From Phyllosticta citribraziliensis (lineage: Eukaryota), in the NCBI RefSeq assembly GCF_038025025.1, contig NW_027117339.1, positions 2,542,001 to 2,606,000 on the forward strand: 64,000 nt of DNA, in the 5' to 3' direction. Made by a program: the position numbers and the translations under genes. Positions 1 through 64,000 of the stretch are shown piece after piece; position 1 is the stretch's first letter; each line of letters opens with the position of its first letter. The notes beneath the pieces were generated by a model. That model saw only the letters and a list, made by a program, of their open reading frames with translations. It had not been told where the DNA came from and did not search any database.

Positions 1-1656
1 CCGTGGGTTGGCGGAAGCAGGGATGGAATCGGAAACGAAGGCAGTCGAGTCTGTGCCAACCGCACTCATCCTCCTTTTTGCAGACTCGCAGCCCTTGAGA
101 GTTGGTGCGAGTGCAAAAGCCCTCTCGCGTGGTAAAGGTTCTGTTGAGTGTTACGTAGTCGCGCAGCATGACACCCGACTCCTGGTGAGGACAGCCAAAC
201 AAATGACCCGTCTCATGCAGGTGCGCTCCGATGCCAATGTTGGCTGCCTCCCAGGTGGTTCCTGACTGATTGCAGTCGTTGGCGATAAGGCTGGTGTCGG
301 TCTTTGTGCTGTCGGTGAAGGCCGGCACGACCTCTTCCATGCTACCCGGGTAATTTTGGAGCGCGTGGGAGCCAAAAATGGCCAGGGAAACCTCGCCATC
401 TCCACCACCGAGGGCCGCATGTCCGCGCACCACCTGCTGTTCCGGGTCCCAGTGCGTGTCGAGGAACATGCAAGATACGTACTGCTTTTGCGCGGGAGTC
501 GGCTTGAAGTGCTTTTTCACGGCGTCCATGGCGATGCCGAAAAGCGCGCCCTTGTCGGTGGCCGGTTCATGTTGCTGCGCAATGTTCAAGTCGCGCAACT
601 CTGCGACGGTCTTTTCTGACCTAATGATGTGGATCCTGGCTTCGTTGCGAAACTGGCCGGCCATGGTCTCGACGTAGGAAAGCGTGCTCGGCGACCATTC
701 CTCATCGTACCGCCAGCAACGTCGTCCAAAACCGTTGCGATGCATTTGCTCTGCCGTAAAAGCCTGCCACAAATATGCGGCCATGCGGAACTTTCGAACC
801 GCAGTGTCGAGGCCATTGCCTTCGCGCTCAACCCGTTCGGGAACGGCATCATATGTCCCGGGCGAGTCTCTTCCCAGAATGATGGCCAAGTGAAGAGGTG
901 GGACCGAGTTCAGTGGGAGATAAAAGAGTTCGATCCATGAGGAATGGGCTGGTATCGACGAACTTGAACCAGAGATCTTGGGAGACGTAAAGTCCAAGCG
1001 AAGCAAGTTCACACCGGGCTCCAGGACAACCAGGCACTTGAAATGAGAATCCGACACGAACCAGGACGTTGGCGGAAAGCTTTCCTTTTCGCAATGAAGG
1101 GTGACATGGCCGTCGAGGGCTTTGGAATCTTGGTCTCCGATGAAGCCGGAAATGAGGACGATTTTTTGATGGACCTGAGGAATCAGTCAACAGATGCGAC
1201 GGCTTTGGCAGACGAGCTAGTTACTTTGGCTCTGTTCTCGATCGAGGTGATTCTCGGGGCAAAAGGCGACGTTGGCTGGTATCTCGGCGGCAGAGGCGGA
1301 GGAGACGTCATGCCGTTGCCTCCCTGTATAAATGTCTTTAGTTGGAGGAGCTGGTTTGTGGCGCATCGAGTACTCACGTAGGAACTGTTGCGATGGCCGT
1401 TTGTGGTAATGGGTCTGACAGGAAGCGGCGGGACGGGAGTTGGACCGCCATTTACAAGCTTGGAGGAGGTAAACGAGTTCTCCGAAGGTAGCGAAGGGGG
1501 TGGCGTAGATTGCTGCTGATAAACGGAACTAAGGGTCGAGGACGATTTGCTCGTGGGGATTGAAGTGCCCGAGCCATTGTGGTCGTGAGAAGATCGGTCG
1601 CTCGAACGAAAGCTCCTAACAGACCTCCGGCGGAAGTCCTTGAGAAACGAAGGCAT
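1..1656 (-). CDS. Putative zinc metallopeptidase (fungal YIL108W-like family), 3' end runs off the window
   Basis: ATG at 1656 (MPSFLKDFRRRS). GT-AG introns at 1324-1377 and 1175-1224. The long exon reads ...AANIGIGAHLHETGHLFGCPHQESG..., an HExxH zinc motif near 190-240. Confidence 0.85.
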
Positions 1657-1793
1657 GGTGACAGCGGACGCCAAGGTGTTAGCGTTGCGGAGCGTTGCGC
1701 TGCTGCAACAGGGATGGCCAGGCGGAGTTTGGCAAAGCTGGTGTATTCAAACGGTTGTGTGGGTTTGAGCGAGCGAGTGTTCTGGTTTGAGAA

Positions 1794-1820
1794 GAGGAGG
1801 AGGAGGAGGAGGAGGAGGAG
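1794..1820. repeat. (GAG)n microsatellite in the 5' leader of the peptidase gene
   Basis: About 9 tandem GAG units followed by a GA-rich tract. Confidence 0.9.
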
Positions 1821-2770
1821 AGGTGAGGAGAAGAAGGAGAAGGCGGAGAGGGAGACGGGAGACGGGGTGACGGGGTGACGCGAATGCGCTCTCGCTGATA
1901 AGATGAGGTACGAGGCCGCGCTCAGCGAACGACAAAGGCCAGCATGCAGACAGATGGGGAGAAGAAGAGTGAAGAGGTTGAGGAGGGAAAAGAGAGCGAA
2001 AGTCAAAAGTTGGACAAGGCAAGGCAGGTAGACAGCGCTGAGGGAACCGATTACGAGCCAGGACATTGATGCATCTGGGCGGTGATCTACAGAGGTGCAT
2101 TACTAGGACGACGACGACCAGCGGCCCGCAATCCACAGCGATGGGGGCAGTCTTTGCTCTGCCAACATTGCGCGGCTGTCAAGGCCTGTAGCGCATCGTG
2201 TCAATTTGGCATTTGATTGACGGCGACGGCCTGAAGCTCGAGAGTCGAGAGTTGCAGCACAGCACAGCGGCCCTGAAACGCCGCCCGTTTTGCGCCCGCA
2301 ACTTCAACTTGCTTGGTTCCGTTGGATCCAGTGACGAATGACGACCCAATCCATGTCCCCTGTCCCCCGCCGAGTCAGCGCTGCCCGGCCCGTGCTACCC
2401 CGACGGAACATTACCGTACCCTACCGCTGACACACAATTCGAGTGGCTGGCTCGTTACCAGTCCGCTCCGCGCCTTTGCTGTTTACGTCCAGTGCAAGCC
2501 CTCGGCCCTCATTTAATGCGTGCGCTTGTTCTCGTGTGCTCGCTCGACAGAGCCTGTGCCTACGTCTGCCCCATCCGTCGGTCGATCTTCACGATTGGAT
2601 CCCGCAAGGCTCTCCGGAATTCATCCAGCTCTGCATAAAATCTCAACTCTCACTCGCTTCAAAGCCGTCAACAAGCCTCGCTCCAAGCCAAGAGAAACCT
2701 GTCCTCGCCCTCAGCCATCCGATTCCTCGTCCCTCACGCTGACCCGCTCCTCGCCTCCGGACACGCCATC

Positions 2771-4002
2771 ATGTCGACCGAGCAGCCAGCTGAGGTTGCA
2801 ACCAAGGTCTTGAGGAGAGCTCAGGTTTCCAAGGTACAATCAGCCTGCCATGCCACCCTCCTCACGACGACTAATCCTCTTCTGCTCGACAGATGACGAG
2901 GGCGCTGCAGAACCGCCTGGCTCTGGCAAACGTCAAGGTCAAGCACGGCTGGGAGAATCTCAACATCGACACCCTCGAGCCCAAGATAGACATTGAGATG
3001 AAGCGAAAGCGCCCCTCGTCGAGCCACGAAAACATGTCAGACAGCTCCTCCACCGTGTCGGACCGCTTCCACCCATTCGCCGCCCTCGACTCGTCGCCCT
3101 TGGCCCCTCCCATCTTCTCCGACCATGTCACAAGTTCCGGCGGCCGCTATGGCTCGCTCAAGAGGATCAAATACCAGCCAGACTCGTACAGGCGTCCCGT
3201 GTCGAGCAACCATGCCAGGACAAAGGTTAGGCCTGCGAGTGCAAGAGCCTCGGGCTCGTCGTGGAAGAGCTCCTACCAGCTGCCAGAGTCGTCCCCGGCT
3301 TATCGCAAGCACGCTCGCTTCTCGTCGAGACACTCCATATCCCATGCCCCAAGCCTGTCGTTTGTCTCTGAAGGCTCCACCATTGCCGACGAGCCCCTCT
3401 CTCCCCTCCTCTCCGAAGACGACGACGCCGACCTCCCCGTCTCGTCCTTCCAGATGGATCCCTCACACCTTCGCTCCTCTCCGCCCCTCCGCAGCCCCCG
3501 GACCCCACCTCCCGGCCTCGCCCGCTCTGCCCGACTTCGCAACGACACCCTGACCACCACTCCCAAGAACAACCGCAATGGCGAGGAGGACGCAAACCTG
3601 CTCATGTTCCTTGCCACCTCGCCCTCCCCTGCCAACCCCAGCAACAAGACTCGTGTCATTGCTCCCTCCACGCCTCCACAAAAGACCACTCCTCTCCCAT
3701 CCTCGATGATGTCCACTCCCGGCGGTGGCCCTTATGGTATGCACACCCCCGGGGCCAACCTGAACTTTGCCGATTTCCTCAACATGACACCGAGCCCTGC
3801 TCAGATTACGGGCAATTGGAACCGCACACCTGTAGGGAGGACACCCCTGGCTGCCCGCGAGGCCAGGAGGCGGCTCAACTTTGACAATCTGCTGCCGCCC
3901 ACGAGCAACAACAGCCCCACGGCTGGGTCGATTGAGCGGACGAGGATGAACAAGGTCGAGGGAGGGCTTGGGATGGAGCTGGGCGGGGAGCTGGTCTCCT
4001 AG
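2771..4002 (+). CDS. Whi5-like G1/S transcriptional repressor family protein
   Basis: Exon 1 is 2771-2833 (MSTEQPAEVATKVLRRAQVSK), intron 2834-2892, then MTRALQNRLALANVKVKHGWENLNIDTLE, a Whi5/GTB-type motif. Many S/T-P sites follow. Confidence 0.75.
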
Positions 4003-7000
4003 GATGGACCTCGAGGTGGGCGAGGTTTATGATTTGATGATTTTTCACGAAAAGACGGCCAAGTGCATGTCGGGCACTTGGGCTCCCCTTTTTCCTTATC
4101 TGCAGGCCCCGACATGGTCGGATTACTTTTTACAAGGTGGTTCCGGTAGTAATTGGCGGACCCTTTTTTCCGCTTGTTTCCGTTACCATGTTCAACAACG
4201 CCCCCATTCAGGATACCACGCGCAACAGAGCAGCGATTCGCTATTGATTTGAAGGAACGAGGAGCAGAGGTAGGTAGCTTAGGTAGCGGTAGATAGGCAC
4301 CCTGGCCAGGATGGCAGGGGCAAGCAAGACGCAACAATGAGCGATTGTCTGGATACTCGGTTTGACAGGATTCTGTGCGACGGCAGCGGTGCAGATGAGA
4401 CAGGCGGGCGCTCCAAAAAGGTGAGGCAACTTGATGATTGTTCCAGGCACAGCCGGACAAATGGAGCCACCAATGACGCAAAGGACAAACAATTGGCCGC
4501 CTCGACCAGAGCATTATTTTGTTCATGGTGCTTCCACAGTGCGAGCCAATGACGGCGCGTCTTTGTATGTAACAGAAAGGGGAGAAAAATTGAGTAGTGG
4601 GCAGATCAGCCACCGGCACCCCGAAACATTCAAGTCTCAGGGTTCACAGCGAGGCAGCAGGTACCTCTTGGTGGCGGGTACACGCTGTGTAACGGCCACG
4701 GGTGGTCTTCGTCGCTGGGTGAACGGGGGAGGGCCAGAAGGACACAAGCAGAAGTTTTTTCTTTTCGGGCTAGATCAACAGCCGGTTTGGCTCGCTGCGG
4801 AGCTCGTGATAGGCTGCCATGGCCGACATAAGATGTGTATAGTGGTGGTACCTACGTCAAGGAGTTATGCCTATGTGGATATTATGACATTGCTGTGTGG
4901 GGGGGAGCGGCGGACGGGCGCTTTTCTTTCCAACCAAGCCACATGGATGCAAGGTCCGGGCCAGCCCACACCCACCCACATTAATCGGGCAATTCTAGAA
5001 TGAATCGAAGGAAGAAAGGACAGAGGGCACAGGCGCGGACAAATGGTGGCTGTGGTGGAGCTGGCATGCGTGCCATGTAAATTCGCATTCCAAGCGTCCA
5101 TCCTCCGCCGTCTGGTCTTCCCTCAGGCGACCGGCACACGACCTGACGCGACCCCGCACGGCCCACGGGCGGCTCCATCATCACCTCAGCGCCTAAACGC
5201 GACCCGGAGCGACGCATTAGCCGCTGAGAAGGCCGTCAGCAGGGCCTCGCCCGCCCGCGACACGCCGACGACGTCGTTGAAAGGCGCTGCGAGCACTATC
5301 GGGCGGCCGGGAGGGCGACGCGGGAATGAGGGCCCGAAACGCGTCAATTCGAGCGACGCGTGCCACGCTTCGCACTTCAGGGAGCTAGAGCCCACGCGTC
5401 AACAGCAATCCCTGCCAGAGCCTTTCCGATCCTTTCTCTCTTGGCGGCCCTCTGATTCGTCCCTTCGCCTCCCCACCCCTGTCCGCTGCCTGCGCTGCCG
5501 TCGATGGATGCCATCATTCGTCGTCGTTGTCTGGGGTATGCGTGTGATGGTCTGGGGTCTGATCTGGTGCCGGCGGCTAACACTGCGCTGGTACCTCCCG
5601 CTCGCCTGCCTGCTCGCTCCCAGGTGCTGGTGGTCTTTCTTCTTCTCTCGTGAGTCTCGGTGGTCGGCCGCGCATCGTCATCGGCCAACTGACTATCGGC
5701 GGGACGGACGACGGGAGTCGAGTCGAGCAGCTCCTCCAATTGACGAATCCGTCGGCCGCGTTGGCCGTTCTCTAGGCGGTGGCGCTCCCGGCTAACCAAA
5801 AGGCGCTGGACTCGCTGGCCTCTCTGTCCGATCGCGTCGATGGCAGCAGCTTGGTTCGGCGAGCGAGCACAATTGCCATGGCCCCCACCAGATGAATAGG
5901 TAGACGGACAACTGACTTGAGTGGTCGTGGCATCATTGTTGGGGCGATTCACGTATCAATCTCCCTTTCCGTCAGTCGCTCTTTCTCTGCCTGCGGTACC
6001 CGCCGTGGCAGCTGCACAATTGGCACTTGTCCATTTGCATCTGTGTGCCAGTCTTCAACAAAGAAAGAACGACCTTTCATCTATCGAATAAGGAAGCAGA
6101 AATCTGGCCAGTAGCGCACAGTCCTCACATCCAATTCGATTTCCACACGGCAGGAGGCCCATTGAACACCCACAACCACAACATCGAAGAGATATATGGA
6201 CGAATTCACTCTCGCTCCGCTATGCATGCCCTCCAAGTAACCTCAGGCGCGTCCACACCACGCTAGAGCGGTGCCAGCCCAGCGTGCCAGCCAAAGACGA
6301 CGGGACGCGCCCGCCCACCGAGAGACGGCACCCGCCCAAAAAAAAGCTCGGGCCGCGCGCTCTCTCTTTGTTGCAAGCCACACGCGTATCATACCATACC
6401 GTACCGTTTTGTACGGCGAATCTTACCGCTGTCGCGAGTAACGGCATGAGTAAGAAAGATGTCAGCGGGCCCACTGAGTCGTGCGCGCGTCATTGGCTTC
6501 ATTCCGTGTGGGGTGCGCTCGCTCCGTTCGTCTCCCTCCCCCTCGTGTCCCACGCTTTGGCTGGAGCGTGCCGTATTTTTAGCGTGCCTTGTTGGTCTCG
6601 GACTTTGGACTGATTCTTTCTCCTGCTCGCCGGTAGGTAGGTACTTATCTCTACAGCAGCCATTTGTGGGCTTTTGCTCTCTTGCTGTTTGCGTGCCGAC
6701 TTGACTGAGGTAGGTACGACAAGAGCAAACGGCTTGCCCTCGACTCCCTCCTTCATCAACGCCAGATAGACAGACAGGCACGCACGACGCAAACGATCCA
6801 CTATCTCTCGCCGTGTCTTGGACCGCCAACTGCAACGATGCAAAAGTGGCGGTGCGGGCTGCCCCCACCTACCCCTGTCGGTGCATCTGCCTTGGTTGCT
6901 TGCTTGCTTGCACACTTGGAGATGGGATGGGGGCCAGCACGAGTGACGTATGCAAGACCTACGCGCAGCAGCAAACACAGCGACCGACTATGCAGCGTCG

Positions 7001-7302
7001 ACGCACCTGCCTGATCCGTCCTGAGGGATAGGTATGTTGGATGCGCCTCATGCTGCTACCGGTGGACTTTTGGGCGCAGGAGTGCAGACAGACATTGATG
7101 GCGGTGGCGTTGGGCGCTTCTTCCCGCGCCGTTACATCCATGGTGGACAGACGGACGGGCGGACGACGCGGGACAAACGGGCCTCGGCAGCGCCACCTGC
7201 CGAGTGAGTTTGAGATGAAGAGCACGGCCTAGGGAGGAAGAGAAAGAGGAGAAGGAGATGAGTGGCTTGCCAACCTTTGTATCGCTGCTGTATTGCTGCT
7301 CT

Positions 7303-7325
7303 TGCTGCTGCTGCTGCTGCTGCTG
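7303..7325. repeat. (TGC)n microsatellite
   Basis: Tandem TGC units in intergenic DNA. Confidence 0.9.
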
Positions 7326-9637
7326 TGCTAGGAACATTTCCTCCTCTGTCTGTTGCCATCTCGCGTGTGTCGATCGCTCCGTCCTCTTCTGCTGCGAAGC
7401 AAGGTCTGCGGGCGTGGAGAGCTTCGGTGTGGTATTTTATGGTGTCGAGATGTGGAGATGATGGTTCCGGCATCGCCAGGTACAGCTCGATTCGGCGCGA
7501 CTCTCGCCCGAACTCGACTCGACTCGACCTCCATCGGTACTTTGTCGAGTGCCGGCGAGCCTGTCCTTCGTGAAGAGAGTATGCTTGGATGGGTGCTTGT
7601 GCTGATTGGTCTGTCTGGCTAGCTATCTCATCCGGAATCCCTGCAAATTTGTTGTCAAACTTTTGTTGGCAGGTACAAAGACACTTGCAGCGATGCGTTC
7701 TTGACGTCCACCCAGCCTCCTTTTACATCTTGCTTCAACTACCACATACTGTGCAGTCCCAGTCAAGCGGGACTGGAATCGCATCTCCAATGATGGACTC
7801 ATGGCGACAAGGAAAACAAGTACAGTAGAAACTCGGCATTCCCGACATCCCCTTCCTTACAAGTATTCGTTGTTGTGGGTAGGCATCTTGCCTCCTGCCT
7901 ACTCCACGCAGCAACCACCCGCAGGCCTGAGCGTCCGAAAGGCAACCTACCTATCGAATCAAACCAATCCAATCCAATCCAATCAAACCCGACGCAACAT
8001 CACCTGGACGCGGGCTGCGCTGCACCATGCCCTGCCCTGCCGCAGCATCCAACGCTCATGCGCCCATCGCCGATTCGACAAAGGCGCATATCATGCTGCT
8101 ACATGAACTTGCGCGTTGCACGTGTGGTTCTTCTTCTTAAACGGCCATCACCATCACAAACGGTTGCTGTTGCTGCTGCGGTGGCTGGGATTTGATGCAT
8201 GCAGAAAACGGTGCCACGTCATGCCAGGCATTTGGCTTTGTTGGGCGCGTGGAGAAGAAGGCGATAGTGATGGTGTTGGAAAAGATGGAATGCGCTCCGC
8301 TCAGCCAGCCACCTACTTCTCGCATTGTTCTTCAGCTCCGCCTCTCCACTCGTTTTCCAGCCTCCAGCCGGCGTGCCGCTCGCTCGCATGGCGACAAAAC
8401 CGAGATTTGCTCCTCTTTTGAGTTTGCGTACTCAGTACCCAAGGTATGTACAGTACTCACCCAGGCACACACGCGCAGTCAGGCTTGGCTGGCTGGGCGG
8501 GCTGGCCGACCCGCTTCTCCCGTCCCGTCGCCACCAACTAGCCATGGAGTCCCGTCAGTCAGTCGTGCGGCGTCTGTGACAGGTTGTTACACGGCATGGC
8601 ATTCGAGCAAGGCGTTCCGCCGCTCATCTATCTGCTTGCTTGCTTGCTTGCTTGATGCAAAGCTGATCTGCACTGCCTGCAGCGAGCGGCACTGCATTCG
8701 TATGTATGCAATGTCTTCGCAACGGCGTGGCTGGTTATCAGTCCAAAACCGAGACATTGACAGCTCCCTGACACCGCCGTGTGGGCGCGCACGCGCACGG
8801 ACAAGGTCGACTCGCGATGCTATAAATAGCAGCACACGCTGCGTTGCCGTCACTATCATCGCATCCCGCTCGTCTCGTCTCGTCTCGTCTCAGACCTCCC
8901 AGCTCGATTCGCGCAAACAGCAGCCCAACCTGCGGCTGCGCCGAGTGTTTGCGTTTGGCATGTCTCGGCTACGACCGCTGCCGTTGGGCTTGGCTTTGCA
9001 TGTATCCGCTTTATTTCTTTCTCTCTTTCCCGTTTCGGCTTTCCTTCGTCCAGCTAGGTGCGTGATCGAGCGCTGCCTAAACGAACGCGTCTATCGGCCA
9101 TGTTCAGAACAGTGTAATCGTCTTCGATTTCTCTGAGAGAATTTGAGTCGGTAAGTGAGTGTGGTTCGGTTGGCCGATGTACGCATTCTGTCAACACTTC
9201 AACAACACCAACACGTCTATCAAGCCCTTGAAGCAAACAAACATCACTGAAAGCAGAGACGACCATGCCTCTGGACTGACCAAAACTGCTTGCTGGCGAT
9301 GCTGCCCTTGATCCTGGGTGTTCTCTTTTCACATGTCTCTTCTCTTTTCACTCATCTTGCTTTCCTGTAGCATTCAACCCTACCCCTACTCAAGAAAGAA
9401 AAAGGCTCACCAAACACATCCATCGGCGCAAGCCCCCGGGCCCTCAACTCACTTACACGTCACGCTCATTTCGCTCTTCATTCGTCGTCCTAGTCTTTCC
9501 ACAGCGCGTCTATCACGCACGAAAAAGCCAGTCGCGCATCTGTCTTGCGCTTGTTTGCGCGGGCATGGGTGTGCCATTCGACGGTTCACCTCGCTTCCAG
9601 CCCGGCGGGTTCTGGTCTTGCTTGCTGGCTGTCATGT

Positions 9638-9786
9638 CAGTACAGTTGTTGCTTCGAGCTTATTTTGACCTGCAAGCAGGCGCTTGCTGCGCCGTGATGA
9701 TTCATAGATTGGACGATGCGCAAGTTGTTGCGCGCATGTGAAGAATAATCTTGGAGGGTAAGGGGGAGAGAGGAGGTCTGTATAAG
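9638..9786 (+). promoter_or_regulatory. Promoter of SMP-like gene 1 (motif blocks shared with the paralog, plus TATA)
   Basis: CAGTAC 9638, AGCTTATT 9657, TGATGATTCA 9695, GCATGTGAAGA 9734, TATAAG 9781. The same order occurs upstream of the paralog. Confidence 0.6.
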
Positions 9787-9910
9787 ATGGGCGTGTTGTC
9801 GCCTTCTCATACTCCCCCAAGCAATTCTTGTCTGAAACCCGTCCACAAAAATCCTCGACGCCTTGGAACAATCAATCAATCCATCAATCAATACCCCTCC
9901 CATAATAAAT

Positions 9911-10155
9911 ATGCCCGACAAAATGACAAAAGAAGATTCCCAGCGAATCATGTCAACTCAAGTAAGTATCCCAATGCCTTTGCACGCGGCCTCGGACCAC
10001 ACGCCCTGACAGTACAGGCCACGGGTGGAAAGGACACCGGGACCGGAAGTTTCTACTCTCGCGCACAGGGCGCGGCCGATACAAATGAAAACGCCAAAAC
10101 CGGCGGGCGGTCTGGCCAGAACAACAACAGCGGCGGCGGCGGCGTCAAGAAGTGA
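9911..10155 (+). CDS. Small Gly-rich hydrophilic SMP (seed maturation protein)-like microprotein, 62 aa
   Basis: MPDKMTKEDSQRIMSTQ, intron 9962-10017 (gtaagt...ctgac...cag), then ATGGKDTGTGSFYSRAQGAADTNEN...KK*. Pattern RIxSxQ...F..RAQ.A. Confidence 0.8.
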
Positions 10156-10740
10156 ACAACGACACTGATCGGTAGCACCCAAGGATCCCAACTCCGCTCG
10201 AAATGATTGATCGCCTTGTTTGCTTTATTCAGCCAGACACTTTCCTTGAGATCCTTGGGTGCTACCTAGCACCTGTTGCTACTGTCCTTCCTGAGCCAAT
10301 CCGAAGAGAGTGTTGGAGAGCGGTCGTTGTTGTTGTTGCTAGATGTAGCAATGCCACTCGTTTGAACAAATTGCTGTGAACCTTGCTCCATCGTGTCTGC
10401 TTGATGAACTCTCAACGTGGATAGGAAGTTGCTCTGAGGTGACTCCGAGGCAAACGCGAGAATGACTTGACAACGACCCACCCGCCGCTGTTCACGTCGC
10501 CAGACGCAACAACAAGAGCAGCCGCCTCGTCTCGACCTACTGAGGTAGGGGTTTTAAGAAGTTCTCACTCCATCCTTTCCGCTCGTCTTGTTTTCCCACA
10601 GCTCTACGTCTTTCCGCAAGAAGCTCACCAAGCACGTTCAGCGGTGCAAGCCGCCGGGACATCAATGACGGCAGCACACCGCCGCTGCTGCTCCGCCATT
10701 TGTCGCCTTCCTCGCTTCCAGAGCTGCGGTCCTTTGCCTG

Positions 10741-10885
10741 CAGTACGTCTGTTCTTGTCAAGCTTATTCTGCCGTGCGTTTCTTTCTTGTTGATGATTCA
10801 TTAGACTGCAAGACGCGCACTGCTTGCATGTGAAGAGTCACTTTGGCGAGAACGAGAGATGGAGAGAGACGAGGGAAGGTATAAA
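10741..10885 (+). promoter_or_regulatory. Promoter of SMP-like gene 2
   Basis: CAGTAC 10741, AGCTTATT 10761, TGATGATTCA 10791, GCATGTGAAGA 10826, TATAAA 10880. Confidence 0.6.
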
Positions 10886-11022
10886 GTCGGCTTGTCCTTG
10901 CCATCCTTCTTTCAGTCCTCGGGCGATTCCTCTCCTCGAAAGGACCATCGAAACTACACACCTGCTCAAACAACTTACATCCACGACTTACACTCAACGA
11001 CCGACCGACCAATCAATAAATC

Positions 11023-11253
11023 ATGTCCAAGCAAATGACCGGATCCGATGCCTCCCGCATTCAGTCCTCTCAGGTGAGCCGCCACCCACTGCATCCACCA
11101 ATCCACCAAATACTTCTTCCTAACCGAGCACAGGCTAAAGGAGGCGGCAACATGTCGTCCAGCGGCTTCGCCGCCCGTGCGCAGTCCGCCGCTGCTCACA
11201 ACGCCAACAGCGGCGGTGGAAAGGGTGGTACCACCGGCGGAGGGAAAAAGTAG
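11023..11253 (+). CDS. Small Gly-rich SMP-like microprotein, 56 aa (paralog of 9911-10155)
   Basis: MSKQMTGSDASRIQSSQ, intron 11074-11133 (gtgagc...ctaac...cag), then AKGGGNMSSSGFAARAQSAAAHNANSGGG...KK*. Confidence 0.85.
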   Translation: MSKQMTGSDASRIQSSQVSRHPLHPPIHQILLPNRAQAKGGGNMSSSGFAARAQSAAAHNANSGGGKGGTTGGGKK

Positions 11254-12382
11254 AGGCAGCCGGCTGCTCAACTCGAGACGCGAGCAAGCCTGATCACCTT
11301 GCTCGAACCACCTCTGGTCGACCGGCTAGGCTCCTCCATTTTGGGAGGGTCACTCTGTCCTCTTCTTTATCGTCCTTGCTGAAGCACACACGCTCGTTTT
11401 TGGTCTGCTTGAACAATGCGGATTGATGCGTACGGTTGGGATATTGTTGCTAGCAACATCACGCTCTTTTGAACTATGCTCGTGTCTTGCGGTCTGCGTG
11501 AGTGTGATTGCAGTCTTGGTGGTACTCCGGCTCATGTCTCGTGCTTCGCGTCCTGGTTGTGGCGTGTCGAGTCGATTTGCACGCGCACAGTGTTTGTCAT
11601 TTGATCACGGTTGGCTCCTTCTTTTGCTTCGGAATGGGGGCATTCGGATAATTGCAAGACGGCCAGCTGCAGGCGCCGCGGCCTAAAGGAGTCAGGTTAT
11701 CAGTAATTGCTTGTGCAGGGGGTGTCCAGAAAAGTGCGGCCACCGCATCCGTTTTTGCTCGCTCATAGAGATGGTCATTCATAGTGTGGGTTTGGCCCAG
11801 ATCCAATGAGAGGAAGACGTGAAACGTAAACTGAACAAGGGTCTATGTCCGCCCATTTCCTGGTAGGTGAGTTATGTCCAAACACCTTTCTGCTCCTCCG
11901 CGGCTTCGCATGGCCCCCGCAAAACTACCACGTAGAGCGTGGAACGCACTTGACAGCGAAGCCAAGGCATCGCTCCGTCATTCTCCACACAGACCATGCT
12001 CTTCCCTTCTCTACTCATGAAAATCGGCGGATCGAAGAGACAACCATACAGCTCCAACCTACACGCGCAGACAGCAATTGGAAATGTTGATTGACTATGG
12101 ATTGTGAGCATGAATGGCCGTAATGACAAGTCCTCGTTCACTCATTCCCTCACTCACTGACTCTTGATGCTCTCCATCAGCAACAAACCCAAGAAACCAA
12201 AGACCTCTCTCGGAGATAACACCCACGAACCCCCCTATGCACGCGAGAAGCTTGCAAAAATCAAATGTTTTTCCATCCGCTCCGGCAAGCGCACCACTCA
12301 CCCCGCTTCATGTTGAGTTGCTCCTCGTCTCTTGTCAGTCTTCAACGCTCCACCGAAATCAGCTTCTCCTGACCCATCATTT

Positions 12383-14170
12383 CTACCTCTTGCCGGCGAT
12401 GTCCCTGACCTCCCTCACACCATCGAGACTGCTCCGCACACTGACGCTCGAGCTACGCCTCCTCGCCCGCCTCGTCTCGTTCGGATCGTGCGGGCTCAGT
12501 CCACTGGCTCGCGCATACAGATTGAGCACGTCCGTCAGACTGATGACACCCGTCAGATGACCAGACAGGCTGGCACCGGGGAGGGCCGCGGCCGATATGG
12601 ACAACATAGGGAGCGGCGAGGGCGTCGAGATGGAAGGATGCGAATGATGATGCGCATGGTGTGGGCCGTGTGGGTAAGGAGGCGTCGCTGAGGGAGGGAC
12701 AGCATGTGCGTCATGGGCCGCTGGAGAAGGAATGTCAATCGCTGGGGTAGATGAGGATGAGCTAGGTGGCGAGAGGACGCCTGATGAAGGAGGGGAGAAG
12801 GCTGGCTGGGCAGGCGTTGCCGCAGGCGTCGGAGGACCCGAAGAAGCGGGCGACGGAGGCGTTGTTATCCACATTCTTAAAAACTTGGTCAGCTTGGCAG
12901 ACTCGTCGAGCAAGGCAGTAGGACCAACCTGTGGGATTTCGTCGCCACAAGTTTTGCGACGGCGTGCGCAAGAGTAGATTGTGGTGTGACGTGAAAGACG
13001 GGGAATGAGTCCTTTCCATCATTCATACCCCGCTCCGAAAGGATGACCGAGATGAAGTGGATGCACGACGAGCGAAGGAGCGGTAGAGCAGTCGTTTTTG
13101 TCAGAAGCTGTGTGGCGCATTAGCAAGGACCACGCTGATCAAGGGGTGGAAAATTACCTTGACGTCGACGTGAGAAATGTTTCCAACGACGTTCATTTGG
13201 TTGTCAACAACCGGAAGAGACGTAATACCCTCAGTATGCATGATTTCGAGGGCCTCTGTGACTGGCCGATCTCCACTAGATGTTGCATAAGCGGAATTCA
13301 GTCAACCTCTCCTGCACACTCACTTGATTGAAACGACGGATTGCGATCCGATATTGAGGTCCCTTAGCGTCTGGGGGTAGAGGTGGTCGACGGTAGGGAA
13401 ATTCCTGCCATTCAACCAGAAGAATCCGACAAGGCGCAATTGGCTCAGGACGCCAATAACTTCCTGGCTGTGCTCCTTGACGATGATGATGCGGTGAATT
13501 CCACTACCAAAAATCTCGACAGCCTTGGTAAGATTTGCGGTATGCGGAAGAGTAATGAGCGGCTCCTTCTTGCCCAGGTCCTTGACGTCTCTCAGAGGCA
13601 CCGGCTTGCCCTCCCTGCCCTTTTGTGCGAGATCGTTGAAGGAAGACTCGGGAGCTTCCGGACGAGCGAGGCCAACAACGAGGAGGAGGTAAGCATTCAG
13701 GTCGCTGTAATCAAATGTGCCAATGGCGGCGTGGGAGTCTTTATTTTCGCGGATGAGGACGACATTTGGGGAACCAGAAGAAATGAGGACCTAGCGGTTG
13801 GAGTTAGCTCGAAGCGCTCGCTGCGTAGTGAATGCTGCGGGGCCCCGCAAAAGAGACTCACATTGGTCGCCTCCTCGACGCTGGCATCTATGTCGACGAA
13901 GCGGACCAGGTCGGGGTCAATGACTTCGCCCACGCGGATGGATCTCCAGTCGCGGCCAGCAAAGGCACTGTTCTGGGCATGTTTGCCAATGGGAGGGTTG
14001 TTGAGCAGTTCTTGCAGGGCCTGTTGGGAGAGCGAGGGCTGGCGCGAAGCGCGCGGGGAGTTGGGCATGCCACGAAGGTTTTCGACGAAGCTTTGGCGCT
14101 GCGAGACGCTGGGGCTCGAGGAGGAGGACGAAGGCGGCAGCTGCGGCGAGCGAGGCCCTGGGAGTACCAT
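12383..14170 (-). CDS. SDS23: CBS-domain protein Sds23/Moc1 family
   Basis: N-terminal RQSFVENLR...SPR...[10 protein letters not shown] motif. CBS repeats ([46 protein letters not shown]). Introns about 13791-13861, 13276-13323, 13108-13157, 12877-12928. The start codon is not certain. Confidence 0.85.
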
Positions 14171-15260
14171 GATTGCTTTCCTTGACCAGGGAGAAAATAA
14201 TTTGGGACAGAGGTGGTGAAATGGATCGATGGTGGTTGGACTTGGGCGGCGGTGACGATGGTGGACAATGCGAGGGGTCGACGTCAGTGCGGAGCGGGGC
14301 GGTGGGCGGTCGCTTAGAACGGAAGTGCTTGTGAGGCCCGCGGGGATGTGGGAGTTGGCGAGATGGAGAAGCGCGGAGGAGGATGCAAGACGTCGTCTTG
14401 TCGCGATGTCGAGGTGAGGGGATATTTGGTGTCTCTGGGCCTGTGGCTGGGTTGATGCTTGACTCCGACCTTGACGCTGCGGCTGCCTGCAGCCCAGCGG
14501 TCCCTTATCGCCCTTCTTATCGTACGTCACTGCTCTGCTGGCTCTTCGGGTTCAGGTTGCTGCCAGAAGCTTTCACACCACCACATCCAGACACTTGATC
14601 GTCTCGTCTCTTTTGCCGTCCGCATAGCCTTGATCACCTGCTCTCCAGCTCCAAATTCTCCACCCCTCCATCCTCGACTGTGCGCGACCAACTTTTTTTT
14701 TCCGATGGCGCCCGTCCCGTCCGATCCATCGTGCAGCATTCCGCTTCTCAGGCGGCCAGCACAGCGCTCCATCACTGACCTTGCCTTCTGATCCGATCCG
14801 ACGTCTCCGCACGTCCTCTGGCATGAGCTCGCTGTCTCGAATGCTCCACACAACCGCAGTGTGGCAGTCTGCCAGTCCGCTTGGCCCTTGACCACAATGC
14901 CCGAGCGACAGGACACAAGCTCGACACCGCCACCGGCCTTGCCGTCAATGTCTTGGTTATACAGCAAGCACTTTTGCGTCCATCGTCAGCAATCCTCTCC
15001 AAGCTCCTGCGGGCGCGTTTGGACAAGCCATCCTGAGGACCGACCCCAGGAGTGACCCCTATCACGGCAGAGGGAACCATGGACCAACTCATAGTCCCCC
15101 TTAGCAGCGAATGGGAGACGACGAGATGCTCTTACAGTCGGGTGAACTCCGGGAACCGCAGTGTGGCCTCAAAATTCACCCGAAGGTCCTCCGGCACACC
15201 TTGGCACCTCAACACTTGCAAATATATGTCTATTGAGACGGCTTGAATGTCACGAAGCAA

Positions 15261-15368
15261 GCGGGGTTGGTGTAGTTGGTTATCACGTCAGTCTAACACG
15301 GCATTTCGGAGCGATTCGAGGTCCTGTAAGTGCACTGAAGGTCGCGAGTTCAAGTCTCGCATCCCGTA
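15261..15368 (+). tRNA. tRNA-Val(AAC) with intron
   Basis: Acceptor stem GCGGGGT/ATCCCGT. A-box TGGTGTAGTTGG. Anticodon arm TCAGT-CT-AAC-A[intron about 34 nt]C-ACTGA. T-arm GCGAG-TTCAAGT-CTCGC. Followed by TTTTT. Confidence 0.93.
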
Positions 15369-16566
15369 CTTTTTGCCCCTTGATCCCACAAGGCCCACAG
15401 GCACAACCGAGCCCGGAGCAGTCCTTTTTGCTCCATTGCATGCACAATCGGCAGGTGGTAGCCTGCTCATTGCTACTTAGTTGGACGTCATCCACACAGG
15501 GGAACAAAGTATTGGATCCCGCACAAGTTCCTCTTTTTGACTCTCGGGCTACAAGTGTTTGCTAATCTGCGTTGAAGACCTAGAAAACACTAGGCACTCG
15601 GCACTCCGCATGTCACATTCCACTGCTGTTTGCGCCAATCGTTTGCCAACAATCAACCGACCATTCGTCCCTGGACCCAGGAATGCGGACAAATAACCCT
15701 ACAAGGCAGAGCATCCGCCTCCGTTAGTATTGTCTACATGGCCGAAAGCCGATCGATTGGTCATCCCTCGTCCGGAGTTTGTGCAGTTTGCATCTCTGCC
15801 AAACAAAGCCACCCCTTCAGTCCTTGTCACTTCGACATGACATCCGAACAACGAACATATTCTTCTTTTCCGTCTTCTACATAACACCTTCGCCTTCATC
15901 CGGCTTGATATCTTCCAACTTCGAAGTCAGAGTACGCAATCTGGTTCTTAGACCATCACTTTCAGCTCGTCAATTCAACTTTCTAGGAGAACAATAAGCT
16001 TGTGAACATACCATCTCGCACTGGTTACGACTGAGTCTCTGAAAGAATGACGGTTGGCAACTGAAGCGTGGGACGGATATCCAAGTTGCCATGCTCTTCC
16101 GCCTCTCCCCCGTAAGATCGCGATTTTTCTTCCATACTCCCTAATTCGTGAGGATAGCATCAAGGTTATTAGTAAACTTCAGATTAAGCCTCGGGTAGTC
16201 ATGCGAGATGCACAAAGTCTGAAACATCAAGCTCATCTAGCCGCATGCACAAATGCTGGGATCATAGCTCGACTACTCGACACTCTGACGACTAGGCCCA
16301 GCTATTTTGCGTGGCGTTCGCGCATATATGAATTCAACGAGACCAAACCCGACGCTATCGCAGCAGCACAAGCTCTGGGCCAATTGTTCTAGTCAGGTAC
16401 GCCAAAATACATGCATGCCGATCAACATAGGTAGCCAGATGTGGAAAATGCGGCTCATGCTAGAGACCCTGAAATATTGTGTCGAGGACAACATGATATA
16501 GGCAAACAGGCTCCTCCTGCGCTGGAGGCAAGCGATTTGTGACTACATTTCCTTTGCTGGTCCGTC

Positions 16567-18459
16567 ATGATCCCTACGTTCCTTACAGCACATTTGCTTT
16601 CCACATTCATTGCAGCTGTCGCCGGCGCCGCGATACCAGAAGATTGGGATTCTCTGAACAAAACCGTTGAAGGTCGTCTGTTTCGCGGCTATCCCCTCGC
16701 AAAACCATGCTTCAGCACTTATGAAGGCGCGGCGTCGCCTCCGGACAAAACTCTGTGCGATTTAATCGCTAAGGGGTGGAAGAGCGACCTTGCGCTGGTG
16801 ACGCAATGCGCAGGATTTATGAATGTATGGAGAATTACCACTTGTCATTTCCATCACGGCTAACGACATGGCAGACGAATTGGGCCGCATGTCAAAAGAA
16901 CGCATCCTCCTGCAACCTCGACTTCATCAACCCCAGCGACCCAGCCAACTTTGCGCCACCTCGCGACTGCCACCAGGGCAGCGTCTCGCCGTACTACATC
17001 GACGTGCGCAAAATCTCGGACATCCAAGCAGCGTTTAGCTTCTCGCGCAACACCAAGACGATCCTCTCGGTCAAGAACACTGGCCATGATTACAAGGGCC
17101 GTAGCTCTGCGCCCAATTCTCTCGCGCTGTGGCTCACCAATTTGAAGCCGCCGCTTAAATTGGAAAAGAACTTTGAGCCAGAAGGGTGTCCTGGGCCCGT
17201 GGGAGATGGAATCACAATGGGCGGCGGACAGGGGATGCGCGGCCTGTACAAATTTGCAGAGGATAATGGGGTGACGGTTCCGGGAGGCACATCGTCGACA
17301 GTTGGTGCGGCTGGAGGATGGGTCAGCGGAGGCGGGCACGGATTTGCTACCAACACTTTGGGGCTCGGCGTCGACAATGTGCTGCAAATCAGAGCAGTGC
17401 TGCCGGATGGCCGGTACGTCACTGCAAACGAGTGTCAGAATCAGGACATCTTTTTCGCATTACGAGGTGGAGGCGGCGGGACATTTGGCGTCAACGTCGA
17501 AGTGACGATGAAGACGTATCCGAAGATGTCATTCCAGGTATGTCCACCAAATCGGGAGGTGTGCTCGTGATTCTGACAACCAGCAGGTCGCCAACTTTGC
17601 ATACACGTCTTCCGACCCAGGGAACCTCCGCAAATTTCTACAATTGATCGCAGAAAATGCCAACCAGTGGGCAGACGGCGGTTGGGGTGGCTATATCACG
17701 CCCGGCGTAGCAGGCGATTCAGCATCAGCCTTGACACTGCTCACGCCCAAGCTGGACCACACGGCCGCCGTCCAAGACATGAAGCCCGTGCTCGACTTTG
17801 CGGCGACTCCAGGGGTAAAACCAGTCGTCATGTCCATCAACACGGCCAACACGTACTGGGAAGCATACTCCAAGTACCTGGGCTACGGCGAAGGCGAGAA
17901 AGTCGGGCTGCCCACCGCCGTCGGCAGCCGTCTTATCCCGCGCGTCACCTTCGAGGACAAGAGCAAGCGCGACGCGCTCGTCGACTTGCTCGAGGACCTT
18001 GTGCGCAAGTTCAACGCGCCCAGCGGAGACCCCAACGCCGCAGCCTACGGCGCACGGATCCAAATCTTCGCCGTCGCGCCCTCCAACTACAAGCTGCCTG
18101 GCGGGCGCGACACCAGCAGCGTGACGCCCGCGTGGCGCAACGCGACATGGGAGGTGTTTGTCAACTCCGTTGTGAACCACGCCAACGAGGCGTCGCCGCT
18201 GGATACGCGGCAGGCATTTGCCGACGCGCACGAGGCGACGGAGCGCTTGATTGCCCTGACTCCCGGCAGTGGCGCGTATCAGAACGAGGCCGACACTTTT
18301 CAGTCGGACCCAGAAGAGACGTTCTGGGGGACGGAAAATTATGAGAAGTTGTATGAGATTAAGAGGAGAGTGGATCCGGATAACATACTCACTTGTCATC
18401 AGTGCATTGGCTGGCAGCCGGGTGACGTGAGATACTCTTGCTATCCTGACATTTCGTAG
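16567..18459 (+). CDS. Secreted FAD-linked oxidoreductase (FAD_binding_4 plus berberine-bridge-like domain)
   Basis: Signal peptide. KNTGHDYKGRS (flavinylated His), GGGHG, FFALRGGGGGTFGV, and C-terminal GAYQNEAD...FWG.ENY.KL..IK..VDP. Introns 16825-16874 and 17538-17583/17586. Confidence 0.92.
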
Positions 18460-19057
18460 TTTGGGCTAGCGTCTTCAATTTCTTGCCTCAAAATGTCTAT
18501 TTGCAGCGTTATGTTTTCCAATTCAAGAGCATGGTAGTCTCGTCTCACTCTCTCTTCGTTTGCGCTCAACTGGCCAGACAAGTTTCCTGCATCACTGACA
18601 ATTCCACTTCAAAACTACTGTACATATTCTATTCATCTTCTTCTCCACTAGTCTTCCACGACTGAACTATAATTTGGAGCTCGAAGAAAGACAGATGAAG
18701 CAGTGAAATGGGGACAGCGCGGAATTTGGATACATCGCTTCTGTCACTTCGCGGACGCTCATGTCTCTTGCGGATTTCAAGTTCATACTTACCGCTCTGT
18801 TAGTCAAGACAGGTTCATTCCAAAATCTCATCAATGGTTGTCCACTCTGCAAAAGCATGTCAGCAAATTAGCAGTTCCCCTTTTACCTCGTCTCCGCATC
18901 GCCCCTCAACCGCGCAACTGCTAGACGCCGGCCTCGCGCCTGAGCCCTCCCCCCCTTTCCCTCTCTCCGTTGCGCCAAAACATTGCAACCCTGCATCCTC
19001 CTGGAATGCAGAGCGAAAAAGGAGTGCAGTGAAAGGGGGCCAAAAGGGCAAAAAGAC

Positions 19058-19147
19058 TGGACACTGTGGGAATTGAACCCACGACCTTTCACATACTCAA
19101 CATTCTGTTGTTGCGAAGCGAAAATCATACCCCTAGACCAAGTGCCC
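19058..19147 (-). tRNA. tRNA-Ala(CGC) with intron
   Basis: Reverse complement GGGCACT TGGTCTAGGGGTATGAT TTTCGC TT CGC A[18-nt intron]T GTGAA AGGTC GTGGG TTCAATT CCCAC AGTGTCC A. It has the G3:U70 Ala identity pair and a downstream T-run. Confidence 0.93.
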
Positions 19148-20462
19148 TGGTCAATGAAAATGTTGGTTATTCCAAAACCTATAAAGTGTAAAATTTTGAC
19201 AATTCTCTTAACACTGGGATGGAATCGCCAGGACTCCGAAACTTTTCAAGACTGTTTTTTAAACAAGAAGAATCAGCTGCTACAGCAAGAAATGATTGGA
19301 AAATTACTCAAGTCATGAGGTGCAAGCGCGACTTCGGCGTTGTCGGATGGTTATAAAAAGCATATTCGGCAGTGTGAACAAACACCTGTGGTGCGCCGAA
19401 TACATGTTTATGGCAGCGAGCGAGCGAGCAGCCTGACCTCACCTCTCTCCTCCCTTATTTTTCCAGCACATGAGAATCCTTTCGGTCTTGCTCTCACCTG
19501 CGCCGTGTGTATTCATTGGTGGGCAAGGCCGCATGGCCAACCAGGTGTGCTGTGGAGACACCGACCGACGGCGAAGATCCAAAACTTCAGAGGAGGTGGA
19601 CGACAAACAGTGGGATATTAATTCAATCGTGATAGACCGGAGAGAGGCACGCAAAGAAAAGGACCAAAAACAGAAAAGGAAAAGAAGGGGACCAAATTGC
19701 GGACTCGATTGCTTTTCCTAACGACTACCGGCGACACCATGATGGCGACGTGCCAACAACAGCACCGATCAAACAGCCGCATCGTAATGGCAATAATAGC
19801 CCCGAATACGACATCAGGGTTCACCTGCGCCGTGGGTGAGAGATTGTGGGGTGTGGAGTCGGGACGTGGGCGGGGAGCGAAATCGGCGCGCGGAGGCGGC
19901 GTAGAGTGGAGAGAGCGAGTGGAGAGTCGGTGGAGAGGAGGAGCGGTAGGTGCAGCGGCAAACAGCATGACGATGACGACGGCTTGATGGCATGGTTGGC
20001 AGAAGGCGCCCATGTGATTTTTGGCTGCGTCTTGAGGAGCGGGAGACATTGAGGAAATGCATGAATTGGAAGATATCCACGAGCGTGTGGTGTTGGATGG
20101 CTGTTCGCGTAAGCGCAGATAGTTGCCAAAGCCGGAAAAAGGAAACCGAGGGAGAGCAACAGACAGAGAGACGGTCGTTTTGATGAGAAGTGTTGGAATC
20201 GTGAGTACTGCTAGAATGATGCTCCAGGCGCTTTTCTCACACAAGACGCGCCATCATGACCATAGATTCAAAAGAAGAGGGGTTTTGATGGTACAGCGGC
20301 GCCCTGCTCCGCCTCGCTCCTGCGGCTGCCCTTGTAAAGTTGCTGTCCTGCCCGCCTTCCGCTTGAGAGCTATACATGGAAGGAAATTCCCGTCGCTAGG
20401 GTGGTATCGATTGAGTGGTTTCGTGGCTTTCAACTCTGGGGTTGGGTTCGATAACGGGCGCC

Positions 20463-21119
20463 TCATTTCTTCTTCTCCACCTTGTCCTCGAGGACGCGAA
20501 CGTAGCGTTCTATCCGTTGCACGGCGGTCTGGAGGGACTGTTGAGGGTATTAGCTTCAGCCTGTGTGCTTCTCTTTGCTACTCAAAATGCGCTGTTGACT
20601 CAGAGTGCTCCGTAGAACCACAAAAACAATAGCCGAGGTTCTGATCTCGCGGTGATCTGGAGAGGTGGTGTGATGGGTATTCGGGGTGAAAACGTACGTA
20701 AATGTCCTCAGTGAGTAGCGTGTTGGCCATCTTGTACTCGTCCATAACGTAGTAGTACATGCCGACACCAGCGACAACGGAGCCGAGCAGAAATCCGGTG
20801 AGACTGCGAGGGATAAAGGGTTAGCCGGTATCCAGACTGCTCGAGTCGAGGTAGCGACAAAGAAGTACAAGCCCGCAAAGGCGCAGGTACATGGAGACGC
20901 GCCAGAATAGTGACAGAGAGCCTCAGTTCTGACAGCGCACTCGTGTCTTTTGGGGCGAGGTGTCATCGAAGCTGCGGAGTGGATATCTTACCCTCCCCTG
21001 AACGCTCCAACGGGCTTCTTCTGTGGAAGAGCTCCCGTTGGCGTCTCCATCCTCCGCGCGGAGGTCTGGAAGCTGCGGGCGAGACGCGGCGCGTTGATGC
21101 GAGAAATTGTGCGGAGCAT
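20463..21119 (-). CDS. Small fungal protein with a mitochondrial-type presequence, one TM helix and a C-terminal coiled coil
   Basis: MLRTISRINAPRLARSFQTSARR...KKPVGAFRGG | LTGFLLGSVVAGVGMYYYVMDEYKMANTLLTEDIY | SLQTAVQRIERYVRVLEDKVEKKK*. Introns 20804-20991 and 20538-20697 join in frame. Confidence 0.8.
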
Positions 21120-21700
21120 GGTGGTGGTGATGGTGTGGGTTCGGCGAGGATGCGGAGCTGTTTAGGCGGGCTCAGGTGACGCGCAGCTCCGAGGATGACG
21201 ACGGGGGTGTTGAGCGTGGGTAGGCAAAGTCGGCAGGAGGAGGGCGAAGTGTTGTGAATGCTAAGCAGCTGAAGCAGAGGTTGTGGGAAGAGTGACAGGA
21301 GGGAGCGCGTAATAAGGCGGGAGTGGTTGGTGGGCTGATGCGAACAGATGTGGGGATGGAGTGAGCGGTGGTGGTCGTGGCGTCTGGGGGAGGTTTCGGG
21401 AGCCAGGACCAGAGCTCCTGCTGTCGGCGCTTGCTCGGATCAGGGCCATCACCCACAACGTCATCAGCAGTGGGGGTCCTCCATACCTATTGTTTTTACC
21501 AAGGTACATTAGCTACATACATATGTTGCTTTGGCCCTCTATATTTCCAACACGATCGTACCGTACTCCTGTTTACAAACGGTAATTTCAAAAGATGCCG
21601 CCCAAGATTCTCGCTCTAAGAAAACCGATGCGCCGGGGGGAATATTGGAAACGCAAACGAGGCAATTCAACACAAAGCCAGAATTTGCGAGAACTCTTCT

Positions 21701-22873
21701 CTACCTTGCCGTCACGGGAGCGACCTTCTTGACCTGCTCGGTGAGCTGGGGCGCCTTCTTTGCAGCAGTCTCCGCAGCCATCTCGGCCACCTTCCTCAGC
21801 TTCTCCTGGCGCACCCGGCGCAGGTACGCAAATAGGACAATGAACAGGAGCTCCATCCGCTCCTTGGTCATCATGAGGAATCCTTGCACCAAGAGACCTT
21901 TGAGAATCTGAGGACCAATGCCCTTGAAAAGACCCAGTAGACCATCGTTCTCAATGATGAACGCCATTACTTGAACAAAAGATTTGAAAGGCTTGCCCTT
22001 TCGGGACGGCGGCGGCTTGGATTGCAAACCAACCTTGGCAACGATGAGGGGCTGAGTCGCGATTGTTGCAAGGGCCTTTGACATGGAACCAAGCACTGTC
22101 ATGTCCAGTCAGCGACAGTACAAGAAACAATGTTGGACGACACTTACAAAACGCCTCGAGCGGCTTCAACTGAGTCTTGCCAGGGTACATGACGGAGCGC
22201 AAACGCTGGTAGGCGCCATATGTGATGGCAGGATTGACGACCAGTACCAGACTTGCCTTCAAGCCTCTCCAAAGACCGGTCCAACCGTCCTCGCTGTTGA
22301 TGACATCACGTCCAGTCTCCAAGAGACCCTTCCTCTCATGCTTGGATTGTGTCTGTTGACGGGTGGTCACTACAGCCACAGGGATCGTAAAGAGCTGTGC
22401 CAGCGCGCCAGCGACGGCACCCAGACTTAGCTCCGTGGCAGTGCCCGGGGCCTTGGCCGACTTGACGCTCGAAAGATAGAACGTGCGGACAACCGAATAC
22501 CAGTAAAAGTAGGCGAAGTTGGTGGATGCGACACCAATCAAGGAGCCAGGCATTCCAGCATAAAGTCCCTCCAGCCCGTCATTTTTGACAATCTTGGTAA
22601 TGGCATCCCAGGTCGAATTGTAGTGTGGCTCCTCTCCAATTTCTGGGGGGTGTTCGTTGGCTTCCTCGGACTTGGATTGCTTGACCTGGACCTGGAGGCG
22701 GGTCTTTACACTGCAAGGCGCACGTGTTAGCAGGGCGATATGGCGGTCTGGGGGTTTCGGCCGACCTACATGTCGAGCGGGTACACAAAAGCGTTTGCGA
22801 TAACAGCGCCAGTGGCACCAGCGACAGCATAGCCCCAAGGGGGCAGAGCAGCTTCCTTGGACTGACCGGCCAT
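21701..22873 (-). CDS. ANT1: Peroxisomal adenine nucleotide transporter (mitochondrial carrier family)
   Basis: Carrier signatures YPLDIVKTRLQ, IPVAVVTTRQQ, QPLIVAKVGLQ, and GLKASLVLVVNPAITYG. Introns 22711-22769 and 22096-22147. Confidence 0.88.
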
Positions 22874-23673
22874 GTTGAAGGGACAGCAATGCCTGGAGTG
22901 GGAAATTTATTTCAGGAGGACGGAGATACGGGCGTATTGGACTGAAAGGAGCAGGATCTCGGCCACGATGACGGAAGCAGGTGCGGGCGTGTCTAGGCTG
23001 GTGAGAGGACGAGCTACACGACCATGGCGGCGCGGAGTGGAATTTCGAGGTGAGGATGACCGGCGGGACGGTTTTTTTCAGGCGAGCGAAAGGCGGTTTC
23101 GGTCGACGTTAGACATAGCGCAACCTTCATGGCAACCAACAGCGCAACAAGGGTTCACGACCGAGAGGACCGACTTCGACCTCGGCAAGCTTAAGGTGCG
23201 GCACCTGCTGCGAGTCGCGCAGATCTGATGGAGATAAGATAGCGAGTCAGGGCATACCGTCATCCTCAGGCACTCAGCCCAGCCTTTCCCAACTGGGATA
23301 GAGCTTAACTTGTTCCCCAGCTGCCGCGACCTGCCGAGACCCTGGCGGCCTCGAGTCTCAAACATTCCTCTTTAAACTACACCTCCTCCACCATGCTCTC
23401 ACACTTCTGTTCTCCCAGGCTGCCCAGATCTATTTGGGAAAGTTCACGACAACCTGAGCAACCCGTTTGGGCCGCCGAGCTCACAGCACGCCGCCGTAAC
23501 CAAGCCCCATCCACTCCACCCGCGTAACTGCAAGCGCTTTCCGAACGCGCTTGCCTCGCGACATGGTCCTCTTTCCTCTCTAGCCTGACCAACTCTGCCC
23601 TTGATAATGAGAGTACCTTCCTCCCTGGACCTTTCCCGTTTTCCACCATCCACCCGCCAACATCCTTGCCACC

Positions 23674-26651
23674 ATGGCCAACGACGCTCGACTTGTGGCC
23701 GTCAAGGCCCAACTGGACCACGTCCGAAAGCGCATGGCCGAATCCCCGGACAAGGACCAAGCCCTCCAGCTGGCAATCGAGGCTGCTGAGCTCTGCATGA
23801 GCTCGCTGCGTCTGGCTACCGACAAGACCCACAAGGCCGACCTCAGCTCCCAAGCCAAGGGCTTCATCTCTGAAGCCGAGCGCATCAAGAAGAATTCGCA
23901 ATGGCCGTCGCCATCACCATCGTCGTCTTCTTTGTCAAGACTGCCGCCGTCTTCGCCTGCTGCTTCGTCCAACGCACCCGCTTCCCCCATTTCTTCTCCC
24001 TTGACTGGATCCAAGTCTCCCGCACCAAGCGCAAAGGCCCAGCGTGTGCTGCAACTGGTCTCACAGCGCCCGCTGCCTACTGCCGAACAAATCATCCTGT
24101 ACAAGGCCTCGTCGGTGAATGGCTCACAATTTCCACCGTGGAAAGACATTCCTCAGCCAAAGGAATTTAGCTTGGACGAGGGAAATGGACGTTTTTCAGA
24201 CCACACACTTTTTCGTTTCTCTGAAGACCAGCTCAATTCCCTTGATGGTTGGATGCCTGCTGCTGACGCTCTGCCACCACCTGCATGGTACCCGGGTGGA
24301 AAGGGCCTCGGCGGTCCAGCGATGCAAGCAGACAAACAAATTGACCTCGTCCAAGATGCCGCGACAGACTGCTCGGTAGTTGCCAGCTTATGCTCCATTG
24401 TCGCCCGTCCCGACAATGGCAAACAACAGGTATGTCGCCGCCTTCGTATTAGTTTCAGCGACTAACCACGTCCAGTATCTCGCCAACCTGATTTGGCCAT
24501 TCAACAAGATGACATCGACTCCTGAGATTTCTGCCAATGGCAAATACATCTTCCGCCTCAACTTCAACGGATGCTGGCGCAAGGTCGTCATTGACGATCG
24601 TCTCCCTGTTTCAAAGTCGACCCGCATGCTCCACGTTGTGGACCGCAACAACCCTTCCTTACTTTGGCCTGCCCTGTTGGAAAAAGCCTATCTCAAGGTT
24701 CGTGGTGGCTACGACTTTCCGGGAAGCAGTTCTTGTACCGACTTGTGGACGATCCTGGGCTGGATCCCCGAGCAAATTCATCTACAGGGGTACGTTGACT
24801 GCGCGAGTCCTTTATGGCAACGTCTAATCCTGATACAGTGTCGAAGTCGTGCCCGATGAGCTGTGGACAAGACTGTCCAAGGCTTTTGGATACGGAGATG
24901 TGCTCATGACTGTGGGCACCGGAAACATGAGCCGTCGCACCGAAAAAGAGCTTGGATTGGAGAGCCAGCATGACTATGCTGTCGTGGATCTCAGAACGTA
25001 TAGAACGGAAAGACAGTTCCTCCTCAAAAATCCCTGGACCGAAGGAAACGAGCCACAGCGTGGAAAAAGAACGCCCTCTGCATCCGAGTTGCTCATGCAG
25101 GAGTTTGTTGATGAGCCGAAGGAGACGTACAACAAAGTCATGACGTTTCCATTTTCTCGAGCGCCCAAAGGATCAGCGCAGCAGGCTCCTGGCATGTTCT
25201 GGATCAGCATCGAGCATCTCTTCCAGCACTTTGAGAGCGTCTATGCCAATTGGAACCCTGCTTTGTTTCAGCAACGGCAGGATGTTCACTTTGCCTGGGA
25301 TCTGGAATACACAAAACAGATTCCCGGCTGCCTCGCTGACAATCCGCAAATCTCGCTCAAGACCGATGGAGATTATGTCATTTGGCTCTTGCTCTCTCGT
25401 CATTTCAAAGACAATGATTCTGGCGGGAACGAAGCCAAGCGTGGTGCTCAAAACTCGACTGTCGATACACAGGCCAGTGTCAACGGCAAGAACGTATCTC
25501 CTGCTCCATCGAAGGAGGCAGACGAGAATCCAACACCACCCTCTGATCCGCAGGTTCTGAGTGACCTAGCTCGCGGCTGGATTACCCTCTACATTTACGA
25601 CGAGAAGGGCAAGATTGTCTATGCAAAGGACACGGAAAAGATTGAAGAGGGAGAAGTGGTCAGCAGCGCCCAGATGCTTCTCAAATGGAGCAACCCCAAA
25701 AAGTCGACGTACACGGTGGTTGTGGATCAGGAGCAGCTTCCACCTTCGAACTACACGTTTTCGCTTTCGACATTTTCTCTGAAGCCGTTGACGCTGGAGC
25801 CCGCCGCGAAGAAACACGAGTACACGACCAGAGTCGAATCTGGCTGGACCAAGTACACTGCTGCCGGAAACCTGCACAGCCCTGATTTCAGCAAGAACCC
25901 GCAATTCAGCTTGAAGGTGACGCGCCGCACGTCCTTATCGCTCATGCTTCTGGTCGCCAACGATTCAGCCGTCTGCAACGTAATTCTGTTGTATGCTCAA
26001 GGCAAAAGGGCGTACACGGTCAAATCGAGGGACATCTTGGCCAACTCTGGCCTCTACAAGAAACATTTTGCACTGGCCGAGGCCAAAGACATCGAGGCAG
26101 GAATGTACACGATAGCGTGCTCGACGTTTGAGGCGCGACAGCAAGCTGAATTCGAACTCCGAGTCGACAGCGACGTTCCATGCGCACTCAAGGCGATTCC
26201 CCAAGAAGGGGCTGGGCTCATGGTGACGCCTCTAGCCCACGCGTGCCTTAGACCGTCGACGAACCGGGTTGCCGCACCACTACGTCCTCATAAATTGGTG
26301 CGCGTCACAATCACGGCAAAGTTTCAGCAATCTCGCGGAGCGTCGACAGCAGCGAGCATTCTCTCACGTACCCCTCGCAGCCCGATCCGGGTCACGATTG
26401 AGGTTGGACGTGGACCGGAGCGTCGGGTGCTGATAGCCAGCAGCCACGGAGAGTTCAGCGACGACGCGGCAGGGGTCAGGACCGAGGAGGTGGACCTTAG
26501 CCCGGGCGTGCTGAACGAGGGAGACATTTGGTTGGTTGTGGAGCGTTTGAGCGGACCGGCGACAGGATGCGACGAAATCTACAAGGTGGAAATGCTTTGC
26601 GACAGCATGAACGCAGTGGGCGTAGGAGTGTGGAGGGAGTGGTATCAATGA
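23674..26651 (+). CDS. palB: Calpain-like protease PalB/Rim13 (ambient pH signalling)
   Basis: N-terminal MIT-like helices. Catalytic Cys (QDAATDCSVVASL), His (LESQHDYAV) and Asn (LLKNPW). Also LLWPALLEKAYLK and calpain-III-like NPQF repeats. Introns near 24430-24475 and 24789-24838. Confidence 0.92.
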
Positions 26652-27432
26652 GGGAGAGGGAGAGGGAGAGGGGCAGGTGCAGCTGCAGGCCAAGCGAAAC
26701 GTGGAGACGTGATGCGAGGTGAGCGTCGGAGGAGGCGATGGTGCGGACGAGAAAAGGGCATTGCCGTAGCTAGTTACCTTGAAGTAGTGATCAAGTGATG
26801 GATGCTGTGGCAGAGCATCGCGGAGCATATCCATGGGCATATGACGGTGAGCAGGGCGGCGCACTCAGCCACTGGGGAGCATTCGTGCAGGCTTGATTGG
26901 CCGGTGTGGTCCGATAGCGACGGTCACAGCAGTCGACAGCGACGCGGGCCCAAGGCGTGCAGAGGAGCGAGAGAAGCGGGATACAAAAAGCGACGCCCCA
27001 CGGAGGATAGACGAGGTGTTTACTTTTGGGCCCGATCAAGTTGAGACTGTTGCAGCTTCATCACTCCCGTCTGCCCTGAGCTGCCCTGCCCTGCCCTGCC
27101 CTGCGCTGCTGCGATGCTGCATCCCTGTGCACGCCAAGGCCGCGATTAGATGGCGCGAGCTGCGTTACGTCAGGAAACCCAGATCCCAAAAGACGCTGAA
27201 TTGGAGCCGCAACTATTATCTCTTCATCTCCTCCCCAACAGTCGCCTCGACTCCTGCTTGCCCGCCCAACCCTCTCGTCGCTGCGTCGTCCTGACCGACT
27301 TCGACACCGCCATCCCCGACCGCAGCAAGCATACCACACCCCCCTTCCGACCTCCCAACGCCACCTCCGCATTCGATTTGCAGCTCCTCGCACTCCTAGC
27401 TGCCTCCCTACCTCACCTCGCCGCTCACCAAA

Positions 27433-29293
27433 ATGGCGGCATCAACCTCGACGGCCGTTGATTCGACCGCTCCAGCAACCTCCACAACCACCTCCGAAGG
27501 CACGTCGCGCGCCGCGACACCGGCCTCGACGACGGCTGCCAATGGAGGCGCCGCTGAGAAGACGCCGGACGATAGCAGCAAGCTCAAGACCTTCTTGGGA
27601 ATACTCCGAAAGTAAGCACACCCACCCCTGCCATGCCAGCAAGGGGCGACGAGGGGAAAGCCCTGAGAGAGAGCCAGGACCTTTTGCCTTGCATACGCAA
27701 GCTGGAGAATTGGTGGCTGATGCAGACATGGTCGTCGCAGGTTCATGGGCGTATCCGATATCGCCTCCGTCCGCTTTTCCCTGCCCGCGCAATTGCTGGA
27801 GCCGACGCCAAACTTGGGTACGTGTCGTGGCCGCGGCCTTAGGGGCTCTTTCGTCTGACTTTTTGCAGAGTACTGGAATTACTTGGATAGACCAGAGACA
27901 TTCATAAGGTGCGTCGCCATCATGGCGGGTGGCGATGGCGGGCCAGAGGCTGACGGTGGGACAGCATTGGTGATTCGGAAGACCCCCTTGGTCGCATGCT
28001 GGGGACGTTGAGGTTCTGGTTCACAAAGGACTTGGTATGGCGGGGTATACAATCCAGGTGGAGGAGCCGCCAAGGCTGACTGGAGAACAGAAATATGTCA
28101 AGGGCAAGCCATGCAAGCCATACAACTCGACATTGGGCGAATTTTTCAGGGTGAGCTGATTTTTTATCCCCGCTGGCCCGATGCCAGCCGAAACTGGTCT
28201 AACGTGCTGTTAGTGCAACTGGGAAGTCGAAGACACCTCGCCGGCCATCAAGTCCAACAAGAAGGACACGCCGGCCAGCAGCGCAGCGAGCGCCATCAGC
28301 ACCGCGTCCTCTGGCAGGACTGTCAAGATATCCTACCTCACCGAACAAACATCGCACCACCCGCCCGTTTCAGCCTTTTGGGTCGACTGCCCGGAGAAGG
28401 GAATCTCAGCGCGGGGATACGACCAGATAAGCGCAAAATTCACGGGGACGAGTATCAGGGTCACACCAGGCGCGCACAATCTCGGCATCTTTATCAGCCT
28501 GCACAGACGGGATAACGAGGAATACCAACTGACCCACCCGGCGGCGCACTTGGGCGGGCTGTTGAGAGGTACGCAGTCTATCCGCAGCATGCGAACAGGA
28601 CAAATCTGACAAGACGTCACAGGTTCACTGAGCGTTTCCGTGGCAGATATATGCTACATCACCTGCCCCAAGACTCGCATCAAGGTTATCCTCCACTACC
28701 TGGAAGAGGGCTGGCTTGGAAAGTCTCAAAACAAGGTCGAAGGCGTCATCTTCACATACGACCCTCAAAACGACACCAAGACCAAGATAAAGGAGGTGCC
28801 GGACAAAGATGTTCTCGCGCGCATCGAGGGCTCCTGGCACGACAAGGTGTACTACACCATCGGCAGCCAGCCCTTTAGCAAGAACAGCGTAAGCCGGCGA
28901 TAGCCATTTTCTCCAAGACAGACGCTGACAAGAACCCAACAGGACAAGCACCTCCTCATCGACGTGACGCCGCTGACGCCCGTACCCAAAATCGTGCCGC
29001 CGGAAGACCAACAGCTCCCCAACGAGTCGCGGCGCTTCTGGGGCAAAGTGACGGACGCCATACTGTCCAAGCAGTACTCGCTGGCGACGACGCTCAAGCA
29101 GGAGCTCGAGGAGCGGCAGCGCCAAAAGGCGGCCGAGCGCAAGACGACGGGCGCCGAATGGAATCCGCGCTTCTTCACGGGCGCCACCAGCCCGGCTGGC
29201 CGCCCTGCCTTGACCGACGAGGGCAAGGTCGCCCTCGAGAAGCTGCGCAAGGACCAGTGGGAGTTGGAGGAGAGCAAGGTCTACGGCGCGTAG
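27433..29293 (+). CDS. Oxysterol-binding protein family member (short Osh type)
   Basis: Exons spell KLKTFLGILRK|FMGVSDIASVRFSLPAQLLEPTPNL|EYWNYLDRP...|KYVKGKPCKPYNSTLGEFFR|...YLTEQTSHHPPVSAF (OSBP EQxSHHPP signature)...ESRRFWGKVT..KQELEERQR. About 7 introns. Confidence 0.92.
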
Positions 29294-30127
29294 CCGTGGG
29301 CGCACGTGGCCAGAAGAGAAACTAGGGATGTGTGTGGGAGCGAGGGAGAGTCCATCCGACCTGAGAATCTGGCTGGTGCGGACGTCTGCACATGTCAAGA
29401 AGAGGAAAGGAGAGGAAGAGAGCTTGTGTAATGTATCTGCCGTCCCTGTCCTTCACGCTAGCCATCGGCGTGTCTTGCAGTGCTCCAGCATCGGGCAAGT
29501 GGGCGGCGGCGCCGTGTGTGGGTTGACGACGGGTGGGCAGACAGCTAAACGGACGACCGACAGACACACCTCCACCCCCTTTCCGTCTGGTCTCCGCTCC
29601 CAGCCAGCCAGCCAGTCAGTCGAGTCAAGTTTAATCATCATTGGGGTCGAAGTCAGGCGAGAGGTCATGCCCACGAAGAGTTTGTCGGGTCTATCGTCTT
29701 TTGTTGGGATGGTTCTACGATGGAAGGCAGCTTTTTCTCCACATGCTTTCATCTATCTATCTCCTCGTTCCTTGTCTCCTTTTTCACACCTTTTTGTTTG
29801 TACTTCTTGTTCGATGCATTCGCTGCTGGCTGCTGGCTACTGCTGCTGGCTACTGCTGCTGCCTCCTCGTCTTTTGGCTGCCTTGTTTGTCTGTTTGTCT
29901 GTCGGTTCATTTGCGTATCCATCTGCTTTGCCTTTTCTTTTTGCCCTCCCCTATTTCTCTCCCTCTCTCTCTTTTCGAGTCTGGGGTTGTCGAAACTTGT
30001 AGCACCACCATCCTATCACATCCTATCCGACACATTTGCATATCATAGAGCCTTTTAGGTTAGGTTATCTTTGATTGGGTTCCGTAGCGCCAGCACCACC
30101 ACCAACATCATCATCAACATCTCCACC

Positions 30128-30274
30128 ACTGCTGCTGCTGCTGCTGCTGATGATGCTGCTGCTATCTTGTTGATTGCTTGATTGCTTATTTGCGTGCATA
30201 TAGCAATGTATTATTTATCCGTGTTGGAGTGCTGTAGTGCTGTAGTGCTGTATGAGTGGCTGAGTGGCTGAGTG
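30128..30274. repeat. Microsatellite cluster between convergent 3' ends: (GCT)n, (AGTGCTGT)3, (GAGTGGCT)2
   Basis: Directly visible tandem units. Confidence 0.8.
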
Positions 30275-31234
30275 ATTGAGAGAATCAACGTACAGATGTG
30301 CTTCATTTCCTATCCTGCCTGTTTATCGGCTCAGTCGTGCAGTCGGTCTACTGGTTTAACAGGTACCTTGGTCAGTTGCTCTGGTCTGACATCACTGCCA
30401 CTCGTTTCCTCCACTCACTACCAGTCTGGAGACAGAGAAACGTGTGTATTCGCAAAGACAGGGAGCCTAGAGTCAGTCACGTTGTTGAAGGAAGCACCTC
30501 ATCCACTCCCCGACCATGCTCCTCCGCGCCTCTTCCTCCAGACGCCACGGCTCGGCGATATACTGCCGCACCCAGCCCCCCCAAAAAGGCAGGACGCAGG
30601 CCAGCAGCCTCAGAGCAAGAGGCCATGACAGCACATGAGACGAGTGCATCAATGCCGTGGACAAGTCAAATCAAGACAAATCAAGTCAAGCCAAGCCAAG
30701 ACAAGACAAGAGCACAGAGAGAGAAGGGGGGAGAGAGAGCCCAGGCGGCCCCCCGGGTATCAATTGAGAAAAAAGCCAACATCCGCACCTCCACAGCAAG
30801 AACTACAACAAAATACGCGACAGCGCCGACTGTCACCAGGCGAAGAAAGGGGGTGGTATGGAAAGATGTGAAGGGGGTGGGAGAAGAGGTGACTGGCTTG
30901 TGGTGCGCCCTAAAGTGTGTCGGTCCCTCAAAAAGTGCTGCGCGCGAGTATCGTACAGAGCTGGCTGGTGAAGAGGGGTGTTCACGGATACGTGTCCATG
31001 CTGCCAACCGCTGCGTTTGCCAGATACATCTTCCGTGGAACATCTGCTTGCCCTGGGGTAACCCACCCACGCGCGTGACGTGAGTCCGTCCGTCGGTCGT
31101 GATATTGAGGGGAGTCTTGACGAGTCCTCCTGATGCGCCTGCAGAGCTGCATGGTTGTGTCCGCAATCTCTGCTCACAGGCTGAGGCGGGAATTTGGTAC
31201 CATTTCAACTTGCTTGGACACCTTTGCCATCCAA

Positions 31235-33001
31235 TCAAGCCGGCCTCTGATCCACGACGGCAAACTCGAGGCCAGGCAGCTCGCAGACATGCCCAGGCTT
31301 CTTCGCATCAGTGTAAATGTTCATCTCGGCGTGCGGGTGGAAGAGGCCTGTCTGTGAGCAATTGAGGATGGACTGCATGCCAGGCGGGTCGGTGAGCCGG
31401 AAGCAGCCCCATCTGTGTGCGTTAGCAAAAGAACGACACTTTTGGGTGTACAGGAAGATGAAAATGAGGGGAACTTACGAAGGCTGCTTGCTCGGCGCAC
31501 ACACAATGGCAATGCTCTCGGGCATCATTACCTGATAGCCGCAGTGAGTGTGCAAGTCTCTGCTACTCATAAAGCACGTTTGTGACGGATGCGTGTGAAT
31601 CCACCCCAGCACCATCAGGTCCTCAGAATCGCAATAGTCGAACAGTGCCGACTCGTTGGTGGTTTCGCATGTGTCCGACGTGTTCTCTTGCTCGGGGATC
31701 AACAGCCGCGATATGAAGAGCGCGTTGGAAATGAGCGTGCCACAGAGGATCCCGCACGTTTCCAGGTTCCGCCGCGTGTTCGGCATGGCTACGCGCAGAA
31801 ACTCTTGGCGCAGCGTTGGTGGGATGAAGACGGTTCTGAGAGGCGTGCCGTTTTCGAGGAATGCTGTTGGCTTGAACTGGTAGTCGCTCGAGTTGAGCTC
31901 TGGCCGCGGTGGAGTGGCAGATGCGGAGCGGGATGGTGTTTCTGAGCCGTCCGAAACCAAGTATTTTCCAGGTAGAGGTGGTCCGGATGGCTCCACGCGA
32001 ATGGGAACCTTGTGCGGATAGGGTGGAGGGACTGGTCCTGCTGCAGGATCCAACAGCACTTTGCGGGGAATCGCCGGCGGCGCGCCGGGTGGTCGCGTAT
32101 CTGGGAACTGGGCTGCCTTTATGGCAGTGTTCTCCCACGTTTGGTAGTCGTGCTTCTGTGGCACCATCGGATAGTGATAGGTCCCCGTGGCCATCGATCT
32201 GCCTTCGCTGGCCATTGATTCCCTTCGACGATCCAGGGCATCTTGACCACGACGTCCGACCTCGACAATCTTCCTATTCAAGTCGTCACTCTCCTCCTTC
32301 ATGCCGTTTCCAGCGAGGTCATCTTCCCATGTATTCCACACACCGGCAGTCCGTCTTTCGTGCTCCTCTTCATCAGACACGCCTGCCTGGCGAACCTTTC
32401 TCTTTGCCAAATCTCTTCTCCGAATCTCGCGCTGCGCCAGCTTGGCTGCCAAGTCTCGATGCTCTCCCGCATTCAACGATTGCTTGCTGTCCACGCCGGC
32501 TGGGTCTGTGGATCTGCTTGCACCCACGCTCAAACGGTCCATTTCTCGAGTCAACTCCGCGGGTCCCGAGATCTGTCTTGTGCCAGCCAAATTCTTACGC
32601 TCAGCCTCCTGGCGGGCCCTGAGCTGCATATAACGCTCATAACGACTCCTTATCTTTGGTCTTAGCTCTTCCAGCTTTTGGAGATTGTTCTGGACGACCT
32701 GGCGGGCTTCTTGCAAGGCGGCCTTGTTCGCGGGATCCTTGGCCTGGGGATGGCGCGATAGCTTGTCGATGATTAAAGTGGCATGGCGGAAAAGTAACAG
32801 ATAGGCTTGTTGGTCGTTGCCTTCTTGCTCGTAAATGAAAGCCTATGCAGAGGTTAGGAGGGACAGCTGCTGAGAACCTAGGCAACAGACCTCTTTTTGG
32901 ATGGTATCAGCGCTCCGGAGCCAGTATCGAAGCGGGACAAGGACATTGTAGTCAAAGTTTCCGGCTCGCTGAACAATCTCTTCGACGCTGAGAGGATCCA
33001 T
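31235..33001 (-). CDS. AMSH/STAMBP-like JAMM deubiquitinase (USP8-dimer/MIT N-terminus plus MPN+ domain)
   Basis: NLETCGILCG and LGWIHTHPSQTCFMSSRDLHTH (JAMM motif). Last exon WGCFRLTDPPG...FHPH. Introns 32843-32890 and 31413-31478. Confidence 0.92.
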
Positions 33002-33323
33002 GGCGAGGTGGTACGCGAGGGTCGAGAGCGAGCGGGTTGTTTGGAGGCGAGGCTGTAGAGGCAGTATATTCACCGGTTGGGGTGCTGCCAGCCGAGGAAA
33101 TCGTGCGTCATGATCTCGCACACTCGGCACTGTGTAAAGGTCGTCGTCTCGAGATGGAGAGAGATGGTTGAGCGACGTGCGTCATCCATGTACCATGGTA
33201 AGGTAGTTGGGGCCTCGCCGAGGGCGGTGGGAAAGGCGGAGGGCGTGGGGCGCGCTAGATGTACACTGGGATCCACGCGCGGCACGATTCCGTCCCCAGA
33301 ATTTATCTACATTTCCTCTCGTT

Positions 33324-35047
33324 ATGAGAGCTTCCAGGGCACTGCGTCTCAACATCAGCCATGGTCCATATTTCGACACAAGCGCAACAGCAGCAAAGTC
33401 GCTGGCAGTCGAGATCGGGAATGCCATTGGGACTGTGAATCAGCCCAGAGACCCGCTCGCATCGCATTGTGAAGTGGTGAACTTGGAGCTTTGCAGTATG
33501 TGCTGACACTGTTTTCCCTCTCAATTCCACTGGCTGACCAGGTCCAAGCAACTGCTGCTGACCTCCTTGCGCCTTCTCTTCAGCAGTTCAAAGGCTGTCA
33601 CATCATAGATGCAAACCCCGGCGCGGGCCTGTGGTCTTCCACCATCAACAATCTTTTGCGACCGAAGCGCCACGTTCTAGTTGAAGATGACGCCAGATTC
33701 GATCCCTTCATCGACCGCTTGCTCCAATCCGATCCCAGTTACTCTCGCGTGCGATACGATGGTAGCCATTCGCAAAGCCTTGAAAGAGTGGTAGACGAGG
33801 GTCTTGTGCCTCGTCCAGAACCGTCCTCAGATCCATCCAAGCCCTCAACATCCTTGCTCGTTCTCATAAACCTGACGAGAGGCATGTCCATGTTTGGTGG
33901 ATCGCCAGCCAGGCAAAAAATTAGGAGGCGCGAGAGGACGAGTGACCTCTGTCGCGAGGCCTGGCTTCGGTTTGGCATTCAGAAAAATGGGCCTGTGCGA
34001 ATATTAGCCTGGGTTGAAGAAGGTACCAAGGACTCTCTAGTGCCACGGACTGTGACTGGTGCCTCTTCCTCAGCCGCTGCTCAGCGCTACGCGAACCACA
34101 TGCATGTTGTGGCAGAAGATTACAGCCACACAACTCGTGCCGATGCTACCAGTAAACCGGAGTGGGAGAGTACTTGGGAAGCTCTCAAACGGATGGAAGC
34201 CGCTGGGTTGCAAATACCACCCAATCGACAAAATCCGCTCCATAAAACCTTGCTTCGACTAAGAGAGGATTGGCCACGCACGTGGGAGCGCTTCATGAAC
34301 ACAGTGCGCAAGGACTTGGACCAGTTGGACATCCCAGTAGGCAACAAGGCTCGCCATCCGCCCCGCCGGGCCATCGCGCCCTTGTTACAAGAAGGCGACG
34401 AAGTGATGCGTCTTGAGCGACTGGCTGTTGACGATAGCCAGCCAAAAGAAGTGCAAGTTGCTGCCAGAGAGGAGTATGAAAAGCGTTACGCAAAGCTCCA
34501 TAGAGCCGTGTCATCTCTGCCTTCTGCCCGACGGTTGCATTTCAATCAAGACATGGACAGGCTGGCCTTGTGGAGACGCGACCCTCCAGGTTCTCTCTGG
34601 GATCGCAGACCGTTCGAGCCGGTGGAATGTCGAAAAGAAGACTTTTGCACAATTTTCGGCCGTCCTCTGTCGCTTCTTGACATATGTCCAAAACGTCCCG
34701 CACAGCAGCACAGCCCCTTCGACTTGATCTACTGGGAGCGTTTAGTGTCCAGATTACTGGAACGGAGCGCACAGCCTCTGTCGAATGCATTCGATATGAT
34801 TTCGCCCGGCGCTTCTGAGCTCATCATGCCAAAGTTGTCTGTACTGCGCGATCCGCTCCGTTACGGAAGTCTTCATCCTGAGCATGTCAGAGCACGGATG
34901 TTGACTACTGAGATGCTCGACGAGTTGGTCCAGGTGTGGAAGACTTGGCCATCAAGACCGAGACACATTGATGACGAAATTTTGAAGATTGAAACCTCAT
35001 GGATATCTTCGTACACAGATCGCAAGCCTGAAAGGGCCATGTCGTAA
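33324..35047 (+). CDS. MTF1: Mitochondrial transcription factor Mtf1 / rRNA adenine dimethylase-like protein
   Basis: Arg-rich presequence-like N-terminus. Intron 33497-33548. GCHIIDANPGAGLWS..LRPKRHVLVE (SAM-fold motif I), GPVRILAW, and C-terminal VRARMLT...WPSRP. Confidence 0.72.
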
Positions 35048-35231
35048 TTCTTGGACTAGGTTGAGGCCGTGTACACCTTGATACCCATAAATAAACGGAC
35101 AACGTAAATAGACCATAGAACTCCAAGTGCCATTTATTACAAGTGGCCACGGACTGTGTCTTCAAAGCAAACACTGAGGATGGTGGCTCCGATTGAACAG
35201 CCCTAATTCTTTCACCCGTGCTGCATCTTGT

Positions 35232-35829
35232 TTATGTTGAGCCCTTTCCCTTTTTGCCCGTATCGGAATTTCCATCCTTGTGTGTCGATGCATTGAATCT
35301 GCTGATGAGATCGATCATGCTTTCATATTCATCCTCCGGTGCAGCATCTTTGCCATCCTGTGCCCAATAAATGTTAGCAGCCACTTCTAGACCTTGTTAA
35401 TTGGAACGATGAGGGACTGCTGGCGGGACTGCTGGAATAGAAGAACCGTTCCAATGCCCCCATTGACCAAATTGGCCTTGGACCTACCTCGACTGCCTTT
35501 TTGTTTGATTCCGAATCCCACCCACGCCCGAATTTGTTTCTAAAACTCCGTAGCCGTCCCGCCAGATCGTCCTCGGCGTTTGCGAGTTTCTGGCTGCTGG
35601 GATTCCACAACAGACTGTTCTTGATATCCTTTGTCGACTTGTACAAGGGCTCGGGAGACGTGGTGCGGTGCATGAACGTGCTGCCGTCGGACAGCGTGAC
35701 GGCTTGCGTAAATTGGTAGGGGCGCTTTGGCCGGCGGATGAGGGTCGCGTTTCTCTTTTGCGTCTGGGAGAGCTTGAAGGCTTGCGCGACGGGGCGCGGG
35801 GCGCGCGTCGCCGTGAAGAGAGTCGACAT
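35232..35829 (-). CDS. MRPL36: Mitochondrial ribosomal protein bL31m (MRPL36)
   Basis: RRPKRPYQFTQAVTLSDGSTFMHRTTSP...KDIKNSLLWNPS...AGRLRSFRNKFGRGWD. Intron 35358-35487, last exon DGKDAAPEDEYESMIDLIS...ST*. Confidence 0.85.
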
Positions 35830-36098
35830 TGTGGGCGGTGGGCGGTGGATTGATGATGTTGCGGGAAAGATGCGCGCGGCCGCGGAGGTTTGTTAGCTGT
35901 GCGGGAGCGGATGCGGATTTTCGTCCGCATGGTGCCCTGTCCTGGACCTCCGCTCCCCGGATACCGACGTTGTCCTCAGCTTTATTTTGCACCCCCGCCT
36001 CCCCTCAACCTGCGTTGGTCGACGCGACTTCCCTTCTTCTCCAGTCTGTCCAAGAGGTTGGCCGGACTGTGTTCTCTCTTAAGCGCCCGGTCACTCTC

Positions 36099-37135
36099 AT
36101 GTTCGCCTCTCCAGTTGCGCGTCGCTTCTACCAAGCGTTCTTTCGGTGGAATAGTAAGACCTGGCTGTTTGATATTTCTCTCAAAGGAGGACATGGATTT
36201 GACCTTTTATAGCGACCACATCTGCCTCGATTTGCCAGCGGTCTGTCCAAATTGCCGTCACGAGCAGGAGGTTCTCTGCGCAACCGATAAAATGCAACTC
36301 CAATTACGTCAGTCATGACGCCCAGACGAACAGCGAGACGCAGAAAGGGAGACACCACGAGGCCACCTCAGGGACCGAAATAGACAGCACCATGCGTCTC
36401 GTCATGCGGAAACTACCGCAACCCGTCGTGGTAGTGACGGCGCTCGCTCCAGACACAGAGCTCTGCCAGCGCACATCGACGTCCACAGCCTTCGCCTCCT
36501 CGCGCGGCATGACAGTATCCTCCTTTACGACCGTGAGCGTGACCGACCGCAACGTCATCATCAGCTTCAACATTCGCAAGCCGAGCAGCACTTGGGACGC
36601 CATCACACACCATAAGCGGTTCGCGATACACATCCTGGAAGCGAGCGCAGAAGGCGCACACATCGCCGGCCTCTTCACCAAGGGGGACGCTCAGGCCGGC
36701 TTCACAGAACTCGTGGAGCAAAAGGGCGACACGCTGCGCTTCAATCTCGCCGATGGCAGCGCTTCGCTGAGTTGCCACGCTGAGAGAGGAGCGGTCGTGA
36801 GGTCGCACGAGGGCGCGATGCCGCAGGAATTGCTCAACGCGCCGCAAATCATGAGCAAAGCTGTGTTTGCGCAACTGGACTGCCGGCTACTGTCCGATAA
36901 CTGTGTCTCGGTCGGCGACCATGTCATCGTCGTGGCCGAAGTCTGCAATTTTCAAAACATGAAGCAAAGCATTGACGTGCTGGACGCTGATAAAGCCGTC
37001 TCGTTTCTGGGATACTGGGATAGACACTTTGTCTCGAAAACCAACGCCACTGGCCTGCAGGTGCCGCAGCCTAGCGCGAGTTCTTTGGGGCAAAAGAGTG
37101 CAGAGGAGCAAGCACCCCTGGTTGCTTCGAAATGA
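36099..37135 (+). CDS. Flavin reductase-like domain protein, probably mitochondrial
   Basis: MFASPVARRFYQAFFRWN, intron 36153-36212, then in frame to MRLVMRKLPQPVVVVT...RGMTVSSFTTVS...ISFNIRKPSST...VGDHVIVVAEV (GDH motif). Confidence 0.82.
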
Positions 37136-38097
37136 GGCCGCTGTCCTTGACTTTTGCGCAATGACTTCGGCATCTGAGCACACAGTGGGAGGAGCCTTGT
37201 GATCACCTGCCCGAGCTGGCCTGCTTGAGACTTCAGCGGAAAGCTGGGGAAATTGGCAAGCCCACTACCCTCGAGCGCGCACCTTGGGTGTGATGGCAAC
37301 AGCGTTCGACTGCTCCCGACCCGAGACAACTCTCCTCGCAGCTAGAAGCCACTGTCTCCATTGGCAAATACCCGATCGTCTCGCAGGGGAAAACAAAGAA
37401 GCCAGAGAGCGCGTATCTTTCACAGGCCAACAACTGCGAAAAGCGGCGCACCGAACGAGGTCTACACCAGCCAGGACGGCAGCCCTAGGCTTTGCTCAAA
37501 TGCTTTTGACTGTGCAGGCCGTCTGTAAATATCTTGTAAATACACCCACGAAGCCAAATGCCAATAAAACTTGCTCAAGATCCCATCACCTTGCATTTTC
37601 ATGCCTAGCAATGCGGATACGCTCAGGGAGCATTCATTGACTACTACTGCAACACTTTAGGAGTGTTTTTCTCACTATTATAGCTGCGCTTGGGGAGCAG
37701 TCAATCATTGCTGCAGCGAAACAACGCTCTGCTTGAGTCGGTGGCCGTGGAGCTCGCGTTACCACTCACCTCCTCGGCTTTCCAGGCTTTCCCGAGGCTC
37801 ATTCCTAGTGACGTTTGTCCTTGTAACGGTCTTCGACGCCAAAGGTTCGAGAGAAGGTCGTTGGACTTCCGGTGACCGTCAATCAGCTGAGGAATGCTCC
37901 CTATCCATGGAAATGAGCGGCCATTTCGGTGTAGAGTGCCATCAGCCTGTCAAGACTGAGTCTTGAATAACGTGTAATACTGGCCATGTCGACGCAATAT
38001 GCCTGGATCTTCCAAGTCGTGAAGCATATCCCGAACCCAAAGTTGGGACTAAGCTAGCTTGGCTCATGAAGTCATTGACGCTCGACTTCTCGATCTT

Positions 38098-38692
38098 TCA
38101 CCCCATGTGCGTGTCCTCGCCATCCTGTCCCTCGCCGTCTCCCAACCTTGCTTCCAGTCTCTTTCTCGCCTCGGCCACCAGTTCTGCCCCCTTGACCACT
38201 CCAACATCCCTCGTCCGCGCGTTCAGCCATCCCACGTCCAGCTCTCCCAACCCGCCGTTTTTGACTTCTCCACCGGCCCCGCTGCCTCCTTCCACCTTCT
38301 CCGCTTTCGCTGGTATCACCCCAGCGTCCTCCAGCGCGCCAATCTGGCGCATGAGGTTGTCCTGTATTGTCCGCACAAGGCTAAAGTATTGTTTGGTATG
38401 CGCCGAAAATGCGGCTTTGCGGGCTTCGAGAGGAGAATCAGAGATCGACGACGGGTCGGCTGAGGAGGACGATGGCGGTGGGGGTATTTCGCGGTTCGTA
38501 AGGGCGCTGACGGCGCTTCCAGCTGCGGTGAGCAATCTGGGGATGTCCTGAGGGCGCGCATCAGCGGATTGAGTGGGTAGGTGGCTGTGGCGAAGCTGTC
38601 GGTACCTCTTTTATTTTGCTGAGCTCTTGGATGTGCTCGACTGCTAGATTGACGTGGTCCCTCGCGCCTCGCGCCTCTTCCGCGTTGGCCAT
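38098..38692 (-). CDS. MED11: Mediator subunit Med11
   Basis: HIQELSKIKE|DIPRLLTAAGSAVSALT...YFSLVRTIQDNLMRQIGALEDAGVI...GGLGELDVGWLNAR. Intron 38548-38605. Confidence 0.8.
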
Positions 38693-39308
38693 GATCGCGC
38701 TGGCCTAGGTGCTTGTGTGTGAGAAGTCCCTGATCTCGATGTGGTCTACAGCTGTCGAGTTGCTCAGCCGTTCGATTGCCAATGACGCAGGTCGTGGACA
38801 CTAGTCGCGTGTGGTTCCCCGGTAGCCGTCCTGATGAGTTGAAAGGTCGGGGTTTGGGGACGCCAGTGATCCAGGAGAGTTTCTTTTGCTGATCCAGTGT
38901 TGACTTGAGAGTTGAAGAGAATTAGTACCAGCACCAGGGTTCTGCTTTTGGATAGGTACTGTGCAGAAAGTGTTTGGAGTTGTGGAATCTCAGGCGGAGG
39001 ATCTGCACCTTCGGATGGACGTGCATCAACGCTAGTAGCACGGGCCAGATGGTGAGCCTCGCGCTAAATCTTATCGAGACGTGCCGCCGTGTCGAAGGAA
39101 GCGCGTCTGGTCAACCTCCAGGCCCAAGGTGCCAACTATTTTCCACCGCTCCAGTATCGCCCTCGTTTTCTATTCGCTTCCCAAAGGACTCGATGGACAC
39201 CATCTGTTGATGACCGGAATCCGCCTGTAGCACCCGCACAGTTGTAAAGGCGACCGCATTCCTAGTACTGGCATCCAGCGGTTGAATCTGTGAACTCTCC
39301 GTACGAAG

Positions 39309-42300
39309 ATGTCGGGTCCTCCGCCTGGCAATGGGCCTCCTCACTCACGAAACGTCAGTGTGAGCAACGGACCTCCGAGCGCCGGTATGGCTGGAAACTC
39401 GCAACAAATGCCGCCGCAAGGTGGCGTGCCCCCAGTTGGCACCCCGGGTGGAAGTGCCCAAAGCCAACAAAACCTGAATTATATTGTAGGTGAAGCAATT
39501 TCTTGTCATTTGCCTTTGTTTTATTTGTTTCCCTATTTGGAATGTGGTTGAGATCTTACCATGGAACGCTGGTCTCTCCAAATTCAATTTCGCGCGCCTC
39601 GCGCGTCTTTGATGGATCTTTTAAATTTAACGGGAAACCTGGATATCTGGCGCCGAGGCCTCGCGGACACCTCCAGCTCAGGACGTTGAGTCACCACGCG
39701 ACTTCCTTTCGGAGCGGTCGCACGACTTGTACCTGTCCTTGACCAACGCGCACCACCAGATCTTGGCCGGGCTCTTTAACCCCCCAATCCATCCTGGGCG
39801 GTGTCTGGATTCTTTCGCCAACCCCGACTGTCGCCCATACTCTGAGCTTATCAGCTGCTTGACCCTTATCATCACATCTACAAAGTTGGAGTGTCCGACA
39901 ATCTACACCAACAGCCATCAATATGGTAGCGGAAGCGTGTTCTCTGAAGCGACAGAGGCAAGAGAGGCAGCAGAGAGAAGAGAGGCAACAGGAAGAGGCA
40001 CATTACCGAGAGGCAAGTTACCTTTGCGCCTCCATCGCTCTCCAATTGTCGCCGGCAACGAAGGAGCATCCATCAGGTCGCCGCAGGTGCTTACTTCGCT
40101 CAATCCGGACGCGACAACCCTGACCGTGCCGCGTCTACATACCTGGAGCGGTCGGACACAGAGCCATCCCTATCATTTGCGAGCGGTCTCAGAAATGTCA
40201 AACATCAACTTCCATGCAGGATCATTCGCGAACATGGAGGCAAGACTCAAGCAAATGGTGGGGTGGGAGAAACATCACCATTGGGTCGCCCTGACAACAG
40301 GCCATTACTTTTCCATGCGGCGCGTACATCTCAAAACGTTCCATTGCTGACCAAGGCATTTAGGTACTGGAGTATCTCAATAAGAAGGGTTATAACCGTA
40401 CCGAGGCGATGCTTCGCAAAGAATCCTCAAATCAGGACGCAGAAGGCCGCCCTATCATCACTCGTGCTGAAGATCGTGGTGGCGCCGCTTATGACCAGGC
40501 ATTTGGTACTGTATCTTGACATTCAACTCTTAGGATGGATACTAATATACGCTTCAGAGATGTTGCGTGGATGGATCGAAGACAACCTAGGACTCTACAA
40601 GCCGGAGCTGCGGAGATTGCTTTGGCCCGTGTTTGTCTATTCATACCTGGACATGCACAAAGAGTTCTTCTCCAGGGAGGCCGTGACGTTCTTCGAGAAG
40701 CACAAAGAAATGTTTACTCAAGAGCACGAAGTAGACATTGTCTCTCTCGGAGCCATCCGCTTGCCCGAACACGTCGCCGACAGTAACATCGCCAAGATAT
40801 ACCGGGGCAACAAATACCGCTTGACACTGAGCAACATGGCCTTCAACAGCCTGATTCAGTTTTTGGAATCAAAGGAGAAGGATGGTGGCTCAATCATCAT
40901 CAAGATTATGAATCAGTGGATGAACATAGTCACGCAAGATCGCACGGCGCCCGGCAACGAGAGGAGTCTTGCAGCAATGATCTCTCGTGGAAGCAAAATC
41001 GAGGAAGACATGCCTGCCGAAGACGAGGGTATTCCAGGTCACAACCCGGGTTCGGCCAATACCGATCGCAACGCGCCACCTGTGCTGGCGAAGCTTCAGT
41101 TGGGCCCTCTTCCGATGGAGCCTGATTTGATGGAAGATGTTCGCGCCGAAGTTTCGGACCTGGATACCAAAAACCCTCCGGCACCGGGTCAACCTACCCT
41201 CGCTGATGAATTCGAAGCTCGAATCAAGCGTGAGTCTACTGAAGAGGCTCCAGCCCGGGATGCTGTCCCGCTGCCCCCATCACTTGCCCGCGACGTTTCC
41301 ATGGAGGTGCAAAAGGTCAAGGAGAATCGTGATAGATTCAAGATTGAAGGCCGCTCAGGAGGCGTTGGCCCTGGCGTCAGCGTTTGCATGTACACCTTCC
41401 ACAACACGTTCGATGCCGTCAACTGCCTCGACTTCTCAGGCGACAACGAGCTTGTTGCAGTTGGCATGGCAGAATCCTACATCAAGGTTTGGTCGCTTAG
41501 CGGCGAGGCCATTCACTCCATCAACCCCAACGACAAGCCAAGCGCCTCCAAGAGGCTCATCGGCCACTCTGGCCCCATCTACGCTGTGGCCTTCTCCCCC
41601 TCGACCGCAAATCCATTCCCCGGACCTGGTCATGCCTCGACACGTCCCAAGTACCTCATTTCCTCCTCTGCCGACAAGACCATTCGCCTCTGGTCCCTCG
41701 ACACCTGGACCTGTCTCGTAGCCTACAAGGGACACAGTGGGCCTGTGTGGGATGTCAAGTGGGGTCCATTTGGCCACTACTTCGTTACAGGTAGCCATGA
41801 CCGCACCGCTCGCCTCTGGACGACCGACCATATTGCGCCTCACAGGCTCTTTGTAGGACACGACGGTGACGTTGACGCCGTCGCCTGGCACCCCAACGGC
41901 GCATACGTTTTCACGGCTTCGGGCGACAAGACCGTCCGCATGTGGCACATCAACGGAAACGCTCTTCGAATGTTCACGGGACACACTGCAAACATCACCG
42001 CGCTCGAGTGTTCGCCGTCTGGCAAGAAGCTGGCATCTGCAGACGACGCCGGCAACATCATCCTGTGGGATTTGGCTTCAGGCACACGCATCAAGCGCAT
42101 GCGTGGCCACGGCAAAGGCGGCGTCTGGTCGCTGTCATGGTCGGTTGAGTCATCTGTCCTCGTGTCGGGCGGCGCCGATGGTACGGTGCGCGTATGGGAC
42201 GTCCTGCAAGAGACGCCCGAGTCGACGACGACGGCAAACGGCAAGGTCATCGCTGAAGGCGGCTCCGGCAACAAGATCGACGGCAGCGGCAGCGGCGGTG

Positions 42301-42467
42301 GCGGTTCGGGCGGTGGCGGCGGCTCGTCTTCCAGCAAGAAGAAGGCCAAGGATGTGGTTGTTACGGCTGACCAGATCAGCGCTTTTCCCACCAAGAAGAG
42401 CCCCGTTTACAAGGTCCACTTTACCCGCATGAACCTCGTCCTCGGAGGCAGTGCGTACATGCCTTGA
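39309..42467 (+). CDS. TAF5: TFIID/SAGA subunit Taf5 (LisH, NTD2, WD40)
   Basis: QQNLNYI|VLEYLNKKGYNRTEAMLRKES (LisH) joined across intron 39486-40363. Intron 40507-40557. YKPELRRLLWPVFVYSYL, WD40 repeats, and C-terminal AFPTKKSPVYKVHFTRMNL. Confidence 0.93.
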
Positions 42468-43126
42468 TTTTAGCTAGAAGGATGACATGCGTTGGAGCGC
42501 GGCTCTCCTCGTCAAGGAAGTGGGGGTTTTGAAATCATCCTCGGCGTCAATGGACGGCGGGACGGCTGGGAAGGTATTTTTGCTTTGCTTATTCTTTTGC
42601 TTCTGGCGGGAGAGGGAGTGGTTCTGCGATACCAGATGCGGGCGATGGAGTGAGGACTTACTTGCTCTTTGCTTTGCTTTGCTTCGCTTTGCGAGATGCT
42701 GGTGGGTCTGGGGTAGTTTCAGAGACCATGCTTGGATCTCCTTTGACAACCATCCAAGCCAGTCTAAAATCTAAAATCTTCGTCTATTGGGGCAGCTCGT
42801 TGTGCGTTTTGAATTGTGGTCCTCTGACACATAGTACACTCGATACTGTAGTCGGAGCCTGGAGAGATCTTCTTCATCAAGTTTGCAAAATACGTAGATG
42901 CAGATGTGGATGAGGAGGAGTGTACATATCTCCTTTCACGTTCAATTGTTCAAACGCGAATCGGTAATGTTTTCTTTCCGCTTTACTTGTCCAACTGGTT
43001 GCCATCTTCCCCGAGTGACGCCAAACGCCCGAATCCAAACGGTGCATTGCAAAACATCAAGCCTGCCGCCCAACAAATGAGACGCTCTACTGTGATGGCG
43101 AACTCTAGTCTCCATGCCCTGCTCGT

Positions 43127-44959
43127 TTACACGCCCGAATAAACCGCCGTCACTTCCCTGCCACACTGAACACGCTGCTCCACCTCGACCCAGCGGCCGC
43201 CAATCTTGACCTTCTTCTTGGGCGTGATCTGAAAGCGGTGTTCCTCCTTGCCCCGGACCTTGCGCTCAGCCAGCTGGTCGAGCGGCTGGATGTACGTGGG
43301 CTGCGAGATGTTGTTGCGCTTTCCCGTGCCGATCTGGTAGCTCTCGTTCTTGCCGAAGAAGACAATGTCGGCGCCCCAGTTGGTCTCGTTCTCCGTGAAC
43401 GTATCCTTGCGGGACGCGCCGGCGACGGTGCCGGCCGACAGCTGCGCAATGTTGTTCATGACGGCCGCCGCGTGGTTGGCGCCGACGGAGAGGTTGGCCA
43501 GCCGGATGGGCACGACCTTGTTGGCGAGCTCGTCGTACTCGAAGAGGCCGGACAGCGAGGGGATTTTGGTCGGTGTGCCTTGCAGGTGCGTCCATCGTCC
43601 GTTGCCCAGCTGGCCCCAGATGCCTTGGCCACAGGCCCAGGTGTCGGCCGTCACGCGGCCTAGGTTGCGTCGCGCGATGGAGGATTCTTCGTTTTCGCTG
43701 CCGGGATTGCTGACGCGGGTCGCGTCGACGGTGAAGTAGGAGTTGTTGCCGCCGGCTGCAAGCCCAGTCACCCGTGGCTGCAGGCCAGTGCCTCGGTAGA
43801 GGTTGTGAAAGGGGAGGAGAGATGGGGAATCAATGTTGCCGGCATCGGGGTCGTAGTCAAAGCCCAGCTGGCCCATGCTGTTGTCGCCAAAGCTGAAGAC
43901 GCGGCCCTCTTTGTCTGATACCAAGCTGTGGAAGTCGCCGGCGGCGATTTTGGCGATTTCAAATCCGCGCAGAGTTGATAGCTCGTGGGGTTGGTCATAA
44001 GCGCCTTCGGGTCGGTTGCTCCAAGACAGACCTGGCACTCCGAGCTGTCCTTTAGATGGGTAGTCGAGAGCGGATGAGGCGGCAGAGAAAACTCGTCTCT
44101 TGGATGTCAGCATGAGGAGGTGCTCTTGCCCACCGGCAATGTCTGTGATCTTCTCGCCAAAACCCATGTCCTTGGGCTCAATCTTGCGGTAGGAGATGGG
44201 GCTGCGCCACGACCAGAAAGGAATCCAGGACCCCTCGGCGGGTTTGGAACCTGCTTCCTGCTCTGACTTTGACACTGGCACGGAATAAACCTTGCCACTA
44301 GAGCTGAGACCAAAGATGCGGTCTTTGGACAAGACGAGAGACTTCAGGTTCTTGCCTCTCAGGGTGGCAGCCGGTTGAGCGCTGTCCTTGTCATATCCGA
44401 TCCCCCACTGCAAAAGATCGCCATTCTCGTTGATGGCGGCGCCAAAGTAGCGGTCCAACTTTAAATCGCGAAGGAGGACTCCCTCAAAGAATGGTATCCG
44501 ACGCGGGGTCTTGATAAACTGTTCGTCCGAATCCGGCGCAACGACCTTGCCACTGTTGGACCCCCAGGCGTAGACGCCCGGACTTTCCCAGCTCCGCTTT
44601 ACTTGCAGATGCTGGGAACTGAGGATGTCCCGATTCTCTTCCTTGGTGGCGCCCTTTTTGGGACGCTTCTCAAAAGTGAGCTCGACCTCGGGCTTCTCGG
44701 GCTCGTCGGCATAGACTTTGCGACGAATCGTGTTGCCAGCCGAATACTGGTAAAAGGCAGCGGCAGACCCCAGACCAGTAAAGAGGATCATCCAACCAGG
44801 GATGCGGGCGCGCTTCGCTGGGGCATTCTCAGCAGAAACAGCTGAAGCAACAGTGCTCTTCTTCGCGGTGGCGTTGAGCTTTCCGCGCGGGATGCGGGTC
44901 GCAGCGGCGGCCTTATTAATGCGCTGCGAGGATTGGCGGAGACTGCGCGAGGGAATCAT
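43127..44959 (-). CDS. FMP25: Mitochondrial RCC1-repeat protein Fmp25
   Basis: Presequence-like N-terminus, TM segment, QVKRSWESPGVYAWGSN, and RCC1 repeats (IAAGDFHSL..GRVFSFGDNSMGQLG; ACGQGIWGQLGNG). Intronless. Confidence 0.8.
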   Translation of the reverse strand: MIPSRSLRQSSQRINKAAAATRIPRGKLNATAKKSTVASAVSAENAPAKRARIPGWMILFTGLGSAAAFYQYSAGNTIRRKVYADEPEKPEVELTFEKRPKKGATKEENRDILSSQHLQVKRSWESPGVYAWGSNSGKVVAPDSDEQFIKTPRRIPFFEGVLLRDLKLDRYFGAAINENGDLLQWGIGYDKDSAQPAATLRGKNLKSLVLSKDRIFGLSSSGKVYSVPVSKSEQEAGSKPAEGSWIPFWSWRSPISYRKIEPKDMGFGEKITDIAGGQEHLLMLTSKRRVFSAASSALDYPSKGQLGVPGLSWSNRPEGAYDQPHELSTLRGFEIAKIAAGDFHSLVSDKEGRVFSFGDNSMGQLGFDYDPDAGNIDSPSLLPFHNLYRGTGLQPRVTGLAAGGNNSYFTVDATRVSNPGSENEESSIARRNLGRVTADTWACGQGIWGQLGNGRWTHLQGTPTKIPSLSGLFEYDELANKVVPIRLANLSVGANHAAAVMNNIAQLSAGTVAGASRKDTFTENETNWGADIVFFGKNESYQIGTGKRNNISQPTYIQPLDQLAERKVRGKEEHRFQITPKKKVKIGGRWVEVEQRVQCGREVTAVYSGV

Positions 44960-45293
44960 GGTGGGAGTAGGGTGCAGGAGAAGTCGAACAGATGAGGGAC
45001 AATTGAGAAAAGTAAGGAGGTCAGACACGCGACATGACTTTGCGCGAGAAGGCGACGAATGGGTTGAGTGGTAAGTGGCTGTCGAGTAGATGAAGTCATG
45101 ACTTGGGAATAATTTAGCTCAGGTCCCTACCCGACATCCTTAGCCCGGGCGGCACCCTAGTCGGCGGGCCTGGTCTGTGCGCGGGGATTCCGCTCCGGCG
45201 GCCTCGAGCTCCGCCGCGGGAGAGGCCAGCTTCCGCTTCGCAACTTATCCAACACCAACAATTCACCCGCGCCCCTCCACCTCACCTCCCGCC

Positions 45294-48064
45294 ATGTACG
45301 AGGATGCCTGGATCAGCGCCGTCGTACCAGAGCATTACGCCCAGCCAGAGATACCAAAGCCAGGCCACAGGCGTCGCGTCTCGCTCCTCAAGCAGCCCAA
45401 CGTAAGCCCACAATCTGCCTCGCCTAGGTGCGTCACGACCTGTCCATGGTATTGATTCTTGTGCCCACAGGAGAGCAACCAGGCTGACGACCCCGTAGAA
45501 GCTATCCCCGAAATCACAGAGGAGCCTGAACAAGCCAACGGTCCCCCAAAAGCCCAAGTCGCCCGCAGGGCCAAGTCGTTTAGTGATTTCTACAATGTTG
45601 CCAGAGCCCACATCGCAAAGGAGCGCCAGCAGGAATTGGAGAAACACAAGCTGAGGAAGAGGTCAAAGGAGCTCCTGAGGACAGACGTGGATTTTGATTC
45701 TTGGTACCACCAAATCAGTGACGACCTGCTCGACGCGAGTCATGGCGAGTACCAGTACGTTCTCGTGCGATTGAGCCCTGTCCCTTTGGCCGCGCTGATT
45801 GTGTTGTCTTTGAATTAGACTGTATCGAGACCAGCTCCATCTTTCCCACAGACACCTCGATTCCCTCCTCGAAAGCACGAATACCGCGCTTGATCTTCTC
45901 TCCTCGCTCTCCGACTCGTTCAAAGCCGTCGCGGCACAAACGACGACATTCCAGAAGCAATGCGAAGGCCTGATAGCCGACCAAAAGCGCATCACAAAGC
46001 TCGCCGACGACATGGGGGAGAACCTACAATACTACGCCTACCTCGAGCCCACAACGCGCCGATTGAATGCGCCAGGAGCCGGCAACTTTGTACGCGGAGA
46101 CGCTTTCAAGGAAATGCTCGAAAATCTGGACAGTTGCATCGACTATATGCAAACACATGTATGTCGTGGTCATAATCACGTTCAAGGCATAAGCTGACCG
46201 TCCTAGCCCAAGCACAGCGAATCCTCAACGTACGGCTCCCGGTACAAGCTACTCCTTACCCGGGCACTCACTCTTATCCGAGTTCATTTTACCAACACCC
46301 TCCGCGAGATAGCCGCAGATGTATCAAAGCGAATAGCAGACAGGCAATTGAACGATACGACCATGTCTGCCCTGCTGTATGCAAAATTCCGTGTCGGCGC
46401 GGCAGAGCTGAAAGAGCTTGGTTTGGAGATTCAAAAGCGCGCAGTGCTACCGGCAGACGCGGAGCCCGATGCGGAACCTGAATATCAAAGTCTGATGAAT
46501 GAGCTTTACCAGAGCTACTCGGCGACTCGAGGCAGGCTCATTCTACCCCTAATCGCCAAAAAGATGCACGAAATTTCGTTAGCGCCGAGTTCTTCCAAAG
46601 ATTTGGTTACCTTTGCAAGAAGCGGTATAAGCTACATCCGCGGCATTTGCTTTGACGAGTACGACCTGTGGGCCGAGTGGTTCGAGGGTGATGGGGGTGT
46701 TTACGACTTTCTCGAAGGGATCATGGAGCCCTTCTACGACTATTTACGACCGCGGACGATTCACGAAACTCAGCTTGTCAAGCTTTGCGAGCTCTGCTCT
46801 CTCATCCAATCCCGGTACATGGAAGAAGAGGAGGAGGAGAGTGAATCCAGTCCGGCCGTCAGGCTCGACTTTGCTTCTTTAATCCAACCAGCGCTTGAGG
46901 ACGCACAGACAAGACTTGTCTTCCTCTCGCTGACAATCTTACGTGATGATATAGAATATTACAAACCCAAGCCTGAAGATCTCGAATGGCCTATACAGAG
47001 CCGACGTGGCTCGGAGCCAAAAAGAGAAGGTCCGGCATTGTCAGGCAAAAAGGGCCAAAACGGGCCCCTCGTCCCATCCGGACAAGAAGACGAGACAGAC
47101 ACTCGGTGGGCATTCAACGCCGAAACTGCGTTCAAGGACTGGTACCCTACTCTGCGCAAAGCCATATGGCTCTTGAGCAAAATATACCGCCTTGTAAATG
47201 TAAATCTTCTTTCCACTCTGCCCTTGACCAAAGCTAACCATCTCATAGTCCAAAGTCTTTGACGACCTTGCACATCAAATCGTGCACCAGACTACCATGT
47301 CACTGCACCACGCCTCCCAACAAATCAGCACACGTTCTTCTCCCACCGACGCCCAACTCTTCCTGATCCGCCATCTTCTCCTCCTCAAGCAGCAAATCGT
47401 TGCTTTTGACATTGAATTTCTCAGCACAGATGTCAGCCTCGACTTTTCCTCCGTCACAAACACCTTTTGGGAGCTTCGTGAGCGAGGCGGCCTCTTCAAC
47501 CCGCGGAACTGGGGCCGCTTCGTCAGCATGGGACTGGTCCCGCGCGTCGTCGAAAACATGCTCGACGCCAAATCCGACCTTGACGGTCGCCTGCGCTCTG
47601 TCATTGGCGACTTTACCAACAGCTGGGCAGGCCGCGTCACCTCCGCCATCGCACCCGACAAGACGGGCAAGAAGGGATTCGCGGCGACCGAGGCCCTTGA
47701 CGAGGTGCAACGGGCGGCGCAAAAGGAGGTCGCGTTCTTGCGGCGCAAGCTGGAGGAGTACATTGACGACAGCCGCACGCGGGAGACGCTCGTTGCGGCC
47801 GTCGTCGAGCAGATTGTCGCCAACTACGAGACTTTTTGGGACAGGGTCCAGAGCGATGGCAAGGCGCTGACCAAGGGCGGGTTGGGCATGGCAAAGGGCA
47901 AGAGCAGGGCAGACGAGCTGTGGGAACCAGGCGTCTTCGAAGAGTGGTGTGCGGACGTCTTTCGGGTCGGTCAGGGCTCGTTGGCATGGGGTGGCATGGC
48001 GGCGCCTGCGGCTGAGGACGCCGACGATGCAAGCAGTGGAGTCAGTCGAGATGGAAGTGTATGA
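45294..48064 (+). CDS. COG3: Conserved oligomeric Golgi complex subunit 3 (Sec34)
   Basis: RRAKSFSDFY, NLQYYAYLEPTTRRLNAPG, LLYAKFRV, DAQTRLVF, WYPTLRKAIWLLSKIYRLVN|SKVFDDLAHQIVH, LFLIRHLLLLKQQIVAFDIEF. Four introns. Confidence 0.92.
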
Positions 48065-48653
48065 TAGGGATGGAGCTTGGCGGGAAAGGACGTGCTCAAT
48101 TATATCCACAGAGGCGCCTTGTAGCGCTCTTTGTTTTGCAAAGGATTGCTTCAGTGTTGTCTGTGAGTGAAGTCTGCCTTTGGCCGGCGGGTGTTCGACG
48201 TCCTCAACAGGTGATGTCGATGATGGTATAGACGAGAAAGTCTCAAGAGCGAAAGATCAGGAGGGCAAAGAGAACGAAGTTGACGAGACAAGCAAGCAGC
48301 GGAAGGACGACAGATGACAAACAACCCAACTCCTCGCCAACCAATTTTTGCCCTCCTCTCTCAGTGAGCTGCAAACAAAAGGCAAAAGAGACCCGCGAGG
48401 ATCGATCGAACCAATGACGTATCTTCTCAAGGCTAGCAGGCAAGCTCGTAGTAGTAATCTCATGAGTGCTCCTGCTACCTTTCCAGACGCGCCAATGGCC
48501 CGACCGTCGTTGTTTTTCCGGTTCTCTTGGGAATTGAGCTATTTGACCGCTTTTATAGATTGGTGCATGAACAATGGACTGGGCACATAACTGTCGGCAA
48601 TGTCATTGATCTCTGTGTGCACTCGATCGATTAATCATGACCAGCGCGCCCTC

Positions 48654-49168
48654 TCACGATACGGAATTCATTCGCCACCGCCGATGTCGCACATGGAATA
48701 CGTTCAAGCTCCCCAAAAACTCCATGAGCACTTCCCACACAGTAGCCAGACCGCGCCGCACGGCGGAAAAGAAGAGCCTTGGCGTAAGTGTACAGCGGCG
48801 ACGCCGGCGGGGAGAATGCCTTGAGTGCGACAAGAAAGATCTTGAAACCGATGTAGTCGAAAACGTGTGCGAGAGGAGCGGGCGAAGCAGGTCGCGGCGC
48901 GGGATGGCGCCGCCGTGGATGTGCTTTTCGTCGAGGGGCGTGGTGAAGCGCGGGAGGTAGGTCGTTGATGTCGGGTGCGTTGTCTGACGGTTTTCTTGTT
49001 GGTTTGTGGGGGTTGACGGGTCGCGCGTGTAGGAAGCAGGAGGAGGGAGCGCATGGTGTGGCGTACCTTTTTGGGGCGTGCTGAATGTGTATGCGTTGGA
49101 GGAGGGGGCGATGGCATCTGCTGTGATGGGATTAGAAGCGTTGATGGCTTTGCGAATGATGCGCCCAT
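48654..49168 (-). CDS. Possible orphan protein (143 aa, one intron)
   Basis: aaacATGGGC start. A candidate intron 48984-49066 (gtacgc...cag) joins exon 1 in frame to an open frame ending at 48654. The branch point is poor and no motif is recognisable. Confidence 0.3.
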
Positions 49169-52100
49169 GTTTGATTGTCGAGGATGGAGAGATAGGATAC
49201 GCACTGGAGTCTGACTTGTGCAATCTCAAAACATGTTGTGTGCGAAAGAAGAAATTCATTGTGGTTTTGTCTAACCATGGCTCAGTCAATGAGGGGGCAG
49301 GCCCCTGAGTGTGAGGAGTAAAGTGATGCAACCACGAAAAGAAAGTCACATAAATTGTACGATCTTCCACTAAGCCAATGCCGCTTGACTTGTTCTATCA
49401 ACATCCTGCTCGCGGTGATGGAGAAGGAGGACAGCTGTTTATTCTTCCATTTTATTCAGACCCTCGGGGTAGGCTAGAGTCAGACTGTGCTTGCGTGCCA
49501 GAGTGGTCTTTGTCGAGTTCAGTATCCCTCAGTCAACGCCCATGCGAACGAGAGCGCCAGATGTGACCTAGGAGATGGGAATCAAATGGTCTTGCTGCGT
49601 CAGCCTCTCCCCACAAGGCAGAATCGCGTTGTTCTCCCTCGCGCCGTCTGTGAGAGACACACTTCGGAGAATCTCCAGACGGAGCACAGCTCGCCAGATC
49701 GGGTCAGTATCGCAAAGCGCTGTAGGCAACAGGGCGACCGAGACGACTGGAGACCTGCTTAGTGCGGCCAGGCTCGAGCACAGCACCGTCGAGAAGCTTG
49801 GTCGCGAGCATTTCCGCAAACGTATCAAGGAGAAGGACTGAAGTAGCCAAGCCCCAGCGTCGCTACCGGCTCGAAAATGGACATGAGTCTAAAACTCTGG
49901 AGATGGGACAAAATAGATTCCTTGCTCTTTCCTTGGTCACTGGCGAGACATGAATGTGGACGGAGTAGCGCGACACCCGTATCGCGACCCTGGCAACTGC
50001 TCAAGTGACCCCTTCACGAAGTCTGTCTTCGCCGCTGTCACCGACTTCGCCGGAGAGACATAGCCCCAAAAATAGCAGTGTTGGAGTTTGCGTCGAATGA
50101 CAGTAGTCGACGCCCAACGCCTAGCTTCTGGCTCCGGTGGCTCCAACAGCAATTGGATAGCGCAAAGGGCGGACTTATCGCAGTGGGAAACTTTGTCGCG
50201 AGAGATTCATGCAATCGTCAACATATAGGCTTGGCCGGCGACGATGAGTAAACAGCGTTGTGCCAAGAGTAGTCTCTAAACCATCCAGCCAAGAAATGGG
50301 GATGCCAAGCAGAGTAACGGAGCGTGCCACGAGTAAAACTCATGTTTTGACCTCAGAGAGGAGACAGGAGGCTATGGCGTTGTCCATGTGATGCGTGCGG
50401 GGCGAGAGGTAAGCCTCAAAAACATGCGGTGTGCGAGCAAAACGATGAGATGGCGATGCATCAACAAAGCAGTGGGGCTGAGGGGGAAATGGCGATGTTG
50501 GTAATGCGGAGTAGGCATGAGTGCGTGAGTGAACCTTATGAAAGGACGACGACTTTGCAACCACTGCCAAGAATATCGTAACGTTAGGTTTGCGATGGCA
50601 GTCACCCAATTCACCCCCTCTCGCGTCTTGATAGCTTGAGGCTCGAAACCTTTATCAGGACATGAAACATAAATAGATCCAAAGATGCCATGGATGGCGA
50701 GGATTGGCAAGTGTCCGATTGTTGAGTAAAAGCAGCACTGGGGATCGACCAGAAGGGCATAGACAAAAACATACAAAGGTGGATCATCCTGCCAGCTCCA
50801 ACCATCATCGGCATAAGCATTAGCTGAGCCATGTCAAACTTCTGACGGTCGACAACCAAGCATTTCGGCCAACCCATGGACCCTGACCCCAGTAGCTGGC
50901 CGTCTTGGCCCGTCCCGCACCCGCATTGAATTTTAAAGCCTGTAATTGGCCCAGAACATTATTTTCTGGCTGGTGTAGGACCCTGGTGATAGACACGAAC
51001 ATGCAGTGGCCTGCTATGGCTTGCGGTTATCATCGAAAGAAGGAAATACACTTCCGTTGCGGCAACGAAAAACCAGTTCTTTTGAGAAGAGTTCCGGGAA
51101 TGGAGATTTGGAATTGAGTCGCTCGGTATTCGAGGGAGTCAAGAGGCATGTCCCGGTTATGCCTCCACCCTCTTTGCTCAGCATGGAAAGTCGTTTGCCC
51201 CACGCCGCATCGTGGCCATGCCGTCGATCAAACAGAGGCATGGTTGTCTCCCGGACTCCAGCATGCCAGCTCGAACCCCTCCTTGGCTTGCAGTCCCGTC
51301 TGTATCTGCAATGTAACTTGATGCTACAACTGGTGCCTTTGTCAGCTGAGCGCTTTGCATGATTCACCAAAACAGGCTTGCTTTTTTCTTTCCATATTTC
51401 ACATCCTCGTCCTTGCCAAGATGTTGGAGTCCGCAATCATCGATCGTCCACAGTTGGCGTCGAAAGAAGTGAGACCCCCTGGGTCTAGCAGCAGCAACAA
51501 GCCACAGCTCCCTGCGCGCATCTGCGACGGCAGACGACTGCTCCCTGGGCATTACTGTGATGGTGGACGACTGCTTCCTATGCGCAACAGTGGTAGCAAA
51601 CGATGTCTGATTGCTTTCCCGCACCGTGGAAGACGCGTTTGTACCTCTTTACCCCACCATGGCCTCTTTGTTTCCCAGGCCGTGCGTCTGAACAGATACC
51701 GAATGTCACGCCCAAGTCCTGGACTGCAGACCCGTTTCGGGGCGAGCTTTGCCTGCCTCTCCTTGCTTCTGACCAGCGCAGAGCTCGTTTCCCCCACGTG
51801 AGGTGCAACCTTAATCCTGTCTCGTGTCCGCAGGCCTGGAACTTTGGCTGCAAAGTCTTTTGTCAGACGGCTTTGTAACTTCAACTCCATTCGTCAATCT
51901 CATTCCGCAGGCCAATATCATCATATGCCAAGGTTTCGAGGCAACAGAGCTCAGTGTCCAGACTGAGCCACCAATGACACGCACTTCATCATGGCTGGCG
52001 TTAGACTCGGAAGTGCATCCAGGTTTACAGTGGGGCGGCAGCCGCGGTCCGGGGCGGAGTAATGTTCGACTTTATTCACACAATTGCTGTGTATCTTGAC

Positions 52101-52767
52101 AGCTGGCGAAAAATAGTGGACGAAGAGTGTGGGGAACGTGGGAGGTCACTGATGCACCGAGGCACGGGGTTCTTGGTCGCTTCTCGTCCGTGCAGTCACT
52201 AACAACGCAGCCCGGTCGCGCGGGATGTGGAGGGTGCCAAGGAACGTGATTTGTTTCGGGGGAACGCCCGGTCAAGGGTAGATTTGGTTTGCTCGAAAGC
52301 AGCGACGAGCTACATTGACACTATGGCCTTGCCATCAACTCTGGGAGCGTTCGTTGGTGGCAAGGTGTCCTAGGTCGTCCCAAAAGCAGTTGGTCGCAGC
52401 GCGCGATCCCACACATGACAAGACTCAATTGAATCCATGTTCCCGGCAAGTTGGGGACGCGTGACAACTCACTCCAGACACCGTGTACCAGCATGACGAT
52501 CGTGTTGTGGCTCAACCATGATGACGCCATTGGTCTTGCTGCTCTTCGGCATCTCGGTTCGACAACATCCAGAGTCTTCGACGTTGTCCGGAAAACAATG
52601 AAGTTCCGAAAAAGCTTCGTGGGGATGGAAGCTGATGGGCGGATTCAGCGGGACGAATTCAAAGGAGGAAAAAGGCTGTTGCCGCAGCACGCGAGACGGA
52701 AGTCGATGGAAGTTAACTTCCAATCTTGAGCCAATTGAGAAATCAAATCCGGGGTCGCGGCCATCGA

Positions 52768-54216
52768 CTAGGTAGTATCGTCGACGAGGTTCTTCAGCGA
52801 TAGCAGCATCGAACTGAGCCTTTCGAAAGCCAGCTTCCGCTTGTCTAGCTCTTCCACAATCTTCTTAGCACCCTCGATGTTCGCTGCCCCTGCGTCTATG
52901 CTCTGCATCACCTCCTCTTCTGATTTCATGGCAGCTTCCCTTGAAGCGTCAGCCCAAGCAAGTGCTGTTTCTGCGTCTTGAGGGACCAAGTGGCTCTCGC
53001 TTGCGAGCTTCTGGATTATACGCTGAGCTTCTTCTCGCTTCTGTGAAAGCAGGCCGCGGACGTAGGATGTCTGCTGAAGGAGGGCTCGTTCATCTCGGGC
53101 GGCGCGGAGCAGCGTATGCACATAAGGAAGGACGTCTGACGGTGGAACCTGGTTTTCCTTTGCTTCAGCAGGGCGAGTTGAAATAGGCAGATTTGTTGTC
53201 GAAGGGATTGAGGACGGCAGAACGATTTCCTTTGAGGAGGTCGTGACAGCCTCGACACCGCTGACCAGAGCACTGCGGGCCGCAATGTATCGCTCGTATA
53301 ACACCTGAACTTGGTCCTGGGGTGGAATGGATTCGCTGCCTCTCTTCCCTCTACCGTCCAGAGACTCGTGCCGGATATGCTTTGTTGGAGTTCGATGATC
53401 GACACTAAACTGGCTTTGCTCTTCGAGCTGCGCCAGTTTTGCCAATTCGCCTTCAATCCAGGTAATCAACTCGTCCCGGGCGGCACGCAGTGCGAGCACT
53501 TGAATTTCGACCTCCGGACTCGGCACATCTGCCAGTCTTCGTCTCGCGTCAGCCTGGAGAGCAACTTCTGCATCGAGGCTCTTTTTGGCCGCCAAAACTT
53601 CCTTTTTGAGCGGCATAATTTTATCCTGGACCCCATTGCCCGAGTCTGAGGGTCCTTCAGGCTCACCACCAATTTCAGGCGGAGGGATTGGCGCTTCTCC
53701 CAGCTTCTCGTCAAGCCACGCGAACAGATCGCGGCGAAGAGGGTTTGGTTCTGTGTCGTCCATGGCGTCAAGGGAATTGAGAAGCATTTGTAACTCCTTT
53801 TGCCTTCGACGTTGTTCGATCAGGATGGCGTACGCCTGTGCCCCAGAGTGTCTCTCTTCGGATGAATTGCCCTCAGCATGGTGAAGTTGGGCTTTGGTTA
53901 TGATTTGCAGCGTCCGAAGCTCTTGCAGTTCACTTTGGAGACCATCGCAGCGCTTTTGGGCCTTTTGGTTAGTTTGGACAGCTTCAAAATATGCCTTGCG
54001 TAGACCTGTGTACTCTGGCGGGAGGTGGTCGTCAACAGACTGCAGTGGTTGAAATGGGGCGCTGAGCGGGTTCAACAGCTGATCGGTGGCCGGAAAGTGC
54101 GCCTGGAACTGCTCTGCGAGAACTTTCCGAATACGAAGCGTTTCATGACGAGGACGTATGTAGGGATTGAGAGCTTCTTGGACTTGGGGCAGAGGGCAGC
54201 GCAGTTCTTGTGGCAT
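52768..54216 (-). CDS. Uncharacterised coiled-coil protein (482 aa)
   Basis: Long intronless ATG ORF with protein-like, E/L/Q/A-rich heptad composition (ALNPYIRPRHETLRIR; LRAARDELITWIEGELAK). Family not recognised. Confidence 0.8.
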   Translation of the reverse strand: MPQELRCPLPQVQEALNPYIRPRHETLRIRKVLAEQFQAHFPATDQLLNPLSAPFQPLQSVDDHLPPEYTGLRKAYFEAVQTNQKAQKRCDGLQSELQELRTLQIITKAQLHHAEGNSSEERHSGAQAYAILIEQRRRQKELQMLLNSLDAMDDTEPNPLRRDLFAWLDEKLGEAPIPPPEIGGEPEGPSDSGNGVQDKIMPLKKEVLAAKKSLDAEVALQADARRRLADVPSPEVEIQVLALRAARDELITWIEGELAKLAQLEEQSQFSVDHRTPTKHIRHESLDGRGKRGSESIPPQDQVQVLYERYIAARSALVSGVEAVTTSSKEIVLPSSIPSTTNLPISTRPAEAKENQVPPSDVLPYVHTLLRAARDERALLQQTSYVRGLLSQKREEAQRIIQKLASESHLVPQDAETALAWADASREAAMKSEEEVMQSIDAGAANIEGAKKIVEELDKRKLAFERLSSMLLSLKNLVDDTT

Positions 54217-55089
54217 GGCTGGTCAATGTTGATGATGGGGTCTTGGGACGCAGGTACGCGAGGCTGTCTGACGGGATCCAATCGGCGCAGGTCGGTGTTT
54301 TCTTCTCCCGACCGCCGGCGCACCCCGGGGCCTGTGTACAGCTGTGCTCCGACCTATACCCTCCGACACAAACACTCCAGGCTTGGAAATTCAAAGCCAA
54401 TAAGCCTGAGTTATGCGGACGAAAGCCGGGTCCACGAGCGTGAGATTGATCTTGCCATTGAATTTGGCGCTACTGGCGGCGCCCAAGAGAATGTCATGGC
54501 CCTTCTGACAATGCCTGTGCCAGCCATGACGTCCGCCAATGCCAAGTGCATGGTCTACGCAGTATTTACATTGCTCGTCCTGCCGCGTGTCGGACGAAGT
54601 TATCCGCCATCTCATCTAGCCAATAGAGACTAGACACAACCGCCGGAAATGACGATCAAGCGCGATATTGGCATGTGAAGGTTGCGTTTCCAGTGCTCTT
54701 GCAGCCGGTTGATTCCCGTACCCAGCACCACCTTACGTGTTGGATCCCTACCCGTACCTTGCAAGATCCGGTACAGCTTGGGAGATCAGATCTTATTTGA
54801 ACGAACCAGGCGTGCCGTGATATGCCTGATCTTGGTCCTTGAGCGGGACTTCGAGTCTTGGCCATCGCCGCTGCTGTAGTTTCAACTGACTTTGATGCCC
54901 TGTTTGGGGTGTTTTGCAACAATGGTCGGCTATTGCGGTAATGGTTGACTTGAGAGATTTTCCGCTGTCTCAGGAAAGTCGTCTCTTGCGACCAATTCCG
55001 GGGCTAGATGCGGAGACAAGGTCTTGCGAAAATCTCCCAGTAAACAGATGCTTGGCTAGACTTCTCGCATTGTTCTCTCGCTTTGAAGA

Positions 55090-55489
55090 CTATGCGCGCA
55101 ACAATCCGTAAAACAGTGTCCAGGTAAGCACGAAGCTGCTGAGTGATCCAAACATTTCACCCATCCAGAGATCGCCCAGTGGTTTGTAAAAGTACTCGTT
55201 CGGTTGTGCTTTAGCTTTGAGGACAAGTATCAGGAATGAAACGAGGAGGGAGCCGAAAAAGTAGAACAAGAAACCCGGATAGGATTCGAGACCGACGGTC
55301 CCAGCCGCGACGCCGAAGAGGGAGGCAGTGAGATTTCGGATATTGGAGAGCACCTGAGCAAGAGCGAAATGTTAGCAGGGGGTGCAATCAACAGATTCGG
55401 GGACGGCAGTCCTTCTGACGTACACGGGCGTTGTGTTGAACGCTTTCCTGCACAATGGGAGCAGTCGTAAGCTCCCGCTCGGCATTCAT
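55090..55489 (-). CDS. EMC6: ER membrane protein complex subunit 6
   Basis: MNAERELTTAPIVQESVQHNAR|VLSNIRNLTASLFGVAAGTVGLESYPGFLFY...LSSFVLTWTLFYGL. Intron 55354-55423. Confidence 0.9.
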
Positions 55490-56062
55490 GACTGGTAAAC
55501 GTCCGCTAGGGCAGCTATTGCGTTTGGAGATGGCGAAGGACTTCCGATTCGCGCAAAGATGGGTGGTGGAGTAGATGCAGCCCAAGTTGAGCAGGGCTTG
55601 GATGCGGATGCTGACAAGAACCGGAGGGGGGTGGGTGCGTGATGACCGAGCGACGTTCGCAAAGATGAAGGAGTTTGTGATAGAGTTGAGGTTGATGCAG
55701 TGGACTACTGCATCTTCAAACGATGATCAGTGGTGGTTGGTGGGAGTCGGGGTGGAGCTTGGCGCGGGCTGCGTTGTGGGTGGGGCGGTGCCGTGGCATC
55801 GACCTTCGACCGCGACCGACCCGACGACGGCAAGCATCGGTATCCCGGCTCGCGCGCCTCACCCACATAGTCACATCACCAAAATCATTACTTTCACGCG
55901 GCAGGGCGCTTGCTCGCGTTGCACCTGCTTTGATGCAAGCGGCAGATGCGACAAGGGAAATTTTGAAAGTACATTCCATTTCAGACGCCGACAGCCAATG
56001 CCATCACGAATCCAGCAATTTTGCCCTTCCAAAAACCGCCAACGTCAACGGTCCTTTGCTCC

Positions 56063-56917
56063 TTATTCCACCAATGGTCCATACTCATCAAGATATCTGA
56101 TGCCGATTAGCCGTCAAACATGTTGGCGTACGTGATTGACTCACTGTTGAAGGTGTTCTGGTAACCTGTGGCCGGGCAGGTTTGTTGCCGTCCTCAGATA
56201 TAATACGGCCTGGACGAAATACTGTCGATTGTAACGGCTGTACGTCACGTTCCCCAGACTCATGTATGCTTCCGCGGCCTGCAACGTTGCCGTCAGTCCA
56301 ATGAACCAGGTCTACGAGCGAAGCTAGCACCAGCCTTTTCCAGCAACTCTCCCGTCAAAGAGCCTTCCGCGTGGGCTGCTTGCACGGCACGCGAAAAGTA
56401 GTCAATCGCGGGCGTCAGCAATCCCCGGGCCTCGACATAGTTTGCTCCGTGCAGGCGGGCATCTCCGGTGGTCGCTGCACCCAAACTGCTTCCAGACGAA
56501 GAACTGCTCTCCTCGGCATGGATTCTTCCCAAAGATGGCTGCGCTCGATACAGCCAGTAAGATCCCAGCCCTACCAGACAATCAGCAAATCGTCCTTGTT
56601 GTGGTAGATGATGCTTGCGTGCCTCTCAGCACTGCCGCGCTGTTTGGACGTTGGGCGAGCATGGCCAGCCACTGGCCATGACACCAGCGGGTAGTATATG
56701 TGTCTCCACCACGATCCACATCCACAAAACCAAGCTCTTGAAGAACAGACACGACATGTGCCCAATCATTGAAAGCCATGGGAGAGCCTGCGTCGATGGC
56801 TTGCATGAGAACTCTGGCCGCAGGCAAATATGATGACCAATTTTGGGGTGTTGAGCGGAGCATTGTCTCGATTTGGGATACCATGGCTCGGTGTGTATTG
56901 ATTTGCTGCTCATTCAT
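56063..56917 (-). CDS. Uncharacterised helical (TPR-like) fungal protein
   Basis: Four exons give a coherent protein ...AVLR|GLGSYWLYRAQP...YVEARGLLTPAIDYFSRAV...ELLEK|AAEAYMSLGNV...LPEHLQ|QYLDEYGPLVE*. Introns 56571-56622 (GC-AG), 56279-56334 (GC-AG), 56097-56144 (GT-AG). The start is uncertain. Confidence 0.72.
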
Positions 56918-58210
56918 CCTTCTGGGGCTCGATGGGTGCTTGCCCAATAAGCAACATGAGTGGTTCAGAAGTGCGTGTGGAACCATGACAAGGACGAATG
57001 GGATTAAGAAGGGTAACAAAAAAACGCCAGGCCGTGTACGGTGGTCTACTAGAGGCGGCAAACAGGCCAGGCAGCACAGCCTGGGGGCGACGACAACGTC
57101 TGCGGAGTGGACGATACCGAGTGTCCGAGGAATTTTGTACGGATGACAGACGCACGGCTCAGTCGAAACCGAAGGCCGAGACAGTTGTTTCCTCTTGCTT
57201 TCCGACTGGGGGCAAGTGCACAAAGCACGGGTTTTGGCAAGAAGATGGAGAGACAGACGGTTCTCCAGGGTTTTTCTCTATTGAACCGAATGGTACATGT
57301 AGTCGCAAGGATGCGAGCAGTGGAGAAGCCAAACCCCTGGAGGGGCAATGCTCAGGAAGGTGGCGGGTCCGTCAAAGCCGCGCGTGAAGCACACAGGGAT
57401 GCTGAGGCCGAACATGGTGATTAGGGCCGAGGACACGAGAGACGATGAAGCAGCACAGTTCCTGCTTGATTTGGCACAGCTAAAGCCGTCACGCTCGGCG
57501 CCAGCTTGGCAGGGCAAAGCAGCGTGCTGAGATGCTCGGCGAAGCACGCCAAGGCATGGCTCTTGGAGGGAGTAGGTAGGTATTCGACGGTGGCGCTGGC
57601 CGAGGTCAGTCTCGTCTGGGCTGGTGTCAATCGTTTTCCGTCGACAGTGGTGGATGGCGATGGATGACGTTGGTGCCGAAGCAGCCGTCGAGTGTCTCTG
57701 CTCGCGAACCCAACGGACCGCAGAGATCCGCGAGGGACATGGAGAGACCTGATGACCTGGAAAGTCTCCGACGGCTAAGGCGCCGACATGACTGCCTGAC
57801 GTGGGCGTCGTCTTGCCCGGGCCGTCGGGGAATACACAGCAATCCGTCTGGAGACGATACGATCCGGTGTTGTTGATGGGGGGAAGACGAAGGTGAAGCG
57901 TGCGAGCGCGCGGAAGCTGGGGGGTGGGAGCGGCACAAGGATCGCCTCGGTAGCCTCCATGGCATCCCCTGGCTGCAGTGCTCATCCTCCAGTCAACCCC
58001 CAGGTTCATCATTCGACTGACACTGCGCGCGCGCGTCTGGCATCCGTGGTCCTCAGTCCGCACCGTAGCCGCGCCCAACCTCAGGTCAGCTGCCCGCCTG
58101 CCTTAGCATCCTCACGACTCCTCTTCCGCCGAATTCCACTGGCACCGTCGACCTCGAGCTCCTTTCGCCGCCCCGCCCCGCCCTGCGCGCAGCATGATAG
58201 CCTGTTGTTC

Positions 58211-60348
58211 ATGGACAACATTATCTACCACGACTCGCCCCTAGCGGCATACCTCCAAGGCCCGTTCCCCTGTCCCTACCTTATTCCACCACCATTCTAA
58301 CCCCTTCCACAGCTGAGGGAACAGGCGAGCGCGAACCGGGCTGGATCGCTTCCGTCGAGGATAGCGACACGGGCGAGAAGAAGGACATTTCGGGAGATGA
58401 GGCTCCTGAGGCACCCTCCTTTGCGCCCCGAGGTCCGTCCACTCTGCACTCCAAGCTCCGCGGAAAGCTCCCGCAACCTCTCAAGCTTCCTCAAGGCGGC
58501 TCATTCAACCGTCTCCAAAGCGCCTGCTCCGTACGTCTCCGTCCTTGCCATCCTCGTCTTCGCAAGCAATCGCATCCTGACCTTGGCGCAGCGAGTAATC
58601 AATTCTAGACTGGGCCGGGCTGATAACGCACGCTTTCTCGAACATTTTCGTTACATCATCGTCGCCTCCCAGCTGCTCTCCGAGAGTTCTGGCCAGGGCA
58701 CCTTCAAGATCCCCGCCGCTCCTGGCGCTGGTGGCCAACAACATGCCGGGGATTACAAGATCGAATCGGTGAACGTCACGGGCGCGACGGCCACCGGGGT
58801 GGGAGCCTTTGTGACTGTGTGTCTGATACAGTGGGCTCGCAATCAAGAAGAGGGAGGCTTTAGCAAGGGTAGACTGCTCGTCGCTGTTTTCGCGACTGCC
58901 GTCGGACTGTCATTCGCGTATGCGCATGCAACGCGAAAATGGCTGCAGCACCTCAGGCACCGCGCCATCAACACTGCGTCGGTGCTGGTCGCCAATCTGC
59001 AGACATTTGACACAGCCAGTTCCTCGTCCCTCATGCTCATCCAAGAAGTCGAGCTGGTTTCTCGGGGCTATAGATTGTATGACGGCCCCATGCCCGAGCG
59101 CCAACGCATATGCTGACATGAGCACAGGAGCACCCCCCTACCACCAATTACCAGATTGGATGAAAAGGGTCAGAGCCGACGTTGCGTTAGGTTACGAAGG
59201 AACCTGAAGAATGCCTTTGCAGCTGCCATACCCGCGCTTTTGGAAGAATGCGCCACACTGCGCTCGCTCGTCGAGCCAGATGATCTCGAAAGATATCTTG
59301 ACGTTTACGACATCACCTCACAGGACATGCAGGAAGCTTTTCTCGGATACTCAGAAGGTGAATTTGAAGACGGGGAAACATTGAAAGCACTACGCATCCT
59401 CCAATATCGGTTGATCTCCCTTCGGAGAATATTGCTCTGCTCGCTCCTTGCTCTCGAGGCAGAGGGTGACAAATCGGATTTTTACCGGTGGCGAACTGCC
59501 ACGGAGTCGATGAAACATATCGCTGAAATGACCGGCGCGTGGTGCGAGAGATTCAATAAGATTTTGAGCGAAGAGGAGCGTAAGTAAAAATTCTGGAAAG
59601 CCAATCCGGCTTGAGCTGACAAATGACAGAATTTACCATGCCTTCGCCCCAGCCCAAACGTGCTTCAAATCTATCCCCAGACAAGGAGCGTCTTCGAACT
59701 CAGGTGCGAAAGCTTAGCGCTCTCTCGTCTGGGATTCGCGGTCTGCAGGCCAAGATGCAGATCCTGCGTGAAGAGTCGAACAAATCTTTGGAGGAATCCT
59801 CAGAGGTAAATGAGCTGGGCACGCATCTCATGGCGCAGTATGATTCGATTGGGGCAGATCTCAAGTCCCTAATGCAAGCTTGGGAGGCGGGAAAAGCAGC
59901 CCTGGCGCTCAACATTGATCGTGCGGAGCGTCGCATCTCTCAAGCATCCTCCAACGGCGGACTCCGTTCTCCAGTGCCGAGTCTTGGTGGTCTCACTGCC
60001 GTTGACGAGGATGGCACCCCGAGTGACGCTTTGCGCGCACTCAACGGCGAGCCATGTTTGCAAGGCCACAAGCACTCGAGCAGTTCGGGTATATCCGCCA
60101 GCGAGTCTGACGAGGAGATCTTTGAAGCAATTGCCATGCCCAGGCAGAGGACGACTATGAGTCGCGAGGAGCGCATGATCAAGATGCAAGAAGACCGCGT
60201 CCGGCAAACCACCCTCAAAGAACAGCGCGAGTCGAACTCAAACATGCTCAAAGAGCTAGAGAGCGTCATTAGTCTGCGGCCAGGGCCTGGGCCAGGGCCA
60301 AGAAGACAACGGCCAGTGACTTTTGGTGGGCGCATAGGGTCTCTTTGA
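58211..60348 (+). CDS. vezA: Vezatin-like (myosin-binding domain) membrane protein
   Basis: MDNIIYHDSPLAAYLQ, FLEHFRYIIVASQLL, two TM segments, LIQEVELVSRGYRL|STPLPPITRLD, LSSGIRGLQAKM, and C-terminal MLKELESVI. Introns 58260-58312 (GC-AG), 58531-58591, 59077-59128, 59580-59629. Confidence 0.82.
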
Positions 60349-62173
60349 TTGATACTTTTCCGTTTTTCTGAGCATCAGTGGATTGTTTCAGCGCTGGCGT
60401 TTATGACAAGGTGCATACGGCGCACAAGAGAAGTAATGATGGGGCTGCGGTAAAAGGAGCCCTGGAAGCGTTCTTGTACATGGTCGAATTTTATTGGGCG
60501 GCACTTTCAAGGCCGCGGTTTTCCTGTATTTTCCGTTTTAAACCTTGTCATCTTTGGAGCTTTCCCTTGCATATTTCCAGGCGTCTGGGTTGGTCTTGAA
60601 TTAGGTTTCATTCTTCGCCTACCTGCATCGTGCGATATCCTGGGTATGTATGTTTTAAACCATGGAGCGGAGTTTTGCAAGGTGTATCCCTTGTCACCGG
60701 AGACTGGATTCTTGTTCTCAGAGTTGCATCGAGCGCTGGGCCGCGAAAGACTGCCGGTTTTGTTTGTGTCGCAGAGACAGCAATCGGAGGAGAAGGAGGA
60801 TGATGATGAGAGGGTAGGTCCATGGTGTTGGCTTGGGAAGTCGTATCCGCATTGCGTATTCGGCACGAGCTTCGCAAGAGGCCGAAGCGTAAGCATGTAT
60901 AATACGCTCCTCGATGCCATTTCAAACCATGACAGGAACAAAGCGACGACGTCGACTGCAGCTGCCTGGGGGTTCTACGCAGTGGGGTCCAGCACGTCAG
61001 CCGGACAATGAGGTGCTTGATGGACACACTGCAGCGCAGCCATCAGGGTGTTTCGTTGCGAGCGGTCCACACCTCGACACCTAAGCATAAATAAAGCTGT
61101 CCTGCACAGTAACTTAACATTCGTCTGCCATGGCAAAGCAGTTCACGTTCTGCCTCCAGACTTCGAGTACGCTTTCCACGACCAACGCGGGTGCCCCCCG
61201 CTCCCCCCTTTTACGACCCCTGAGCGTGATGATGGCGAGGCAACGTCACCGCCGCCATCTCAAAATCTGCAGCCACCAACGCTGATTCCTCAGGCACCAT
61301 CAACAAGCGCAACGGTGTCTTCAATGGCAAAGGCGGATGGTATGACGAAATGGAAAGGGCCAGATGATTGATGGATCGGAGGTAATGGAATTTCCAGCTT
61401 AAACCCGGATTTGGCCACTGACGTCGCACGGCCAGCCAACTTACAGCACCTGCCTTACCTTGCGCTTCTTATCGCCGACATTGCAGAAAGACGTGAAGCC
61501 AATCGGTCGGTCTGTCTTGGTGACTGGACTCGACTCGAGCAGGCAACGTCGAATGCTCCTCCGGCGGGGGCTTGAACCAGAACCTGAAGGAAGGGCCCGG
61601 GATTTCTGCGGGCGACCGAGTGAGCCGAGCGATCCGACCGGACGACGGACCTCCACCGATTACTACACACAAACAAACCTCGACCAAAGAGACGCCCCGG
61701 TCTCCACCTCCCTTGCCCGGCCTTCTGACGGCCTCGAGAGCTGCCTTCTCGGCGCATTGACGGAAACGCCGTCTTCTCTGGTACCTTGCCTTAGTCGCCT
61801 CGGATCGGCTCCGATAGCTACGATTCTGGCAGTTGCTCGTCTGTCCCTATCGCCGCAGTGAAGAAACAGCAAACAATCATGACGCAACAAGACTGGACAG
61901 CTGCTGCCCGTCCTGAGGTGCGGACGGCAGTGCTTGGACCCTTCTACGACCTTAGCGCCGCCTTTAGGAGATAATGGCGGAGAATGGCAAGGAAGCTTCC
62001 TGGTCAAAGCCGTCAGAGCGGGATCTATATCTTGGGAGCCAGGGTAGCTTTCCTCAGCGCATAAGGACTCCCCACACTAAGTCTCTTTTAAAACCCGGCT
62101 CTCTGTCAACCTCAACACCTTTCACTCTTCCTCTCAACCTTCTCCAAATCCACACTTCTTCAAATCATCCATC

Positions 62174-63371
62174 ATGTCTACCGACTACAAGTTCGAGGGA
62201 TGGTGCGGTCTTGACCCCAAGGCCGCCGAGGGTAACATGGTCTGGCAGGAGTACGAGCCCAAGCCGTTCTCCGAGGACGACGTCGACATTCAGATTTCCC
62301 ACTGCGGTATCTGCGGCAGGTAAGCTACCCTCTTCAGCATTCGAGCTGCTGCATTGGACTTGGAATTGACGCACTGCAGTGACATCCACTCCCTCCGCTC
62401 CGGCTGGGGCGAGACCCCATACCCTTGCGTCGTTGGCCACGAAATCGTCGGCAAGGCCGTCCGCGTTGGAAAGAACGTCAAGCACATCAAGGAGGGCTCT
62501 CGCGTTGGTGTCGGTGCTCAGGCATCTTCTTGCTTGAAACCCGACTGCGAGGCATGCGCTGATGGCGAGGTCAGTATCCCACCACACGTCTGAAAGTGGT
62601 CTTGTTGTTAACATGTAGCAGGAGAACCACTGCCCCAACACGGTCGGTACCTACTGTTCCAAGTACCCCGACGGAAGCAAGTCCTACGGTGGTTACGCCA
62701 ACTACAATCGCACGCCATCCCACTTCGTCCTCAACATCCCTGAGTCCATTTCCTCGGCCGACGCGGCGCCCATGCTGTGCGGCGGTATCACCGTCTACTC
62801 TCCCCTGAAGCGTGAGGGTTGCGGTCCGGGCAAGAAGGTTGGCATTGTTGGTCTTGGTGGTCTTGGACACTTTGGTGTTCTGTTTGCCAAGGCTCTGGGT
62901 GCTGAGAAGGTCGTCGTCATCTCCCGTACCTCTGGCAAGAAGGCCGACGCGGAGAAGATGGGTGCCGACGGTTTCATTGCTACGGACGAGGACAAGGACT
63001 GGGCCTCCACCAACGCCAACAGCCTTGACCTGATCGTCTCGACCGTCTCTTCGCCGAAGCTGCCTCTCATGGGCTACTTGACGCTGCTCCGCAGGAAGGG
63101 TGTCTTCATCCAGGTCGGTGCTCCCGAGGACGCTCTGCCTCAGTTCAACGCCTTCGCCCTGATTGCCAAGGGCTGTAAGATTGGTGGCTCCCTCATTGGT
63201 CCCCCCTCCGAGATTCAGGAGATGCTGGAGCTCGCTGCCGAGAGGAAGATCAAGCCCTGGATTCAGGAGCGTCCGCTTGACGATGCCAACCAGGCCGTCG
63301 TCGACATGGAGGATGGCAAGGCCAGGTACCGGTACGTCCTGGTCAACCAGAAGGTTGCTGGTAAGCAGTAA
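62174..63371 (+). CDS. NADP-dependent zinc alcohol dehydrogenase (ADH6/7, cinnamyl-ADH family); alternative spliced end at 63436
   Basis: CGICGSDIH, GHEIVG, structural Zn Cys cluster (SCLKPDCEAC..ENHC), APMLCGGITVYSPL, GLGGLGH, ISRT (NADP type), GKARYRYVL. Introns 62320-62379 and 62570-62618/62621. Confidence 0.93.
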
Positions 63372-63775
63372 ATCATCAACGACCCAAAAACCATGACGAA
63401 CGAGACCTAGGGCGTATGGAGAATTCAAAGCTCTGAAGAGAGATAAAATAGATTAACGATTGCGAATTTCCAACATGCCTTCTCATGAGTGCTCCGGTGA
63501 ATTACGTGCTTGCTGTGACGACCCTTCACACAGCGAATTGACGTCAATTTATGGCCGGGTAATATCGTGACAGGCTCGCTTATGCAGATCGTGAGGGGTA
63601 CTTCGCGTACCTGACGGGAACGGAAGGTCGAGAATCATTTGTTGGAGCATCAATTTGTCCGCCAGGCTCTATACGATGCATCCCGGGGATTGGCACCAGC
63701 ATACAAATACGCCGCCATGACTCTGACGGCAGCCGCTGTGGTCATCCAAGGGAACCTCCGGACAGCCAAAAAATC

Positions 63776-64000
63776 ATGCAGCGGCCTTTACTGACTTACT
63801 TGCTTTTTTCTACCATTGGCGCGGCCGAAGACCCCTTCCGGCCATACCCGCTCCCTGATGCACATCTCGCGACGACTTCGTTCCTGGACCACGCGGGCTT
63901 TCTCTCAGGCTTCGATGACGCGCAGTGGTACCTGGACAACATACCCTTCGTCGACTTCCCCGACCAGTCTCTCCAGGATGTTTATTACTACCGTGCCAGC
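63776..64000 (+). CDS. Secreted six-hairpin glycosidase-like protein, N-terminal part only
   Basis: MQRPLLTYLLFSTIGAA (signal peptide)...WYLDNIPFVDFPDQSLQDVYYYR, open to the end of the window. Confidence 0.65.
   Translation, partial: MQRPLLTYLLFSTIGAAEDPFRPYPLPDAHLATTSFLDHAGFLSGFDDAQWYLDNIPFVDFPDQSLQDVYYYRAS

Follow-up and report, generated by a model that had tools for sequence, protein, structure and literature searches.

A Stop-spanning Terminal Intron Predicts a Peroxisomal Isoform of an Adh6/CAD-type Alcohol Dehydrogenase in Phyllosticta

Introduction

Among the fungal enzymes with a hidden peroxisomal isoform, the closest known case to the one described here is MDH. In A. fumigatus and Lipomyces starkeyi, the final MDH intron is kept in the abundant, annotated mRNA that encodes the cytosolic enzyme, and its splicing yields a peroxisomal targeting signal (PTS1) (PMC7491326). 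The same paper describes an event more than 590 My old, which uses tandem acceptors 4 nt apart and adds one residue (Hurtig et al. 2020, PMC7491326). Alternative splicing also gives a cryptic PTS1 to A. nidulans PGK and Ustilago maydis GAPDH, as relayed in later papers (Freitag et al. 2012, via PMC3798809, PMC12316961). A different route is taken by the U. maydis aldehyde reductase Art1 (um03914, annotated as "related to Lactaldehyde reductase"), an NADH-dependent enzyme that acquires its PTS1 when ribosomes read through a UGA-CU stop (Stiebler et al. 2014, PMC4207609).

The window analyzed here is a 64,000-nucleotide stretch of contig 2 of a 31-Mb fungal assembly, and it contains an alcohol dehydrogenase (ADH) gene that may join this group. 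As far as the sources describe these systems, the ADH gene resembles MDH in having an annotated, intron-retaining form without a PTS1 and a final intron whose splicing creates one. Unlike the ancient NAD-MDH event, with its tandem acceptors and single added residue, the ADH intron has one acceptor, adds seven residues and has so far been found only in Phyllosticta. As with PGK and GAPDH, alternative splicing would equip a cytosolic enzyme with a PTS1 at its C-terminus; those enzymes, however, are glycolytic and their localization is reported as shown by experiment, whereas the zinc ADH is known here from its sequence and from RNA contigs. Art1, too, is an oxidoreductase of aldehydes or alcohols and has a cryptic peroxisomal isoform, but it relies on readthrough where the ADH relies on splicing, and its C-terminus, as given in the source, is unlike that of the ADH family. 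We take Art1 to be an iron-type ADH and not an ortholog of the Phyllosticta enzyme; it seems to belong to another family. For the group that includes the S. cerevisiae and plant enzymes nearest to ours (1piw, 1yqd), we found no peroxisomal form in the open literature.

An Adh6/CAD-type Dehydrogenase Gene

The gene runs from its ATG through two introns to a TAA (table 1) and encodes 361 residues, identical at 361/361 positions to P. citribraziliensis protein P0125; other full-length Phyllosticta proteins share 339-354 identical residues with it. Domains PF08240 (ADH_N), PF00107 and PF13602 all score above the Pfam cut-off and mark a zinc medium-chain dehydrogenase. The nearest solved chains are 1piw (E 4.3e-90) and 1yqd (E 3.9e-77), with plant sinapyl/cinnamyl alcohol dehydrogenases among them; we take 1piw to be S. 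cerevisiae Adh6p. The zinc-ligand motifs and the SR motif (ISR) of the cofactor site align with 1piw, and an SR motif at this site presumably indicates use of NADP(H). Homologs are named "alcohol dehydrogenase (NADP+)" by their sources. Judged by its domains and closest solved chains the protein is an Adh6/CAD-type zinc alcohol dehydrogenase, and it is probably an aldehyde reductase that uses NADP(H).

Several features around the gene were recorded alongside. The acceptor of intron 2 is tandem (TAG CAG, 62616-62621), and the P. citriasiana model P0001 contains an additional Gln at this point, as use of the TAG would give. Another P. citribraziliensis model, P0128 (369 aa), goes out of frame within a run of C at about 63200-63210 and finishes in a different frame, probably through an assembly error. 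The upstream neighbor (58301-60345) is a multi-exon Vezatin-family gene with PF12632, which Pfam calls a myosin-binding motif of peroxisomes, for which we claim no link to the ADH. Near the end of the window another gene begins (63756-64000), which RNA contigs of runs X1 and X3 start to cover, and the open frame at 63563-63997 gave no match in a Pfam search.

Table 1. Features of the ADH gene, in window positions.
Feature	Coordinates	Strand	Evidence
ADH exon 1, coding part (from ATG)	62174..62319	+	intron 1 joint in 4/4 runs
Intron 1, 60 nt, GTAAGC..CAG, branch candidate TTGAC	62320..62379	+	spliced in 4/4 runs
ADH exon 2, GroES-like ADH_N domain	62380..62569	+	Pfam PF08240
Intron 2, 52 nt, GTCAGT..TAGCAG, tandem acceptors	62570..62621	+	spliced in 4/4 runs at CAG
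ADH exon 3, common to both isoforms, zinc-binding dehydrogenase domain, ends ..NQKVA-G	62622..63360	+	Pfam PF00107/PF13602; 1piw
Optional terminal intron 3, 50 nt; kept, K-Q-stop; removed, stop deleted	63361..63410	+	kept in X1, X3 (to 63407), X15; skipped in X6
5' splice site GTAAGC, overlapping Gly-Lys-Gln codons (CTG^GTAAGC)	63361..63366	+	sequence; same hexamer as intron 1 donor
TAA stop of 361-aa intron-retained isoform (..VAGKQ)	63369..63371	+	identical to P0125
Candidate branch site ATGAC	63393..63397	+	sole NTRAY pentamer in intron 3
3' splice site TAG (in CTAG 63407-63410)	63408..63410	+	X6 joint
Coding part of predicted cryptic last exon: rest of Gly codon, R-M-E-N-S-K-L, TGA 63434-63436; 366-aa isoform	63411..63436	+	sequence; P0123
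PTS1 codons Ser-Lys-Leu	63425..63433	+	sequence

A Terminal Intron Across the Stop Codon

The last codons of the ADH, GGT AAG CAG TAA, embed a donor (G^GTAAGC). An earlier note on this DNA had placed a 5' splice site at 63361 in the last codons, an ATGAC at about 63393 and a CTAG at 63407-63410, and each of these coordinates checks. The note's reading of the outcome is also confirmed on the sequence: deletion of 63361-63410 removes the stop and converts the end ..VAGKQ, which carries no PTS1, to ..VAGRMENSKL, giving a predicted 366-residue protein that terminates in NQKVAGRMENSKL. Its remark that the intron has the length of others in the window likewise agrees with the 50 nt found here and the 60 and 52 nt of ADH introns 1 and 2.

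The TAG is the first YAG 45-100 nt past the donor, and the sole other YAG in that interval would lead to ..VAD. Over a wider range, 30-159 nt past the donor, nine AG sites were considered as acceptors, and 63410 is the only YAG among them to yield a PTS1. Use of the GAG at 63404 would likewise produce an SKL end; this site is not a YAG and is absent from the RNA contigs. Readthrough of the stop was rejected as a route, the context being TAA ATC and not TGA CT and the extension, IINDPKTMTNET, having no PTS1.

We defined a strict PTS1 as an end of the form [SAC][KRH][LM]. When the 249 nt downstream were dinucleotide-shuffled with the donor fixed and any YAG accepted, a strict PTS1 arose in 61/20,000 shuffles and SKL in 3/20,000; real stretches of the window used as the 3' end gave a strict PTS1 in 43/8,857 and SKL in 0/8,857. 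Over the thousands of genes in a genome a few such cases are expected by chance, so the junction itself is the deciding evidence.

The weak branch site, which the earlier note held responsible for a split between cytosol and peroxisome, is a possible cause of partial splicing. Introns 1 and 2 likewise lack a CTRAY consensus (TTGAC, TTAAC), and in a rough scan 11 of 40 candidate branch pentamers began with A, where shuffles gave 6.1. The clearer difference may be pyrimidine content, which is 0.38 in intron 3 and 0.53 and 0.52 in introns 1 and 2; a purine-rich intron body might keep splicing partial.

Elsewhere in the same genome, the PGK gene (L126:2258-2316; G000:C7:1180836 onward, + strand) has the C-terminus ..ALSSKS, encoded across an A^GTAAGT donor. 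Removal of a 59-nt intron that ends at an AAG acceptor and has CTGAT before it is predicted to change this to ..ALSRSPPRL, in the manner reported for A. nidulans PGK. The MDH gene (L129; G000:C12, about 694050, - strand) has the C-terminus ..NPPTK, again encoded across A^GTAAGT. Its two acceptors, CAG and TAG, are separated by 4 nt (introns of 111/115 nt), and the distal one predicts ..NPPTKL, as described for A. fumigatus and Y. lipolytica. The genome thus appears to carry both known cases, PGK and MDH, each with a stop-overlapping donor and a predicted PTS1-type outcome.

Retained and Spliced Forms in RNA and Gene Models

We compared the gene with the assembled RNA contigs of four runs (X1, X3, X6 and X15) out of 24 listed; such contigs drop minor variants, and they show presence, not absence. 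Introns 1 and 2 are removed in contigs of all four runs, which indicates that the contigs derive from mRNA. The main contigs of X1 and X3 and the two X15 contigs of the gene differ from the window by no letter, and these runs are therefore taken to represent the window's species. All three retain intron 3 with the other two introns spliced, reaching 63475 (X1), 63421 (X15) and 63407 (X3). The earlier note had named as its alternative a constitutively spliced, simply peroxisomal ADH, which these intron-retained mRNAs contradict. The junction 63360^63411 occurs in the contigs of none of the three own-species runs, one of which has a depth of about 2,480, and this counts against the two-isoform reading.

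Run X6 comes from a relative that is 95-99% alike. Its contig skips exactly the 50 nt, GT..AG, with introns 1 and 2 also spliced, at a depth of 140 and with 35 letters on the short side of the junction. The junction predicted by the earlier note is therefore present to the nucleotide in the mRNA of a sister species, and in 0/3 runs of the window's own. Its support is one contig from one run, with two differing letters in 63410-63444 and the last three residues of X6 unread. A paralogous copy was rejected as the origin of this joint: the genome contains the 3' region only once, and X6 matches the gene over its full length at 95-99%. The six amino-acid changes listed for X6 are six of the seven that set P. 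citrichinensis P0124 apart, and the source of X6 appears to be the same species. As the P0124 gene model ends GKQ, both forms are on record for apparently one species, and in the four runs the retained and spliced forms never occur together. These data prove intron 3 for the genus and its retention for the window's species. The assembled form in the window's species is the retained one, and the spliced form is predicted there.

Gene models show the same two ends. The Phyllosticta cluster has 11 members: eight with the GKQ end, one with a partial GK end, one frameshifted, and P0123. The donor-bearing GKQ end is thus kept in 9/11 members (one of them the partial GK), and also in P0002. P0123 from P. 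citricarpa, with 366 residues (KAK7533717.1 plus two other accessions), has the C-terminus VAGRMENPKL and corresponds to the spliced model, so that P. citricarpa has both models on record, P0122 (GKQ) and P0123 (RMENPKL). The earlier note had expected annotation to miss the spliced isoform, which is so for the other ten cluster sequences and not for this one. The P0123 extension shares 6/7 residues and the stop position with that of the window, the -3 residue being P in place of S, and none of the 11 cluster sequences ends in SKL. In the ascomycete Histoplasma the tripeptide PKL was shown to suffice for import into peroxisomes (PMC13343957). The cryptic exon has 2 differences in 35 nt, compared with about 6 in 30 in the 3' UTR (a count by eye from the loose end) and no fewer than 12 in 95 in the 5' UTR; the Fisher p values of the two UTR comparisons, 0.13 and 0.35, are not significant.

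PTS1 Ends Across the ADH Family

Beyond P. citricarpa with its PKL, PTS1 ends recur among homologs of the ADH. A strict PTS1 is found in frame in 20 of the best 120 homologs, where 0.25% is expected from composition. A search by C-terminal motif found at least 113 metagenome loci, at least 85 of them distinct; among the matches listed, 12/85 distinct homologs have a strict PTS1, 25 more have a broader one by our own definition (GKL, QKL, TKL, AKI and similar) and 48 have none. The homologs in all these counts are related and include paralogs, and do not represent independent events. Among the 48 listed homologs without PTS1, with no Botryosphaeriales DNA identified among them, 14 have a donor and an acceptor flanking the stop, and none gains a cryptic PTS1 by splicing or readthrough. 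The earlier note had proposed to look in orthologs for a conserved donor and an in-frame SKL-type end; the extension is seen in a P. citricarpa model, and no such route among these 48. Ten further clusters scanned for alternative C-termini yielded none with a strict PTS1. In Botryosphaeriaceae the end is EKHAE in 23/23 sequences that include the C-terminus (of 29, with six N-terminal fragments set aside), and the Saccharata ADH ends AGQ; either end might conceal a donor of this kind. The 48 homologs and the EKHAE ends indicate that a visible peroxisomal form is missing from many relatives.

A quick tree of 73 of 125 rows (those of at least 335 aa), from which we claim no order of gains and losses, has PTS1 ends scattered across it, with the near-miss ends HAK, HAKS and HAKV beside HAKL. 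In it Phyllosticta joins Botryosphaeriales proteins without an in-frame PTS1, loosely (SH-aLRT 85). Of the ADH paralogs L002-L012 in the window's own genome, four (L002-L005) were scanned, and none of these reaches a PTS1 in frame, through readthrough or through splicing. Botryosphaeria dothidea has a second ADH copy (P0016 cluster) that ends ..ENLSKM, a strict in-frame PTS1, and its Macrophomina counterpart ends ..YVLEN; in B. dothidea gene duplication may do what splicing does in Phyllosticta. The pattern suggests that peroxisomal targeting is a recurring trait of the family, with the splice route so far seen only in Phyllosticta.

Discussion

We consider it likely that one gene yields two Adh6/CAD-type ADH isoforms through optional splicing of a last intron that spans the stop codon. 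When intron 3 is kept, translation would end at the TAA and give the 361-residue protein ending GKQ, without a targeting signal, presumably the cytosolic bulk of the enzyme. When it is removed, the stop is lost and seven more codons are predicted to be read, giving 366 residues ending in -SKL; in the window's species this would be a minor or conditional product. Recognition of SKL by Pex5 is well established, and Pex14_N matches are present in the genome, so the longer form could be bound by Pex5 and imported into peroxisomes. There it might reduce aldehydes or exchange NADPH and NADP+, a role suggested by the enzyme class and by the need of peroxisomes for NADPH (PMC9549241). The observed structure is largely as it was first read, and the peroxisomal function is putative.

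Other readings weigh the same data differently. The switch may be active in a sister species and nearly silent in the window's, the SKL exon being an unused leftover: all three own-species runs retain intron 3, the sole spliced contig is from a relative, and PTS1 is patchy across the family, with near-miss ends next to HAKL. The window's donor, acceptor, frame and canonical SKL are nevertheless all intact, minor variants are dropped from contigs, and known isoforms can be very rare, at about 0.1% for C. albicans GND (PMC7491326); we regard this reading as unlikely, if still of some weight. It is improbable that genuine splicing of intron 3 amounts to noise, the intron having arisen at the 3' end by chance and its product, even with a little import, serving no selected function. 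The expected chance frequency per genome, the lack of significant constraint on the cryptic exon and the absence of such a form from the 48 PTS1-less homologs listed all speak for noise, but the spliced form is the one assembled in X6, PTS1 is strongly enriched in the family, and the extension and stop position shared with P. citricarpa differ by one change that itself gives another working PTS1.

A competition between splicing and early 3'-end formation, with the cytosolic form made mainly by polyadenylation inside the last intron, would fit the deep X3 contig, which stops within the intron with no loose end. A contig end, however, cannot prove an RNA end, and X1 crosses the intron while X15 reaches beyond it; the uncovered stretch past 63407 in X3 was not counted as evidence, and we hold this mechanism to be very improbable. 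That intron 3 is always spliced, the enzyme simply peroxisomal and the GKQ models annotation errors has a negligible probability: X6 has the spliced form only, but own-species contigs from which introns 1 and 2 were removed keep intron 3 in 3/3 runs, and contradict it there. Optional splicing of the stop-spanning intron is the reading we prefer.

In the open literature we found no spliced PTS1 isoform of an Adh6/CAD-type enzyme and nothing on the Phyllosticta gene; subscription papers and supplements, including those of 2012, may list one. The mechanism is already established, and the surprise is accordingly moderate; neither a case in this enzyme class nor the PTS1 pattern across the family appears to have been reported. 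With this gene, an Adh6/CAD-type dehydrogenase would join the few cytosolic enzymes of fungi for which a hidden peroxisomal isoform is known. The wider fact, apparently unremarked, is that about one in six or one in seven homologs has a strict in-frame PTS1. The splice route apparently occurs in a single genus, and sister species differ in the isoform that is assembled, which makes this a compact case for the origin of dual targeting. More tentatively, and as a reading that is less likely than not, Adh6/CAD-type NADP(H) aldehyde reductases could be an overlooked peroxisomal class in filamentous fungi, in which PTS1 was repeatedly gained and lost. Phyllosticta would have arrived there through a stop-spanning intron particular to its lineage, with a main outcome that varies by sister species or growth conditions, a young and tunable switch for peroxisomal NADPH/aldehyde metabolism. 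If this is confirmed, an NADP(H)-linked aldehyde reductase would be present in the peroxisomes of many filamentous fungi, where it could serve to turn over NADPH or to remove aldehydes.
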